Assembly (NCBI GenBank): GCA_965247115.1
Contig: CBDFGR010000002.1
Coordinates: 2,048,001-2,112,000 of the forward strand
DNA length: 64,000 nt
DNA from: Myxococcota bacterium
GTDB taxonomy: Bacteria; Myxococcota_A; UBA9160; SZUA-336
Direction of reading: 5' to 3'
Part shown: piece after piece, positions 1 through 64,000 of the stretch
Numbering within the stretch: the first letter of the stretch is position 1
Layout of the letters: the number at the start of each line of letters is the position of its first letter
Program-made: the position numbers and the translations under genes
The notes under the pieces: model-generated
The model's database searches: none
What the model saw: only the letters and a program-made list of their open reading frames with translations
What the model was told of the DNA's origin: nothing

Positions 1-89
1 GAGGGTCACCCGAAGGGGCTAGACCTCGCCAGCGCGTACGAGGGCTCGAGCTCGCTGGCCCAGCGGCGCGGGCCGACAGGCGTTCGCTG

Positions 90-2165
90 ATGCCCTATCG
101 GGTCGGTATCGACATCGGGGGAACCTTCACCGATCTGGTCTTCCTGGACGAGAGCGGCAACGTGATCAGCGTCAAGGTGCCGTCGACCCCGACTGATTAT
201 GCGAAAGGGATCGAGTCGGGCCTGGGCGCGCTGCAGCGAGAGGGCCGTATCTCGGGGGACGCGATCAGCGAGATCATTCACGGCACGACGGTCGCCACGA
301 ATACGATCCTCGAGCACAAGGGTGCGCGCACTGGCTTGCTGACGACTGAGGGATTCCGCGATGTCCTGGAGATCCGGCGCCTGCGGATGCCCGTTCTCTA
401 CGATCTGCGCTGGCGAAAGCCGGAGCCCCTCGTGCCGCGGGCGCGGCGTCTCGAGGTGGTGGAACGCGTCGACCACCGCGGCGAGATCGACACCCCGCTC
501 GATCTTGACCAGGCTCGCGAGTCGATCCGGACGCTGCTCGCGACCGACGTATCCGCCATCGCGATCTGCCTTCTGAACGCATACGCCAACGGCGTCCACG
601 AGCGGCAGCTGCGCGAGCTTGTCAGGGAAGAGAGCAGCGACGTTTCGGTGTGCCTGTCCTCCGAGGTGCTTCCCGAGATCAGAGAGTACGAGCGGACCAG
701 CACTACGGTGGTCAACGCGTACATCGCCCCTATGGTCGAGCGCTACATCCGATCGCTCGAAGCGGTGCTTGCGAGACTGAACATCGCGGCTCCCTTTCTC
801 GTGATGCAGTCGAACGGCGGTGCGATGGGGGCGCGGATGGCAGCAGACAAACCCATCCACATCATCGAGTCCGGACCGGCCGCAGGAGTGGTCGGGGGCG
901 CGGAGCTCGCGAAGCGTCTCGAGCTCGAGAATGTGTTGACGTTCGACATGGGGGGCACCACGGCCAAGACCTCGATGGTGGAGAAGGGGCAGTACGACCG
1001 CGTGGGCGAGCTCGACGTTGGCGCCGGCATCAACGCGGCACGCCTCTTGACCGGTGGCGGCTACGTCGTGCGGGTGCCGGCGATCGACATCGCGGAGGTC
1101 GGGGCCGGAGGCGGGAGCCTCGTCGGGATCGACCCCGGCGGCGCACTCACGGTAGGACCGGAGAGCGCCGGCGCCGAGCCCGGTCCGGTCTGTTACGGAC
1201 GCGGGAACGAGACTCCCACCGTGACCGACGCCAATCTCGCGCTCGGCTACCTGAACCCCGCGTACCTCGTGGGCGGGGCGCTCGCCCTCGATCGCGATCG
1301 CGCTCTCGTCGCGATCGAGGAGAAGCTAGCGCGACCTCTCGGGCTCTCGGTCGAGCAGACGGCTCACGGCGTCCACACCGTGGCCAACGCGGCGATGAGC
1401 CGAGCGTTGCGCTCCGTTTCCAGTGAGAGGGGGCGGGATCCGCGCGACTTCGCGCTTGTCGCCTTCGGCGGCAACGGTGGAGTCCATGCGGCATCGCTGG
1501 CGGAGCTGATGGGCATGACCGAGATCGTCATTCCGCCGGTGGCCGGTGTATACAGCGCCCTGGGACTGCTGTTCCCCGAGACCCAGCATCACTACGTGCG
1601 CACGTTCAAACATGCGCTCGATGCAATGGATCAGACACGCCTGGAGAGCGGCTTCGGTGTGCTGGAGGCAGAGGGGCGAGCCGCGCTGGCCGAGGAAGGC
1701 TATGCCGATCGGACCCGGCTCGAGCGTCTCGTGGATATGCGCTACGCGGGCGAGAACTCCGAGCTCACCGTCCCGGCGCCGGTCGGCATCGATGCCCCCG
1801 GGCTCGCAGAGGCCTTTCACCGCGCTCACGACCGAACCTACGGCTACCGGTCAGAGGAAGAGACGGTCGAGCTCATCAACGTGCGGGTGATTGCGACCGG
1901 CCTCTCCGAGAGCGGTCGGGTCCCGGACGAGTTGCGCTCGGTCGTGACGGCCGACGTCGTCCGCGAGCTCGAGCCGCGTGAGGCGTATTTCGGGAGCGAG
2001 CACGACTGGCTCAAGACGCCGGTGGTGGAGCGGGATGGGCTCGATCGCGATCCCCGCGCCGGTCCCCTCATCGTCGAGGACTACGCTGCGACCACGGTCG
2101 TCCCACCGGGTGCCACGATTCGTCGATGCGATTGGGATGTCCTGCGCATCGATCTTGCTCCGTAG
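90..2165 (+). CDS. Hydantoinase A / 5-oxoprolinase family ATP-binding subunit
   Basis: 691-aa ORF with GIDIGGTFTD, IHGTTVATN, ESGPAAG, DMGGTT and GPESAGAEPGP motifs; followed by the B subunit. Confidence 0.93.
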   Translation: MPYRVGIDIGGTFTDLVFLDESGNVISVKVPSTPTDYAKGIESGLGALQREGRISGDAISEIIHGTTVATNTILEHKGARTGLLTTEGFRDVLEIRRLRMPVLYDLRWRKPEPLVPRARRLEVVERVDHRGEIDTPLDLDQARESIRTLLATDVSAIAICLLNAYANGVHERQLRELVREESSDVSVCLSSEVLPEIREYERTSTTVVNAYIAPMVERYIRSLEAVLARLNIAAPFLVMQSNGGAMGARMAADKPIHIIESGPAAGVVGGAELAKRLELENVLTFDMGGTTAKTSMVEKGQYDRVGELDVGAGINAARLLTGGGYVVRVPAIDIAEVGAGGGSLVGIDPGGALTVGPESAGAEPGPVCYGRGNETPTVTDANLALGYLNPAYLVGGALALDRDRALVAIEEKLARPLGLSVEQTAHGVHTVANAAMSRALRSVSSERGRDPRDFALVAFGGNGGVHAASLAELMGMTEIVIPPVAGVYSALGLLFPETQHHYVRTFKHALDAMDQTRLESGFGVLEAEGRAALAEEGYADRTRLERLVDMRYAGENSELTVPAPVGIDAPGLAEAFHRAHDRTYGYRSEEETVELINVRVIATGLSESGRVPDELRSVVTADVVRELEPREAYFGSEHDWLKTPVVERDGLDRDPRAGPLIVEDYAATTVVPPGATIRRCDWDVLRIDLAP

Positions 2166-2174
2166 CGGGGAGAG

Positions 2175-3905
2175 ATGAACGAGCCATTCACGCTAGAGCT
2201 GCTGAAGAACGGGCTTCAGACGATCTCCGACGAGATGGCGGTCACCGTGGCCCGTACCGCGCGATCCTTCGTCGTCAAGGAGGCTCTGGACTTCTCGACC
2301 GCGCTATTCGACGAGCGCGGGACCCTCATCTCCCAGGGCACGTGCCTGCCGCTCCATCTCGGCAGCATGCCGTCTGCCGTCGAGGCGGTTCGCAACCGCT
2401 ACGGCAGCGACCTGCATCCGGGCGATATCTTCGCCCTCAACGATCCCTACGAGGGTGGGACCCATCTCCCCGACATCATCTGCGTGCAGCCCGTCTTTCT
2501 CGCCCAGGACCTGGTCGGATTCTCCACGACCCTGGCTCATCAGACCGACATCGGTGGACGGGTGCCGGGCGGCAACGCGAGCGATTCGACCGAGATCTAC
2601 CAGGAAGGGCTCCGCATCCCGCCGCTCAGGCTCTTCTCGCGAGGAGAGCCAAACGAAACGTTGTTCCGGCTGCTCAGCATCAACGTCCGGGTGCCGGACA
2701 AGGTGCTCGGAGACGTCCGGAGCCAGGTCGCGGCGTGCCGCACCGGGGAGCGACGGCTCATGGATCTCATCCGTCGGGTCGGTGGCATAGCCCCCTTCCG
2801 CAGCAACACGCGGGCCCTGCTCGACTACACCGAGCGCTTCACCCGTTCCGAGCTCTCCAAGCTTCCCGGTGGACGCTACGAGTTCGTGGACTACCTCGAC
2901 GGCGACGGTATCGAGCCGGGCGTGATCGAGTTCCGGGTCGCGATAACGGTCGAAGGCGATCACATGACGGTGGATTTCACCGGCACCTCTCCCCAGGTCC
3001 GGGGCGCGATCAACTCCGTGTACTCGTTCACCGCGTCCGCGGCATGGGCGTGCGTGCGTTCGATCCTCGACCGCGATATCCCCAACAACGCCGGCTTCTT
3101 CCGGCCGATCGAGGTCATCGCTCCCAAGGGCACGATCGTCAACCCGCTTCCGCCGGCTCCGGTTGCTGCTCGCGGGCTAACCGGGTTTCGCATTGCAGAC
3201 ACGGTGTTCGGTGCGCTCGCCAAGATCCGGCCTGAGCTGGTTCCCGCCTCCGGTTCGAGCTCACCCGATGCCGGGGTGAGCTTCGGCGGCTACGCCAAGG
3301 ACGGCAAGCCCTTCGTCTTCCTCGAGTTCCTGGTGGGCTCGTGGGGCGGCGGGCCCGACCGGGACGGGATGGATGCTTGCACCGGAATGATCATCAACTA
3401 CTCGAATACTCCGGCCGAGCTGCTGGAGACGGAGCAGCCGCTGCGGGTCGACCGGTACGCATTCGTTCCGGACAGCGGAGGAGAGGGGCGCTACCGAGGG
3501 GGCCTGGCCATGGAACGCCATCTGCGTGTCCTGGCTGACGAGGCGATCCTGCAGATCCGCTCCGACCGGCGCGATGTCCCACCGTACGGACTCGAAGGCG
3601 GCGCCACCGGTGCGCCCTCCAGCGTCTCGATTCTCCGAGCGGATGGAGAGGAGCACGAGTATCCCGCCAAGTTCCTGACCAACGTCTACAAGGGCGACGT
3701 GCTAAAGGTCAGGCTCGCAGGTGGTGGCGGTTACGGCGATCCACTATCCCGACCGCCCGAATCGGTACTGGAAGACGTCATCCATGAGAAGATCTCAGCG
3801 GCGGGAGCGGCCCGAGACTACGGGGTAGCGATTCGGGGCACACCACCCCGGATCGATGCCGACGAGACGCTCCTGCTCCGCAAGAGGGGGCGGGCCGCGC
3901 CCTGA
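2175..3905 (+). CDS. Hydantoinase B / 5-oxoprolinase family subunit
   Basis: 576 aa with LNDPYEGGTHLPD, HQTDIGG, EIYQEG and DSGGEGRYRGG motifs; 9 bp after the A subunit. Confidence 0.93.
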   Translation: MNEPFTLELLKNGLQTISDEMAVTVARTARSFVVKEALDFSTALFDERGTLISQGTCLPLHLGSMPSAVEAVRNRYGSDLHPGDIFALNDPYEGGTHLPDIICVQPVFLAQDLVGFSTTLAHQTDIGGRVPGGNASDSTEIYQEGLRIPPLRLFSRGEPNETLFRLLSINVRVPDKVLGDVRSQVAACRTGERRLMDLIRRVGGIAPFRSNTRALLDYTERFTRSELSKLPGGRYEFVDYLDGDGIEPGVIEFRVAITVEGDHMTVDFTGTSPQVRGAINSVYSFTASAAWACVRSILDRDIPNNAGFFRPIEVIAPKGTIVNPLPPAPVAARGLTGFRIADTVFGALAKIRPELVPASGSSSPDAGVSFGGYAKDGKPFVFLEFLVGSWGGGPDRDGMDACTGMIINYSNTPAELLETEQPLRVDRYAFVPDSGGEGRYRGGLAMERHLRVLADEAILQIRSDRRDVPPYGLEGGATGAPSSVSILRADGEEHEYPAKFLTNVYKGDVLKVRLAGGGGYGDPLSRPPESVLEDVIHEKISAAGAARDYGVAIRGTPPRIDADETLLLRKRGRAAP

Positions 3906-3938
3906 TTGATTCGAATTGGCAATTTATAGGAGTCCCCA

Positions 3939-5132
3939 ATGCAGGCACCTCTCCGCTTCGGAATTTTTCTCGCACCGTTTCACCCGGCCGGCCAGAACCC
4001 CACCCTGGCGCTAGAGCGCGACCTCGAGCTGATCGAGCTACTGGATGTACTTGGCTACGACGAGGCGTGGATCGGCGAACACCATTCTGCGGGACTCGAG
4101 ATCATCGCGTCTCCCGAGGTGTTCATCGCGGCGGCCGCCGGGCGCACGCGTCACATTCGGCTGGGGACTGGGGTGAGCTCCCTTCCCTATCACCATCCGC
4201 TGATCCTGGCGGACCGCATGGTGCAGCTCGACCACATGACCCGAGGACGCACCATGTTCGGCGTGGGTCCAGGTGCCTTGCCGTCGGATGCCGCGATGCA
4301 GGGAATCGACGCCGGGCATCAGCGCCGCCGGATGGAGGAGTCCCTCGAAGCCATCATGGCGCTGCTGACTTCCGACGAGCCGGTGACCAGGGAGACCGAC
4401 TGGTTCACGCTGAACGAGGCGCGTCTGCAGCTGCGTCCCTACACGCACCCTCATTTCGAGATCGCGGTGGCAGCCATGGTGTCTCCGGCGGGCCCGCGCA
4501 CGGCGGGGCGTTTCGGCGCCGGACTGTTGTCCCTGGGCGCCACCAGCGCGGGCGGCTTCAAGGTGCTCGGGGATCACTGGAAGGTCTGGAGCGAGCAGGC
4601 CGAGGAGTCGGGCTTCAGCGCACAGCGCTCGGCCTGGCGCGCCGTGGGTCCGATGCACATAGCGGCGACCCGCGAGCAGGCCTTCGCCGACGTCGAGTAT
4701 GGCATCCACGAATGGATCGACTACTTCCGCAATGTCGTGGTGCTGCCGATGGCACCGGACGAGCCCGATCCCAAGAAGTGGGTCCAGGCCTTGGTGGAGT
4801 GCGGCAATGCGGTGATCGGTACGCCGGATGATGCAGCGGCGCAGCTCGAACGCCTGCAGAAGCAGACCGACGGCTTTGGGTGCTACCTGTTGATGGCCCA
4901 CGATTGGGCCGACTGGGACGCGACGCGACGCTCCTACTCGCTCCTCGCAAAGGAAGTCTTCCCCGCCTTCCAGGGCTCCGCCGAGCGTGCGGTGGGCTCC
5001 CGCGAGTGGGCCCGAGAGGGACACGACCGCTTCATGGGCGCGGGCATGGCCGCCGTGCAAGAGGAGATCGACCGGCACGCCGCGAAGACCGGCTATCAGG
5101 TGGGGCCGCCGATCGAAGGATCCGAGGACTGA
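3939..5132 (+). CDS. LLM-class flavin-dependent monooxygenase (limonene monooxygenase-like)
   Basis: FGIFLAPFH, GYDEAWIGEHHS and LGTGVSSLPYHHP motifs; AGGAG RBS. Confidence 0.88.
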   Translation: MQAPLRFGIFLAPFHPAGQNPTLALERDLELIELLDVLGYDEAWIGEHHSAGLEIIASPEVFIAAAAGRTRHIRLGTGVSSLPYHHPLILADRMVQLDHMTRGRTMFGVGPGALPSDAAMQGIDAGHQRRRMEESLEAIMALLTSDEPVTRETDWFTLNEARLQLRPYTHPHFEIAVAAMVSPAGPRTAGRFGAGLLSLGATSAGGFKVLGDHWKVWSEQAEESGFSAQRSAWRAVGPMHIAATREQAFADVEYGIHEWIDYFRNVVVLPMAPDEPDPKKWVQALVECGNAVIGTPDDAAAQLERLQKQTDGFGCYLLMAHDWADWDATRRSYSLLAKEVFPAFQGSAERAVGSREWAREGHDRFMGAGMAAVQEEIDRHAAKTGYQVGPPIEGSED

Positions 5133-5207
5133 TACGTCGAAGGGGATTCCGCCGAAGAGCTGGCTTGGGGGCGTTGGGCTGTACCACGTTTGTGGCATGT
5201 GCCCGCG

Positions 5208-5708
5208 TCACACGCCGGGCGGCCCCCGTTGTGGACCGGCTTGCGGCTCGAACTTCGGGACATACCGGTTGAAGACGACGCGCCACGCGTCCATCTCGAA
5301 CTCTGTGGGAGTCCGCTCGGCGAGCACCGCTTCCAGATCCGAAAGGCACATCTCCCAGCCGGCGGCGTCCCTCGCCGCGATCGAGCTGTCTTCGAAGCTC
5401 TCTGAGAAGATCAGCCTGCAGTTGTCTCCCTCCGCGATCAGCTCGCAGCGCAGGACGCTCTCGCCCCACCGGTACGCGAGCAGCCGTGGCGGATCTACGG
5501 CCAGGACCTCTCCGCGGAAGTCCTCGCTCTTCATGACAAAGCGCAGCTTGGCGCCCACGGTCCACTCCCCCTCCACCTCCTGGGGGAACCACTGGTTCAG
5601 CAGGCCCGGTTCCGTCAGCACCCGCCACACCTTCTCCGGTGGATGAGCCAGCTGCCGTTCGAACCGCACCGTGTATGTCGGCCCATCCTTCGTTAACGAA
5701 GCGTCCAT
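5208..5708 (-). CDS. SRPBCC/Aha1-like domain protein
   Basis: VRFERQLAHPPEKVWRVLTEP and AAGWEMCL motifs; start reassigned to the ATG at 5708, directly after the ArsR gene. Confidence 0.85.
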   Translation of the reverse strand: MDASLTKDGPTYTVRFERQLAHPPEKVWRVLTEPGLLNQWFPQEVEGEWTVGAKLRFVMKSEDFRGEVLAVDPPRLLAYRWGESVLRCELIAEGDNCRLIFSESFEDSSIAARDAAGWEMCLSDLEAVLAERTPTEFEMDAWRVVFNRYVPKFEPQAGPQRGPPGV

Positions 5709-5709
5709 C

Positions 5710-6024
5710 TCAATCCTCCTCCATTGACTCCAGGGTTCGTTCCATCGCATCCAGGTGCTCGTTCCAGAAGTCGCGGTACGGGGCCAGCCACTCGTCCACC
5801 TCGCGCAGCCCGGCGGCGTCGAGGCGATAGATCCGCCGCTGCGCATCTACCCGGACCGTCGCCAGCCCTGCCTCCCGCAACACCCGGAGCTGCTTCGAGA
5901 CCGCCGGCTGGTTCATCTCCAGCCGCTCGACCAGCTCACCTACCGACCGCTCCCCCGCCCGCAGCTCGTCGAGCACGCGCCTTCGCGTTGGGTCGGCCAG
6001 AAGCTCGAACGCCGTCGTCATCAT
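5710..6024 (-). CDS. ArsR/SmtB family transcriptional regulator
   Basis: LADPTRRRVL and QPAVSKQLRVLREAGL motifs; typical ArsR-SRPBCC pair. Confidence 0.92.
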   Translation of the reverse strand: MMTTAFELLADPTRRRVLDELRAGERSVGELVERLEMNQPAVSKQLRVLREAGLATVRVDAQRRIYRLDAAGLREVDEWLAPYRDFWNEHLDAMERTLESMEED

Positions 6025-6030
6025 TTCGGC

Positions 6031-6070
6031 TAAAGTGCCTCAATCGGCATATGCCTGTCAAGGCATTTTA
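6031..6070 (-). promoter_or_regulatory. Putative arsR promoter with tandem TGCC-N6-GGCA operators
   Basis: TTGACA on the minus strand (6061-6056); two TGCC-N6-GGCA palindromes (6036-6049, 6052-6065) inside a 40-bp imperfect palindrome. Confidence 0.6.
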
Positions 6071-6289
6071 CCTCGAAAACAGCAAGAGCTACCGCTGAGC
6101 CCAGGCTCCTGCCTCAGGCGCGCTCCTCGGATCTCCCGCGTAACACGGCGCTGGCAAGGACGTAGTCGTCCACGGGTCGGGAGCGCTAGACGCTGAAGGT
6201 TGGTGCCATTGACCGCGCGATTGACGGTCGAGACGGCGGCAGCACAATCGGCCAGTACTTGCCGCCGACCCTGGGCGCAGAGGTTTGCA

Positions 6290-6553
6290 CGTTCTCACCG
6301 CGGCTCCGTAGGTGCGTGGCCTCGAGGACCCGACCTGATCCCAACCCAACCCAGAGATGTCGAAGAAGTTCGTGATGTATACCTTGTCGTTCCAGTTTCT
6401 CACCCAGACGCTGATCTCCGTTCGCTCATCGGGAAGCAGATAGGAGAGGTTGCCGTTCACTAGCCAGACTGGCCCCTGCCTGGCCCGCTTGATGTTCTCG
6501 GCCAGGTAAAAGACCTCGTCGCTGTAGCTCGCGCCAACTTGCCCTCGCAGCAC
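6290..6553 (-). pseudogene. TonB-dependent receptor C-terminal fragment
   Basis: ISVWVRNWNDKVY...RPRTYGAAVR barrel end; no N-terminus and no terminal Phe. Confidence 0.7.
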
Positions 6554-6957
6554 CGCTCCTCAAGCCGCCCTATGGGCGCATCACGGCGATCGATCTGAAT
6601 ACCGGCGAGCACATGTGGATGGCCCCCAACGGAGACGGGCCTCGCAATCACCCGCGCTTGCAACACCTGAATCTGCCTCCCCTGGGTCAACAAGGCCGGG
6701 CGGCTCCTCTTCTCACAGAGACACTGCTCTTTATCGGTGAGGGCGATCCGATCATTCTTGGTACCCCGAAAGGCGGAGGCGGAAACAAGTTTCGCGCCTA
6801 CGACAAAGCCACGGGCAGCGTCGTGTGGGAGACCGAGCTGGCAGCGGGGACCACCGGAGCGCCGATGAGCTACCTGTGGAACGGCAAGCAGTACATCGTG
6901 GTGGCCATCGGCGGCGAGGATCATCCGGCTGAGTGGGTGGCGCTCGGTCTTCCCTGA
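6553..6957 (+). pseudogene. C-terminal fragment of a PQQ dehydrogenase; diverged copy of 10000-10404
   Basis: Collinear with the last 405 nt of the PQQ gene, with scattered mostly synonymous differences; no 5' part. Confidence 0.88.
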
Positions 6958-7009
6958 TGGCACCAAGATTACTTTGGCGACGGCGGGAAGGTGGATCTGA
7001 AGAGGGACC

Positions 7010-8134
7010 TCACACCAACACCTCGTCGGGTTCGGCCAGTCGATAGCTGGTGCTTCGACCACGGCCCGGGTTCTTCACGACGATGCCCCGCTCCAACAGC
7101 TCGCGAATGTCTCGAAGCGCCGTGTCATTGGAGCACTTTGCGAGCTTGGCGTACTTCGACGTGGTCAGGTGACCTTTGAAATCGTCGAGCATGTGGTTGA
7201 TGACCTTTCGTTGCCGCTCACTCACGGGGTTCGGATTGATTCGCTCCCAGAGCCGGGCCTTGAGAAGGACGGACGACAGCCTCTCGTCCGTATCTTCGAT
7301 GGTTCGATCGAGGCAACCGAGGAACCACTCGAGCCATCCAGTGATATCCAGGCCGCCCCGCTGCGCGGCTTCCAGCTGGAGGTAGTACTCCCTTCGCTCG
7401 GCCTCGATTCCCGAAGACATGCTGTAAAAGCGGTCCCTCGTACCGTCTGCTTGCGAGAGGGCCATATCAGCGATCGCGCGGGCGATTCGCCCATTCCCGT
7501 CTTCGAACGGGTGGACCGTGACGAACCAGAGGTGCGCAACCGCGGCCTTGAGAACGGGATCGATCTCTGAAGACTCGGCGAACCACTCGAGAAACGACTC
7601 CATCTCGGCTTGAAGGCGCTCAGCGCCGGGTGCCTGGAAGTGCATCTTCTCGCGGCCGACGGGTCCGGAGACAATCTGCATCGGACCTGCTTCCCGGGTG
7701 CGCCATGCGCCGACGGTGATGCGACGCATACCGCTTCGACCCGTCGGAAACAGAGCGGCGTGCCAGTCGAACAGACGCTCCGCTGTGAGCGGCTCGTCGA
7801 AGTTCCGCGTGGCATCGAGCATCATCTCGACGATGCCTTCGACTTCTCGTCCGGGCACGATGAGGCCCCCGACATCGAGACCGAGCTTGCGAGCGATCGA
7901 CGAACGGACCTCCTCGGGGTTGAGGTGTTCCCCCTCGATGGCCGATGACTTCACGACTTCATCCGCGAGTGCGGTGAGGCTGGCCTCTGCGCGAAGCTCG
8001 AAGCCCAGGGCCTCCATCTTCCCGATGTGCCTGCCCTGCTTGTGGCGCACGGCTGCAAGGACTCCGGCCAGTCCCTCGCCATCCCAGGTGAAGTGCGGCC
8101 ATTCAGGCCGCTCGTGGATGAATGTCACTTTCAC
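7010..8134 (-). CDS. Fic family protein (DUF4172-type N-terminus, Fic domain, C-terminal HTH)
   Basis: Canonical HPFEDGNGRIAR motif, SSAIEG inhibitory-helix motif, and CSNDTALRDI...GRSTSY tail. Confidence 0.92.
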   Translation of the reverse strand: MKVTFIHERPEWPHFTWDGEGLAGVLAAVRHKQGRHIGKMEALGFELRAEASLTALADEVVKSSAIEGEHLNPEEVRSSIARKLGLDVGGLIVPGREVEGIVEMMLDATRNFDEPLTAERLFDWHAALFPTGRSGMRRITVGAWRTREAGPMQIVSGPVGREKMHFQAPGAERLQAEMESFLEWFAESSEIDPVLKAAVAHLWFVTVHPFEDGNGRIARAIADMALSQADGTRDRFYSMSSGIEAERREYYLQLEAAQRGGLDITGWLEWFLGCLDRTIEDTDERLSSVLLKARLWERINPNPVSERQRKVINHMLDDFKGHLTTSKYAKLAKCSNDTALRDIRELLERGIVVKNPGRGRSTSYRLAEPDEVLV

Positions 8135-8208
8135 CGCGTCTCTTGCGGTGATTGTACCCGCTATTCACCGCATCGGCGACTATTCACCGCGGGATGTGCG
8201 GTGAATAG
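8131..8208. promoter_or_regulatory. Operator array upstream of the Fic gene (TCACCGC-N7-GCGGTGA)
   Basis: Palindromes at 8131-8151 and 8184-8204, plus a half-site at 8165-8171; CTATTCACCGC occurs twice directly and once inverted. Confidence 0.65.
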
Positions 8209-8403
8209 AGGGCCCAATCTCCGCCAGGCTGGTGCATACATCTGTCAAGTTATTGAAATGAAAGGGATATTTTCCTCCTACCCGGCGATCTTTTTCGATC
8301 TCGGCGGTATGCTGTTCAGCTACCGCGGTCTGAGTGCTCGACTTTCTCGACGGAAGTGGAGCGGAGCTGAGGCGCCGCGATTACTGTGCACGAGGCCATC
8401 GTA

Positions 8404-10404
8404 ATGGACGCTGACGTAGCCGGGCCAGCCGCTGTCGGGCAGCGGACTCGACGCATCTTGATAGCGGGGCTCTGCTTCGGCCTCCTCGCGGTGCCGGCGG
8501 GCGAGGTCCATGCCCAGCAGTCGGCGATCCATGGGGAATGGCGCAGTTACGGAGCTGACAGAGCGAACACGAAGTACACGCCCCTGGCGCAGATCGATCG
8601 TGACAACGTCAGCAAGCTTCGCGTGCTCTGGCGTCGGCCGGGCGTGGATCCGAAGCTCAGCGAGACGTTTCCCGACCTGAACCCCTCCGGCGACTTCCGC
8701 GCGACGCCGCTCATGCACGGCGGCGTGCTCTACACATCGAACAGCGTCGGGCTGGTGGAGGCGCTCGATCCCGGGACCGGCGAGACCCTCTGGATTCAGG
8801 AGCCCCTGCATGAGGGATTCCGGGGCGTGTCCGGGCGGAGCACGCGGGGTGTCGCTCACTGGAGCAGCGGTTCGAGCCAGCGGATCTTCTCGGTTCGAGA
8901 CGACTACCTCGTGTCGATGAGCGCGGAGACCGGGAGCCTGGTTCGAGACTTTGGCGACGGCGGGAAGGTGAATCTGCGGAGGAACGGGCCTACTCCAGTT
9001 CCCGCCGGCGGGTCGGCGGGCCCCATCGTCGTGGGCGACGTGGTCATCGTCGGCGGAGGCGGCAGCGCCGACGGTTCGGTGGTGAAGGAGGGGCCTCCCG
9101 AGGACATCCGGGCCTTTGACGTGAGGACCGGTCGTCTGCGCTGGACCTTCCATGTGATGCCGCGGCCGGGGGAATTCGGATTCGAGACATGGGAAGACGA
9201 CTCCGGGAAAAAGAGCGGGGCCATGGGCGGTTGGGCGCCCCTCACCGTTGATGAGGAGCTGGGCTACGTCTATGTGGCCCTGTCGTCCCCCATGCACGCG
9301 TTCTACGGCGGCGACCGGCCCGGACAGAACCTCTTCGGCAACAGCCTCGTGTGCCTCGACGCCAGGACCGGCGAGCGGGTGTGGCACTACCAGCTCGTGC
9401 ATCACGACCTGTGGGACTACGACCTGCCGGCCGCGCCGGTGCTCGGCGATATCACAGTCAACGGGAAGGAGATCCAGGCGGTGATGCAAATCACCAAGCA
9501 TGCCTTCCTGTTCGTGTTTGACCGCGTGACGGGGGAGCCTGTGTGGCCGATTGAAGAGCGGCCGGTGCCTGCGTCCACGACGCCGGGGGAGAGGGCGTGG
9601 CCGACACAGCCCTTCCCGACCAAGCCAGCCCCGTTCGACCGTCTAGGGGTCAGCGTCGACGATCTGATCGATTTCACGCCGGAGCTGCGGGCGGAGGCGC
9701 TCGAGATCGTCAAGCCGTACGTTCTCGGGCCGATCTTCACGCCACCGTCGGTGGCGGCTCCGGGGCATACCCAGGGAACGATCACCCTTCCCGGCACGGC
9801 TGGTGGCGGGAACTGGAACGGTGGGGCGTTCGACCCCGAGACGGGGATCTTCTATGTCGCCTCGCACACGCACACCTGGGTAAGCGATCTCGTCAGGCCC
9901 TCCCCGTTGGTCAAGGCGACGACGCCGTACATACACGGGGCAGTAGCGGAGGGTCTCGACTGCTGTGATGGGTTCTTCGCCTATGGCCCGGACGGCCTGC
10001 CACTCGTCAAGCCGCCCTATGGGCGCATTACGGCGATCGATCTGAATACGGGCGAGCACGTGTGGATGGCGCCCAACGGAGACGGGCCGCGCAACCACCC
10101 GCGGCTGCGGCACCTGAACCTGCCTCCCCTTGGGCAGCAGGGCCGGCCCGCCCCTCTTCTCACGAAGACGCTGCTCTTCATCGGTGAGGGGGATCCGATC
10201 ATCGTGGCGACTCCGAAAGGCGGTGGGGGAAACAAGTTTCGCGCCTACGACAAGGCCACGGGCAGTGTCGTGTGGGAAACCGAGCTCGCGGCAGGGACGA
10301 CGGGCGCGCCGATGAGCTACCTGTGGAACGGCAAGCAGTACATCGTGGTGGCCATCGGCGGCGAGGATCACCCCGCTGAGTGGGTGGCGCTGGGTCTTCC
10401 CTGA
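8404..10404 (+). CDS. PQQ-dependent dehydrogenase (glucose/quinate family), secreted
   Basis: Signal-peptide-like N-terminus; EWRSYGAD, WHYQLVHHDLWDYD and KPPYGRITAIDLNTGEHVW motifs; start uncertain. Confidence 0.9.
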   Translation: MDADVAGPAAVGQRTRRILIAGLCFGLLAVPAGEVHAQQSAIHGEWRSYGADRANTKYTPLAQIDRDNVSKLRVLWRRPGVDPKLSETFPDLNPSGDFRATPLMHGGVLYTSNSVGLVEALDPGTGETLWIQEPLHEGFRGVSGRSTRGVAHWSSGSSQRIFSVRDDYLVSMSAETGSLVRDFGDGGKVNLRRNGPTPVPAGGSAGPIVVGDVVIVGGGGSADGSVVKEGPPEDIRAFDVRTGRLRWTFHVMPRPGEFGFETWEDDSGKKSGAMGGWAPLTVDEELGYVYVALSSPMHAFYGGDRPGQNLFGNSLVCLDARTGERVWHYQLVHHDLWDYDLPAAPVLGDITVNGKEIQAVMQITKHAFLFVFDRVTGEPVWPIEERPVPASTTPGERAWPTQPFPTKPAPFDRLGVSVDDLIDFTPELRAEALEIVKPYVLGPIFTPPSVAAPGHTQGTITLPGTAGGGNWNGGAFDPETGIFYVASHTHTWVSDLVRPSPLVKATTPYIHGAVAEGLDCCDGFFAYGPDGLPLVKPPYGRITAIDLNTGEHVWMAPNGDGPRNHPRLRHLNLPPLGQQGRPAPLLTKTLLFIGEGDPIIVATPKGGGGNKFRAYDKATGSVVWETELAAGTTGAPMSYLWNGKQYIVVAIGGEDHPAEWVALGLP

Positions 10405-10459
10405 GGCGCCGCGCTCCGCTCGACTCGAGCGTCACGGGGATCGAGGCGCTCCGGCCTCG

Positions 10460-11275
10460 TTACATGTTGGCGTTGCGGCCCACGAGCACCCCGCCGTCCA
10501 CCGGGAGCACGATGCCCGTCACGAAGGCGCCCGCGCGGCTTGCCAGATAGATGCAGGCACCCGCCATGTCCTCGGGCTCACCGGGGCGACCGACGGTCGT
10601 GGCCGCGGTGATCGCCGCTCTCCCTTCCTCGGTTGAGAGGATCTCGTCCAGCATGCCGGGGAAGGGCCCTGGGGCGATCGCGTTGAAGGTGATGTGGCGC
10701 CCCCCCTTCCGGCCGCCCCTGTTTCCGAGCCGGCCGGCCCACTGCCTGGTCAGGTGATGTAGCCCGGCCTTGCCGAGGGGGTAAGCCCAATCGTTGTCCT
10801 GTGCAACGCGGATGCCGTCGATCGAGCCGATGTTGATGACCGAAGCGTGAGACTCGGCGCTGCCCGCGGCCGCGAGCAGCGGCAGGCACTCCTGGGTCAG
10901 CGCGAACGGGGCGCGGAGGTTCACCGCGTTGACCTCGTCCCAGACGTCCATCGGATACTCTCCGAACTTGTGCATCTTGTTGCCGAGCGCAGCGTTGTTC
11001 ACGAGCACGTCGAGCTTGCCCTCCCGCTCCTTCAGGGTCTGTGCCAGCGCGATGATGTCCTCATCCTTCGACAGATCGGCCCGCAGCGCGATGCACTCGC
11101 CCGGTCCTTCCTCGGCCAGCTCCTTCGCCACGACGGACAGATCGCTTCGCGATGCGATGTACACGCGCGCGCCGCCGGCGACGAATCCGCCCGCGATCCC
11201 CCGTCCGATGCCGCCGCCGCCTCCGGTCACACACACGACCTTGCCTTCGACGCTGAAGAGATTCTGAAAGTCCAT
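10460..11275 (-). CDS. SDR family oxidoreductase
   Basis: TGGGGGIG, NNA and YPLGK motifs. Confidence 0.9.
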   Translation of the reverse strand: MDFQNLFSVEGKVVCVTGGGGGIGRGIAGGFVAGGARVYIASRSDLSVVAKELAEEGPGECIALRADLSKDEDIIALAQTLKEREGKLDVLVNNAALGNKMHKFGEYPMDVWDEVNAVNLRAPFALTQECLPLLAAAGSAESHASVINIGSIDGIRVAQDNDWAYPLGKAGLHHLTRQWAGRLGNRGGRKGGRHITFNAIAPGPFPGMLDEILSTEEGRAAITAATTVGRPGEPEDMAGACIYLASRAGAFVTGIVLPVDGGVLVGRNANM

Positions 11276-11334
11276 TGGCTAGATTCTCCCTCTTGCGGAA
11301 TTTCGGTCCGCTGCAGCGCGGCCCTGAGCCGGTC

Positions 11335-13254
11335 TCAGCTCGAGCAGTGACCTTTGGAGTGCGATGGTGGGACGTCGAGCGCCGGGTTGCGCTCGAAGAA
11401 CCCAAAGGGAAGCAGCGTGAATCCGCAGTACTCGACGGGCATGACCGGCCAGTCCTCCGGGCGCGGCACGTGAGTCACGCCGACGGTGTGCCAGACGACG
11501 ACGTCGGTGTTCTCGAGCGGGCGATCGTTGGCGGTGTAGGCCGGTAGGCCAGCGCCGCCCGGGTGGAGGTTCGTGAACGCGCCCGCCGCGGCGTCGAGCT
11601 CGTCGGGAGCATACGGCGTGACCCAGAGGTTGTGGCGCGCGAAGCCCGCCCGCCGAGCGTGCAGGGAGTCCCCCTTGGCGAGCAGCGTCGGAGTTCCCTG
11701 TGGCAGCAGCTTGTAGCCGACGGGGGCGCCGAGACGGTTCCGCACCTCGGGGTTCACCACCCGCCAGTGCCGGCTTCGTGAGGGGTCGACCTCGCGCTGG
11801 GCCTCCTTCTCGCTGCGCAGCAAGCGAGCGACCGACCGGAAGCCACTCCCGTGTGGGTCCTCGTCAGCCGACAGCGGCTCGACGTCGACCTCGTAGACCG
11901 AGTTGCGCTCCCCTTCCAGGTCGAAGTCGAGTCGGAAGCAAAACAGATGCTGGTGGATCGGAGAGGCGAGTGACGGCGCAATCAGAGGCGCCGTGTCTGT
12001 GCCCTTTCCGTCTCCCACGGCAGACACGCCGACGATGCCCGTCAGCTTTACCTCCATCTGGATCGTGCCGTCGAGATAGAAATACCAGTAGAACCCGTAC
12101 TCGTAGTTGCCGAGCGTGTGGATCGCACTCACGACGAGCCGCCGCGACCGCCGCACCTCGACCCTCCTCGAGGGCGTGAACACGTTCGTGTGCTTCCACA
12201 GGATCCCGAAGTCCTCCTCGTGCATGCACACCGCGTTCTCGACCGTGAACGCTTCACCCTTCGGGGACAGAAAAGTCGCATCGAAGTAGCGGATCTCACC
12301 GACGCAGTCGCACCCGAGCGATAGAGAGTTCGCGTTCTGGCCGAGCGTCGCCTCACTCGCGTCGAACGCGTGCTTCCAGGAGTGCATGGGCGACGAGTCG
12401 CCGTACGGCACGATCATGTCGGAGAGCGATGCGCGGTAGAGAATCGGGCGCGCGCGCCCTTCATCCTCGTAGCGCACATCGTGGAGTACGACGCCCTCGA
12501 GCGGGTGGAGCGAGATCCGGAACTGCCACTTCTGCCAGCGAATCGCATGTCCATCGACAGTGAAGCTCGGGCCCTCGGGCTGGGTGATCTCGATCGGGCG
12601 TAGGTCCTGCCGCAAAGGGCCCACGCTCTCGACGTCATAGTCCCCGGCCTCGGGCGGAAACGGCACGACGCCACGGTCGTCGACGATCACCAGATCGCTG
12701 TCCACGTCGACGTAGGCGATCACGCCTTCGATGGGGCGCGCGTAGGCATTGTCCTCCAGATCTTCGTGCAGGAAGGCAACGCCCGCGAGGACGCGCGCGT
12801 TCGGCGCCATGCCCTCCGGTCGGACACCGGCCACCCACGGGTCGATCTGGACGAGCGAGGAATCCTCGATGCCCCGTTTTCGCAGCGCGGCTTGCCAGTC
12901 GGGACTCGCGTGTATGAGATGGAAGGCCCGCATCGCGTCGCTCCCGGAGACCGACGCCTGCCCCGATTCGACCCACGAGAACTCTTCCAGCTTGCTCTTC
13001 GATAGGGATACACGGGCATCGAAGCTGCTGCCCCGCTCGCGGTCGTGGCCGATCAGCCTCACTTGCCGCTCGAAGGGAGAGCCCGGCTCGAAGTTCTTCA
13101 CGAGCTCTTTGGCGGGCTCGATGGGAAGGGCGCACGAGAAACGGCTCGCGTCACTGATCTCACCGCTCTCGCGTAGGATCTCGGCGGCGCGCGTCAGCTC
13201 CTCGCCCGAGTAGGGGTCCAAAGGATGATTCGGTGTGGTTGCTTCGCCATCCAT
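11335..13254 (-). CDS. Copper/TPQ primary amine oxidase
   Basis: HPLDP N-terminus, TLGNYEY topaquinone motif, HQH copper ligands, HVPRPEDWPVMP; start set at the ATG at 13254. Confidence 0.93.
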   Translation of the reverse strand: MDGEATTPNHPLDPYSGEELTRAAEILRESGEISDASRFSCALPIEPAKELVKNFEPGSPFERQVRLIGHDRERGSSFDARVSLSKSKLEEFSWVESGQASVSGSDAMRAFHLIHASPDWQAALRKRGIEDSSLVQIDPWVAGVRPEGMAPNARVLAGVAFLHEDLEDNAYARPIEGVIAYVDVDSDLVIVDDRGVVPFPPEAGDYDVESVGPLRQDLRPIEITQPEGPSFTVDGHAIRWQKWQFRISLHPLEGVVLHDVRYEDEGRARPILYRASLSDMIVPYGDSSPMHSWKHAFDASEATLGQNANSLSLGCDCVGEIRYFDATFLSPKGEAFTVENAVCMHEEDFGILWKHTNVFTPSRRVEVRRSRRLVVSAIHTLGNYEYGFYWYFYLDGTIQMEVKLTGIVGVSAVGDGKGTDTAPLIAPSLASPIHQHLFCFRLDFDLEGERNSVYEVDVEPLSADEDPHGSGFRSVARLLRSEKEAQREVDPSRSRHWRVVNPEVRNRLGAPVGYKLLPQGTPTLLAKGDSLHARRAGFARHNLWVTPYAPDELDAAAGAFTNLHPGGAGLPAYTANDRPLENTDVVVWHTVGVTHVPRPEDWPVMPVEYCGFTLLPFGFFERNPALDVPPSHSKGHCSS

Positions 13255-13441
13255 CGTCGTGAGTCCCACCTTCCCCGCGTGCTGGCCGACCTGAAGAAGC
13301 TCAGATGGAGGCCTTCCGCCGAAGGTCCGGTTGGCTTCCCGGCGGGCCGCGTGGCGATCTAATATCGAAGGCTGCTCGGTGTCAAGGGCTCTCTCTCGAG
13401 GGTCCAAGCCCAAGAGCAACGAGGGGCCGAGCTGCCCGAAC

Positions 13442-14455
13442 TCAGCGCAGCCCGAGCCGGCCGGCCTGCTCCAATGCGACCTTCAACATGTGCGGGATCA
13501 TCTTGTCGTAGCCCGCCCACGGCCGATGCTCTGCCCAGCTCAGCAGCTCGAGCGCCCGTGTGAGTGTGAACCAGGAGACCAGCTCCACCTGCTCGGCGGA
13601 GAGCGGTCGCCGCCTGCGATAGCCCCCGAGCAGCGCCTCGCGGGCCAGCTCGAAGTGCGGGTTCTTCGGATGGAACGCATCCAGCTCACTGTACAGGGCG
13701 ACGGTCAGGTCGTAGGCGTACCAGCCGAAGCCGGCGTCGTCGAAGTCGATGACCGTGAGCCGCTCGCCGTCGACGAGGACGTTGTCGGCATGCAGGTCCG
13801 CGTGGATCATGCCGTAGACCTCTGGACTCCGATCCAGGCGCGCGAACCTCTCGCGGACGGCGTTGCGTAGGGCGAGGAGTCTGGCGCGTTCGTCGTCGGT
13901 TGCAGAGGGGATCTCCCAGAACCGCCCCCAGAAGGGCTTCTCGCCCACAAGTCCCTCCGCGTCCCGGGCGTGACGACGGAAGCCGGGTGGGGGCGTCCAC
14001 TTCGCCGAGGCGTCGTGAAAGCCCGCGACGAGGCTCCCCAGCTGCTCGAAGCAGCTCGAGAGCTCCGCCGGGTCGCGCGTCTCCTCCACGATCTGGGAGA
14101 GCGGAACTCCGGCGATCCAGCGGACGAGGCCGACGTGGCGTGTGGCGGTGGAGCCCGGGAAGGCGACCGTTGCGTAGTCCCCGCCCTCCAGGGTCGGGAC
14201 AGCCTCGGGCACCGGCAGGCCGGCCAGGGCCAGCGAAGAGGTCCAGGTGTGCTCGGCCTGGAGCTCCGCCAGGTCGTGGTAGCCGTCCTGGTGGACCCGG
14301 AGCGCATAGACGTCACCCCGCGGAGCCGAGACGCGAAAGACCGCGTTCTCTCGATGGAGATGAAGCGCGACCTCCGCCCCTTCGAGCCCCCAGTGCGCCA
14401 GCGCCCGCAGGGCCATCGCATGGAGCGCGTCCGGGCTCTCTTCAAGCCTCGGCAT
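13442..14455 (-). CDS. Aminoglycoside-phosphotransferase-like kinase (hydroxylysine kinase / type II homoserine kinase family)
   Basis: ENAVFRV, ALRVH, IHADLHADNVL and IDFDDAGFGWYAYDL motifs; overlaps the upstream PLP gene. Confidence 0.85.
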   Translation of the reverse strand: MPRLEESPDALHAMALRALAHWGLEGAEVALHLHRENAVFRVSAPRGDVYALRVHQDGYHDLAELQAEHTWTSSLALAGLPVPEAVPTLEGGDYATVAFPGSTATRHVGLVRWIAGVPLSQIVEETRDPAELSSCFEQLGSLVAGFHDASAKWTPPPGFRRHARDAEGLVGEKPFWGRFWEIPSATDDERARLLALRNAVRERFARLDRSPEVYGMIHADLHADNVLVDGERLTVIDFDDAGFGWYAYDLTVALYSELDAFHPKNPHFELAREALLGGYRRRRPLSAEQVELVSWFTLTRALELLSWAEHRPWAGYDKMIPHMLKVALEQAGRLGLR

Positions 14456-15722
14456 GGAGCTCCTTCGCCGTCTCGTCCAGCGCCACGAGGAGGAGCTCGG
14501 CATGCGCCTGCTCGATCACGAGCGGGGGCCGGAGCTTGAGCACGTTGCGTCTCTGGCCGGCGCTCCCCATCAGGAAGCCCCTCTCCTTCATTCGCTCGAC
14601 GAACGCCGCAGCGCCCCGGCGGTCGGCCGTGCGTGCCTCACGGTCCTTCACCCACTCGATGCCGATGAAGAGCCCGTGCCCCCGCACGTCGCCCACGAAC
14701 TCGTAGCGGTCTGCGAAGCCGGCCAGCTCGTTCTTGAGGAAGCCCCCGACCTTGGCGGCGTTCTCGACAAGCCCCTCCTCCTCGATGACGTCGAGCACCG
14801 CGCGTCCGACGGCGGCCTGAAGCGGCGTGGCCGCGGTCGTATTGAAGTAGAAGCACTGCTCGTGGAACGTCTTCGCAAGCTCGAACGTGGCCCCCACGCC
14901 ACTGAGCGGGATGCCCGCGCCCATGGGCTTGCCCATCGTGACGATGTCCGGCACGCAGCCCATCACCTCGTAGCCCCACCAGCGGCCCGTGCGGCCGAAT
15001 CCCGCCTGCACCTCGTCGAGGACCACAACGCCCCCGGCCTCGCGTACCAGTCTGGCGGCCGCCGACAGAAACCCGCTGGGCACGTCGGGCAAGCCTTCGT
15101 TGGCGAAGATCGGGCAGAAGAGCATGCCCGCGAGCGGAATCCCCTGGGTCTCCAGCTCGGCGATGGCCCTTCGGATCTCGTCCAGATACAGCTCGCGTCG
15201 CTCCGGCTCGGAGACTCCCTCGCGCAGCGGACGGTAGGCCTCCGGGAAGGGAATCGGCCGGTAGTCGGGCTCGAAGGGCCCGAAGGTCATGCGGCGCACC
15301 TCCGTGCTGTTCCCGTGGTAGGTCGCGTTGCTGATGATGAAGCCACGGCCCCCGGTCGCCGCGCGCGCCATCTGCACGGCCACGTCCAGGGCCTCCGTGC
15401 CGCTACAGGCCATCTGAAGAGTCGTGAGGGGATCCGCGTGGAGTGCCATCAGCCGCTCCGCGTACTCCACGACGACCTCGCTCGGATAGCGACTGTGGAC
15501 GTTCAGCGTGGCAGCCTGGCGCTGCATGGCCTCGACGATGCGTGGATGACCGTGACCCGTGACCGGCACGTTGTTGTAGACGTCCATGTAGCGGCGGCCG
15601 TCGGCGCCGTAGAGCCAAATGCCTTCGCCTCGCACCAGCGGGAGCGGCGTCTCGTAGAAGACCGGAGCGCCGAGCCCCATCGCCCGATCGCGTCGCGCCA
15701 TCAAGTCGCGGATGTTGGTCAT
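14442..15722 (-). CDS. Class III PLP-dependent enzyme (aminotransferase / phospho-lyase-like)
   Basis: YMDVYNNVPVTGHGHP, DEVQAGFGRTG and VTMGKPMG motifs; GGAGG RBS. Confidence 0.88.
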   Translation of the reverse strand: MTNIRDLMARRDRAMGLGAPVFYETPLPLVRGEGIWLYGADGRRYMDVYNNVPVTGHGHPRIVEAMQRQAATLNVHSRYPSEVVVEYAERLMALHADPLTTLQMACSGTEALDVAVQMARAATGGRGFIISNATYHGNSTEVRRMTFGPFEPDYRPIPFPEAYRPLREGVSEPERRELYLDEIRRAIAELETQGIPLAGMLFCPIFANEGLPDVPSGFLSAAARLVREAGGVVVLDEVQAGFGRTGRWWGYEVMGCVPDIVTMGKPMGAGIPLSGVGATFELAKTFHEQCFYFNTTAATPLQAAVGRAVLDVIEEEGLVENAAKVGGFLKNELAGFADRYEFVGDVRGHGLFIGIEWVKDREARTADRRGAAAFVERMKERGFLMGSAGQRRNVLKLRPPLVIEQAHAELLLVALDETAKELHAEA

Positions 15723-15810
15723 TCCTGATCCTCCCTCTCGGTCCAGCCAGCGGGCAGGCCGGTGGAATAGAGCCCGAAGAGGTATCACTCGCAACGCCTG
15801 TGGCTCAAGT

Positions 15811-15837
15811 TGCGTGAAGTACGAGGACTATCACTAA
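15811..15837 (+). pseudogene. Last codons of a HigB/RelE-type toxin (CVKYEDYH-stop)
   Basis: The ...YEDYH* terminus is typical of HigB killer proteins and lies 12 bp before higA; the rest of the gene is absent. Confidence 0.6.
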
Positions 15838-15849
15838 AGGGTTGTCGAT

Positions 15850-16134
15850 ATGCCGATGAAGAATCCCCCGCATCCTGGACAGGTCGTGCGCCGCGCCATC
15901 ACGGAGGGCCTTGGCCTGACCGTTACGGCGGCGGCAAGAGGCTTGGGAGTCTCGCGCAAGCAGCTCACGCAGATCGTGAATGGACATGCAGGAATCTCTC
16001 CGGAGATGGCGATTCGCCTCGAGAAGGGCATTGGAAGTACGGCCCAGGCATGGCTTCGCATGCAGGCCGCTTACGACCTTGCCCAGGCGCAAGGGACGTC
16101 GAAGATCAAGGTGAGAAAGCTGGAACCTGCGTAG
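15850..16134 (+). CDS. higA: HigA family addiction module antitoxin
   Basis: MKNPPHPG...LTVTAAARGLGVSR...ISPEMAIRLEK...WLRMQAAYDL. Confidence 0.92.
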   Translation: MPMKNPPHPGQVVRRAITEGLGLTVTAAARGLGVSRKQLTQIVNGHAGISPEMAIRLEKGIGSTAQAWLRMQAAYDLAQAQGTSKIKVRKLEPA

Positions 16135-16212
16135 CCGCCATCACGTTCTAGGTGTGCTGCAGCCGTCCGCGTCTTGTCGCTGATACACTGCCACAGCGCA
16201 CAGGAGGTGCAG

Positions 16213-17961
16213 ATGGCTTCCGAGAAATGGAACGAGGTCGGTCGGATCTGGGACGCCGACCACGGTCTGCTGGACCAGGAGCAGGTGAAGCAGTGTCGCC
16301 GCGCCGACGTCTCCGAACCGCTCCGGTCGCCCATCCCCACTCGAATGATCTCGAACGGCGAGTACATGCCAATCGCGCAGACCGACCAGCAGAAACAGGT
16401 CGAAGCGCGACTCGAAGAGCTATCCGACTCCGTGAGCAAGCAGCTCGGGGTCACCCGCCGCCAGTTCCTCGCCAGCTCCGGCGGCGTGGCGGCCGCGCTG
16501 CTTGCCATGAACGATGTGTTCGGTCAGGTATTCCAGGTGAGCCCGGTCGAGATGTTCGAGCCGGCTGCCTTCGCGCAGGCCAGCGTGCCCCGCGACCTGT
16601 TCGTCTTCGATGACCAGCTACACATCGTGCGCGGCAGCCGGCCGTCACCGCTGGCACTGCGCGCCGGGGCGCAAGGGACGTCGTCGGCGCCCGCGTTCGA
16701 CGCGAACCCGAACAACCCCGCGGGGCAGCTGGACGAATTGGGCAACACCTGGAGCAACTGGAATCCCGCTCTGGCTGGCGCGGCGCTCGACCCCCGCTAT
16801 GCCCACATCACGCGGTTCATCAAGGACGTCTATCTGGACAGCCAGGTTACCGTAGGCCTGCTGAGCAACGTGACGGCGTCTCTCGTGCAGATCGGGGAGC
16901 ACCGGCGTCCACCGCGGAACGTGCAGGAAGCGCTTGACGCTGAGATCCTCACCGGGACGCAAACGGCGGCCGCCCGTAATTTCGTCAACGAGATCTCCGG
17001 CTCGACGCGGATGCTCGGCCACGGCCTGCTCTATGTCGGACGCGGTAATCTCGAATACATCCAGCAGCAGACCGACGAGAACGCGCCCGATTCGTGGAAG
17101 GGCTACAACATCTCGAACGCGGCGAAGGTCGACGACGACCCTGACAGCCTGATGCGGCAGTGGCGGCACGACGACGAGGACCTGGCCTATCCGACCTTCG
17201 AGCTGATCCAGAAGAACTACGAGCGGATCAGGGCGAGCAAGCCAGGGTTCAACAACATCTGCGTGCACAAGGGCCTTGCGCCCGGACCGCCCGACCCGCT
17301 TCGCGGCCACCCGGGCGACCTGCCGAAGGCAGCGCGCGACTGGCCGAACCTGAACTTCATCACCTATCACGCGTGCATTCAGCCGAGCTCCTTCTACCGC
17401 GACACGCTCGAGGCGATCCGAGCGGGTCAAACGCGCGGCGGCGTACCCGACATCGCCTGGACGACGGAGTACGCCCAGCTCGTCGGTGACCTGTCCAACT
17501 GCTACGCGGAGATCGGAACGACGTGGGCCTCGAGTGTCGTGACCTTCCCGACGGTCGCGGCACATCTGATGGGGCAACTGATGCGCTTCATGGGCGAGGA
17601 CCGGATCGTCTTCGGTTCGGATTCGGTCTGGTACGGCTCCCCGCAGTGGCAGATCGAGGCGCTGTGGCGGTTCCAGATCCCGGCTGAGCTGCGCCAGCGC
17701 TACGACTACCCGGAGCTGACGGAGACTGCCAAGCGGAAGATCCTGGGACTGAACTCCGCGCGGCTCTACGGGATCCAGTCCACCGAGACCAGCGCGTATC
17801 GGCCCGTGCCAGAGGACTACGAGTCGCGCATGTCGGACGAGCTGAAGACCATCATGGAGTTCGGTCAGTTCACAGGGGACAACATGTCGAAGCTGCGAGA
17901 GACCTACACGGCGCTGAACATCGAGCCAGACCACGTACGGTACGGTTGGATCAGGGTGTGA
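16213..17961 (+). CDS. Amidohydrolase family protein with an internal twin-arginine-like segment
   Basis: DDQLH, ICVHKG, YHAC and FGSDSVWYGSPQWQIEA motifs; TRRQFLASSGG; GGAGG RBS before the ATG at 16213. Confidence 0.8.
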   Translation: MASEKWNEVGRIWDADHGLLDQEQVKQCRRADVSEPLRSPIPTRMISNGEYMPIAQTDQQKQVEARLEELSDSVSKQLGVTRRQFLASSGGVAAALLAMNDVFGQVFQVSPVEMFEPAAFAQASVPRDLFVFDDQLHIVRGSRPSPLALRAGAQGTSSAPAFDANPNNPAGQLDELGNTWSNWNPALAGAALDPRYAHITRFIKDVYLDSQVTVGLLSNVTASLVQIGEHRRPPRNVQEALDAEILTGTQTAAARNFVNEISGSTRMLGHGLLYVGRGNLEYIQQQTDENAPDSWKGYNISNAAKVDDDPDSLMRQWRHDDEDLAYPTFELIQKNYERIRASKPGFNNICVHKGLAPGPPDPLRGHPGDLPKAARDWPNLNFITYHACIQPSSFYRDTLEAIRAGQTRGGVPDIAWTTEYAQLVGDLSNCYAEIGTTWASSVVTFPTVAAHLMGQLMRFMGEDRIVFGSDSVWYGSPQWQIEALWRFQIPAELRQRYDYPELTETAKRKILGLNSARLYGIQSTETSAYRPVPEDYESRMSDELKTIMEFGQFTGDNMSKLRETYTALNIEPDHVRYGWIRV

Positions 17962-18003
17962 GGTCAAGACCTGGTAACTTCGCCGCGTAGCGTGATCGGG
18001 AAG

Positions 18004-18771
18004 ATGACCATGGGAAAACTAGAAGGGCGGACTGCGCTTGTAACCGGGGGCAGTCGAGGCATCGGGCGAGCCATTGTTGAGCGCTTCGCACAAGAAGGCG
18101 CCAACGTCGCGGTGAATTTCGCAAGCAATGAATCGGCTGCTAGTGAAGCGGTTGCGTTTGCGGAAGCACAGGGTGTCAAGACCCAGATGTACAAGGCCAA
18201 TGTTGGCGATGAGGACGAGTGTCACCAGATGATTGAGCGCGCCATCGCCGACTTTGGTCAGGTCGATGCCTTGATCAACAATGCTGGTCTGGGTCCGCCC
18301 ATCGATCGACCCACAATCGCGGACGCGACCAACCAGCAGTGGAACAAGCTACTGCGGGTGAACCTATGGGGCCCCATTTATCTGTGCCGGGCACTTGTTC
18401 CTCACATGAGGAAGGCCGATCGCAGCGACATCGTGATGATCTCTTCCACTGCCAGCCAGGCGCTCAACCCTGGGTTCGGTGTCTACTCGGTGAGCAAAGC
18501 CGCACTCGAGGCCATGGCCCACACCCTGGCAAGGGAGGAAAAGCCCCACGGCATGCGTGTAAACATGATCGCACCCGGGCTGGTTGATACGGACATGGGA
18601 AGGCGGATGGTCGAGGCTATGGGATGCGGTTCGAACATCCGTGCTCTCGACGCCAGTATGCCGTTCGGCTTCGTTTGTACTCCCCAGGATATCGCGGCAA
18701 CGGCTGCGCACCTGTGTTCGGAAGACGGCCGTTACATCACGAATCAGCGGATCACGATCACGGGCGACTGA
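18004..18771 (+). CDS. SDR family oxidoreductase (FabG-like)
   Basis: TGGSRGIG, NNAG and YSVSK motifs. Confidence 0.9.
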   Translation: MTMGKLEGRTALVTGGSRGIGRAIVERFAQEGANVAVNFASNESAASEAVAFAEAQGVKTQMYKANVGDEDECHQMIERAIADFGQVDALINNAGLGPPIDRPTIADATNQQWNKLLRVNLWGPIYLCRALVPHMRKADRSDIVMISSTASQALNPGFGVYSVSKAALEAMAHTLAREEKPHGMRVNMIAPGLVDTDMGRRMVEAMGCGSNIRALDASMPFGFVCTPQDIAATAAHLCSEDGRYITNQRITITGD

Positions 18772-18822
18772 TTGGTTCCGAGTGACAGGAATCGAATTGA
18801 CGAATCGAAAGGTGCGACACCC

Positions 18823-19854
18823 ATGCGACGCGTGAAGCTCGGAGGACCGAACGGCCTGGAGGTCTCTCAGTGCGGAATGGGCGTCATGAGCCTGACGGCG
18901 TACTACGGCGACCCGATACCGGACGAGGACGCCATCGAGCTCATTCAGAAGGCGGTCGAGAGCGGCTGCACGTTCTTCGACACTGCGGAGGCCTACGTCG
19001 CGGAGCATCCGGTCACCAAAGAGTTGCTGTGGAATGAAGAGATCCTCGGCAAGGCCGTCGCGACCATCGGGCGGGACAAGGTGGAAATCGGCACCAAGTT
19101 TGGGGGCAAGTCAGCGATGACCGGTCCCGCCAAGGGCGACCACATGAAACAAGCCTGCCACACCGCTTTGAAGCGCCTGCAGACCGACACGATCGACCTC
19201 TATTACCTCCACCGCGTCGACCCGAAGGTGCCGATCGAGGAGACCGTGGAGACGATTGCCGAGCTCGTCCGGGAGGGTGCGGTGAAGCACATCGGGCTCA
19301 GCGAAGCCTCTCCGGAGCTCATCCGGCGTGCGCACGCAGTTCACCCGATCGCGTGCGTGCAACAGGAATGGTCGCTCTACACGCGGGACCTGGAAGAGGA
19401 CATCGTCCCGGTCTGCAAGGAGCTCGGCATCGGCATCGTCCCGTACTCGCCGCTCGGCCGCGGTTTTCTCAGCGACGACATGGTCACGCCGGCGAACGAC
19501 ACACGGCAGTACTTCCCGAGGCTCACGGGAAGGGCTTTCGAGGCCAACAAGGTACTCCGGGCCGAGGTCGAGGCGATGGCCAAGGCCAAGGGGTGCTACA
19601 CGGCTCAGCTGGCGCTCGCGTGGCTCTGGGCGCAAGGGGAGAAGCTCGGCGTCGACGTCGTGCCCATCCCCGGCACGACCAAGATCGAGAACATGCAGAG
19701 CAACTGCCGCGCGCTGAGTGTGCCGATCTCCGATGTTGAGTTCGTCGAGCTCTCCAGCGCTTTCGACGGCGTAGTCGGAGAGCGGGGCTTCAAGGCGTAC
19801 ATGGACAGAACCTACAGAGCGGGCGGCGCCGGTCTACCGCGGATAGAGGAGTAA
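18823..19854 (+). CDS. Aldo/keto reductase
   Basis: FFDTAEAY, IDLYYLHRVDP, YSPLGRG and PIPGT motifs. Confidence 0.92.
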   Translation: MRRVKLGGPNGLEVSQCGMGVMSLTAYYGDPIPDEDAIELIQKAVESGCTFFDTAEAYVAEHPVTKELLWNEEILGKAVATIGRDKVEIGTKFGGKSAMTGPAKGDHMKQACHTALKRLQTDTIDLYYLHRVDPKVPIEETVETIAELVREGAVKHIGLSEASPELIRRAHAVHPIACVQQEWSLYTRDLEEDIVPVCKELGIGIVPYSPLGRGFLSDDMVTPANDTRQYFPRLTGRAFEANKVLRAEVEAMAKAKGCYTAQLALAWLWAQGEKLGVDVVPIPGTTKIENMQSNCRALSVPISDVEFVELSSAFDGVVGERGFKAYMDRTYRAGGAGLPRIEE

Positions 19855-19949
19855 GACGAGGTCTGCGCCTGGCGACCCGACGGGGGCCTCTCGTACGAGG
19901 ATGGATTGTGGTCCGTCTCGCCTTCTGGCATCAGCGGACAAGTTGCAAG

Positions 19950-20963
19950 TCAGGCGTCGGGCAAGCGCCGAACGATCGAAATCCACTGCGGCTGCGTCAC
20001 GCTCCACATTCCCTTGCGGGGTCCGTCGTCCTCGATTCGCAGATCGACCGCCTTCGACTCGTGGCGCAGTAGGTCGGCAGCCACGTCGAACTTCGCCAGA
20101 TCCTCCACGGACGACAGGACCGCGATCGACGAGAGCGCGATGAGGTCGGCGAGGCTGTGTCCGTAGAGGCGGCTCGGCTGGTAAACCGCTTCGAGCTTGG
20201 CTTCGGCACCTACAGCACGTAGTTGATCGAGGATCCCACCGCCGCCTTCGGCGGGGGAGGCCAGCAGGCGGCGCCGCGCACGAATCGCGGAAAGATGCGA
20301 TGGGTTGTCGCCCGTATCTCCGCCGGAATCGATGAAGGACTTCAGTACAAGGCCGGTGTAGCCATCCGTCTCGTCAGCGAAGACGCAGAACAAGGCCCCT
20401 CCCGGTTTCAGGAAACGGACCATTCGTGTGAGGCCGGCACTGAGATCGTTCAGGAAATAGATCATGTGAAGAGCCAGGCAGAGATCGATGCTGTCGTCTG
20501 CAGGAAGCGGCGAATCTGTCCGCTCGGCGGCCTTGTCTATTTCATCGAAGCCGGCAACGAGTGCCATCCCGAGTCGCAGGTGGGGCTGGGTCTGGAGAAA
20601 CGCTCGGTAGTCCGCGATGTAGTTCGGGTTGGGCTCCTCGATGGACACCCGCACGCCCTCGGGCACCACACCGGCCACGAGCGCGAAAGTCTGTCCGTCG
20701 CCGGCACCCAGGTCGAGGATGTGGCCAGCGCGGGGGACGAACTTCTCGATGGATCGACACAGCTCCCGGACGAACCCGTCGCGCTGGTCGGTCCCCATCA
20801 TGCGGACTCTGTCCAGGGGATCTGACTTCAGCAGTCGAGCAAAGGCGTTGCGATATTGCTGGTGCGGATTGAGCCCCTTGAACTCGTTGTGTACGAGCTC
20901 GAGGGCTTCTTCGAAGCGGGATGCGAGAGCTTCGGCCTTTGCTTGATCAATCTGGATCGGCAT
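19950..20963 (-). CDS. Class I SAM-dependent methyltransferase
   Basis: ILDLGAGDG, HMIYF and LKPGG motifs. Confidence 0.8.
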   Translation of the reverse strand: MPIQIDQAKAEALASRFEEALELVHNEFKGLNPHQQYRNAFARLLKSDPLDRVRMMGTDQRDGFVRELCRSIEKFVPRAGHILDLGAGDGQTFALVAGVVPEGVRVSIEEPNPNYIADYRAFLQTQPHLRLGMALVAGFDEIDKAAERTDSPLPADDSIDLCLALHMIYFLNDLSAGLTRMVRFLKPGGALFCVFADETDGYTGLVLKSFIDSGGDTGDNPSHLSAIRARRRLLASPAEGGGGILDQLRAVGAEAKLEAVYQPSRLYGHSLADLIALSSIAVLSSVEDLAKFDVAADLLRHESKAVDLRIEDDGPRKGMWSVTQPQWISIVRRLPDA

Positions 20964-21044
20964 GGTCCTCCCACGTGGTGATCCGAGACTTGCTGGGAAC
21001 AGGACTTGACCCCGCGGCGAGCTTCTGCTTACCGGAACGAAAGC

Positions 21045-22481
21045 TCACGGCGTTGGAGGTACGTTGACGTTTCGGCGGAACACATTGTCCGGATCGAATC
21101 GTCGTTTGATCGATGCGAGTCGGGCGTAGTTCACCTGATAGACTTCCTCGGTCGCCTGTTTGCCTTCCGCGCTCGAATAGTTGGCATACGCTCGTTGGCT
21201 CGTGAACCTCTGGAGCGCCGACCAGGTCTCGTCAATCCAGGTGCGTATCCCGCGTTCGGCCGCGGTTCGTTCCCAGGTCGCGTGGGCCCAAACGTGAAGT
21301 CCTCCGGGCGACCGCAGTTCGAAAGCCGTCACCTCCGGTGAAACTCGGCAAACGGCGCCATGCATATAGTGATCGAGCCCAATGCCGACGCGTCGAGGAG
21401 CCTTCGCCATCTGCTCGAGGATTACATCGATCGCATCGGGCGTCAGACGCGGAAGGTAAGTGCCTTTTTCGGCCGCGAACTCATTGTTACTTCCTGGCAG
21501 GTCGATGTCCCGAAAGGCCTTCCGCTTCACGGTATCGTCTTGAACAGTGGCGATCGAGCGGAACTGGCGCGTGGCATCTTCGCCACGCTGCCAGTCCCCC
21601 GACCAACACATCCTGATTCGAACAATCGGCTCATCGTGGTTGCGCAAGATCACAATGGCCTGAAGCTCATCCGATGCTTGTGCCATGATCTCTCCAAAGG
21701 CGTGAAGCACCGCGCGTGCATCGGCCATGCGATAGGACAGTTCTCCGGCGGTCACGTGGTTGATTGCATGCAATCGATGCGTAAGCGAGGTGACGACGCC
21801 GAAGTTGCCGCCGCCGCCACGGACCGCCCAAAACAGGTCGGGGTTCTCCTTGGCGCTCGCCTCCAACGCGAGCCCTTCGGCCGTCATGATCTGGGTCGAC
21901 ACGAGGTTGTCACACGTCGCGCCGAATCGACCGGAAAGCCAGCCCAGCCCTCCGCCGAGGGTGAGACCCGCCACGCCGACGGTCGGACATTGGCCGATGA
22001 CCGCAGCCAGTCCGTGTTCCCCGGCGGCAGTCGTGACGTCGCCCGAGAGTACGCCACCACCCGTGCGAATGGTTTGCTCTATCGGATCGACGATGATCTC
22101 CCGCATCGACCGGGTGTCGATGACGATCCCGCGATCGCACATGCTCCATCCCGTGAAACTGTGCCCCCCGCTCCGCACGGCGAGAGGGAGCTCGTGCTGC
22201 CTCGCGAATTCGATGGCACGGGCGACGTCGTCTTGCCCGGCGCAGCGAGCGATGATGGCCGGGCGCTTGTCCGTCGACGCATTGTGGTTGATCAATTTGC
22301 GTGTGGCGTCGTAGCGCGCATCATCCGGCCGGATCAACTGGCCCTCGAAGGTCGACTGTAGCCTCCTCACCGCATCGGGGCCGGGGCTCGTATGGACGCT
22401 TTGGCGGGTGCGGCAGTTTCCGGCCGCAAGAACACCGCAGGCCATCAGCCCGTGTTGAATGAACTCACGACGGGTCTTCAT
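21045..22481 (-). CDS. FAD-binding oxidoreductase (BBE-like) with Tat signal
   Basis: MKTRREFI Tat motif; VRSGGHS, WAVRGGGGNFGVVT and KRRFDPDNVFRRN motifs. Confidence 0.9.
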   Translation of the reverse strand: MKTRREFIQHGLMACGVLAAGNCRTRQSVHTSPGPDAVRRLQSTFEGQLIRPDDARYDATRKLINHNASTDKRPAIIARCAGQDDVARAIEFARQHELPLAVRSGGHSFTGWSMCDRGIVIDTRSMREIIVDPIEQTIRTGGGVLSGDVTTAAGEHGLAAVIGQCPTVGVAGLTLGGGLGWLSGRFGATCDNLVSTQIMTAEGLALEASAKENPDLFWAVRGGGGNFGVVTSLTHRLHAINHVTAGELSYRMADARAVLHAFGEIMAQASDELQAIVILRNHDEPIVRIRMCWSGDWQRGEDATRQFRSIATVQDDTVKRKAFRDIDLPGSNNEFAAEKGTYLPRLTPDAIDVILEQMAKAPRRVGIGLDHYMHGAVCRVSPEVTAFELRSPGGLHVWAHATWERTAAERGIRTWIDETWSALQRFTSQRAYANYSSAEGKQATEEVYQVNYARLASIKRRFDPDNVFRRNVNVPPTP

Positions 22482-22710
22482 GATGGAGGTTCCCAGGTCA
22501 TACGAGAAACCCCCCGGGATGTAAAGAGAACGGTCTCTACCGCCCCCCGCCGGTGCTCTGCGCGAAAGGCCAGCGCGTATAATGTCCCAGACGGGCGAGC
22601 ACCGGCGCCAGCCGAGCTTCACGCTGCAGGAGGGCGGGCCTCGTGGTCCTGGAAGAGGTGTTGTGGCGGGAGACGAACCATATCCCAGTGATGCGAAGGA
22701 GGCCTGGAAC

Positions 22711-23385
22711 ATGAAGATCAACCTTGACGCCCTGCTCGTGAGCCTGCTCGCTGGGGGCCTGTTGGCTCTGCTCGGAGCCTGCACGACGGTCGAGCAAGCG
22801 CCAGACGTCAGCTTCGACGGGCTGCATCGGGTTGTGGACAGTGAGCTGGGTCTGGTCTACGCCACCCCCGGGCTCGATCTTGACGGCTACGACAAAGTGG
22901 GGATCCTGGAGGTGGAGGTCGCGTTCAAGAAGAACTGGCGGAGGCAGCAGCTCGGCATCACCAGCAGCGACATGGAGAAGATCAAGCGCAACGTCGCAGC
23001 GACCTTCCGCTCGGTATTCGTGGAAGAGCTGGAGTCGGCAGGATACGAGATCGTCGGACAGAGAGGGGAGGACGTGCTCGTGGTGCGCCCCAGGATTCTC
23101 GACCTCGTCGTGACCGCGCCTGACACCAGGGCGGGCTCGGACGTGACGCACACGACCTCGACCGGCGAGGCGACCGTGCTCATCGAGCTCTACGACTCGG
23201 TGACGGGCGACATCCTCGCGCGCGCGGTGGATCGGCGCCGGTTAAGAGGCTCCCGGTTCGACGCGAACGCCGTCACAAACAGCGCGGACGCCAAGCGCAT
23301 CTTCAAGATCTGGGCGGTCGCGTTGCGCGAGGGTCTCGACAGCGTTCGTGGCGACGTCGACGTTGCCGCCGGAGTCCCCGAGTAG
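22711..23385 (+). CDS. Putative lipoprotein (DUF3313-like)
   Basis: Lipobox LGAC; SFDGL and GEATVLIELYDSVTGDILARAVD motifs. Confidence 0.7.
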   Translation: MKINLDALLVSLLAGGLLALLGACTTVEQAPDVSFDGLHRVVDSELGLVYATPGLDLDGYDKVGILEVEVAFKKNWRRQQLGITSSDMEKIKRNVAATFRSVFVEELESAGYEIVGQRGEDVLVVRPRILDLVVTAPDTRAGSDVTHTTSTGEATVLIELYDSVTGDILARAVDRRRLRGSRFDANAVTNSADAKRIFKIWAVALREGLDSVRGDVDVAAGVPE

Positions 23386-23613
23386 ATCGCCTAGCTCCCC
23401 GGACTACCCCGGCGCCAACCGAGGAGCCCCGCGTGCACCTGGGCGACCCGCCGCAAGCGGGGAGTGCGATCCGTATGGGTTCCTCGAGGAGGCGCTTGTC
23501 GAGCTACTGAAGGCGAACGTGCGCTACGGACGCCCGGCGACAGAGATCCCGTGGGCACCGGTTCGTTCCCTGAGGCCCGAACTCGATCAATCGACCGAAC
23601 TAAACGGCCCGCC

Positions 23614-24423
23614 CTACTGGCGCGCGGCGAGGGGAGAGGTCGAGCGATCGATCCACTGCGACTGGAGCCCCGCCGTGAGGCCGCCGTCGACGATCAAGTG
23701 TTGGCCATTGAGCCAGCCGTGGTCACCGATCGCGAGCCACGTGAGCACTTCGGCGATGTCGTCGGGCTGGCCGCGGCGACCGACCTGCTCGTTCAGCCAC
23801 CGCATCTGATCTTCGCCTACCTGAGAGGTGAAGTCGGGAAAGATTGGGGTCTCGACGGGGCCGGGTCCGACGTCGTTGACCTGAATGCCCCGCTGGAGGC
23901 CGCGTCCGGCGAGCCGCATGGTGTAGACCACCACCGCCTCCTTCGAGAAGGTGTAGGGGTCGGTCCCGCAGTCTCGGCCGTTCTCCGCCCACCACGCCGC
24001 CCCGGCGGCAAAGTCGAGCGTGTCGAGGAGCTGAGTGTGTAGCGGGAAGCGTTTCTTCCACTGGTTGCCCGCGATCGACGCCACGTTGACGACGGTGCCG
24101 CCGTCGTCGATACGATCCCAGAGCGCGTCGGTGAGGTGACGCAGGCCGAGGGTGTTCACGGCGATCACCTTGTCGGGCGGGAGCGTACCCGGCACGCCTG
24201 CGATGTTGAGCAGCGAGGCGTACGGGCCGGGCAGCTGCTTCGCCACCGCATCGATCGACGCCGGATCTGAGAGATCGCAGGCGTAGTGCGCCGCGGCGAC
24301 GGTCGGGGCCTCTTTGATGTCGAGGCTGATCACCTCGCGGCCGGCCTCAGCCAGACGCGTGGCGGTCGCGGCGCCGATGCCGGTGGAAGCGCCGGTGACG
24401 ATGATGGGGCCTTCGGTCGCCAT
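23614..24423 (-). CDS. SDR (3-alpha-hydroxysteroid / coniferyl alcohol dehydrogenase-like)
   Basis: TGASTGIG, YTFSK and GPGPVETP motifs. Confidence 0.85.
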   Translation of the reverse strand: MATEGPIIVTGASTGIGAATATRLAEAGREVISLDIKEAPTVAAAHYACDLSDPASIDAVAKQLPGPYASLLNIAGVPGTLPPDKVIAVNTLGLRHLTDALWDRIDDGGTVVNVASIAGNQWKKRFPLHTQLLDTLDFAAGAAWWAENGRDCGTDPYTFSKEAVVVYTMRLAGRGLQRGIQVNDVGPGPVETPIFPDFTSQVGEDQMRWLNEQVGRRGQPDDIAEVLTWLAIGDHGWLNGQHLIVDGGLTAGLQSQWIDRSTSPLAARQ

Positions 24424-24716
24424 GGGGGGTCCTCCTGTCGCTTACTATGCCGCGATCGCGGGTGCTTGTCTTTGGCGGCGCACCCAGGGATCGACCAGCG
24501 CGATGGAGTCGTGGTTCGCGCCGCGCGTACCGGGGAGCATGGATGTTGAACCTGATCCAGCGCCGCGGCAGGTGCTTGCAAGGTCGTTGGGGGCCCTGAG
24601 GTTGTACGCCGCGATTCGGCGCGTTGGTGGGAGCCGGCGGTCGACGGCCGAAGCTGCGACGAGATTGTCTAGGATTGCCGAGCCGTCTACCATACCCGGA
24701 AGGGGGAGGATTCGCG

Positions 24717-25631
24717 ATGTCAACGAGTATCGCTACGGCCGCTTCGCTCGGGCGAGGGCCCCAGCACTTCTCTGGGTCGGCCGACCTTTTGGAGATCCGC
24801 GAGGCGCTCGACCGGGACGGTCTCATCGTGCTGCGGGACGTGATCGACTCGAGTTTGGTCGCGCGGATCAACGCGGAGCTCGACCCTCTGCTGACCGAGA
24901 CATCTCTCGGATGTGAGCACGCCGATGAGGAGATGGGGGAATTCCTGGGGCATCAGACCAAGCGCCTCAACGAGACGCTCACCCGATCGCCTTCCATCAC
25001 GCAGCATCTCGTCGCTCATCCGCGCGTCGTCGAGGTGGCCGAATCTGTCCTCAAGGAACACTGCACCTCCATCCTCGTGCACCAGAGCCAGGTGTTCGAG
25101 CAATACCCGGGGGAGACCGCGCAACCGTTCCACCGCGACGACGGTCTGTGGCCGGTCGAAGGGGCGCGATTTCCGATGAGCATGACTGCGTTTTTCGCAC
25201 TGGGCGAATACACGGCCGATGTGGGCGCGACGCGCGCACTCCTGGGCAGCCACCGCTGGCCGCAGGCCCTCCACTACGAACCGAAGCGCGAAGGCGGCTG
25301 GGGACGATACAACCGGCCCCCGCGCAAGCCCGCACCCGAGGAGATCGCGGTCGTGGAGATGCCGCCGGGCTCTGCGGCGATCTGGGTTGGTCCCCTCCTC
25401 CACGCGGGTGGCGCCAACATCACCGCGGACCGCGTGCGCCGCGGCTTCATCATGGCCTACTCCCTCGGATGGCTGCGCGGCGAGCTCAACCAGCAGCTCA
25501 TGTGGCCCCCCGAGGTGGCGCGACACTTTCCCCGCGAGGTGCAGAGGCTGATCGGCTACGCTGTCGAGGCCCCGCTCATCGGTTGCCTCGAGATGGGGCA
25601 GGATCCGATCGTCCTGCTCGAAGGCGCCTAG
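24717..25631 (+). CDS. Phytanoyl-CoA dioxygenase (PhyH) family Fe/2OG enzyme
   Basis: QPFHRDD, GATRALLGSH, LHAGGAN and YSLGWLR motifs. Confidence 0.88.
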   Translation: MSTSIATAASLGRGPQHFSGSADLLEIREALDRDGLIVLRDVIDSSLVARINAELDPLLTETSLGCEHADEEMGEFLGHQTKRLNETLTRSPSITQHLVAHPRVVEVAESVLKEHCTSILVHQSQVFEQYPGETAQPFHRDDGLWPVEGARFPMSMTAFFALGEYTADVGATRALLGSHRWPQALHYEPKREGGWGRYNRPPRKPAPEEIAVVEMPPGSAAIWVGPLLHAGGANITADRVRRGFIMAYSLGWLRGELNQQLMWPPEVARHFPREVQRLIGYAVEAPLIGCLEMGQDPIVLLEGA

Positions 25632-25713
25632 CGAAGAGCGACGTGAAGCTCGGACTCATGATCGGGAGCGAGCACACTTCGCTGGAACTGAGGGGAGGAG
25701 GAACATCGTCGCC

Positions 25714-27753
25714 ATGGCCGAAGCCGCTAACGAGAAGGTGATCCGCACCAACTGCCCGCGCGACTGCTACGACGCCTGCGGGATCTGGGCGCGCACGCGG
25801 AACGGAGAGATCGTGAGCGTGCGCGGCGACCCGGAGCATCCTGTCAATCGAGGTTCCCTGTGCGGAAAGTGCTCCGTCGCCTACAACGGTGTGTGGCAGA
25901 GCGAAGAGGCTCGCCTGCTCCATCCGCTGCGCCGCAGTGGGGCCAAGGGCGAGGGTCGCTTTGAGCGGGTCTCCTGGGACGAAGCTCTCGGGGAGATCGC
26001 CGAGCGCCTCACCGAGGTCGTGGAGACGCGGGGCCCGAGCTCGATCCTCCACACGCACTACACAGGCACGCTCTCGCTACTCGCGTTCCAGTTCCCCATG
26101 CGCTTCTTTCATCGTCTCGGTGCGAGCGAGGTCGAGCCGGACTCGATCTGCAACTTGGCCGGTCACGTCGCCTGGAGGCTGCTCTTCGGGAACTCCGAGG
26201 TCGGTTTCGATCCCCGTACGGCGCAGGACGCCTCCTGCATTCTCGTCTGGGGCGCCAATCCATCGCACTCCGGACCGCACATCGACCGCCACTGGCTGGG
26301 GGAGTTCTCCGGTTCGATCGTGGTGGTCGATCCTATTCGTACTGAGACGGCGGAGCGCGCGGCACTCCACCTGCAGCCCTTCCCTGGCAGCGATGCGGCG
26401 TTGGCCTTTGGACTGCTCCACGTCCTCGAGCGCGACGGGCGCTTCGACGAGAGCTTCATCGAAGCGCACACGCTCGGAGCGGGCGACGTGCGGTCCCGAC
26501 TCGACGAGTGCACTCCGGCCTGGACCGAGCAGCAGACGGGCGTGCCCGCCGCTCAGATCGAAGAGGCGGCCCGCCTGTACGGTCGCGGTCCTTCGCTGCT
26601 GTGGGCGGGACAAGGCTTCCAGCGGCAGCGCGGCGGCGGGAACGCCATGCGCGCGGTCGGGCTCCTGCCGGCGCTGACCGGCAACATCGGCAAGCCGGGA
26701 GCCGGCTTCCTCTACCTGAACATCACCCCGGCGATCCTCGGTCTGGACTTCGGGTGGCTGGCCGGGGCGTCGCTCGCGCGAGAGAGGCCCGCCAGGGTGA
26801 GCCACATGGGCCTGGCAGCGCGCCTCGAGGACCCCTCCGAGTACCGCGCGCTCCTCTCGTGGAACACGAACCCGCTCGCCTCCGCAGCGGATCAGCGGCG
26901 CATGCGCCGGGCGCTGTCGCGCGAGGACCTGCTCAGCGTCGTCGTGGACTGCTTCCCGACAGACACCGCCGACTACGCGGACTACGTCCTCCCCGCCGCG
27001 AGCTTTCTCGAGTTCGACGACCTGACCTTCAGCTACATGAACCTGCTGATCGGAGCCCAGGCGAAGGCGCGGGAGCCCATGGGCGAGGCACTGCCCAACA
27101 TGGAGATCTTCCGAAGGCTGGCGCGGGCGATGGGCTACGAGGACGCCGCGCTCTTCGAGTCCGACGCGTCGATGCTCGATGCGATGGTCGCGCAGATGGG
27201 GCTCGACTTCGACTTTGCCGAGCTCAAGCGCCGCGGACATCACGTGTGCGGGGAGATGCCGCGGATCCTGCACGGGGACCTACGCTTCGAGACTCCGAGC
27301 GGGAAGATCGAGATCGTCTCCCAGCGTGCGGAGCGCAAAGGCCTGCCCTCGGCTCCCCAGCCGCGGACGGACGCGCGCCCGGAAGGGGGACGGCTCCAGC
27401 TGCTCTCACCCGCGTCGAAGTGGCGCCTCAATGACTCCTTTGCCAACGAGGAGAAGCTTCGCGACCAGGTGGGGCCGGCCAGCGTCATTCTCCATCCGGA
27501 GGACGCCGCCCGGCTCGGCATCGACTCGGGCATGCGGGTGCGGCTCCACAACGAGAGCGGCGCGCTGGAGCTCGAGGCGCGCATCGAGGCGGTGTCGCTG
27601 CCCGGCGTCGCCGTGGCCCACAAGGGTCGTTGGCCGAAGCTCGAGCGGAACGGGGCCAACGTGAATGTGCTCCACGCTGGACACGCCGCAGACATGGGCG
27701 AGAGCACTGCGGTACACAGCACAGAGGTCTGGGTGACCCCGGTTGCGGGGTAG
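25714..27753 (+). CDS. Molybdopterin (bis-MGD) oxidoreductase with N-terminal Fe-S cluster
   Basis: CPRDCYDAC...LCGK, DTADYADYVLPAASFLE and TPSGKIE motifs. Confidence 0.9.
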   Translation: MAEAANEKVIRTNCPRDCYDACGIWARTRNGEIVSVRGDPEHPVNRGSLCGKCSVAYNGVWQSEEARLLHPLRRSGAKGEGRFERVSWDEALGEIAERLTEVVETRGPSSILHTHYTGTLSLLAFQFPMRFFHRLGASEVEPDSICNLAGHVAWRLLFGNSEVGFDPRTAQDASCILVWGANPSHSGPHIDRHWLGEFSGSIVVVDPIRTETAERAALHLQPFPGSDAALAFGLLHVLERDGRFDESFIEAHTLGAGDVRSRLDECTPAWTEQQTGVPAAQIEEAARLYGRGPSLLWAGQGFQRQRGGGNAMRAVGLLPALTGNIGKPGAGFLYLNITPAILGLDFGWLAGASLARERPARVSHMGLAARLEDPSEYRALLSWNTNPLASAADQRRMRRALSREDLLSVVVDCFPTDTADYADYVLPAASFLEFDDLTFSYMNLLIGAQAKAREPMGEALPNMEIFRRLARAMGYEDAALFESDASMLDAMVAQMGLDFDFAELKRRGHHVCGEMPRILHGDLRFETPSGKIEIVSQRAERKGLPSAPQPRTDARPEGGRLQLLSPASKWRLNDSFANEEKLRDQVGPASVILHPEDAARLGIDSGMRVRLHNESGALELEARIEAVSLPGVAVAHKGRWPKLERNGANVNVLHAGHAADMGESTAVHSTEVWVTPVAG

Positions 27754-27771
27754 GCGGACTGGGCGGCCCGC

Positions 27772-29100
27772 TCAGCCGAACAGGCGGTGCGCGGCGCGCT
27801 CGAGCTCAGGCCGGTGGTCAGGATGTGCGATCCCGATCAGCTCGCGCGCCCGTTCGCGCACACTCTTTCCCCACAGCCGGGCGACCCCGTGGTCGGTGAC
27901 GATCGTGTCGGCGAGCTCGCGCGGGATCGAGACGATCTGACCCGTCTCGAAGTGGGGAACGATCGCCGAGAGCTCCCCGCTGCGCGCGGTCGAGGGCAGG
28001 ACCGTGATCGAGCGGCCGGTCGGACACAACGCCGCGCCCATCACGAACGCGAGCTGCCCGCCGAGGCCCGTATACACGGTGGGTCCGATCCCGTAGACCC
28101 CGATCTGGCCGGTGAGATCGACCATCAGCGCGCCGTTGATCGCGGTCATGTTCTCGTTCTGGCAGATCACGCGCGGGTCGTTCGTGTAGTCGTACGAGCG
28201 CAGCTCGAAGGCCGGGTTGTCTTCGATGTAATCCAGGTCCTCGATTGAGTTCCCGACATGCGTGCTCACGCACTTGTTGGGATGCAGGCTCGCGTACTTG
28301 CCGTTGATGCGGCCCTGGCGCACCAGGTCAACCACGCCTCTCACGGTGAGCTCGCCGAAGTAGGACAGATCCTCGCCGCCGTCGAAGGCCCCGTGCTCCG
28401 CGAGCCACGCGGTATGCGAGCCGAGCCCGATCTGCAGGGTCGCGCGGTCCCGGATCAGGGGGCGCAGGTTCTCGGCAATCGCGCGATCCGCGGGCTCGGG
28501 ACCCTCGGGCGGCGGCAAATCCAGGCGCGGGCCGTGATTCTCGACGATGGCGTCGAGCTGCGAGACGTGCACCCAGGAATCTCCGCGCGTGCGCACCACC
28601 CCTTCGCTCACCTCCGCGATCACGAGACCGGCCCGCGGGCAGTTCGAGACGGAGTCCCAGACGGAGTTTCCGACGCAGAGCCAGCCCTCCTTCGTGGGCG
28701 GACTGACCTTGATCAAGAGCACGTCGATCGGCTGCACCTCGTCGCGCCCGGCGTCGATCGCCTTGTGCTGCTGGATCATGTGGAAGGGGTGGAAGTCGAT
28801 GATCTTGTCGGCCAGCGCGCGACGGCTCTCGGGGACAATCGCGTATTGCACCTGGATGTCGAAGTGCTTGCGCGCGTCTTCGGTGAACCAGCCGAAGTCC
28901 GGCAGGATCGTGCTGCGGATCTTCACGTTCTCTAGCTCGTCCATGCGTCCGAGCATGGCCGCGAGCACGGCTTCGGTGATGTGACTGCTCGGGATCCACA
29001 CCTGATCCCCGGAGCGGATCCGCTCCGCGGCCCGCTCCGCGCTCACGAGCTTGCGCTCGTATTCCGCCTTCGGGTCTGAGCTGAGCTCGAGCTGTGCCAT
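27772..29100 (-). CDS. Acetyl-CoA hydrolase / 4-hydroxybutyrate CoA-transferase family
   Basis: TLQIGLG, VDLTGQ, GGQLAF and ELIGIAHPDHR motifs; GGAGG RBS. Confidence 0.88.
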   Translation of the reverse strand: MAQLELSSDPKAEYERKLVSAERAAERIRSGDQVWIPSSHITEAVLAAMLGRMDELENVKIRSTILPDFGWFTEDARKHFDIQVQYAIVPESRRALADKIIDFHPFHMIQQHKAIDAGRDEVQPIDVLLIKVSPPTKEGWLCVGNSVWDSVSNCPRAGLVIAEVSEGVVRTRGDSWVHVSQLDAIVENHGPRLDLPPPEGPEPADRAIAENLRPLIRDRATLQIGLGSHTAWLAEHGAFDGGEDLSYFGELTVRGVVDLVRQGRINGKYASLHPNKCVSTHVGNSIEDLDYIEDNPAFELRSYDYTNDPRVICQNENMTAINGALMVDLTGQIGVYGIGPTVYTGLGGQLAFVMGAALCPTGRSITVLPSTARSGELSAIVPHFETGQIVSIPRELADTIVTDHGVARLWGKSVRERARELIGIAHPDHRPELERAAHRLFG

Positions 29101-29192
29101 ATGCCCTCCTGGCCTGAATCTGCCGCCCGCCGGATCAGAAGTCGAGCGGTAATTGTACGACACCGGATTGGGCGATCTGATACAACGGTGAG

Positions 29193-30356
29193 ATGTCTGG
29201 TCCCGCCGGAAATTTCCCGGGCCGCTTCTCGCTGATCACCGAGTCAGCGCTCGCCGCGCTCCGTCGCTTGATCGGCGTGCCGATCGCGGACACGCTGGAG
29301 CCCTGGTGCTCCGAGGTCACGCGAGACAACGTGCGGCACTACGCACACGGGATCGGCGACGACAATCCCCTGTGGTGCGATCCCGAATACGCCGCCCGCG
29401 GACCGTTCGGTCGCATCGCGGGTCCTCCGTCGTTCGTGTTCCCGACCAACCGAACCATCAGCGGCTATGTAGCCGGTCTTCCGGGGGTCCACGCGATGTG
29501 GGCCGGGTCGAGCTTCCGCTGGCACGCGCCTTTTCTCATCGGCCAACAGCTCCGGACCGAGGCCCACCTGAAGGACCTGGTCGAGCACGAGACCCGCTTC
29601 GCCGGGCGCTCGATCCAGCAGATCTACCACGTCGACGTCTTCGACCAGGCCGACGTGCTGCTCTGCGACGGCGAGAGCTGGTGCTTCCGGACAGAGCGCG
29701 ACACTGCCCGGGAGCAGGGTACGAAGTACGATGCGGTCAAGGCCCGCGAGCAGCAGCCATACACGCGCGAGGCGCTCGAGCGCGTCTGGGAGGTCTACGC
29801 TGGCGAAGCGCCGCGCGGGGGAGAGCTGCGCCGCTGGGAGGAAGTCGAGGTCGGCGACGCTCTTCCCGAGATGGCCAAGGGGCCGATGACGGTGACGGGC
29901 TTCATCGCCTTCGCGCAGGGCTGGGGCGGGCTCTACATCCGCGCCAACCGACTCGCCTACAAGCAGCTCCGGTCGCACCCGGCGCTCGGAATCGAGAACC
30001 ACCTGGGCATTCCGGACGTTCCCGAGCGCGTCCACTGGGAGAATGACATGGCGGAGCTGGTCGGGACACCCGCCGCCTACGACTACGGGCCGGAGCGCGC
30101 GTCCTGGCTCATGCACCACCTCAGCGACTGGATGGGCGACGCCGGCTTCCTCCGCGAGCACGGCTGTGAGATCCGCCGCCACAATCCCGTGGGCGACATC
30201 GTCTTCATCCGCGGCACGGTGACCGGCAAGCGCGTCGACTCCAGCGGCCGACATCTCGTCGAGGTGGCTCAGCGCGCGACGAACCAGCACGACGAGCTCT
30301 CCGCCACCGGAGTGGGTGTCGTCGAGCTGGTGGCACCGGGAGGGCTCGGCGGGTGA
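29193..30356 (+). CDS. Double hot-dog MaoC-like acyl dehydratase
   Basis: RHYAHGIGDDNPLW and AYDYGPER motifs. Confidence 0.8.
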   Translation: MSGPAGNFPGRFSLITESALAALRRLIGVPIADTLEPWCSEVTRDNVRHYAHGIGDDNPLWCDPEYAARGPFGRIAGPPSFVFPTNRTISGYVAGLPGVHAMWAGSSFRWHAPFLIGQQLRTEAHLKDLVEHETRFAGRSIQQIYHVDVFDQADVLLCDGESWCFRTERDTAREQGTKYDAVKAREQQPYTREALERVWEVYAGEAPRGGELRRWEEVEVGDALPEMAKGPMTVTGFIAFAQGWGGLYIRANRLAYKQLRSHPALGIENHLGIPDVPERVHWENDMAELVGTPAAYDYGPERASWLMHHLSDWMGDAGFLREHGCEIRRHNPVGDIVFIRGTVTGKRVDSSGRHLVEVAQRATNQHDELSATGVGVVELVAPGGLGG

Positions 30357-30412
30357 CGAAAGCTGCACCCGGGATGCGTGCGACATATACTGGGTCCGCT
30401 GGAGGTGAAGCG

Positions 30413-30847
30413 ATGAGTGCTACTGCATTGAGCGCGTCTGATGTGCGGATCGCCGGGGCGGAGGCGAGTGAGCTGCCCTGGGTCCAGGCAGAGGGCGTCC
30501 AGCTGAAGGTGCTGGCCGTCGACAAAGCGCGGAAGTCCGTCGAATTTCTGGTGAAGTATGAGCCGGGCTGGAATTCTGGTCTCCACCGCCACAACTGCGA
30601 GACCTATCTGTTCGTTGTGGAAGGGTCCGTGACGAACAAGACAACGGGGGTCGAGTTCGGTCCAGGGGATTTCTGCTACCAGCCGTACGGCGACGAGCAC
30701 GTCGAAGAGATGGGCCCGGAAGGGGCGGTCATCTTGGAGAGCCTGCGCGGCGACGACGCCGGCACGGTGATCGAGTACCTCGGCGAGAGCGGCACGGTTG
30801 TGGGGAAGGCCACGTTCGCGGACCTCGCGCAGCTCCTGGCCGAGTAG
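30413..30847 (+). CDS. Cupin domain protein
   Basis: GLHRHNCETYLFVVEG and GDFCYQPYGDEHVE motifs. Confidence 0.75.
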   Translation: MSATALSASDVRIAGAEASELPWVQAEGVQLKVLAVDKARKSVEFLVKYEPGWNSGLHRHNCETYLFVVEGSVTNKTTGVEFGPGDFCYQPYGDEHVEEMGPEGAVILESLRGDDAGTVIEYLGESGTVVGKATFADLAQLLAE

Positions 30848-30896
30848 ACGGCCTGCCCGGAATCCAGGACGGGTCACCAGGAGCTCGCAGCGCTTT

Positions 30897-31361
30897 CTAG
30901 TCGGTGCGCTGTGGGAGCAGGACCGTGCGGCGAAAGGAGATCACCAGCTCACCCCGCTGGTTCCGGCCGCGGCTCTCGACGCGCACGATACCCTGGCCCT
31001 GCCGGCTGTGCGACTCTCGCTTCTCGAGCACCGTCGTCTCGGCGTAGAGCGTGTCGCCGGCAAAGGTGGGGGCGTGGTGGTCGATGTTCTCGTAAGCGAG
31101 GTTGGCGATGGCCTTGCCGCTGATGTCGGCGACCGTCAGACCCACGATCACGCTGAATACCAGCGGGCCCACCACAACGCGGCGGCCGAACTCTGTCTCC
31201 GCCGCGTAGGCCTCGTCGCTGTGCAGCGGATGCTGGTTCATCGTCAGCAGCGCAAACCAGCTGTTGTCGGTCTCGGTGATCGTGCGCCCGGGCCAGTGCT
31301 CGATCACGTCGCCCGGCTCGAACTCCTCGAAGTAGCGACCGAAGCTCTCGCGCGTCGCCAT
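30897..31361 (-). CDS. MaoC family dehydratase
   Basis: YFEEFEPG...GRTITETDNSWFALLTMNQHPLH. Confidence 0.9.
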   Translation of the reverse strand: MATRESFGRYFEEFEPGDVIEHWPGRTITETDNSWFALLTMNQHPLHSDEAYAAETEFGRRVVVGPLVFSVIVGLTVADISGKAIANLAYENIDHHAPTFAGDTLYAETTVLEKRESHSRQGQGIVRVESRGRNQRGELVISFRRTVLLPQRTD

Positions 31362-32518
31362 TAGATGGCGTTCCTCTTCAGCAGCTGCTTGGCGATCACC
31401 GTCTTCTGGATCTCGTTGGTGCCCTCACCGATGATCAAGAGCGGCGCGTCCCGGAAATAGCGCTCGATCGGGAACTCGAGGGTGTAGCCGTAGGCCCCGT
31501 GGATGCGCATGGCTTCAAGGGCAGCGTCCATGGCGAGCTCCGTCGCGAAGAGCTTGGCCATCCCCGCCTCCATGTCGACCCGTTGACCCCGGTCCTTGGC
31601 CTGGGCTGCCGCGTAGGTGAGCATGCGAGCTGCTTCGAGGCGCGTCGCCATGTCCGCGAGCTTCTCCTGGATCAGCTGGTGCTCGGCGATCGGTACGCCG
31701 AAGGTCTTGCGCTCCTGCGCGTAGCGCAGGGAGGCCTCGAGGCAGGCCCGGGCGAGCCCGACCCCGCGCGCCGCGACGTTGATGCGTCCGGTTTCGAGCC
31801 CACTCATCACGTGCTTGAAGCCGCGGCCCTCCTCGCCTCCGATCAGGTTTCCGAGTGGTACCTCGAAGTCCTGGAAGATCAGCTCGCAGGTCTTGATGCC
31901 CTTGTAGCCGAGCTTGGGGATGTCGCGACTGATCTGGAAGCCGGGGTGGCCCTTCTCGATCACGAACAGGCTCATGCCGCGGTGGGGCGGATCCGCGGAC
32001 GTGTCCGTCTTCGCGAGCATGGCGAAGGTGTTGCCGTGGCGGGCATTCGTGATCCACATCTTGGTGCCGTTCACCACGTAGTGGTCGCCAACGCGCCGCG
32101 CGGTGGTGCGGATCGCCTGCACGTCGGTGCCGGCATCGGCCTCGGAGAGTGCGAGGCCGCCTCTCCGCTCACCCGTTGCGAAGCGCGGCAGCCACGCGCG
32201 CTTCTGCTCCTCGGTCCCGAAGTACAGCACGGCGTGGGCCATGATCAGGTGCGAGTTGATCACGCCGGCGATCGAGATCCAGCCCCGAGCCAGCTCTTCG
32301 ATGACGAGGGCGTAGGTCGTGTGGTCGAGACCGATCCCGCCGTAGGCTTCCGGGATGGTTGCGCCGAAGAGCCCGAGCTCCTTCAGGCGCTCGACGATTG
32401 CAGTTGGGTACTCGTCGCGGTGATCGAGCTCACTGGCGACCGGCGCGACCTCGATATCGACGAACTTGCGCACGGTCTCGACGATCAGTCGCTGATCTTC
32501 ACTGAGGTCCAGGAGCAT
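31361..32518 (-). CDS. Acyl-CoA dehydrogenase
   Basis: ALSEADAGTD, NGTKMWITN, IHGAYGY and IGEGTNEIQ motifs. Confidence 0.94.
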   Translation of the reverse strand: MLLDLSEDQRLIVETVRKFVDIEVAPVASELDHRDEYPTAIVERLKELGLFGATIPEAYGGIGLDHTTYALVIEELARGWISIAGVINSHLIMAHAVLYFGTEEQKRAWLPRFATGERRGGLALSEADAGTDVQAIRTTARRVGDHYVVNGTKMWITNARHGNTFAMLAKTDTSADPPHRGMSLFVIEKGHPGFQISRDIPKLGYKGIKTCELIFQDFEVPLGNLIGGEEGRGFKHVMSGLETGRINVAARGVGLARACLEASLRYAQERKTFGVPIAEHQLIQEKLADMATRLEAARMLTYAAAQAKDRGQRVDMEAGMAKLFATELAMDAALEAMRIHGAYGYTLEFPIERYFRDAPLLIIGEGTNEIQKTVIAKQLLKRNAI

Positions 32519-32617
32519 CGTTACTCTCCCCGGCTACGGATGGCGCGGGCCAGACGTATGATGGCAGGATCGGGCGGCTATCTAAAGCCCGCCGCTCATC
32601 TGGGGTACGCTCTCGGC

Positions 32618-33814
32618 ATGCCACCAGAACAGACCCTCCCGGACGGTCGCGAGCATCCCCTCTCCGACGTGCGCGTCATCGATCTCACCCAGTACGAGGC
32701 GGGTCCCTCCGCGACCCAGCTCCTCGCATGGCTCGGCGCGGATGTGATCAAGGTGGAGCCTCCCGGCGGCGACCCTGCGCGACAGCTCGCAGGGGCGACG
32801 CCGGAACGCGACAGCGCGTTCTTCGTGCTCTACAACCAGAGCAAGCGGAGCGTCGTGCTCGATCTGGCCAAGGACGGGGGGCGTAGGCAGCTCGACCGAC
32901 TGCTCGAGAGCGCGGACGTTCTGGCCGAGAACTTCGCGCCCGGCACCCTCGCGCGGCTCGGCCTGGCGCCCGAGCGGCTCGGTGAGGCGTTCCCGCGTCT
33001 GGTCGTCGCCTCGATCCGCGGCTACCGCTCCGGGGGGCCGTGGTCGGACTACAAGTCGCTCGATTTTGTCGGACAGGCCACTGGGGGCGGGATGAGCGTC
33101 ACCGGCGAGGCCGATCGGCCCCCCGTCCGCATGGGTTCGACCGTCGCAGACAGCGGCAGCGGTGTGCACCTCGCGCTCGGGATCCTGGCCGCTCTGCACC
33201 GGCGCTTTCGCACGGGCCGTGGGGGCCGCGTTGAGGTCGCGCTGCAGGACGCCGTACTGAACCTGACGCGCACGGCGCTCGTGCCCACCTACGTAACGGG
33301 CGCACCGAACGTGCGCAGCGGCGACCGCTACGTCGGATCCGCGCCGAGCGGTGTGTTCGCCTGCCGGCCGGGCGGGCCGAACGACTACGTCTACATCCTG
33401 CTCTCGTCACGGCGCCACTGGGAGGCGCTGCTGCGCGCGATCGAGCGCCAGGACCTGCGAGACGATCCGCGCTACGCGCGCCAGTCGCAGCGCAACGCCC
33501 GTGAGGACGAGGTCTGCGAGATCGTCAGTGCCTGGACGCGTCGTCACGACAAGATCGCGGCCATGGAGCGCCTGTCGGAGTTCGGCGTGGCCTGCGGGGC
33601 GGTGCTCGATACGGGAGAAGTGCTGCAGAACCGGCACCTGCGCGAATCCGGCATGATCGTGGAGCAGGATCAGCCGGGCTGGGGGCGCCTTGCGCTACCG
33701 GGCTGCCCCATTCGGCTGGACGGCCCGCCGCCGCCGATCACCCCAGCACCCGCTCTGGGCGCCGATACGGGGGAGCTGCTCGACGAGCTCGACGAGGGCA
33801 GTGACGATGCCTAG
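32618..33814 (+). CDS. CaiB/BaiF class III CoA-transferase (formyl-CoA transferase-like)
   Basis: IDLTQYEAGP, ENFAPG and KSLDFVGQA motifs; start set at the ATG at 32618. Confidence 0.9.
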   Translation: MPPEQTLPDGREHPLSDVRVIDLTQYEAGPSATQLLAWLGADVIKVEPPGGDPARQLAGATPERDSAFFVLYNQSKRSVVLDLAKDGGRRQLDRLLESADVLAENFAPGTLARLGLAPERLGEAFPRLVVASIRGYRSGGPWSDYKSLDFVGQATGGGMSVTGEADRPPVRMGSTVADSGSGVHLALGILAALHRRFRTGRGGRVEVALQDAVLNLTRTALVPTYVTGAPNVRSGDRYVGSAPSGVFACRPGGPNDYVYILLSSRRHWEALLRAIERQDLRDDPRYARQSQRNAREDEVCEIVSAWTRRHDKIAAMERLSEFGVACGAVLDTGEVLQNRHLRESGMIVEQDQPGWGRLALPGCPIRLDGPPPPITPAPALGADTGELLDELDEGSDDA

Positions 33815-33972
33815 TTCCCGAATCGATACCGGAGCTTGACTACGAAATTCTCGACAATGGGATCTTTGAAGGCATCGCTGAATAGATTGGAGAAATTGGA
33901 GTCACCGCTTCGCAGCAGGCTGTTGCCCAGGTTGTAGACCAGATAGAGATCCGTCAGGGGAGCTATCTCCCA
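33811..33972 (-). pseudogene. C-terminal fragment of an outer-membrane beta-barrel protein (DUF5916-like)
   Basis: WEIAPLTDLYLVY...FVVKLRYRFGN*; abruptly more AT-rich than its flanks. Confidence 0.55.
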
Positions 33973-34533
33973 GAGCTGTACGTGTTCCAGCGCACGCCCT
34001 CCTCGGTTGACATCAAGAACGATTGGCCCACCGATCCCAACTGGGCCCGGAAGCTCACGCCCGGGTGGCAGGCAAGGCGGCGCGCGGCTGCGCTCAAGGA
34101 GCCGGAGCTCAGTCCCGAGCAAAAGGAGAAGATCGCTTCGCTGTCACGCGAGGAGAAGATCCGGAGGCAAGAGAACGCGAACATCGATGCCATGATGCGA
34201 ATCCACAGGCGCATCGATGAGATCGTGAAGGACCCAGAGACGGCGGACGCACTCAAGCCCTGGTACATGCTATGTGCAAGCGACCATGCTTCGACAACGA
34301 CTACCTTCCCACGTACAACCGGCCCAACGTCCACCTGGTGGACACCAAGGGCAAGGGCATCACGGAGATCAACGCGGCCGGACCGATCTTCGACGGGAAG
34401 GCCTACGAGCTCGACCTCCTTATTTGCGCCACGGGCTTCGAAGTGCAGAAGACCGGCATCTACAACCAGATACGGGGCGTCGACGGCCTCGATCTGAACG
34501 AGAAGTACGGCGACGGAATTCGCACCCTCCTAG

Positions 34534-35808
34534 CAGGCTGCGGAGAAAGTGACTGGTTGAGGGGTGGTCCTTCCGACGAGGGGGTTCACCGGCCGAGGGG
34601 CGGGGCGCGATTCCCGGTTCGAACCGGTCTTGGGCTCCGCTGATCGCGGGGCGGTTTCGCACATGACCTACGTGGCCTCCAGCAGCTTGCGGATCCGGAT
34701 CAGGTTGTAGGCTGCGGCCGTGAAGGTGAAGACCCAGCCGACCCGATCCGTGCCGCGGTGTCGGGTCTTGCGCATCAGCCCCACGGTCTTCATCCAGCCG
34801 AAGACCTCTTCCACCCGTTTGCGAAAACGCTGACTCAGTTCGTAGCCCCGGTGGCGCGTCGTCCGCCCGTCGATCGCGCTGCGTCGATTCGTCGTGTTCT
34901 GCGCCACGTGTGGGGTCACGCCCAACTCTCGAAGCTCTTCCACGAACCCCTTCGTGTCGAAGCCCTTGTCTCCGCCCAATGTCCTCCGACGCCCGCCTCC
35001 CAGACCTTCCACCATCTCGAGCGCCGCTTCGCGCTCCGCATATCCCGACGCCTGCGTGAGCTTCGCCGCGACCACCAAGCCGTTCCGGTTCTCCGTCACC
35101 ACGTGTCCCTGGTACGCGAGTCGGGCGCCTTGGCCTCTCATACCGGCGAGTCGTGCGTCGGGATCCGTCGTCGACGCATGCGTCTGGTTGCTCCGCTTCT
35201 CGCCTCGGAAGTTCACCGTCGGGTTGCCCGGGTCATCGTCGTCTCTCCGTTCCTCGTCCTTCCGTACGAAGCTCTTCTGGCTCGCCCACGCCTCGATCAG
35301 CGTCCCGTCTACCGTGAAGTGCTCCAACGACACCCATCCCTCGGTCTCGGCCTGCTCCAGCACTGCGTCGAAGAAGTGCTCGGCAATCTCGCCCTTGAGC
35401 AGCCGGTCTCGGTTCTTCGTGAACACCGTGGCGCTGAACACCACCTCGTCAAGCTCCAGACCCACGAACCAGCGATACAGCAGGTTGTACTCCAGCTGCT
35501 CCACCAGCTGCCGCTCGCTCCGGATGGTGTAGAGCACCTGCAGCAGCAGGGCGCGCAGCAGCTGCTCCGGGGGCACGGACGGGCGCCCTACGCCTCTGGC
35601 GTAGATCGCGTCGAAGCGCGGCGATAGCCGCTGCAGCGCCGTGTCGACCATGCGCCGCATCGCTCGAAGCGGATGATCATCCGGAATCCGCGACTCCAGC
35701 GACACGTAGCTGAACATCCCGCCCTGAAGCGTCCCCTGTCCTCTCACGCCTCCCCCTTTGGGGCTCGCTCCCAAGGTACCCTTCGATGAGGAGTTTTTCA
35801 GCAGCCTG
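34534..35808 (-). mobile_element. IS5-family insertion sequence, 1,275 bp, CTAG target duplication
   Basis: Ends CAGGCTGCGGAGAAA and TTTTTCAGCAGCCTG; CTAG at 34530-34533 and 35809-35812. Confidence 0.92.
34668..35747 (-). CDS. IS5-family DDE transposase
   Basis: GRPSVPPEQLLRALLLQ, RWFVGL, VDGTLI, GDKGFD and RKRVEEVFGWMK motifs; GTG start after GGAGG. Confidence 0.93.
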   Translation of the reverse strand: MRGQGTLQGGMFSYVSLESRIPDDHPLRAMRRMVDTALQRLSPRFDAIYARGVGRPSVPPEQLLRALLLQVLYTIRSERQLVEQLEYNLLYRWFVGLELDEVVFSATVFTKNRDRLLKGEIAEHFFDAVLEQAETEGWVSLEHFTVDGTLIEAWASQKSFVRKDEERRDDDDPGNPTVNFRGEKRSNQTHASTTDPDARLAGMRGQGARLAYQGHVVTENRNGLVVAAKLTQASGYAEREAALEMVEGLGGGRRRTLGGDKGFDTKGFVEELRELGVTPHVAQNTTNRRSAIDGRTTRHRGYELSQRFRKRVEEVFGWMKTVGLMRKTRHRGTDRVGWVFTFTAAAYNLIRIRKLLEAT

Positions 35809-36641
35809 CTAGGCGTTCACTCGCAGGGCTACCCGAACCTGTTCATCATGGGCGGCTATCAGGCGTCTTTTCGCTTCAACTTGACCGACGTTCTTCAGAC
35901 CCAGGGGGACCACATTGCGGCGTGCATTCACCACGCCCGGACCCACGGTTACCAGTCGATCGATGCGACGCCCCAGGCCGAGGAGTGGTGGGTGCAGGAG
36001 GTCATCGCGAACCGCGGCAAGACCTCTCGTAGCCAAGACTGCACGCCGGGCTACTACAACTTCGAAGGCGAGTTTCAGCGCAGGCAGGACGGCAACTACA
36101 ACGGCAGCTATCCCCAGTACCTCGCCCACGTAAAAAACGTGGGGGCGAACATCGAAGAGAACTTCGTCTTTACGAAGAGGTAGGCCTGGAACCGCTAGGC
36201 GAGCTCGCGGCCCTTCAGGTCTCCCTTCGCGCGCCACTTGCCTATGGATGACGGGGAGGCGGCGACCCACAAGCGCTGCGAAACCCCGAAGTCCCGGGAG
36301 ATCTATGCGATGTCAGCGTGCCGTTGTCACCGGCGTATCGAAACGAATCGTTTCGTCGCCCGCGGCGAGCGTCAGATGGCCAGCACCCGTAAATCGCTCG
36401 CTGGCGGCGACGGATAACGGGTCGACGTACGCAACGAGCATCTTGGGATCCACGCCCCATGGTATGCTCGCGCGCTTCATCGGCAATTCGGGGGATCCAA
36501 CCGGCGTTCAAGTGTGCATGCGGGTCCACAGGACCTGATCATGGCGGAGCCGATTGTTCGGCACTGCCTCAGTCTGAAATCTTGAGCGGCTGATCTCCCG
36601 CTACCGGACCATGCTGCATTTCTCTATCCTTGGCGCTAAGC

Positions 36642-36878
36642 ATGGCGAAGCGGACAAAGAAGAAGCGCCCCCGAGACGTGATCGGAAACGCCGTGCGCGT
36701 GATGCGGGTCGCGACTGGTGAGGAAGACGCGGAGACGGCGGAGGAGACCGAGGAAAGCCCTGCTGCCCAGCTCGGCCGGAAGGGCGGCGAGGCCCGGGCG
36801 AAGCGTCTGACTTCTGAGCAGCGGCGCGAGATCGCCAAGAAGGGCGCGGCGGCTCGCTGGGGCAAGCGTAAGGAATAA
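36642..36878 (+). CDS. Small basic protein (KRPRD...LGRKGG...EIAKKGAAARW)
   Basis: 78-aa Lys/Arg-rich ORF just inside the left TIR. Confidence 0.75.
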   Translation: MAKRTKKKRPRDVIGNAVRVMRVATGEEDAETAEETEESPAAQLGRKGGEARAKRLTSEQRREIAKKGAAARWGKRKE

Positions 36879-36881
36879 TCC

Positions 36882-36901
36882 GAGGAATATTCCTCTTGAC
36901 T
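36882..36901 (+). promoter_or_regulatory. 14-bp palindrome abutting a -35-like box upstream of the cargo pair
   Basis: Perfect palindrome GAGGAATATTCCTC (36882-36895) followed directly by TTGACT. Confidence 0.55.
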
Positions 36902-36960
36902 TTGGGTCGCTCTCTGGCGAAACTCCTGGCATCGCGCGACTGCACGATGGGGGTGAGCCA

Positions 36961-37512
36961 ATGACCAAGCGACCGATGATCGAGGTGATGGCTTGCATGG
37001 ATCCTTATCTCGATGACCTCAATGCGATCTGCCACGAGGCCGTGACGACGTATCAGGGAAAGGAATATAGCGATCGCGTCCGTTTGGAGCACACCCCAAG
37101 CACTCAGGCGAACTGCATCCACTCGCACATGGTCGCCGGCGCCCATCGCCTTCTCTCGGACCGGCCCGGTATCAGATTCCTCGAAGTGCGGGGTCTGAAC
37201 ATCTGGCTCTTCGGCTCGGAAGTGATCGTGAGGTTCAAGAAAATGGATCCCAGTGGACGGTCGCAAAACTACCAGACGCAGCAGGCAAAGGACTATGACG
37301 GCGGTGATGATCTGCCCGGCGTTCCACCGCCAGCTTGTCGGGTGACCGTTGGCTACGTGCTCGACCCACCGGGCTCTGGGATTCGCCGAGTTCAAGTCGC
37401 GCGTCCTTTCGGGCAGCAGGTCGAATGGTGTGCGGCGATCGTGCCTCCAGACGGGCGTCTGCCGGGAGCGCGGCTCTGGATCGATGTGACAAGTCAAAGG
37501 AATTTCGGCTAA
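36961..37512 (+). CDS. Hypothetical protein; candidate toxin partner of the XRE/ImmA-IrrE protein
   Basis: 183 aa with RFKKMD..G.S.NY.T.QA and VTVGYVLD segments; 21 bp upstream of the peptidase gene. Confidence 0.75.
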   Translation: MTKRPMIEVMACMDPYLDDLNAICHEAVTTYQGKEYSDRVRLEHTPSTQANCIHSHMVAGAHRLLSDRPGIRFLEVRGLNIWLFGSEVIVRFKKMDPSGRSQNYQTQQAKDYDGGDDLPGVPPPACRVTVGYVLDPPGSGIRRVQVARPFGQQVEWCAAIVPPDGRLPGARLWIDVTSQRNFG

Positions 37513-37533
37513 CTCATTCCGCGGAGCGGCACC

Positions 37534-38631
37534 GTGGACGAGTTCAATCATGAAATGCTCATCCTCGCGCGTGAAGCGCGAGGCTTCACGCAAAGTGCGC
37601 TGGCAATGCGTATCTCTGTCGGGCAGGGCACGCTCTCGAAGTTCGAGACAGGAGTCGCGCAGCCTCAACGCAGGACCGTCACCGCTCTGGCCCGCGCTCT
37701 CGGCTATCCAGAGGCGTTTTTCCGCGAGCCTGGACATGCCTACGGATTCCCGCCGTTCCATTACCGAAGGCGCAAGAAGCTGTCGGCGAAGGCGCTCGGT
37801 CGGATCATCGCGGAGATGAACATTCGGAGGCTTCACGTCCGCAAGCTTGCGCTCTCCTACCCCCCTCCTGCGAGCACCCTCATCCCCGAGATCGACATGG
37901 ATGAGTACCAGGGAACCGACAGCCGCGTGCCTTCCGCGGAGGATGTTGCGCGGTCAGTCCGCGAGGCTTGGATGCTCTCCAGTGGGCCAGTGCCGAACAT
38001 GATGGAGTTGATCGAGCAGAACGGCGGCATCGTGGTTCCCTTCGCGTTCAAGACCGCGCTGCTCGACGCGATGAGCCAGCGTATCGACGGAATGCCAGTT
38101 CTGTTCTTCGTGAACGTCAATTCACCTGCGGACCGGGTTCGCTACACGCTGGCCCACGAGTTGGGCCATATGTGCTTGCACACGACGGCACTCAAGAGCG
38201 ACGAAGAGATGGAGCGTGAGGCCGACGCGTTCGCGGGTGCGTTTCTCTTGCCTGCCGACGAGATCAAATCACAGCTACGACGCTTCGACCTCAGACACGT
38301 CGCGAACATGAAGGCGTATTGGAAGGTCGCCATGCAGGCGATCGCCGTGCGTGCTCATCGACTGAATCTCATCACGCCGTACCAGTACAAGATGTTCTGG
38401 ATCGAGATGGGGAAACTCGGCTATCGCCGACGCGAGCCGAACGAGCCCCTGCGCGAGACTCCGACGCTTCTGCACAGGATGGTTGCGTTCCATCGGAGCG
38501 AGCTTGGCTACTCGGTCGAAGATATGGCGAAACTACTCTGCCTCGAAGTGCCCGAATTTACGCTGATGTACGGGGCAGACGCCCCGTATGAGCCCGAAGT
38601 GGGTCGCAATCATCTTCGCCTCGTAAAGTGA
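37534..38631 (+). CDS. XRE-family HTH + ImmA/IrrE (M78) Zn metallopeptidase
   Basis: N-terminal LAREARGFTQSALA...LSKFETG HTH; RYTLAHELGH HExxH motif; EREADAFAGAFLLP. Confidence 0.92.
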   Translation: MDEFNHEMLILAREARGFTQSALAMRISVGQGTLSKFETGVAQPQRRTVTALARALGYPEAFFREPGHAYGFPPFHYRRRKKLSAKALGRIIAEMNIRRLHVRKLALSYPPPASTLIPEIDMDEYQGTDSRVPSAEDVARSVREAWMLSSGPVPNMMELIEQNGGIVVPFAFKTALLDAMSQRIDGMPVLFFVNVNSPADRVRYTLAHELGHMCLHTTALKSDEEMEREADAFAGAFLLPADEIKSQLRRFDLRHVANMKAYWKVAMQAIAVRAHRLNLITPYQYKMFWIEMGKLGYRRREPNEPLRETPTLLHRMVAFHRSELGYSVEDMAKLLCLEVPEFTLMYGADAPYEPEVGRNHLRLVK

Positions 38632-38641
38632 ACTTATTTGC

Positions 38642-38670
38642 TTGACGTTAGGCATAAAAGTTCATATAAT
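38642..38670 (+). promoter_or_regulatory. Near-consensus sigma70 promoter of the transposase
   Basis: TTGACG (38642-47), 17-bp spacer, TATAAT (38665-70); ATG at 38677. Confidence 0.8.
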
Positions 38671-38676
38671 GAGGCT

Positions 38677-39558
38677 ATGAACAGGTTGCCCCTTGAGAAG
38701 CGCGTCCAGATCCTATCGATGCTCTGCGAGGGCTCGTCTATGCGCTCGGTTTCCCGAGTGGCAGATGTGTCGATCAACACAGTCACCAAGCTTCTGGTAG
38801 ATGCCGGAAATGCTTGCGCCGGGTTCCATGATGAGACGGTTCGCGGCGTTAGGGCGCAGCGTATCCAGTGCGACGAGATCTGGTCGTTCTGCTACGCAAA
38901 GGCCAAGAACGTCCCAAACGCAAAGTCTGCGCCCGGATATGCAGGAGATGTCTGGACCTGGACCGCACTCGATAGCGATAGCAAGCTACTTGTTTCGTAT
39001 CTGATCGGTGGTCGCGATACAGAGTATGCCGTGGCGTTCATGAACGATCTGCGTTCGCGTCTTGCCAACCGTGTGCAACTCAGCACCGACGGGCATCGCG
39101 CCTATCTGAGCGCCGTCGAGGATGCATTCGCGGACGACGTAGATTATGGACAGATCATCAAGATCTACGGAGAGCCACCGGGTCAGGACAAGCGCTATGG
39201 CCCCGCTATCTACAAGGGTACGCGCAAGTCGCGCGTGATCGGCTACCCAGATCCGCGGTACGTTTCGACTTCGCACATTGAGCGCAGCAACCTCTCATTT
39301 AGAATGCATATGCGCAGATTTACGCGGCTGACCAATGCACACTCAAAAAAGTTCGCGAATCACTGTCACATGGTCGCTCTATACACAGTCTGGTACAACT
39401 TTGCTCGGCTTCACAAGTCCATACGGATGTCGCCGGCACTGGCTGCCGGGATCTCCGATCATCTGTGGGACATGGCCGATATCGTCGGGCTGGTTGAGAA
39501 GGCCGAAGCGTCACGCTCCCGGGAGCGTGGCTCCTACCAGAAACGAGTTTCAAACTGA
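38677..39558 (+). CDS. IS1-family DDE transposase (single ORF, N-terminal HTH)
   Basis: EGSSMRSVSRV HTH; QCDEIWSF, STDGHRAY and HIERSNLSFRMHMRRFTRLTNAHSKK motifs; stop lies in the right TIR. Confidence 0.9.
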   Translation: MNRLPLEKRVQILSMLCEGSSMRSVSRVADVSINTVTKLLVDAGNACAGFHDETVRGVRAQRIQCDEIWSFCYAKAKNVPNAKSAPGYAGDVWTWTALDSDSKLLVSYLIGGRDTEYAVAFMNDLRSRLANRVQLSTDGHRAYLSAVEDAFADDVDYGQIIKIYGEPPGQDKRYGPAIYKGTRKSRVIGYPDPRYVSTSHIERSNLSFRMHMRRFTRLTNAHSKKFANHCHMVALYTVWYNFARLHKSIRMSPALAAGISDHLWDMADIVGLVEKAEASRSRERGSYQKRVSN

Positions 39559-39588
39559 GGCAGTACCGATTGTTCTAGAGGAGTCCGA

Positions 39589-40908
39589 ATGGCTGTCCCG
39601 ATACGCTACAAGATGATCGGCGTCCTCACTACGGGGACGATGATCAACTACATCGATCGCGTGAACATCTCGGTTGCCGCTCCCCAGATCATGCAGGAGA
39701 CGGGCTGGGATGAGGGGCGCTTTGGGCTGGTCTTCTCCGCGTTTCTCGTCGGGTACGCCCTCTTTCAGTATCCCGGGGGCGTCATCGCTGACCGCTGGAG
39801 CGCCCGCAGGCTTCTTGCTCTCGCCTTCTTTGGGTTTTCCTTTTTCACCGCACTCACCCCACTGGGACAGGGTGGCTTTGTGCTCCTCCTGCTCCTGCGC
39901 TTCCTTGTCGGCGGCTTCGAATCGGTCTTCTTCCCCACAGTGGCGTCCCTCAACTCGAGGTGGATCCCGCGCCAGGAGTATAGCCGCGCCCAGACCGTCG
40001 CCCTTTCTGGTTCGGCGTTGGGGCAGATGGTGGCTTACCCGTCGACCGCTTGGATCATTGAGAACTACTCGTGGGAAACCGTCTTCTACTTCAACGCCGC
40101 GCTCGGTTTCGCCTGGCTGACGCTTTGGCTGTGGTACTCCACCGACACCCCGCGTGAGCACGCTTCGGTCAGTGCGGAAGAACTGCGAGAAATCGAGGAG
40201 GGACAGGTCGCCGGGCCGACCGAGCCGACCGAACCCGCTTCTGTCCCGCTTTGGACAATCTTGAGAACGTCGTCCGTGATCTCGCTGTGCTCAAGCTACA
40301 TGCTGTATGGCTTTATCGGCTGGATCTTCATCCTGTGGTTTCCGAGCTATCTCGTCCAAGCACGAGGCTTCTCGACGATGCAGATGGGGTTGGTGGGCAT
40401 GATACCCTACGTCGCCGGTGCCATCGGCCAGATAACGGGTGGTGTTATCTCCGATGCCCTGCTCAGACGGGGCTACAGCGCCCGGACGGCGAGGGCGCGC
40501 GTTCCCGGAATCTGGGTGGGCCTCTCCGCGCCGTTTCTCCTCGCAGCGGTCTTCGTGTCGTCGGCCGCGCTCTCGGTAGTGTTGTTCGGGTTGTTCTGGT
40601 TCATGCTTTCGCTGGCGATCTCCGGCTACTGGTCGCTCCCACTCGAGCTCAATCCGCGGCTGGTCGGTGCGATCTCCGGTGTGATGAGCACCTCCGGCAA
40701 CATGGCCGGTATCTTCGGGCCCATCACAGCGGGCATCATCCTGGCCCGCACGGGCAACTGGGACCTGCCGTTCTTACTGGCGGCGGGTCTCGCGGTTCTC
40801 TCCAGCCTGATCTTCATTTTCATGGTCTCGACCAAACACGTTGAAATCCCGGTGCTTGATGCGGTCACGGCTGAGGAAGCGCGAGACCGATCTGCTCGCA
40901 CGCTCTGA
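39589..40908 (+). CDS. MFS transporter (anion:cation symporter family)
   Basis: INYIDRVNISVA and GGVIADRW motifs, about 12 hydrophobic segments; GAGGAG RBS. Confidence 0.92.
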   Translation: MAVPIRYKMIGVLTTGTMINYIDRVNISVAAPQIMQETGWDEGRFGLVFSAFLVGYALFQYPGGVIADRWSARRLLALAFFGFSFFTALTPLGQGGFVLLLLLRFLVGGFESVFFPTVASLNSRWIPRQEYSRAQTVALSGSALGQMVAYPSTAWIIENYSWETVFYFNAALGFAWLTLWLWYSTDTPREHASVSAEELREIEEGQVAGPTEPTEPASVPLWTILRTSSVISLCSSYMLYGFIGWIFILWFPSYLVQARGFSTMQMGLVGMIPYVAGAIGQITGGVISDALLRRGYSARTARARVPGIWVGLSAPFLLAAVFVSSAALSVVLFGLFWFMLSLAISGYWSLPLELNPRLVGAISGVMSTSGNMAGIFGPITAGIILARTGNWDLPFLLAAGLAVLSSLIFIFMVSTKHVEIPVLDAVTAEEARDRSARTL

Positions 40909-40929
40909 GAAAACCGCGCGAGTGCGGTC

Positions 40930-40972
40930 GAGCCAACGAGCGGACTCGAACCGCTGACCTGCTGATTACGAA
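40930..40972 (-). other. 3' half of tRNA-Thr(CGT); att-site scar
   Basis: Minus strand TTCGTAATCAGCAGGTCAGCGGTTCGAGTCCGCTCGTTGGCTC covers anticodon loop to acceptor; 5' half absent. Confidence 0.8.
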
Positions 40973-41084
40973 GAGGCTCCAGGCTGCAGGACCGGCGTCT
41001 AGAGGGGAACTGAGCCGCGTCGAGGGGCGTAGTTAGGCGCCGTGGACCGAACCAGACCAAACCAGATCTCACGAGATTAGTTAT

Positions 41085-41111
41085 TGGTGGTCCCCACGGG
41101 AATCGAACCCG
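41085..41111 (-). other. tRNA 3'-end fragment (T-arm, acceptor strand, CCA; possibly Glu); att-site scar
   Basis: Minus strand CGGGTTCGATTCCCGTGGGGACCACCA. Confidence 0.7.
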
Positions 41112-41173
41112 ACGCGAAACGGCGCAAGCCTCGAAAACAAAGGACCAAGGACCCTGAAAACTTGTCGGTGACT

Positions 41174-41394
41174 TCACCTGATCGTGGACCGTGGACGAGA
41201 TGCAGATGCCGCCGGCGTCGGCCAGCGCCTCGAGGCGCGCGGCGATGTTGACCCCATCGCCGTAGATGCGGCCGCCCTCCACGCGGACGTCGCCCATGTG
41301 GATGCCCATCCGGAAGTCCATCCGGTGGTCGGCGCTCAGGCTGGCGTTGCGGGCGCGCAGGACGCGCTGTACCTCGATCGCGCAGATCACCGCG
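41174..41394 (-). repeat. Inverted copy of an adenylate/guanylate cyclase segment (58059-58279)
   Basis: Reverse complement matches 58059-58279 (AVICAIEVQ...HDQV). Confidence 0.9.
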
Positions 41395-41518
41395 ACCGCG
41401 CGCCCCCCACGGTGTAGGGGCTCGAGGGACGCGACGGCGTGTGGACCTGATCCAGTTGAGCGACGTCTCCGCGCGACCGACGGGGTGCCCCTCATCTGGT
41501 GGGGAACTCCGCGGGCGG
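41389..41518 (+). repeat. Direct, slightly diverged copy of non-coding 57512-57641
   Basis: Shared ACCGCGACCGCGCGCCCCCCACGGTGTAGGGGCTCGAGG...CTCATCTGGTGGGGA. Confidence 0.85.
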
Positions 41519-41645
41519 CTCTCATTTCGGGTTGCCGCCTACACGAGTGGCCCTCGAGGCGTACCTGGAGATGCTCGATGGCACGGGTCTGCCGTGGTCG
41601 GTTGCGACCCTCGGAGGCGAGGTGGTAGGCTGTAAACTGGCGCGG
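41519..41645 (+). pseudogene. Fragment of a beta-keto acid cleavage enzyme (DUF849/BKACE-like)
   Basis: FGLPPTRVALEAYLEMLDGTGLPWSVATLGG. Confidence 0.55.
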
Positions 41646-41711
41646 TGGCGAGCTGCGCCGAAGCGCGCAAGGTGCTCGGGCTTCCCGAGCGCGCAGACTG
41701 AGGCGAAGGCC

Positions 41712-42950
41712 GTGCCATCCAGAGCGCTCTCACACATTCGCATTTGCGACTTCACGGGTCAGCTGGCGGGGGCGGGGGCCACGCGCTTTCTGGCCGCGTT
41801 CGGCGCGCAGATTGTCCGCATCGAAGACCCGGTGCGCGAAGGTCGCTGGGACATCACGCGGGGCTGCCCGCCCTTCACCGATGACCGCAGGGGGATCGAC
41901 GTGGGCGGCGTGTTCAACAACCACAACGTGGAGAAGCTCGGCATCACGCTGAATCTGCGGAGCGAGCGCGCGAAGGAGCTCTTGCGAGAGCTGATCAAGA
42001 TCTCCGACGTGGTGTCCGAGAACTTCGCCGCGGGCGTGCTCGAGCGGCTCGGCTTCGGTTACGAGGCCCTGCGAGAAATCAAGCCCGACATCATCTACGC
42101 GTCGAACTGCGGATTCGGCCACAGCGGCCCGTACCGCAAGTTCAAGTCCTGGGGACCGATCGTGCAGGCGATCAGCGGCCTCACGTTCAGCTCGGGGCTT
42201 CCTGATCAGCCGCCGGCGGGCTGGGGCTACTCGTACATGGACCACACCGGGGGCTACTACATGGCCCTCGCGATCCTCTTCGCGTTGCACCACAAGAACC
42301 GCACGGGCGAGGGCCAGTGGGTCGACCTGTCGTGCACCGAGGCCGGCGCGAGCCTGAACGGCCCGGCGGTGCTCGACTACACGGTGAACGGACGCCCCCT
42401 CCGACGCGCGGGCATGCCGAACAGCAACCGCAACAAGTGGCCCGAGATGGCGCCCCACGGTGTGTACCCAGCCAGCGGCGACGATTCCTGGATCGCGATC
42501 GCGTGCCGCAGCGACGCCGACTGGCGGGCGTTCGGAGGCGCGGTCGGCGAGCCGTGGACCCGCGAGGCGCGCTTCGCGAGCCTCGCCGGCCGTATCGAGC
42601 GGCAGGATGCACTCGACGAGCTCGTGAGCGCCTGGACGCGCCCGCGCGACCGCTTCGCCGCCGCGGCGGATCTTCAGGCGGCCGGAGTGCCCGCGGCAGC
42701 CGTCCAGCGGCCGGCTGAGCGGATCGATGACGACCCCAACACCGCAGAGTGGGGGCTCTGGCCGACCGTGAAACACACCGCCATGGGCGACGTGCGCGTC
42801 GACGGCCAGCCGGTGCACCTGTCGGAGACGGATTGGGCGATCGAGCGGGGCGGACCGTGCCTCGGTGAACACAACGACTACGTATTCGGCGAGCTGCTCG
42901 GTCTCGACGCCGCCGAAATCGAGAAGCTGCGCGAGGAGAAGGTGATATGA
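41712..42950 (+). CDS. CaiB/BaiF class III CoA-transferase
   Basis: ICDFTGQLAG, ENFAAG and GEGQWVDLS motifs; GTG start inferred. Confidence 0.9.
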   Translation: MPSRALSHIRICDFTGQLAGAGATRFLAAFGAQIVRIEDPVREGRWDITRGCPPFTDDRRGIDVGGVFNNHNVEKLGITLNLRSERAKELLRELIKISDVVSENFAAGVLERLGFGYEALREIKPDIIYASNCGFGHSGPYRKFKSWGPIVQAISGLTFSSGLPDQPPAGWGYSYMDHTGGYYMALAILFALHHKNRTGEGQWVDLSCTEAGASLNGPAVLDYTVNGRPLRRAGMPNSNRNKWPEMAPHGVYPASGDDSWIAIACRSDADWRAFGGAVGEPWTREARFASLAGRIERQDALDELVSAWTRPRDRFAAAADLQAAGVPAAAVQRPAERIDDDPNTAEWGLWPTVKHTAMGDVRVDGQPVHLSETDWAIERGGPCLGEHNDYVFGELLGLDAAEIEKLREEKVI

Positions 42951-44233
42951 CAGACACTGGCGCAACGGCGGGGGCCGTGAGCGATCTGCGGGTAGTCGAG
43001 CTCGCGAGCGAGCGCTGCGCCTTCGCGGGCAAGCTGTTCGCCGACATGGGCGCGAGCGTGGTCACCGTGGAGCCGCGTGCAGGCTGTGCCACGCGCAGCT
43101 ACGGCCCCTTCCTCGCGGACGAGGGTGGAAAGGAGCGCAGCCTCTACTGGTGGCACTACAACACCAGCAAGCGGGGGATCACCCTCGACCTCGACACGGA
43201 GCGGGGTCGCGAGCTCCTGCGCGACCTCGTGCGCTCGTCAGATCTGCTCATCGAGTCCGAGACGCCGGGTCGGCTCGAGTCTCTCGGGCTCGACTTCGCG
43301 AGTCTGCGCGCGCTGCGCCCCGACCTGATCATGGTCTCGCTCTCGCCGTTCGGCGCGTCGGGACCGCGCGCGGACGAGCTCGCCACCGACCTCACGGTGC
43401 TCGCGGCTGGCGGACCCGTGTGGATGAACGGCTACGACGACCACTCGCTGCCGCCGGTGCGGGGCGGCGGCAACCAGGGCTACCACACCGGTTGCCACTT
43501 CGCAGTGCTCTCGGCGCTGGTCGCATTGCTCGTTCGCGATCAGACTGGGCAGGGTCAACACGTCGATGTGAACATGCACGCTGCGGCCAATGTCACCACC
43601 GAGGGCGGCAGCTACCAGTGGCTTGTGGCGCGCGAGACGGTGCAGCGCCAGACCGGTCAACACGCGAGCACGAGCCCGTCACTGCCCAGCCAGGTGCAGT
43701 GCGCCGATGGCCGCTACGTGAACACGGGCGTGCCCCCGCGTTTCCCGCACGAGTTTCGGGCCTTGTACGAGTGGGTCGTGGAGCTCGGTCTGAAGGACGA
43801 GTTTCCCGAGGCCGTGTTTCTCGAGATGGGCATGCAGCATAGCGAGCAGATCGACATGTTCCCTGAAGACGAAGAGGAGCTGGCCATCTTCGGCGCCGGA
43901 CGCGAGGCCTTGAACCTGATCGCCTCGAAGCTTCCCGCCTACGAGTTCTTCATGGGAGCGCAGACCCGCGGCCTCTCCGTGGGAATCATCTACTCGCCAG
44001 AGGAGGTCTTCGAGGACCCGCACTTCGTGGCGAGGGGCTTCCAGGTCGAGGTCGAGCACCCCGAGCTCGGCCGCTCATTCAAGTACCCCGGGGCGCCCTA
44101 TCTGTTCCACGGCTCGCCGTGGAACATCGCGCGGCGCGCGCCGCTGCTCGGCGAGCACAACGCCGAGATCTACAGTGAGCTCGGAGTCTCGGCGCAAGAG
44201 CTCGAGCGACTCTCGAGCGAAGGGATCGTGTAG
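42947..44233 (+). CDS. CaiB/BaiF class III CoA-transferase (second subunit)
   Basis: AFAGKLFADMGA, YNTSKRGITLDL and APLLGEHN motifs; ATGA overlap. Confidence 0.9.
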   Translation: MTDTGATAGAVSDLRVVELASERCAFAGKLFADMGASVVTVEPRAGCATRSYGPFLADEGGKERSLYWWHYNTSKRGITLDLDTERGRELLRDLVRSSDLLIESETPGRLESLGLDFASLRALRPDLIMVSLSPFGASGPRADELATDLTVLAAGGPVWMNGYDDHSLPPVRGGGNQGYHTGCHFAVLSALVALLVRDQTGQGQHVDVNMHAAANVTTEGGSYQWLVARETVQRQTGQHASTSPSLPSQVQCADGRYVNTGVPPRFPHEFRALYEWVVELGLKDEFPEAVFLEMGMQHSEQIDMFPEDEEELAIFGAGREALNLIASKLPAYEFFMGAQTRGLSVGIIYSPEEVFEDPHFVARGFQVEVEHPELGRSFKYPGAPYLFHGSPWNIARRAPLLGEHNAEIYSELGVSAQELERLSSEGIV

Positions 44234-44235
44234 CC

Positions 44236-44471
44236 ATGGAGCAATTCGGCGACAAGGTCGCAGTCATCACCGGGGGCGCGAGCGGCATCGGCCTGGCCAC
44301 AGCGCGCCGGCTCACGCGCGAGGGCATGAAGCTCGTGTTGGCAGACATCCAGCCGGAGCCGTTGGCCCGAGCGGAGAGCGAGATCCGCGCGCTCGGGGTC
44401 GAGGCGCTCGGCGTGCAGACCGACGTGGGCGACCTCGCGCAGGTGGAGGCCCTGGCGGAGCGCACTTTCGC
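44236..44471 (+). pseudogene. SDR N-terminal fragment
   Basis: KVAVITGGASGIG...TDVGD, after which homology ends. Confidence 0.8.
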
Positions 44472-44499
44472 GCCCCCCTGCCCGGCTTTACATAACGCC

Positions 44500-44653
44500 C
44501 CAACATCATGTTCGAGACCGACTTCCCGCACCCCACCTGCAAGTACCCCGACGTCCAGGAGTACCTCGCCGACGTGACCGCCGACTGGAGCGAGACCACG
44601 CGCCGCAAGATCCTGCAGGACAACGCGGCGCGCCTGTACCGCGTGGAGGTGTA
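44500..44653 (+). pseudogene. Amidohydrolase_2 C-terminal fragment
   Basis: NIMFETDFPHPTC...RKILQDNAARLYRVEV*. Confidence 0.8.
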
Positions 44654-44756
44654 GAGAGGGGCGCGAGGGCGGCCTCGCACCTGTCCGGGCTCTACGGCCG
44701 AACAGAGCGTCTACCACCAGAGGACATGGCGTCGTACCTGCTGCTGCCCGTGATTC

Positions 44757-45188
44757 CTAGGTAGCGCGCTCCCACTGGGGCAGCAGCAGCTTCCCGCCCG
44801 ACTCGGGGTCGGTGACCTCCTCCCACACCGCGCGCACGGGCATACCGATGCGCGCCTCTTCGGGTGGGACGTCGACGAGGTTGCCGGTTACGCGCACGTG
44901 CGGGACCTCGTCCAGGCTCACGAGCACCACGGTGTAGGGCACCGCCTCCTCGAGCATGGGGTGGACCGGGTGTCTCACGACCGTGTGACTGTAGATCGTC
45001 CCGCGCCCCGCCACTTCGCGCGTGTCGAAGTCCATTCCCTGGCAGCGGTGGCACACGTCCTCGGGCGGGTGTTGGATGAACTCACACGCCGTACATCGCT
45101 GGAGCAGAAGTCGCCCGGTGGTGAAGAAGGCCTCGGTCCGCGGTTCGATCGCCGGCAGCACCCATTCGTCTGGCATGGTACGGGCCAC
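44757..45188 (-). CDS. Zn-ribbon/OB-fold (DUF35) protein
   Basis: QRCTAC...CHRC, GRGTIYSHTVV and PYTVVLVSLDE motifs. Confidence 0.88.
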   Translation of the reverse strand: MARTMPDEWVLPAIEPRTEAFFTTGRLLLQRCTACEFIQHPPEDVCHRCQGMDFDTREVAGRGTIYSHTVVRHPVHPMLEEAVPYTVVLVSLDEVPHVRVTGNLVDVPPEEARIGMPVRAVWEEVTDPESGGKLLLPQWERAT

Positions 45189-45198
45189 GTGGCCTCCC

Positions 45199-45520
45199 TC
45201 AGTCTCGACAGAACAGCACGGCGCTACCCGGTGCGTAGCCCGGCCCCCCCACGACCAGGCTGAGCTCGGCATCCTCGACCTGGCACGTCGAGTCGCCGCG
45301 GATCTGGCGCACGGCCTCGTTCACGAGCCCGAAGCCGTGGATGTACGCCTCGCGAGTCCATGTACGACACGAAGCCGTCTACGTCCGAGAGCCCGAGACC
45401 CGCGTCTTCCACCGCATTGCGGATGGCAATGCACGCCAGCTGAAACTCGGTCTCGGGGGCGCCGCCTCGCTTGTAGTAGTTCGACTCGCCCACACCGGCG
45501 ACGGCGGCTCGACACTCCAT
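45199..45520 (-). pseudogene. SCP-x/lipid-transfer type thiolase with a large internal deletion
   Basis: N-terminus MECRAAVAGVGES...DVDGFVSY joined out of frame to C-terminus EAYIHGFGLVNEAVRQIRG...LFCRD*. Confidence 0.8.
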
Positions 45521-45629
45521 CGGAACTCCTCGTTCGCGACCCCGAGGAGTATACACGCAGCGCCTGGCGACCTGGGTCGCAGAGCACGGCATCGACTCCG
45601 ATGGACCTCATCGAGGGGCACGCGATCTC

Positions 45630-45900
45630 CTCTTGCAGCGGCCGCCCCGACTCGAGCCGCCCATCGGTCCGTCCCTGCGCCACGAAGGCGAGGAGCTGAG
45701 CGCAGCGGCGCGCCGCCTGGTCCTCGAGCTCGACCATGGCGTCTTGCCCGTGCAGGGCCCTCCAAGCGCGGGCAAGACCTACATGGGAGCGCGCATGATC
45801 TGCGAGCTCGTCCGGGCCGGCAAGAAGGTCGGCGTAACCGCCGTCAGCCAAAAGTCATCAACAACCTCCTGAAGGCCGTCATCGAGGCTGCGGAGGATCG
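45630..45900 (+). pseudogene. SF1 helicase fragment (TM0106/RecB-nuclease fusion type)
   Basis: VQGPPSAGKTYMGARMICELVRAGKKVGVTAVS, frameshift, then KVINNLL. Confidence 0.7.
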
Positions 45901-46104
45901 ATACGCAGGCGAGTGTTCTTGGCGGAGTTTCGCTCGGACGTCGAAGGCCTACTGACGCGGGAGGCCGTCGAGGCCGTAGTCGTGTCGGGTCGACGCGAGC
46001 TGCCGCCCGAGCGTGGAGTGTCCTACCATGGGCACGATCGGTGGCGAGGCACATGATGACGACGCGCTCCCCGGGAGCGAGCTCTGCGTACTGCTTGATG
46101 CAGG

Positions 46105-46275
46105 TTGCGTCCATACAGGTCCCTTGCGGGCCCCGCAGAACCTCGATTCGCTCCAGGTCCGACATGATGGCGCTCGACGTTGTGCTGCGCGGCAGGTAGA
46201 CGCCGTCCAGGTTGAACGCCACCCTGGGCTTGCCCGAGCTGGTGCCGAACTCGGGGCCCACGCCCCGCAGGGTTG
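46105..46275 (-). pseudogene. TonB-dependent receptor plug-domain fragment
   Basis: LRGVG...LDGVYLPR...DLERIEVLRGPQGT followed by a frameshifted YGRN. Confidence 0.8.
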
Positions 46276-46839
46276 CTGGGAGTAGCTCTCGACCTCGGCA
46301 TACACGAGCCTGCGCACCTGGAACTGGATGTTCCCGACGCGAGTCCAGATCGCTTCGCTGGATCTCCTCAGACATCCCCCGAACGACCGAAATCATCCTG
46401 TCGTTTGATGACGACTTCGAGGAGTTCAGCGGGCGGCTGAAGCAGCTCTCCAAGGAGTGGGAAACGGGCGGTCTGCGCGAAATCGCTCGGTAGGCCGCAG
46501 GGCGGACGTCGCAGAACGTCCCCTCCGGACCTCCGCCCGCTGCGGGGTAGAACGGAGACTCGGGGCACATCCCTGTCACCGCCGCACCCGCTCCTCGATC
46601 AGCTCGCCGCCGGGGAGGGCGGCTCGTGATCCCGGTGGAGATAGGGCCCGGTGGCTCGCCGCGCCTCCTCCCCGGCCGAAACGCGCTCTCGTGCCTCTTC
46701 ACCCAAGAATCGCCCAAACCGGCTTTCGGGGTTGCCCCAGGATCGACGATCTCGGGCCGGTCCGACCCGGGCCCGGGGGGGCGGAAGGCGAGGCTCTCCG
46801 TCTGGTCGCACACTGAAAAGGACCGCAGAGACTACGCAA

Positions 46840-47045
46840 GGTCCTCCCACAACTCGCGAGACCGATCCCACAGGATGCGATGGGCTTCGCTGCTTCAGCG
46901 CGTCTTCGAGATCGACGCTCTGCGGTGCCCGCGCTGCGGGTCCACGCTGCGCCTCATCGCGGCCATCGAAGATCCCACGGTGGCGCGGAAGATCCTCGAA
47001 TGCCTGAAGCTTCCAGCACGCGCGCCCCCGCTCGAGCCGCGGCGG
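46840..47045 (+). mobile_element. IS91-like (Y2) transposase C-terminal remnant
   Basis: WASLLQRVFEIDALRCPRCGSTLRLIAAIEDPTVARKILECLKLPARAPP. Confidence 0.75.
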
Positions 47046-47051
47046 GAGGAA

Positions 47052-47275
47052 AGTACGCACCACGGGGGACTTCGCCATGCCGCCGGTGAGATAGACGAGA
47101 TCCGGCGCCGTGTTTCCCTGTGCCAGCACCTCAGCCACGACGCCGTGCAGATGATCGAGTAGCCGTTCCACCGCAATTTCGTAATCCACTTCGCGCAACT
47201 GCGCTTCGAGACCCTCATCCACGTAGCCGAGATCCACGCACACCTCAGAGCGCTCCGATAGTGCAATCTTCGCGA
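47052..47275 (-). pseudogene. Hsp70-family (YegD-like) fragment
   Basis: PDLVYLTGGMAKSPVVR motif. Confidence 0.6.
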
Positions 47276-47289
47276 GCTCGGCGCTGCGC

Positions 47290-47964
47290 GCGAGACGATC
47301 AGGGACGCGGCCGTGGCTTCCGTTGCGGGTCCGGGCGCGAGGATGGCAGCGGGAACGATGACCGGGCTCGCGACCAGGAGCACACAGGCCGACGCCACGA
47401 GTGGATGGGTCTGCGGCATGCGTCGGGTGAGGATCGTGTTAGTGGCGTAGCAGAGCGCGCCTGCGAGGATGCCGCCCTGCCGCAGCAGGTCGCCCCCGAT
47501 CGCGGCGAGCGCCTCCGGGCCCATGAGCACGAGCACGCCGACAAAGCCCACTGCGAAGCCGGCCGCGCGCAGGAGAGTCATCGGTTCGCCCCGCACCAGG
47601 AAGTGCGCCAGCACCAACGTGACGAGCGGGTTCGTGCCCATCAGGATCCCGGCGACGCCACTCGGGACAGTCTGCTGTCCCAACTGATCAGGTAGAAGGG
47701 GAGGACGTTCCCGATGATGGCGAGCGCGAGGAAATGGAGCCAGATCCGTCCCCACGGGGGGAAGCGAAAGCCCACGAGGCGCAGCGTGACACAGAGTACT
47801 GCGGCTGCCACGACGATGCGCCCGGCCGCCACGCCCGCAGGCGAAACCGATTCCACAGCGAGACGAATGAACGCGAACGCCGTCCCCCACATCAGTGCAA
47901 TTACGACGAGGGCCGTCCAGTCGCCGAGCCTGTCCAGGCCGCGGATGGGGATCCGGTCGCGCAT
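47290..47964 (-). pseudogene. EamA/DMT transporter, frameshifted and 3'-truncated
   Basis: LMWGTAFAFIRLAV, GNVLPFYLISW, frameshift near 47680, then QQTVPSGVAGILMGTNPL; last helices missing. Confidence 0.8.
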
Positions 47965-48052
47965 GCCGGCGCAGCATGCCAGAATTCCGCGGCTTGAAAA
48001 CGCCACCCGATCTAGTAAGCTCCGGCGCATCGAACGGAGCCTGAGACTGCCC

Positions 48053-49174
48053 GTGAGCGAGTACAGCGAGCGCCTGATCTCCGCTGATTCCCACATCGTG
48101 GAACCCGCCGACCTCTGGACTACTCGACTCGATCGAGCGTGGCGCGACCGCGCGCCGCGGATCGCCACCCATTCCGACGGAGGCGACTACATCGTGATCG
48201 ATGGTCTGCGCCCGCGCCCGCTCGCCTTCGAGGGCCCGATGGCGGATCTCAAGGCCCAGGGCATGGAGATCCCCTCGCCCAAGGGCTTTCGATACGAAGA
48301 CAATCGACCCGGGAGCTGGGATCCCGACGAGCGCATCAAGGACCAGGAGCTCGACGGCGTGTCGGGCGAAGTGATCTACCCCGGGTTCGGCCTGATTCTC
48401 GTGCTCGCGCCCGACGCGGAGTACCTCTACGCCTGCTGCCGCACGTACAACGACTGGCTCGCGGAGTTCTGCGGCGCCTACCCGGAGCGCTTGAAGGGCG
48501 TCGCGATGCTGCCCAACCGCGGACCCATCGAGTGGGCCATCCGCGAAGCGGAACGCACGGCCAGGCTCGGCTTTGGAAGCGTCATGCTGCCGGGATGGAA
48601 TGACGACCTGCCCTACAACCTACCCGACTGGGATCCGCTCTGGGCCACCCTTCAGGACATGCGCTCGCTCGCGAGCATTCACATCGGTGGTCGCGAGCCC
48701 TTCGGTAAAGCACACGGCCCCGGAGCAGGGGGCATCATCATCAGCTCGCTGCGCATCGAGATGAGCGACCCCCTGCTGCGTCTGATCTGGGGCGGTGCGG
48801 CCGCGCGCTTCCCCGACATGCGCTGGGCTCTGGTCGAGAGCGGCATTGGCTGGATCGCGAACGTGCTGGGCTTCATGGACCACTGGTGGAACGACCACCG
48901 CGGCTGGCTCGAACCCAGACTGGAGCGTCCCCCGAGCGAGTACTTCCGGCGTCAGTTCTACGCGACCTTCGAAAACGACCGCGCGGGCGTGCTCACGCGC
49001 GAGCTGATGGGAGAGGACAATCTCATGTGGGGCTCCGACTATCCCCACACCGAGGGGGTGTGGCCGTTCTCGCGGAAGCTAGTCGCGCAGAACTTCGCCG
49101 GAATCGACCCGGACGACACCCGGAAGATGGTCCACGACAACGCGGTGAAGCTGTACGGCTTTCCCTCGCGCTAG
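48053..49174 (+). CDS. Amidohydrolase_2 family protein
   Basis: ISADSHIVEP, VESGIGW and MWGSDYPHTEGVWP motifs; GTG start inferred. Confidence 0.9.
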   Translation: MSEYSERLISADSHIVEPADLWTTRLDRAWRDRAPRIATHSDGGDYIVIDGLRPRPLAFEGPMADLKAQGMEIPSPKGFRYEDNRPGSWDPDERIKDQELDGVSGEVIYPGFGLILVLAPDAEYLYACCRTYNDWLAEFCGAYPERLKGVAMLPNRGPIEWAIREAERTARLGFGSVMLPGWNDDLPYNLPDWDPLWATLQDMRSLASIHIGGREPFGKAHGPGAGGIIISSLRIEMSDPLLRLIWGGAAARFPDMRWALVESGIGWIANVLGFMDHWWNDHRGWLEPRLERPPSEYFRRQFYATFENDRAGVLTRELMGEDNLMWGSDYPHTEGVWPFSRKLVAQNFAGIDPDDTRKMVHDNAVKLYGFPSR

Positions 49175-49197
49175 TCGGGGCGGTCTACGCGTCGCGG

Positions 49198-49312
49198 GGC
49201 GCCAGCAGGGCCAGCGCCTTGTGAGTGGCCTCCAGGCGCTCTTCATTCACCGGACTGACCGCCAGCACCGGCAGCGAAACACCCGCCTCCCGCAGGAGTA
49301 TTACGACCACAT
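49198..49312 (+). repeat. Copy of 51084-51194 with the hairpin loop inverted
   Basis: CGCCTTGTGAGTGGCC...TACGACCACAT is shared; 49198-49214 is the reverse complement of 51084-51100. Confidence 0.85.
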
Positions 49313-49314
49313 GC

Positions 49315-49389
49315 ATCGCGGCCGACTTCTCGGCCGACGAGAAGGCGGCGCTGTTTCACGACACCGCGGCGCGGGTCTATCGTCTATGA
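49315..49389 (+). pseudogene. Amidohydrolase C-terminal fragment
   Basis: IAADFSADEKAALFHDTAARVYRL*. Confidence 0.65.
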
Positions 49390-49515
49390 GTGAGCGTCGA
49401 CACGATGCTTCCCGCAACGTGCGCCTGCTCGTACATCGCCAAACGACAGAGAAACAGATTTGGCTCCGCGCTGATCTGCTGGCGCGCTGGAGCCGCTCTC
49501 TAGGAGGTGACTGGC

Positions 49516-50532
49516 ATGCCTACTAACGTCTGCATAAGCGCCTTCCCGCAGGGCTGGGAGGCGGTGGTCGAGCTCGCGAAGGCGGCCGAGCGCGCCGGGA
49601 TGAGCGACTTCGGCGTGGCCGACTCGCCGCTCATCGCCCGCGATCTCTACGTGTCCTGCGCCGCGTGCCTGCTCGAGACCTCGAATCTGCGCGTGCAGAC
49701 CGCGGTCACCAATCCGGTCACCCGCCACCCCTCGGTCACCGCCGGCAGCGTGCTGTCGATGGCCGAGCTCGGCCCCGGCCGGGTGGCCATCGGCATCGCC
49801 ACCGGGGACAGCGCGGTGTGGGGCGCGGGGCTCAAGCCCGCGAAGATCGCGCACATGTGCGAGTACATCGTGGCGCTGAAGACGCTGCTGCGCGGAGAGC
49901 CGGCTACCTACCAAGGTGCGACCTTCTCCGGGCACTGGCCGGACTTCGATCCGGCGCTCGCCCCGCCGGTGTACGTCGCCTGCTCGGGGCCGCGGGTGCT
50001 CAAGGCCTCCGCGCAGGTGGCCGATGGCCTGATCATCGCGGAGATGGGTTACATGCCGGAGAACATTGCGCACGTTCGCGCGTTGATCGCAGAAGGCTGC
50101 GCCGAGGTCGATCGCGATCCGGAAGAGCTGGATCTCTGGTGGCTGGCCGAGTTCCGATTCGCCGACGATGCCGAGGCTGCGGCCGCGGCATGCGTGGGAG
50201 CGAGCCAGTGGCTGATCACCGGCAGCACCCGGGGCAAGGGGATCCCCGAGGGCTTCGTGCCGAAGCTCCGCGAGCTGCACGCAGACACCCATACGCTCGC
50301 CACTTACTCGGCTCGAGACCGAAGCGAGATGCTGGCCGCGCGCGCCAAGCGGCTCGGCCTGTACGACTGGCTGCTGGAGCGCTCCGCCCGGCTCTACGGC
50401 ACCGCCGACGACATCGGCGCGCGCATGGACGAGCTGCGCGAGCTCGGCATCGAGAACTGGTACCTGTGGCCGGACGGCGAGATGAACATCGTCGAGAGCA
50501 TGGAGCGCCTCGGAGAGGTGATCAATCGCTAG
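49516..50532 (+). CDS. LLM-class oxidoreductase (Mer/F420-like)
   Basis: GVADS, AVTNPVTRHPSVTA, GIATGDS and VYVACSGPR motifs; AGGAGG RBS. Confidence 0.85.
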   Translation: MPTNVCISAFPQGWEAVVELAKAAERAGMSDFGVADSPLIARDLYVSCAACLLETSNLRVQTAVTNPVTRHPSVTAGSVLSMAELGPGRVAIGIATGDSAVWGAGLKPAKIAHMCEYIVALKTLLRGEPATYQGATFSGHWPDFDPALAPPVYVACSGPRVLKASAQVADGLIIAEMGYMPENIAHVRALIAEGCAEVDRDPEELDLWWLAEFRFADDAEAAAAACVGASQWLITGSTRGKGIPEGFVPKLRELHADTHTLATYSARDRSEMLAARAKRLGLYDWLLERSARLYGTADDIGARMDELRELGIENWYLWPDGEMNIVESMERLGEVINR

Positions 50533-50611
50533 CACCGCGCCGGCGACGGTGCTGACCCCTTGCTAACATGATCTCGTCGGCAATGTGGGCTGGAGCGAGC
50601 TGTGTCACACC

Positions 50612-50738
50612 TCACCACGTCGCTCGGGCCGACGTCCGCGACGCGGCCGTCGGTGACCACCACCGTCCCGGGCGCATACACCGTACGCTGCCCGACGACC
50701 GTCACCACCGTCGCGTCTCGAATCACCGTCGTGCTCAT
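50612..50738 (-). pseudogene. Amidohydrolase (deaminase-type) N-terminal fragment
   Basis: MSTTVIRDATVVTV...GTVVVTDGRVADVGP, after which homology ends. Confidence 0.6.
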
Positions 50739-50945
50739 GGTGCGTCTCCCGATGCAGCCCGACCCTCGGCACCGGGACGGGTAGCGGATAATTCTCGTCG
50801 ACAGGGGGCATCGACGGAAGCGGCTCGGGTCGGCAGGCCGGTCCCCGCACGACCGGCTCACCGCGGCGATGCTGCGGGTTGGCCTTGTCGGCTTCGCGGC
50901 AGCAGTCGGCCGAGGTGCGGGGATAGGTCGAACAAGCGGGTTTTT

Positions 50946-50974
50946 GGTTCCGATAATCCCGCGTTCTGTTCAAT
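50946..50974 (+). other. Degenerate dif-like (XerC/XerD) site
   Basis: GGTTCCGATAA-N7-TTCTGTTCAAT; right arm matches TTATGTTAAAT at 9/11. Confidence 0.4.
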
Positions 50975-51055
50975 AGGGACGGGTCCCCCCCCTCCGGCAA
51001 TCCCGTTCCAGCGGGCCTTGAAGGCCCCCGAACGAGGAGCTCGAGGCCCCAAGGG

Positions 51056-51124
51056 AGAGCGCCTGAAAGCCACCCACAAGGCCCTGGCCCTGCTGGCGCC
51101 TTGTGAGTGGCCTCCAGGCGCTCT
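51056..51124. repeat. 27-bp inverted repeat (hairpin) with a 15-nt loop
   Basis: Arms 51056-51082 and 51098-51124 are complementary at 24/27. Confidence 0.85.
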
Positions 51125-52501
51125 TCATTCACCGGACTGACCGCCAGCACCGGCAGCGAAACACCCGCCTCCCGCAGGAGTATTACGACCACATCAAGGA
51201 GCGGTTCGCGGACGAGCGCGAGCTCCGGCTGGGCTATCGGCCCGAGGGGACCGCGCAGTTCACGTCCGAGCTCGCCGGGGAGCTGCAGAAGTACGCGATC
51301 GACCCGTTCGCTGGCGAACCCACGCCCCGGCCGCCGCTCAACGACGCTGTCGAGTGTCTGTTCATTGGTGGGGGATTCTCCGCGCTTCTCACATCGGCAC
51401 GCCTCCGCGAGTACGGGGTCGAGAGCGTTCGCATCGTGGAGCGGGGCGCAGACGTTGGCGGAACGTGGTACTGGAACCGCTACCCGGGCCTGGCCTGCGA
51501 CGTGGTCGCATACGACTACCTGCCGTTGCTCGACGAGATGGACTACGTCCCGACGAGCCACTACGCAAAGGGTCCCGAGATCTACGCCCACTGCCAGGCG
51601 ATCGCAAAGCGGTACGACTTGTACGAGCTCGCGGTGTTTCAGACGACCGTCACGGCCACCATCTGGGACGAAGACCAGCAGATCTGGAACGTAGCTACGG
51701 ACCGGGGCGATCACATGAAGGCGCGGTTTGTGATCTGCGCCAACGGCACGTTGTGCAAGCCGAAGCTGGCCAAGATCAGCGGCATGGAGTCGTACAGCGG
51801 GCACTCGTTCCACACGTCGAGGTGGGACTACGAATACACGAAGCCCGACCTGTCGGGGCTCCGGGACAAAGTGGTCGGCATCATCGGCACGGGGGCGTCG
51901 GCCGTCCAAGCTGTGCCCCGCCTGGGTGAGGCGGCTAGGGAGCTGTATGTGTTCCAGCGCACGCCCTCCTCGGTTGACATCAAGAACGATTGGCCCACCG
52001 ATCCCAACTGGGCCCGGAAGCTCACGCCCGGGTGGCAGGCAAGGCGGCGCGCGGCTGCGCTCAAGGAGCCGGAGCTCAGTCCCGAGCAAAAGGAGAAGAT
52101 CGCTTCGCTGTCACGCGAGGAGAAGATCCGGAGGCAAGAGAACGCGAACATCGATGCCATGATGCGAATCCACAGGCGCATCGATGAGATCGTGAAGGAC
52201 CCAGAGACGGCGGACGCACTCAAGCCCTGGTACATGCTGATGTGCAAGCGACCATGCTTCGACAACGACTACCTTCCCACGTACAACCGGCCCAACGTCC
52301 ACCTGGTGGACACCAAGGGCAAGGGCATCACGGAGATCAACGCGGCCGGACCGATCTTCGACGGGAAGGCCTACGAGCTCGACCTCCTTATTTGCGCCAC
52401 GGGCTTCGAAGTGCAGAAGACCGGCATCTACAACCAGATACGGGGCGTCGACGGCCTCGATCTGAACGAGAAGTACGGCGACGGAATTCGCACCCTCCTA
52501 G

Positions 52502-53776
52502 CAGGCTGCGGAGAAAGTGACTGGTTGAGGGGTGGTCCTTCCGACGAGGGGGTTCACCGGCCGAGGGGCGGGGCGCGATTCCCGGTTCGAACCGGTCTTG
52601 GGCTCCGCTGATCGCGGGGCGGTTTCGCACATGACCTACGTGGCCTCCAGCAGCTTGCGGATCCGGATCAGGTTGTAGGCTGCGGCCGTGAAGGTGAAGA
52701 CCCAGCCGACCCGATCCGTGCCGCGGTGTCGGGTCTTGCGCATCAGCCCCACGGTCTTCATCCAGCCGAAGACCTCTTCCACCCGTTTGCGAAAACGCTG
52801 ACTCAGTTCGTAGCCCCGGTGGCGCGTCGTCCGCCCGTCGATCGCGCTGCGTCGATTCGTCGTGTTCTGCGCCACGTGTGGGGTCACGCCCAACTCTCGA
52901 AGCTCTTCCACGAACCCCTTCGTGTCGAAGCCCTTGTCTCCGCCCAATGTCCTCCGACGCCCGCCTCCCAGACCTTCCACCATCTCGAGCGCCGCTTCGC
53001 GCTCCGCATATCCCGACGCCTGCGTGAGCTTCGCCGCGACCACCAAGCCGTTCCGGTTCTCCGTCACCACGTGTCCCTGGTACGCGAGTCGGGCGCCTTG
53101 GCCTCTCATACCGGCGAGTCGTGCGTCGGGATCCGTCGTCGACGCATGCGTCTGGTTGCTCCGCTTCTCGCCTCGGAAGTTCACCGTCGGGTTGCCCGGG
53201 TCATCGTCGTCTCTCCGTTCCTCGTCCTTCCGTACGAAGCTCTTCTGGCTCGCCCACGCCTCGATCAGCGTCCCGTCTACCGTGAAGTGCTCCAACGACA
53301 CCCATCCCTCGGTCTCGGCCTGCTCCAGCACTGCGTCGAAGAAGTGCTCGGCAATCTCGCCCTTGAGCAGCCGGTCTCGGTTCTTCGTGAACACCGTGGC
53401 GCTGAACACCACCTCGTCAAGCTCCAGACCCACGAACCAGCGATACAGCAGGTTGTACTCCAGCTGCTCCACCAGCTGCCGCTCGCTCCGGATGGTGTAG
53501 AGCACCTGCAGCAGCAGGGCGCGCAGCAGCTGCTCCGGGGGCACGGACGGGCGCCCTACGCCTCTGGCGTAGATCGCGTCGAAGCGCGGCGATAGCCGCT
53601 GCAGCGCCGTGTCGACCATGCGCCGCATCGCTCGAAGCGGATGATCATCCGGAATCCGCGACTCCAGCGACACGTAGCTGAACATCCCGCCCTGAAGCGT
53701 CCCCTGTCCTCTCACGCCTCCCCCTTTGGGGCTCGCTCCCAAGGTACCCTTCGATGAGGAGTTTTTCAGCAGCCTG
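52502..53776 (-). mobile_element. IS5-family insertion sequence, second copy at the same BVMO site
   Basis: Same ends and length as 34534-35808; CTAG at 52498-52501 and 53777-53780. Confidence 0.92.
52636..53715 (-). CDS. IS5-family DDE transposase (same translation as 34668-35747)
   Basis: Identical protein in the ORF track. Confidence 0.93.
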   Translation of the reverse strand: MRGQGTLQGGMFSYVSLESRIPDDHPLRAMRRMVDTALQRLSPRFDAIYARGVGRPSVPPEQLLRALLLQVLYTIRSERQLVEQLEYNLLYRWFVGLELDEVVFSATVFTKNRDRLLKGEIAEHFFDAVLEQAETEGWVSLEHFTVDGTLIEAWASQKSFVRKDEERRDDDDPGNPTVNFRGEKRSNQTHASTTDPDARLAGMRGQGARLAYQGHVVTENRNGLVVAAKLTQASGYAEREAALEMVEGLGGGRRRTLGGDKGFDTKGFVEELRELGVTPHVAQNTTNRRSAIDGRTTRHRGYELSQRFRKRVEEVFGWMKTVGLMRKTRHRGTDRVGWVFTFTAAAYNLIRIRKLLEAT

Positions 53777-53999
53777 CTAGGCGTTCACTCGCAGGGCTAC
53801 CCGAACCTGTTCATCATGGGCGGCTATCAGGCGTCTTTTCGCTTCAACTTGACCGACGTTCTTCAGACCCAGGGGGACGAAGGCGAGTTTCAGCGCAGGC
53901 AGGACGGCAACTACAACGGCAGCTATCCCCAGTACCTCGCCCAAGTAAAAGACGTGGGGGCGAACATCGAAGAGAACTTCGTCTTTACGAAGAGGTAGG

Positions 54000-54118
54000 C
54001 GATCAGTACCTCGAGCAGATAGTCATGCAGATAGTCGCTGCGATGGGCGACGACCTGGGCGTGGTGATCTCCATGCGCCCCGAGCGCTGGCGCACCGAGG
54101 ACTACACCAAGATGCGAT
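54000..54118 (+). pseudogene. PNPOx/PPOX-like C-terminal fragment
   Basis: VVISMRPERWRTEDYTK; contains a short GCAGATAGTC tandem duplication. Confidence 0.45.
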
Positions 54119-54295
54119 CTAGCGGGGGCGCTCCGCCTCCGCCAAGACGCGCAGGATGTTTTCGCCCAGAACCTTGCGCACGTCCGCCTCGCCGTAGCCG
54201 CGCCGCACGAGCGCGCGCGTCAGGTTGGTAGGTGGCCGACGTCCTCGAGACCCTCGGGGAACCACGGCGCGCCGTCGAAGTCGGACCCCAAGCGT
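54119..54295 (-). pseudogene. Membrane dipeptidase (M19) C-terminal fragment
   Basis: LGSDFDG...GLEDV, frameshift, then NLTRALVRRGYGEADVRKVLGENILRVL. Confidence 0.8.
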
Positions 54296-54324
54296 AGACT
54301 GCGAGTGGGGGCCCGTCGCACCGC

Positions 54325-54790
54325 TGAGATAGCTCTTGCCGGTACCCCGAGGGCCAAAGAAGAGCGCATCCTCCGCATGCCAGACGAAGCGAGCGGTGGC
54401 GAGTTCGAAGACCAATGCGCGAGAGAGCTTGGCTTTGAAGCGGAAGTCACACCCATCGAGGGTCTTGTCGGCGTCGCGGAAGCGCGCCTGCTTGATCAGC
54501 CGCAGGCAGGCTATCCTGAGGTCGTGTCAGTTCGCCTGGACCAGGGCCGAGAGCAGATCGATCGGCGCCCACTGGCTGTTCTGCGCTTCGAGTGGACGCA
54601 GCTCGAGCTGGTTGGCCATCCCCGAGAGACGCAGCTTTCGCAGTGTGGAATCGAGCTCGTTGACCTTCACGCGGCATCTCGTTCCGTGCTGCGGTCGATC
54701 AGCTCCCGGTAGTGGTGCAGGTCGCGGATGTGCGGATCGACCTGCTTGAGAGTCAGCAGCGAAGTCGCTTGACGCTCGACGAAGCGACGC
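54325..54790 (-). mobile_element. Decayed IS21-family remnant (istA tail + istB 5' part)
   Basis: LRKLRLSGM, ELATARF and GPRGTGKS in several frames; upstream LTLKQVDPHIRDLHHYRELI. Confidence 0.75.
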
Positions 54791-54883
54791 ACAAAACGGT
54801 AGGTCGGAAGGCCGAGCTCGATGCCCCGCCCCTCGGGCTGGCGACTGCGGGCTCTTCAATCGGCTCACCCGAAGCGCTGCGGT

Positions 54884-55957
54884 CTAGCGAAGGGCCGGGA
54901 TGACCTTGTCCGAGAATAGCCTCATCGAGTCCATCACCTTCTGGTGTGGCATCCCGCCGCTCTGTGTCCAGGAGATATGCAGGTCTATCCCCAGTCCTTC
55001 GAAGGCCTTCAGTCTGTCGATACAGTAGTCCGCGTCGCCAACGATGATCGAAGTGACTTCCTGCAGCGCTTTGAAGGTCGTCATGTCGTCCGCCTCCTGG
55101 GTTATGTGGCCCTCGTAGCTCTTGACTGGTTTGGCCCCCAGGGCCGCGACGATCTGACCCGTGTACTTCGCGTTCCAGAGGAAGCACTCCTCGGCGACTT
55201 CCTGTGCTTGCTTCTGCGTCGTGTCTACATACAGCTCCGACAGCACGCCGATTCGGGGCTTGTGGCTATGCCCAGCTTGCTTGAAGGCCGCTCGATACTG
55301 TTTGATGGACCCCTCTATGTCCTCAAACGTGCCGTAGTGCGAGGACAATAGCAGACCGTGCCCCATCTTCCCGATGATATCCGGGGTGTCGCTTGAAACA
55401 GCCGCGATCCACACCGGTGGGTACGGCTTCTGCACCGGCTTGGGAATGATGGAAATCTCGCGGCCTCGCGCATCTCGGAGATTCTCGGGAATATCGTAGT
55501 GCACTCCCCGGTGCGTGAACTTCTCCTGTGTCCACGCCTTGAGGACAACCTCAAGGTGCTCAGCGAAGATCTCGCGGCTGTCCTCCATCGACACACCCAA
55601 CGCTTCGGCTTCCACATGCTGTACTCCCCGCCCCAAGCCAAAGTCCACCCGCCCCTGGGTCAGGATATCCAGCGTCGCGATCTTCCCCGCCGTGTGAATT
55701 GGATGATGGTAGGGCACCAGCAGAACGGCAAACCCGATCCGGACGCGGCGGGTCCGCTGGCTCAAGGCCGCCGCCAGCAGTTCCGGCGCCGGCGAACACG
55801 AGTATTCCGGGAAGAACCGCTGCTCGGCAAGCCAGACGCTGTCGTACCCCAACTCATCCGCATACTCACACTGCGTCAAGAAATTCTCGGTTGCGCTCAC
55901 CTCGGTTTGCCCGCAATCCGGCCGAACATCAATCGTGGAAAAAACACCGAACTCCAA
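54884..55957 (-). CDS. LLM-class flavin-dependent oxidoreductase (luciferase-like)
   Basis: GYDSVWLAEQ, GRVDFGLGRG and PKPVQKPYPPVWIAA motifs; TTG start; less GC-rich than its neighbours. Confidence 0.88.
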   Translation of the reverse strand: MEFGVFSTIDVRPDCGQTEVSATENFLTQCEYADELGYDSVWLAEQRFFPEYSCSPAPELLAAALSQRTRRVRIGFAVLLVPYHHPIHTAGKIATLDILTQGRVDFGLGRGVQHVEAEALGVSMEDSREIFAEHLEVVLKAWTQEKFTHRGVHYDIPENLRDARGREISIIPKPVQKPYPPVWIAAVSSDTPDIIGKMGHGLLLSSHYGTFEDIEGSIKQYRAAFKQAGHSHKPRIGVLSELYVDTTQKQAQEVAEECFLWNAKYTGQIVAALGAKPVKSYEGHITQEADDMTTFKALQEVTSIIVGDADYCIDRLKAFEGLGIDLHISWTQSGGMPHQKVMDSMRLFSDKVIPALR

Positions 55958-56225
55958 TTCCCTCTCCTCCTCTACTCGCTAAGGCGAATTCATGCTACAC
56001 GACCAAGATCCACGATGACAAGCAGGCCGAGCTGGACGGCGGGCTGCGCGCTTCGGGGCCGAGTCAGGGGAGTCCTTTGGATAGAAGATCAAAGACATCA
56101 GCCACGAGCACCCGAGGAGTATCCTCAGCGCTCAGCGGTCCACGGAACCGGGGTAGTTCCAGGTGTGGAGCGGTGGTATACTGGCCGCGTCTCGGGTCCG
56201 AACCTTCATCCGCGAGGACATCGCC

Positions 56226-57410
56226 ATGAGCGGCTACACCATCATCGATGCCGACACCCACGTCACCGAGACCCCAGACCTCTGGACCAGCCGCGCTCCG
56301 GCCTCGATGCGCGACCGCGTCCCGCGCGTCGAGAAGAACGCCGACGGGAGCCTAGGCTGGGTGCTCGGGGGTGAGTCGATGTTCTCGAATCCGGGGGAGA
56401 CGGCGACGGCGGGGGTCGGCACAATCGACGATCCGCCCAAGCGCTACGAGGATATGCACCCGGGCGCCTACGACGCCAAAGCGCGTCTCGCCTACATGGA
56501 CCAGCTCGGCATCTGGGCGATGGTCATGTACCCGAACGTCGGGGGCTTTGGGGCGCAGGAATTTCTCAAGCTGAACGATCCGGAGCTCATGCTCTGCTGC
56601 GTCCAGATCTACAACGACTGGCAGAGCGAGTGGGCCGAGGCCGATTCGCGCCGCCTGCTCCCGATCACCTCGCTGCCCTTCTGGGATGTGGAGGCGTCGG
56701 TGGCCGAGGTGCGGCGCTGCGCCGAGATGGGGCACCGCGGCATCCTGTTCAGCGGCGCACCCCAGACCCTGGGGCAGCCCCTGCTGGGCGACCGGCAGTG
56801 GAACCCGATCTGGGAGACCGCGGTCGAGCTGAACCTGCCGATCAGCTTCCACATCGGTTCGGGGGACTTCGGCTTCGAGCAGTTCCGCTCCAAGACGGAG
56901 ACCTACGGTCGCATGGCGGCCTTCACCTCCATTGGGGTCGACCTGTTCCTGCAGAACGGCATGTGCCTGGGCGACCTCATCATGTCGGGGGTGCTCAACC
57001 GCTATCCCGACATCAAGTTCGTCTCGGTGGAGAGCGGCATCGGCTGGATCCCCTTTACCCTCGAGGCTCTCGACTACCAGTTCCACGGCAACCGGGTGCG
57101 CCAGGAGAACCCCGCCTTCGAGCTGAATCCCTCGGAGTACTTCGCCCGTAACATCTACGCCTGCTACTGGTTCGAGCAGGTCGCCCCGCGGCGCTTGATC
57201 GACAAGGTGGGTGTCGACAACATCCTGTTCGAGACCGACTTCCCCCACCCCACCTCGCTCTACGGCGACGAGGTGCACAAGCGCATCGACGCCGGGCTCG
57301 CGGACTGCGAGGAGTCGGTGCGACGCAAGATCTTGTGGGAGAACGGGCGCGACCTCTACAAGATCGAAGAGCCGAGCGCCGACGACGAAGCCAAGCGCCT
57401 GGCCACCTAG
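56226..57410 (+). CDS. Amidohydrolase_2 family protein
   Basis: IIDADTHVTE, FHIG, VESGIGWIP and LFETDFPHP motifs. Confidence 0.9.
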   Translation: MSGYTIIDADTHVTETPDLWTSRAPASMRDRVPRVEKNADGSLGWVLGGESMFSNPGETATAGVGTIDDPPKRYEDMHPGAYDAKARLAYMDQLGIWAMVMYPNVGGFGAQEFLKLNDPELMLCCVQIYNDWQSEWAEADSRRLLPITSLPFWDVEASVAEVRRCAEMGHRGILFSGAPQTLGQPLLGDRQWNPIWETAVELNLPISFHIGSGDFGFEQFRSKTETYGRMAAFTSIGVDLFLQNGMCLGDLIMSGVLNRYPDIKFVSVESGIGWIPFTLEALDYQFHGNRVRQENPAFELNPSEYFARNIYACYWFEQVAPRRLIDKVGVDNILFETDFPHPTSLYGDEVHKRIDAGLADCEESVRRKILWENGRDLYKIEEPSADDEAKRLAT

Positions 57411-57710
57411 ACACGCCGTCGGAGGGGAGCGCGATGACCGAGCCCTAAGCTCGGCCGACTCGCATCCTGGCGAGCCGTCGGGCATTTGGGGGGCGCGCAT
57501 CGAGCGCCGCTACCGCGACCGCGCGCCCCCCACGGTGTAGGGGCTCGAGGGACGCGACGGCGTGTGGACCTGATCCAGTTAAGCGACGTCTCCGCGCGAT
57601 CGAACGGGTGCCCGCTCATCTGGTGGGGACGCCGCGGGCGGTTTGTTCCCCTTGCTGATTGCTATCCGAGCAGACGACCCTCCTGGTCACCGAGCCAACG
57701 CTCGAGTTGG

Positions 57711-57743
57711 TGGTGCAGGCGGCCGCAATCGAACCCGCGTCCG
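57711..57743 (-). other. Degenerate tmRNA (ssrA) 3'-end fragment; att-site scar
   Basis: Minus strand CGGACGCGGGTTCGATTGCGGCCGCCTGCACCA versus a typical ssrA end CGGACGCGGGTTCGATTCCCGCCGCCTCCACCA. Confidence 0.6.
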
Positions 57744-57849
57744 CTACTCCTGCTCGTCCCGAATGACCTCGAGCTCGGCGATCGCCTCTAGATCCTTGGG
57801 GCGACCGGCCGCTCGCTTCACTGCGATGAGCTTCTCGAGGCCGAGGCAC

Positions 57850-58675
57850 GTGACTTCGGGAGAACACAGTGCTTCGGCCGCAATCCTCAGCGCGGACGCG
57901 GTCGGCTACAGCCGGCTCATCTCCGAGGACGAGGACGCCACCGTCCACACGATCACGGTGTACCGCGAGCAGATCGCCATCCTGGTCGAGGAGCACCAGG
58001 GCCGGGTGGTCGACTTCACCGGGGACAACCTGCTCGCAGAGTTCCGGACTGCGCGCGACGCGGTGATCTGCGCGATCGAGGTACAGCGCGTCCTGCGCGC
58101 CCGCAACGCCAGCCTGAGCGCCGACCACCGGATGGACTTCCGGATGGGCATCCACATGGGCGACGTCCGCGTGGAGGGCGGCCGCATCTACGGCGATGGG
58201 GTCAACATCGCCGCGCGCCTCGAGGCGCTGGCCGACGCCGGCGGCATCTGCATCTCGTCCACGGTCCACGATCAGGTGAGGCACCGCATCAGCGTGGACT
58301 TCGAGGATCTCGGGGAGAAGTCGGTCAAGAACATCCCCGACCCGGTGCGCGTGTACCGCGCCCTCCTCTTCGCGGCCGAGCGGGCGGAGGCACCCGCCGC
58401 GGGAGTGGCGGCCCTTCTGATCTGGGGAACGGGCGGCGAGTTTGGCTCTACCGCGCGCGCCCGGGCCGATCCGCTCCATCGCCGTTCTTCCCCTCGACAA
58501 CTTGTCCGGCGAGGCGGAGCAGGAGTTCTTCGTCGACGGGCTAACCGAGGAGCTCACGGCGACGCTGGCCCGCATCCGGGCGCTCCGGGTGATCTCCCGA
58601 ACCTCGGCCATGCAGTACAAGGGCGTGCACAAGCCGCTTCGCGAGATCGCGCGGGAGCTGGACGTCGACGGGGTG
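57850..58675 (+). pseudogene. Class III adenylate/guanylate cyclase + TolB-like domain, broken and truncated
   Basis: AAILSADAVGYSRL, GDNLLAEF and GDGVNIAARLE; other frame SIAVLPLDNLSG...FFVDGLTEEL...VISRTS; no TPR tail. Confidence 0.85.
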
Positions 58676-59030
58676 CCGAGGGCGACGGAACCGAACCCGC
58701 ACGCGAACATCAGGTTGAGGGGCAGGCGATACAGCGGGCCGGGCTCGCACAGGGGGTCGGTGAGTGACACCGATCGGTGATTCGGCACAAACAGGTCCTC
58801 GACTCGCCAGTGGTGACTGCCGGTCCCCCGCATCCCGCGGACGTCCCAGGTGTCCAAGACCTCGACCTGCGCGCGCGGCAGCAGCAGTACCCGAAGCCGC
58901 GGCGTTGCGTCCGCGCGCTCCCCGCCGCTGCGAACGCGCGCGAAGCCCGCCATCCAGTTCGCGTGGCGGCAGCCGCTGCTGAACGTCCAGCGGCCCGAGA
59001 CGCGGAAGCCGCCCTCCACCTCTACCGCCT
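58672..59030 (-). pseudogene. Internal fragment of a flavin-dependent hydroxylase (acyl-CoA dehydrogenase superfamily)
   Basis: [15 protein letters not shown] and DTWDVRGMRGTGSH motifs. Confidence 0.8.
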
Positions 59031-59144
59031 CTCCCCGGGAGGCGGGCCGTTTCCGATCACACTGCGCGGGTCGGCGCCCCAGATCTCGACGTCCTGACGT
59101 TCTTCGAGTACCGACCGAGCCCGCACTTCTCGCTGCTCGCGGAA

Positions 59145-59410
59145 CACGAGCAGTTTCAGGTGCGACTGCCGGAGGGGAACTTCACGACCCGCATCGCGCG
59201 CCTGGGAATCGACTTCGCGTTTACGGCCGACATTTCGTGGCGGAACCTGGTCCAGTGGGACAACGAGACAGATTCGCTCACCATCAACAGCCGCTTCCGC
59301 TGGATCATCGAGCCAGGACGCGAGTTCTTCGTCGTCCTGGACCCGTTCTTTCTTCGCGAGGATCGACTCCGCCTGACCTCGACAACCACGGACCTGGTAC
59401 TGAAGCTGCT
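59145..59410 (+). pseudogene. Outer-membrane beta-barrel (DUF5916-like) C-terminal fragment
   Basis: [30 protein letters not shown]. Confidence 0.6.
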
Positions 59411-59508
59411 GGCTCCGGGCGGGATCAGATCACGCCCCGGCCGCTCCCGGTGTATAGTAAGCTTCACGATTGTGGGCGAGACCCTCAGGAAGCGAGGAGG
59501 ACGACGAC

Positions 59509-59960
59509 GTGACCGCAGCTTCGCTGAAACTGCCCGGCAAACTGGGCGACCCGAACCTCACCCTCGCCACGGACCCGCGCACCGACCCGCGAGTCATCGC
59601 ATCCCTGGCCCAGTCGGGCATGGACGCCGTCGAGGAGGCGCCCTCCGTCGGACCGGGCTCCCCCTATGCAGAGATCCTCGAGTACGTCGGCGCCCTCGAA
59701 GCCGGCCTTCGTGGCCCTACCGCGCGAGCGTGGAGGACCTGGCAGGACTCCCGCCGCACGCGATCTCGGTGAACGAGCTGGACCCGCTGCGCGACGAGGG
59801 ACTCCACTACGCGCGAAGGCTGATGGCCGCCGGTGTTCCGACGCTGAGCCGCACGATCAACGGCACGAATCACGGCGGCGACACCGAGCTGCTGGCCGTC
59901 ATGCCCGACGTCTACTACGCGTCGATCCGCGACGTCCACGGCTTCGCGGCGTCGCTGTGA
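59509..59960 (+). pseudogene. Alpha/beta hydrolase (HSL-type esterase) with an internal deletion
   Basis: GAGGAGG RBS; N-terminus LPGKLGDP...DPRTDPR joined out of frame near 59710 to [22 protein letters not shown]...NHGGD; catalytic-Ser region missing. Confidence 0.8.
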
Positions 59961-59967
59961 CGTGCGC

Positions 59968-60483
59968 ATGATCGGGAAGCTCTTCCACCTGGCCCATCTG
60001 GTCGAAGACCTGGACGCGACCGATCGCCTTTACGACGAGGTCTTCGAGGACCCGCACTTCGTGGCGAGGGGCTTCCAGGTCGAGGTCGAGCACCCCGAGC
60101 TCGGCCGCTCATTCAAGTACCCCGGGGCGCCCTATCTGTTCCACGGCTCGCCGTGGAACATCGCGCGGCGCGCGCCGCTGCTCGGCGAGCACAACGCCGA
60201 GATCTACAGTGAGCTCGGAGTCTCGGCGCAAGAGCTCGAGCGACTCTCGAGGCCCACGACCAGGCGCTGCCCCTCGATCCTCGAGAACGCCGCCTTGCAG
60301 TGCGGCGTCTGCACACCGGGGTATATGGTAGCGACGAAGATGTTGCTCGAACGGAACCCGAATCCGACCGAGGAGGAGGCCCGCTACTGGCTCGCCGGGA
60401 ATCTCTGCCGGTGCACGGGTTACGACAAAATCATCCGCGCCGTGCTCGACGCGGCGGAGGAGCTGAGGGGAGAGAGTACATGA
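59968..60483 (+). CDS. Chimeric ORF: VOC/glyoxalase N-terminus + CoA-transferase tail + CoxS-like (2Fe-2S) C-terminus
   Basis: MIGKLFHLAHLVEDLDA; 60037-60251 copies 44003-44217; QCGVCTPG...GNLCRCTGY. Confidence 0.75.
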   Translation: MIGKLFHLAHLVEDLDATDRLYDEVFEDPHFVARGFQVEVEHPELGRSFKYPGAPYLFHGSPWNIARRAPLLGEHNAEIYSELGVSAQELERLSRPTTRRCPSILENAALQCGVCTPGYMVATKMLLERNPNPTEEEARYWLAGNLCRCTGYDKIIRAVLDAAEELRGEST

Positions 60484-62765
60484 GCGACGAGGAGCGCAAG
60501 TTCAAGTGGGTGGGGACTCGCCCCATCCGCCCAGACGGTCTCGATAAGGTCACGGGCCGCGCAAACTTTGGCGCCGACATGTCTTTCCCGGGCATGCTCG
60601 AGGGCAAGGTTCTGCGGAGTCCGCACGCGCACGCGAAGATTCTGTCGATCGACACGAAGGCCGCGCGCGCCTTGCCGGGCGTGAAGGCGATCATCACGGG
60701 TGCGGACTTCCCCGACCTCGTCAGCGAGGCCGGCGCAGGCGGCGAGGCCGGCGCAGGCGGCGAGGACGACGTCGACTTCGCCGACCTGAGCCAGAACGTC
60801 ATCGCTCGCCACAAGGTGCTCTACCACGGCCAGGCCGTGGCGGCCGTCGCCGCGACCTCCTTCGCCGAGGCCGAGGCCGCGCTCGACGTGATCCGCGTCG
60901 AGTACGAGGTGCTGAAGCCGGTGCTGAGCCTCAAGGAGGCCCTGGCGCCCGACGCGCCGATCCTCCACGAGTACATGATTACCCAGGGTGTCGAGCCAAC
61001 GCCGGAGAAGGCCTCGAACGTCGCCTCGCGCCTCGAAATGGGTCGCGGGGATGTCGAGGCCGGGTTCGCGGACGCGGACGTGGTCGTCGAGCGCGAGTTC
61101 GACACCGAGATGGTGCACCAGGGCTACATCGAGCCGCACGCGGTCGTGGCACGCACAGGCGAGGACGACCAGTCGGTCGTCTGGTGCTGCACCCAGGGCG
61201 CGTTCATGGTGCGCGCGTTCTCGGCGAAGGTGCTCGGTCTCGATCACTCGCAGATCAAGGTCATCCCGAGCGAGATTGGCGGCGGGTTCGGCGGCAAGAC
61301 GACCATCTACCTGGAGCCGCTGGCCATCCTGTTGTCCCGCAAGACGGGCCGCCCCGTCCGGCTGGTCATGACGCGGGAAGAGGTCTTCCGGGCGACGGGC
61401 CCGACCTCCGGTTCGCATGTCCGCGTGAAGATCGGCGCCAAGCGCGACGGCCGTTTCACGGCCGGGGATGCGACGCTGACGTACGAGGCGGGCGCGTTCA
61501 AAGGCTCACCTGTGGCCCCGGGCGTGATGACGATGCTCTCGCCGTACGCCATGCCCGCGGTGAAGCTCGAGGGCTTCGACGTCGTGGTCAACAAGCCGAA
61601 GGTCGCCCCGTATCGCGCGCCGGGCGCGCCCATGGCGGCCTTCGCGGCGGAGCAGGTGATCGACGAGATCGCTCGCGAGCTCAACATGGATCCGATTGAC
61701 CTGCGACTCAAGAACGCCGCGGTCGATGGAACCCAGGCACCCTATGGTCCGAAGTTCAAGCAGATCGGCTTCGTCGAGACGCTCGAGGCCGCCAAGGCGC
61801 ACCCGCACTATTCCGCACCCCTGGGTCCGAACCAGGGCCGCGGCGTGGCTTCGGGTTTCTGGTTCAACGCCGGAGGGCAGTCGAGCGCCGACGTTCGCCT
61901 GAACGAGGACGGTACGGCCACTGTCGTCACGGGGAACCCGGATATCGGCGGCTCGCGCGCCTCGATGGCGCTCATGGCCGCCGAGGAGCTCGGGATCGAC
62001 GTCTCGCGCGTGCGGCCTCTGGTGGCCGATACCGAGGTCGTCGGTTACTCCGATATGACCGGCGGCAGCCGCGTCACCTTCGCGACGGGCATGGCCGTGA
62101 TCGAGGCGGCGGCCGACGTCGTGCGTCAGCTCCGCGAGCGCTCCGCAGCGCTCTGGGAGGTCGACGTCGACACGGTTCGATGGGAAGGGGGTCGCGCCAT
62201 CAACGAGAAGGGCGACATCTTCACGATCGAGCAACTCGCTCGCCGCGCTCCGCGCACGGGCGGGCCCATTGCCGGCAAGGCGTCGCTCAACGCACAGGGC
62301 GTCGGGCCCTCGTTCGCAACCCACATCTGCGATGTGGAGGTGGACGAGGAGACCGGAGCCGTCAGCGTCAAGCGCTACACCACGGTGCAGGACGTGGGCA
62401 AGGCCGTTCACCCGAGCTACGTCGAGGGCCAGCTGCAAGGCGGCGCGGCCCAGGGCATTGGCTGGGCACTCAACGAGGAGTACATCTACGACGAGAAGGG
62501 CGTGATGGAAAACGCCGGGTTCCTGGATTACCGGATCCCGGTGGCCTCCGACCTCCCCATGATTGACACGGTCCTCGTCGAGGTCCCCAACCCTGGCCAC
62601 CCCTACGGCGTCCGCGGTTGCGGGGAGACTCCGATCGTCCCGCCGCTCGCGACTGTGGCCAACGCGATTCACGATGCGACCGGCCTTCGGATGACGCAGC
62701 TCCCCATGTCGCCGCCCCGCCTGCTGGAGGCCATCGACAGCCGGAGGCTGCCGAAGGCGAGCTAG
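60480..62765 (+). CDS. Xanthine dehydrogenase / CoxL-family molybdopterin-binding subunit
   Basis: DKVTGRA, LRSPHAHA, GGGFGGK, YRAPG and EGQLQGGAAQGIG motifs; ATGA overlap. Confidence 0.93.
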   Translation: MSDEERKFKWVGTRPIRPDGLDKVTGRANFGADMSFPGMLEGKVLRSPHAHAKILSIDTKAARALPGVKAIITGADFPDLVSEAGAGGEAGAGGEDDVDFADLSQNVIARHKVLYHGQAVAAVAATSFAEAEAALDVIRVEYEVLKPVLSLKEALAPDAPILHEYMITQGVEPTPEKASNVASRLEMGRGDVEAGFADADVVVEREFDTEMVHQGYIEPHAVVARTGEDDQSVVWCCTQGAFMVRAFSAKVLGLDHSQIKVIPSEIGGGFGGKTTIYLEPLAILLSRKTGRPVRLVMTREEVFRATGPTSGSHVRVKIGAKRDGRFTAGDATLTYEAGAFKGSPVAPGVMTMLSPYAMPAVKLEGFDVVVNKPKVAPYRAPGAPMAAFAAEQVIDEIARELNMDPIDLRLKNAAVDGTQAPYGPKFKQIGFVETLEAAKAHPHYSAPLGPNQGRGVASGFWFNAGGQSSADVRLNEDGTATVVTGNPDIGGSRASMALMAAEELGIDVSRVRPLVADTEVVGYSDMTGGSRVTFATGMAVIEAAADVVRQLRERSAALWEVDVDTVRWEGGRAINEKGDIFTIEQLARRAPRTGGPIAGKASLNAQGVGPSFATHICDVEVDEETGAVSVKRYTTVQDVGKAVHPSYVEGQLQGGAAQGIGWALNEEYIYDEKGVMENAGFLDYRIPVASDLPMIDTVLVEVPNPGHPYGVRGCGETPIVPPLATVANAIHDATGLRMTQLPMSPPRLLEAIDSRRLPKAS

Positions 62766-62768
62766 GGC

Positions 62769-62910
62769 GTGGCCACGGTCCAGTTCTCGAGCGGCCTGCG
62801 CCGTCACACCTACGGCGTGGGCCGCGTCGAGGTTCGTGCGAAGACGGTCCGCGCGCTGATCGCCGAGCTCGAGCAGCGGTTCCCGGCGCTCCGCGGCGAG
62901 CGATTGACGG
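62769..62910 (+). pseudogene. MoaD/ThiS-like N-terminal fragment
   Basis: MATVQFSSGLRRHT.G...TVRALIAELEQRFP; no C-terminal GG. Confidence 0.7.
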
Positions 62911-63478
62911 AATTCCTGCAACTCCGCCGCGGGGGCGAGGCCAGCGGCCCATGCGTCCGCGAGTGTGCTGAGCTCCTCTTCGTAAAGGATCCAGACAGAG
63001 AGCTCCGAGAGCGCTTCCTTCTCGGTCTTCCTCTCGGAGAGCCGATTCGACCTCACTCGCGAGGCGTTACGTTCCTATCATGGAGGTGAGTGCCGGTGAG
63101 TAGTCTCCAGGGGGTGCCGCTCGACGACGAGCACCGCGAGCGGATCAGTGCAGGGCTACGCCGCTACCACGAACGTCGGCGTCGCGAGCGCCGCGTCATG
63201 CCCCGTGACCTCCACGAGCTTCGCACCAATGGGTCGATCTCGCCGAGCGTGCGACCCTTCGTCCACGACGGGGAGCAGGAGTGCCGCGAGCTGACCCAGC
63301 GCGTCAAAAAAGGTTGTCGAGGTCGAGGCTGTAACTGTGCGGGATACCGACGACGCGCCCAAGCGCTAGACCCCTAGTGGAATCGACCTTCAGCTCCATT
63401 GGCAGCACCGGTCGACCTGGGCGTTCGGGGTGGTGCTGCGGCCCTGGGTCGAGAAGTGGTAGCCGCCCGCCGTTCCCG

Positions 63479-63931
63479 CTAGCGGGTGTTGTTCTTCTCG
63501 CCGCGACGTCCGTCGGCGTTCCGGTCGCGGAAGCGGTCGTCGACCTGTTCCGCGACCGCGCGGACGCGGGCCGTCGAGGCGCGCCACGCCTCGATGAGGC
63601 GGTCCTCCCAGTCGTAGTCGAAGGCGTCCTGCAGGCCGCGCTCCGCCCTCCCTCCGGGCTTGGGAGGATTCTCGACGAGCCAGCGGGCCGTCCGGGCCAG
63701 TGCCTCGGGGGCGGGAACGACGTCGCGGTAGCCAAGCTCGTTGCGCAGGGCGGCGACGTCGGTCACGCGGTGGGTCGACCACGAGCTCGAGAGCAGGGCC
63801 ACGTAGACGGGAGCGCGCGGGTGCGTCGCGCCCAGGAAGTAGTGGCCGAGTCCCACAGTGGGCGCGCCGGGTGCCGCCTTCTGGTAGCGCTCGAAGAGCG
63901 CCCTGGAGCGGTCGAAGCGATAGGTCTGCAT
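63479..63931 (-). pseudogene. Chimeric ORF: class III aminotransferase-like N-terminus + epimerase/dehydratase-like C-terminus
   Basis: MQTYRFDRSRALFERYQKAAPG with GGAGG RBS; ELGYRDVVP..EALARTARWLVENPP...QDAFDY. Confidence 0.5.
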
Positions 63932-64000
63932 GGGACGTCCTCCTGCCCGGATTGTAGTGCGGGAGGGCGGGGGCGTTCCTACGCCGGCTCGTTCTGGAAC

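Follow-up and report, generated by a model that had tools for sequence, protein, structure and literature searches.

An intact IS1-family transposon in a Myxococcota genome with a conserved gene pair predicted to form a RosmerTA-like toxin–antitoxin or anti-phage module

Insertion sequences are usually regarded as bearing a transposase alone. According to ISfinder, members of the IS1 family follow an end rule, whereby terminal inverted repeats (TIRs) of about 20 bp begin with GGnnnTG. The insA/insB′ −1 frameshift is a property of the classic IS1 group only; single-ORF subgroups exist as well, and the ISfinder subgroup 'ISMhu11' comprises single-ORF IS1 members that can bear passenger genes. 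Mobile platforms that combine fixed core genes with a variable region rich in defence and toxin–antitoxin (TA) genes are also known, as in Tn7-like transposons and integrons.

The concept of the transporter IS (tIS) is that of an insertion sequence with passenger genes inside the TIRs (PMC9330008, PMC7986276). RosmerTA is described as pairing a Zn-peptidase antitoxin with toxins that are diverse and of unknown function, and anti-phage activity was shown for some of its members (10.1101/2022.05.11.491447, PMC10440598). For ImmA-type pairs, the toxin-first order was reported in 58% (PMC10440598). In the literature searched, which lay outside ISfinder and TnPedia, no description was found of a left-end small basic protein, of palindromes at both core promoters or of a slot for TA or defence genes.

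Here, we analysed a 64,000-nucleotide stretch of DNA from a Myxococcota bacterium (hereafter the window). The best explanation, in which we place high confidence, is that it contains an intact 3,008-bp IS1-family transposon with passengers, which was inserted as a unit and whose cargo is a conserved pair predicted to be a RosmerTA-like TA or anti-phage module.

Ends, movement and IS1 assignment of the element

The features of the element are listed in Table 1. The left inverted repeat (IRL) is identical to the reverse complement of the right one (IRR) at 18 of 20 positions, and a repeat search returned this pair (22 nt, 91% complementary) as the longest inverted repeat of the region. IRL begins with GGCACTG and IRR with GGTACTG. 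Between them lie four open frames, all co-oriented and intact, and an MFS-type gene (39589–40908) has its start codon 13 bp downstream of the right copy of the target-site duplication (TSD). Direct reading and the repeat search thereby agree with the original prediction, which had claimed 20-bp TIRs, a perfect 8-bp TSD and four co-oriented intact ORFs with the transposase stop codon in the right TIR. For the accompanying view of a pristine element in an otherwise decayed region, the check covered the left flank, which contains a gene that is truncated and an element of the IS5 type. This IS5-type element occurs in about 30 copies genome-wide.

Table 1. Features of the transposon and its insertion site in the window
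Feature	Position	Strand	Remarks
IS1-type transposon	36560–39567		3,008 bp; ends and 8-bp duplication read directly
Left TSD, GATTGTTC	36552–36559		read directly; single copy kept in empty-site contigs
IRL, GGCACTGCCTCAGTCTGAAA	36560–36579	+	fits consensus GGTAGTGTCTCAGTTTGA of relatives
Palindrome ATCCTTGGCGCTAAGCAT (family motif ATGCTT-N6-AAGCAT)	36626–36643		over small gene start; candidate operator
Core small basic protein gene	36642–36878	+	78 aa from ATG 36642; 82 aa from TTG 36630
Module upstream motif, two direct GGAATAWT boxes then CTTGAC	36872–36902	+	candidate operator plus putative −35
ORF2, candidate toxin/effector (RmrT position)	36961–37512	+	183 aa; family-less ORF
ORF3, XRE-type HTH + M78 (ImmA/IrrE) zinc peptidase, RmrA-like	37534–38631	+	365 aa; Pfam, PADLOC
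Transposase promoter, TTGACG-17-TATAAT	38638–38670	+	11/12 consensus matches; overlapped by palindrome TTGCTTGACGTTAGGCAT
Single-ORF IS1-type DDE transposase	38677–39558	+	293 aa; ATG start, alternative TTG 38638; stop TGA 39556–39558
IRR	39548–39567	-	reverse complement GGTACTGCCTCAGTTTGAAA; transposase stop codon within
Right TSD, GATTGTTC	39568–39575		read directly

The genome contains three full-length copies of the element, each of which includes all four genes, and the other two are each one base off the window copy. These two further occurrences of the complete 3,008 bp show that the pattern goes beyond chance. Furthermore, contigs from six other studies join position 36549 to 39566 and omit exactly 3,016 bp (3,008 + 8), so that only a single GATTGTTC is left and the whole element plus one TSD copy is absent. 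The flanks of these empty-site contigs are about 99% alike to the window. In this comparison, six of seven runs from other sources bridge the site, and the seventh had no coverage there. The element moves as one unit and, like a transporter IS, has its passenger genes inside the TIRs (PMC9330008, PMC7986276). The empty site, for which the original prediction had proposed to search, and the nearly identical copies are in line with its description of a recent, self-contained vehicle. A TSD is missing from two of the three copies, which are located in paralogous contexts; a single insertion with later duplication and deletion may therefore account for them, and no more than one or two transposition events can be taken as certain.

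The transposase matched the IS1 model NF033558 with an E-value of 3.9e-17 and 62.8 bits (curated cut-off of 100), and PF03400 with 23.3 bits (cut-off of 24.1). Its best IS-family matches are IS1 models, all under their curated cut-offs, which distinguishes this element from curated IS1 members. Public records of plasmids annotate homologues with 64–69% DNA identity as 'IS1 family transposase', and residues D66, D138 and E202 are invariant across 44 transposase sequences. As in the IS1 family, the ends follow the GGnnnTG rule, the TSD of 8 bp falls into the IS1 range of 8–9 bp, and the transposase stop codon is situated in IRR. In contrast to classic IS1, the insA/insB′ frameshift pair is absent, and the transposase is encoded by one uninterrupted ORF.

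The conserved ORF2–ORF3 pair

ORF3 was matched by the Pfam families HTH_3 (4.4e-12) and Peptidase_M78 (4.7e-17), and its translation has an HELGH (HExxH) motif. Fourteen RmrA models of PADLOC matched this protein, the best one with an E-value of 5.4e-68 over residues 4–343, and the NCBIfam spr1629 antitoxin family matched with 3.9e-32, which is under the cut-off. ORF3 thus resembles RosmerTA in its RmrA architecture (XRE HTH and M78 Zn-peptidase with HExxH) as well as in its location in a two-gene operon with the partner gene upstream, i.e., in the toxin-first order. In addition, complete RmrT + RmrA pairs occupy the same slot of 12 related elements.

In contrast to RosmerTA, ORF2 of the window matches no RmrT model and has no profile likeness to the RmrTs of related slots, as the hhalign profile comparison with 12 RmrT-type slot proteins of relatives gave a probability of 1.5%. 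Since a match of ORF2 to an RmrT model is lacking, the PADLOC rule would not call the window pair RosmerTA. The RmrA-model score of ORF3 (227 bits) is well under the scores of the slot RmrAs of relatives (about 400–630 bits). Compared with ORF3 of the window, homologues adjoining ORF2 homologues gave E-values of 1e-140 to 1e-165, whereas those of the slot RmrAs of other elements were 1e-25 to 1e-36. Judged by these sequence comparisons, the ORF2–ORF3 pair forms its own clade, apart from the RosmerTA pairs of related slots.

ORF2 itself had no match in Pfam, NCBIfam or PADLOC (0 PADLOC matches at E ≤ 0.1), and its 26 homologues, with 42–52% identity, are all without a name. The AF2 model of this protein has a pLDDT of 90.7 and a pTM of 0.87. 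Its best structural match in VIA-align was the restriction endonuclease NaeI (Z 6.8, rmsd 3.6, 132 aligned), where a Z under about 8 may reflect merely a common arrangement. Lower matches included the restriction endonucleases EcoRV (5.4), SwaI (4.8) and BglII (4.5); RecU, Hjc and Cas4 were matched as well, and Z stayed under about 8, the value that the tool rates as middling, in every case. Foldseek returned nothing at E ≤ 0.001, with a best E-value of 0.018. The invariant residues of ORF2 are H56, R91, K93, K94, D113, D135, R143 and Q145, among which no canonical PD-(D/E)xK motif was identified. The toxic effector of the pair is probably ORF2, which, given the weak nuclease-like fold of its model, may act on nucleic acid.

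In all 59 testable metagenome loci, the ORF3 homologue is situated directly downstream of the ORF2 homologue. When the 29 loci testable on both sides were considered, 17 pairs were found inside this IS type and 6 without the small gene and the transposase. ORF2 and ORF3 always travel together, also outside this transposon. Of the 58 loci that contain an ORF2 homologue, 54 likewise keep the GGAATAWT/CTTGAC motif, which is placed about 52 nt upstream of where ORF2 starts. In the window, the match spans 36873–36898, and the first box overlaps the stop codon of the small gene.

Related elements, the small protein and the cargo slot

A relative of the transposase is encoded in at least 576 of at least 586 candidate stretches from species-representative genomes of several phyla. 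Among the best 80 related loci, 36 have TIRs of the family type, and 32 of these 36 are flanked by perfect 8-bp TSDs. The TIR-delimited relatives are 1933–4888 bp long and define the end consensus given in Table 1 (36 relatives).

The small basic protein had no match in Pfam, NCBIfam or PADLOC. A profile of this protein detected its gene in 78 loci out of 84 (the window and 83 related loci), always co-oriented and upstream of the transposase, which bears out the predicted fixed end genes. The invariant residues in a 44-row alignment include R9, P10, D12, R72 and W73, and the AF2 model consists of three helices (pLDDT 76.5). Given its occurrence in 78 of 84 loci, the gene of the small basic protein is regarded as a core gene of the element family. 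The motif ATGCTT-N6-AAGCAT has only two matches inside the element, one of them being ATCCTTGGCGCTAAGCAT. In relatives with the small gene directly after IRL, the same palindrome is found upstream of this gene, and 44 of 73 relatives have a palindrome at the transposase promoter, which precedes the ATG by about 39 nt, compared with 15 of 1500 control windows.

The interval between the small gene and the transposase measures 528–2567 bp and was occupied in 75 of 75 loci by unrelated gene sets, including RosmerTA, other HTH-M78 pairs, P63C, proteases, Panacea and ATPases. HTH-M78 genes are the commonest content (22/75 loci). PADLOC detected complete RosmerTA (RmrT + RmrA) in 12 loci, RmrA alone in 2, a PD-Lambda-2_B-like HTH-M78 gene in 8 and the HEC-04 ATPase in 2, while Pfam revealed Panacea antitoxin pairs in 4 slots. 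Genes without a known family occupy about one third of the examined slots. At E < 1e-6, PADLOC matched 37 of the 117 ORFs in slots, from 25 of the 75 loci, versus 4 of 117 ORFs taken from right flanks with the same ORF caller; the loci are kin, and their counts are therefore not independent. This enrichment is in line with the proposal of a family that spreads defence cassettes.

The slot can be called exchangeable, as had been predicted, because the cargo type barely tracks the transposase tree: the cargo classes require 37 changes, close to the shuffled mean of 41.3 and far from the minimum of 7. In close pairs with differing cargo, DNA homology ends with the small gene on one side and about 40 bp ahead of the start of the transposase on the other. 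All three points set beforehand as decisive for the original prediction, namely the small gene with variable cargo, the defence enrichment and the empty site, came out in its favour. Like Tn7-like transposons and integrons, these elements combine fixed core genes with a variable part in which genes for defence and TA are enriched. In contrast to those platforms, they measure only 1.9–4.9 kb and encode one IS1-type DDE transposase without targeting machinery or integrase. They also usually carry one cassette per element, which is apparently exchanged between conserved arms and not via attC/att sites.

Function of the cargo and proposed mechanism

Homology and gene linkage suggest a defence or TA function of the cargo. 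Its two-gene toxin/antitoxin-like layout and tight linkage, together with the occurrence of the carrier transposon on plasmids as well as chromosomes, could also fit a selfish addiction module alone, which kills cells losing the transposon or replicon and gives no phage protection. However, related RosmerTA was shown to defend against phages (10.1101/2022.05.11.491447, PMC10440598), and related slots also hold the non-TA defence-type HEC-04 ATPase and PD-Lambda-2_B-like genes, so that a purely addictive role seems improbable. Addiction and anti-phage roles are not mutually exclusive.

It is also quite unlikely that ORF2–ORF3 is a stress-sensing switch of the element, like ImmR/ImmA of ICEBs1, in which the HTH-M78 protein controls the transposase or small gene and its self-cleavage or activation triggers transposition: the M78/ImmA domain is named for a conjugative-transposon anti-repressor cleaving an HTH repressor (PMC10440598), ORF3 lies directly upstream of the transposase promoter and HTH-M78 genes are more frequent than any other slot content, but unrelated genes (P63C, proteases, Panacea, ATPases) replace the slot content while the transposase promoter and its palindrome stay unchanged, the pair has its own conserved upstream motif unlike that palindrome, it occurs without small gene or transposase in 6 of the 29 loci testable on both sides, and the strictly linked ORF2 is left unexplained.

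For the preferred reading of a mobile unit with a RosmerTA-like TA or anti-phage cargo, we infer the following mechanism. The transposase would bind the GG...TG ends, move the whole unit and make the 8-bp duplications. Within the cargo, ORF3 probably uses its HTH domain to repress the promoter of the pair, with the two GGAATAWT boxes as its site, and neutralises ORF2. When a phage infects the cell or the element is lost, ORF2 would be set free, which would provide an abortive-infection-type defence and incidentally stabilise the transposon. The small protein probably acts in transposition or its control, perhaps via the ATGCTT-N6-AAGCAT palindromes, one at the start of its gene and the other over the −35 of the transposase promoter. 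Cargo exchange probably proceeds by recombination between conserved arms when such elements are co-resident.

More tentatively, the family might represent a dedicated IS1-derived miniature cassette carrier, in which a fixed chassis (ends, operator-linked small protein and self-promoted transposase) shuttles exchangeable TA or anti-phage modules among bacterial phyla, with swapping through recombination via the conserved arms. The small protein would then be an undescribed transposition partner or regulator, and ORF2 a new nuclease-fold RosmerTA-type toxin.

Combined, the comparisons point to a widespread and little-described family, whose middle slot holds differing cassettes of likely TA or anti-phage function. 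A compact element of 2–5 kb, present in at least 576 places in species-representative genomes of several phyla, regularly bears one swappable TA/defence cassette. The window copy, intact and recently active, provides a good experimental entry point: its empty site is documented, and it encodes an uncharacterised toxin candidate and the conserved small protein. Should the cassettes function as predicted, the elements would offer a simple and frequent route for the spread and reshuffling of immunity genes, and their slots would constitute a natural catalogue of candidate new systems.

Anatomy and movement of the element

The IS1-type element occupies 3,008 bp of the window (36560-39567). Its terminal inverted repeats, GGCACTGCCTCAGTCTGAAA at the left end (IRL) and GGTACTGCCTCAGTTTGAAA at the right end read inward (IRR), are identical at 18 of 20 positions, and a repeat search returned this pair as the longest inverted repeat in the region. 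The target-site duplication (TSD), GATTGTTC, lies on both sides, and the four open frames between the repeats all run in one direction. The features listed in the original prediction, namely 18/20 repeats, a perfect 8-bp TSD, four intact co-oriented ORFs and a transposase stop in the right repeat, are all read directly in the sequence. Hereafter, the ends, the small gene and the transposase gene are called the chassis, and the interval between the two core genes is called the slot.

Features of the element and its immediate surroundings (window coordinates)
Feature	Position	Strand	Remarks
IS5-type copy	34668-35774	-	strand of its ORF
Monooxygenase-like gene	35758-36183		truncated by the IS5-type copy
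TSD, left	36552-36559		
Palindrome, first copy	36626-36643		at the small-gene start
Small basic protein	ATG 36642	+	78 aa; 22 K/R vs 13 D/E
GGAATAWT motif	36873-36898		first box overlaps the small gene's stop codon
ORF2	36961-37512	+	183 aa
ORF3	37534-38631	+	365 aa
Palindrome, second copy	38638-38655		at the -35 of the transposase promoter
Transposase promoter, TTGACG-17-TATAAT	38642-38670	+	near-consensus; ends six bases before ATG
Transposase	ATG 38677 to 39558	+	293 aa; TGA stop inside right repeat
TSD, right	39568-39575		
MFS-type transporter gene	39589-40908		439 aa

The genome of the window (three contigs, C1-C3; 5.17 Mb) carries three full-length copies of the element: the window copy (C2:2084560) and those at C3:1177672 and C2:763498, which each differ from it by one base. 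Of the three, the window copy alone is flanked by a target duplication. In the other two the left junction is identical and lies in paralogous DNA-methylase-like genes (ending ...YLFLLAKSRRYYY), and their right flanks differ. About 1.2-1.5 kb of the native locus is absent beside the right end of the C3 copy, and both copies have a further 1.8-kb block on their right side, at unequal distances. We infer that a single old insertion gave rise to these two copies through segmental duplication and adjacent deletion, rather than two independent hops.

The uninterrupted site, with the single TSD that had been anticipated, is present in contigs from six other studies. These contigs (runs X5, X7, X11, X12, X13 and X14; organisms B to G) span 36239-36549 and resume at 39566; ten letters at the joint are ambiguous, and the similarity of the flanks is about 99%. 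They omit 3,016 bp, the sum of the 3,008-bp element and the 8-bp duplication. Run X1, probably the source sample, contains the element and no empty-site joint, and the contigs of run X17 cover pieces of the right flank only. The left flank beside an uninterrupted site was not found in the genomes of 40 relatives, and the plasmid collection held no record with at least 80% of the element. The identical copies and the exact 3,016-bp joint rule out that the inverted repeats are a chance pairing or the ends of two different elements. The element is a mobile unit, and it moved recently.

Several further observations concern the surroundings. Left of 36239, the empty-site contigs differ from the window sequence, and the left flank in the window is therefore rearranged. 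On the right, the element sits 13 bp upstream of the start codon of the MFS-type gene, whose native upstream region was severed by the insertion; a paralogue lies at C3:825759-827003 (86.7% identity). Insertion sequences are very abundant in the genome: one of IS5 type, about 1,287 bp long, occurs in about 30 copies (99.8-100% identity) on all three contigs, including one just left of the transposon. The block with the DNA-methylase-like gene (...HEYLFLLAKSRRYYY...) is also multi-copy, with 97-99% identity in at least five places (C2:133971-137074, C2:235589-239432, C2:762589-763497, C3:1177111-1182416, C3:2564747-2565294 and C1:38138-41693), and two transposon copies occupy the identical point in it; this block may belong to a prophage or to another, larger repeated mobile element. 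At C2:140273-140452 (loci L004, L005 and L161), some 3 kb away from one copy of the block, lie two scrambled pieces of the transposon, both from its left portion (positions 57-113, in inverted orientation, and 261-364); they are probably what is left of a rearranged copy.

A conserved chassis: transposase, small gene and palindromes

The top family matches of the transposase are IS1 models, both below their curated cut-offs (NCBIfam NF033558, 3.9e-17 and 62.8 bits against 100; Pfam DDE_Tnp_IS1, 23.3 bits against 24.1). Its homologues are labelled 'IS1 family transposase' in public plasmid records, and D66, D138 and E202 are invariant in 44 aligned transposases. Among species-representative genomes, at least 576 of 586 candidate stretches were confirmed as relatives, the best 80 of which (59-72% identity) formed the related-locus set. 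The hosts of these best 80 are mostly Alphaproteobacteria, the other labels being Nitrospirales, Acidobacteriota, Opitutaceae, Latescibacterota, Desulfarculales, Thermodesulfobacteriota, Chromatiales and Janthinobacterium. GGnnnTG is the end rule of the IS1 family. In 36 of the 80 loci, inverted repeats of the family type could be delimited (a match at 15 or more of 18 positions; consensus GGTAGTGTCTCAGTTTGA); 32 of these loci have a perfect 8-bp TSD and one has 7/8. The delimited relatives measure 1,933-4,888 bp (median 2,761), in every case far more than a transposase gene alone would need. Beside two family members on plasmids, other defence or toxin-antitoxin genes were seen: a Shedu nuclease gene upstream of the cargo in Methylocapsa plasmid pRX1 (L010), and a RES/Xre toxin-antitoxin pair directly 3' of the transposase in an Acidiphilium plasmid (L009).

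The small protein had been proposed as a fixed companion of homologous transposases, and this holds: its profile matches 78 of 84 loci (83 related loci and the window), always upstream of the transposase and on its strand, and most of the remaining loci are cut by a contig end. It is a core gene. Its consensus reads MPKGPKGEKRPADVIGNAV.VA.IATGE, a variable linker, then GRKGGKARA..LT.E.R.EIAKKAA..RW. No match was found in Pfam, NCBIfam or PADLOC (defence-system models). An AlphaFold2 model from 44 sequences consists of three helices (pLDDT 76.5), for which Foldseek returned no match at all in the PDB. Its Atlas neighbours have no Pfam family and bear automatic names only, 'putative RNA-binding protein' and 'putative histone H1'; these names were not accepted as its function.

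Of 73 loci, 44 have a palindrome, ATGCTT-N6-AAGCAT, some 39 nt before the transposase ATG, compared with 15 of 1,500 control windows; no more than two substitutions were tolerated. It occurs exactly twice in the window's element, once over the start of the small gene and once over the -35 of the transposase promoter, and the pair is a candidate shared operator.

Three side observations concern the small gene. P63C-domain cargo proteins (324-393 aa) match its profile secondarily (E 5e-10 to 3e-4; L021, L032, L038, L046, L062, L067, L072, L084 and L086), and both seem to share a motif. Four loci (L029, L031, L043 and L049) have an extra ORF of 65-77 aa between IRL and the small gene, a position that would be a second, smaller variable spot in the chassis. 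Finally, Mesorhizobium plasmid pB1-1-8 (L162) carries a lone small-protein gene, annotated 'RNA-binding protein', after a GYD-domain gene and with no transposase downstream; the gene is either a stranded leftover or is used independently there.

A replaceable slot

In the 75 loci with both core genes, the slot measures 528-2,567 bp (median 1,304) and is never empty. Its contents were classed with Pfam and PADLOC from 117 ORFs of at least 85 aa, found with a GC3-weighted ORF caller; small cargo genes are under-counted, since shorter ORFs were left out.

Slot contents of the related loci
Content	Loci
HTH + M78 peptidase genes, all with adjacent partner	22
Within the 22: complete PADLOC RosmerTA (RmrT + RmrA)	12
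Within the 22: RmrA only	2
Within the 22: PD-Lambda-2_B-like, ~160-aa partner on opposite strand	8
P63C-domain proteins	11
ClpP-like SDH proteases	4
SocA/Panacea antitoxin pairs	4
DUF6941	3
AAA_21/HEC-04 ATPases	2
Nested IS5-type elements	2
STAND NTPase with Clp protease	1
DUF4760	1
Aspartyl protease	1
No family, or weak HTH only	about 24

At E<1e-6, PADLOC models were matched in 25 of 75 loci, by 37 of the 117 slot ORFs, compared with 4 of 117 flank ORFs, bearing out the expected enrichment for defence and toxin-antitoxin models, with the reservation that the elements are kin and the counts are therefore not independent events. The flank ORFs were drawn at random from 172 candidates that the same caller found within 2.5 kb past the transposase.

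A quick maximum-likelihood tree was built from 74 transposases (73 loci and the window; two loci were dropped because the start or the length was not clean). On it, 37 changes are required for the eight cargo classes, against a possible minimum of 7 and a shuffled mean of 41.3; 6 of 200 shuffles gave a value that low. Cargo and chassis are therefore almost uncoupled. The idea of an exchangeable slot is upheld: all 75 slots are occupied, unrelated gene sets occur in them, and cargo barely follows the transposase tree. In four close pairs with unlike cargo (L043/L046, L047/L058, L035/L036 and L022/L028), the DNA is similar over the small gene and over the transposase with about 26-48 bp upstream of it; the left end is also similar in two pairs, and the slots have no similarity. 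Judging from these limits of homology, cargo is probably exchanged by recombination between the conserved arms.

The same genome contains a fourth, diverged and broken family member (C2:1797219-1800050, L160), with one TGA stop in the transposase and an intact small-protein gene. Its slot holds a 407-aa HTH-M78 gene (HEIEH) and a 162-aa ORF on the opposite strand, the layout of the PD-Lambda-2_B-like class in relatives. Since it shares a genome with the window-type copies, elements with different cargo do meet in one cell.

The ORF2-ORF3 module and placement of the element

ORF3 has RmrA-type architecture, with HTH_3 (4.4e-12), Peptidase_M78 (4.7e-17) and a HELGH motif. It matches 14 PADLOC RmrA models (best 5.4e-68) and, below cut-off, the NCBIfam spr1629 repressor/antitoxin family (3.9e-32); its superfamily is very large (6,998 cluster representatives at E<=0.001).

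For ORF2, 26 homologues (42-52% identity) were found, all of them unnamed and without any Pfam domain. The invariant residues include H56, R91, K93, K94, Y104, T106, Q108, D113, D135, R143, Q145, W156 and C157. The AlphaFold2 model is confident (pLDDT 90.7, pTM 0.87) and comprises three helices, then a six-to-seven-stranded sheet. Foldseek returned nothing in the PDB at E<=0.001. With an exhaustive structural aligner, restriction endonucleases rank first (NaeI, Z 6.8, rmsd 3.6, 132 aligned; EcoRV 5.4, SwaI 4.8, BglII 4.5), and SfiI, BglI, BstYI, RecU, Hjc and Cas4 also appear. Because all these Z values lie in the range that the aligner itself calls middling, the predicted nuclease-like fold counts as a lead and not yet as a finding. 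Every Atlas neighbour is named 'hypothetical protein', and a relation to DUF5986, carried by 12% of members of the nearest cluster with a Pfam family (score 0.89), is likewise only a lead.

The two genes are strictly linked. An ORF2 alignment found 64 metagenome loci; 59 of these offer at least 150 bp of downstream sequence, and all 59 have an ORF3 homologue as the next gene there. Of 45 loci testable on the upstream side, 33 have the small gene, and of 35 testable on the downstream side, 23 have the transposase; where both sides could be tested (n=29), both core genes are present in 17 and neither in 6. ORF2-ORF3 is therefore a module of its own, mostly but not only riding in this transposon. 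About 52 nt before ORF2, 54 of 58 loci have two direct GGAATAWT boxes followed by CTTGA, a conserved motif that the module brings with it as a candidate operator.

Judging from homology and gene linkage, the window's cargo is probably a toxin-antitoxin or anti-phage module. It would work like RosmerTA, a toxin (RmrT) with an HTH-Zn-peptidase antitoxin (RmrA), yet ORF2 has no match among PADLOC RmrT models and no detectable relation to RmrT-type proteins of other slots (hhalign probability 1.5%). ORF2 would be the toxic effector; the HTH of ORF3 would repress the module's promoter and keep ORF2 inactive, and infection or loss of the element could free it. Published work describes protection against phages by RosmerTA systems that pair a Zn-peptidase antitoxin with diverse toxins of no assigned function, an original screen in which rmrA removal was not tolerated, and an ImmA-type antitoxin hub with many toxin partners, toxin-first in 58% (10.1101/2022.05.11.491447, PMC10440598).

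Classic IS1 has an insA/insB' frameshift pair, whereas this element has none and is therefore not a classic IS1. It is best filed with single-ORF IS1-family elements carrying passenger genes (transporter IS). We take ISMhu11 to be a subgroup name for such elements, and did not find it in the literature searched. Nor did that literature describe a conserved small gene, paired palindromes or a toxin-antitoxin/defence slot of this sort; ISfinder or TnPedia may catalogue the family. The element works like a transporter IS as that concept is described (PMC9330008, PMC7986276), with passenger genes carried along. For the original prediction as a whole, the observation is confirmed and the interpretation supported: a recent, self-contained IS1-type vehicle in which fixed end genes flank exchangeable cargo.
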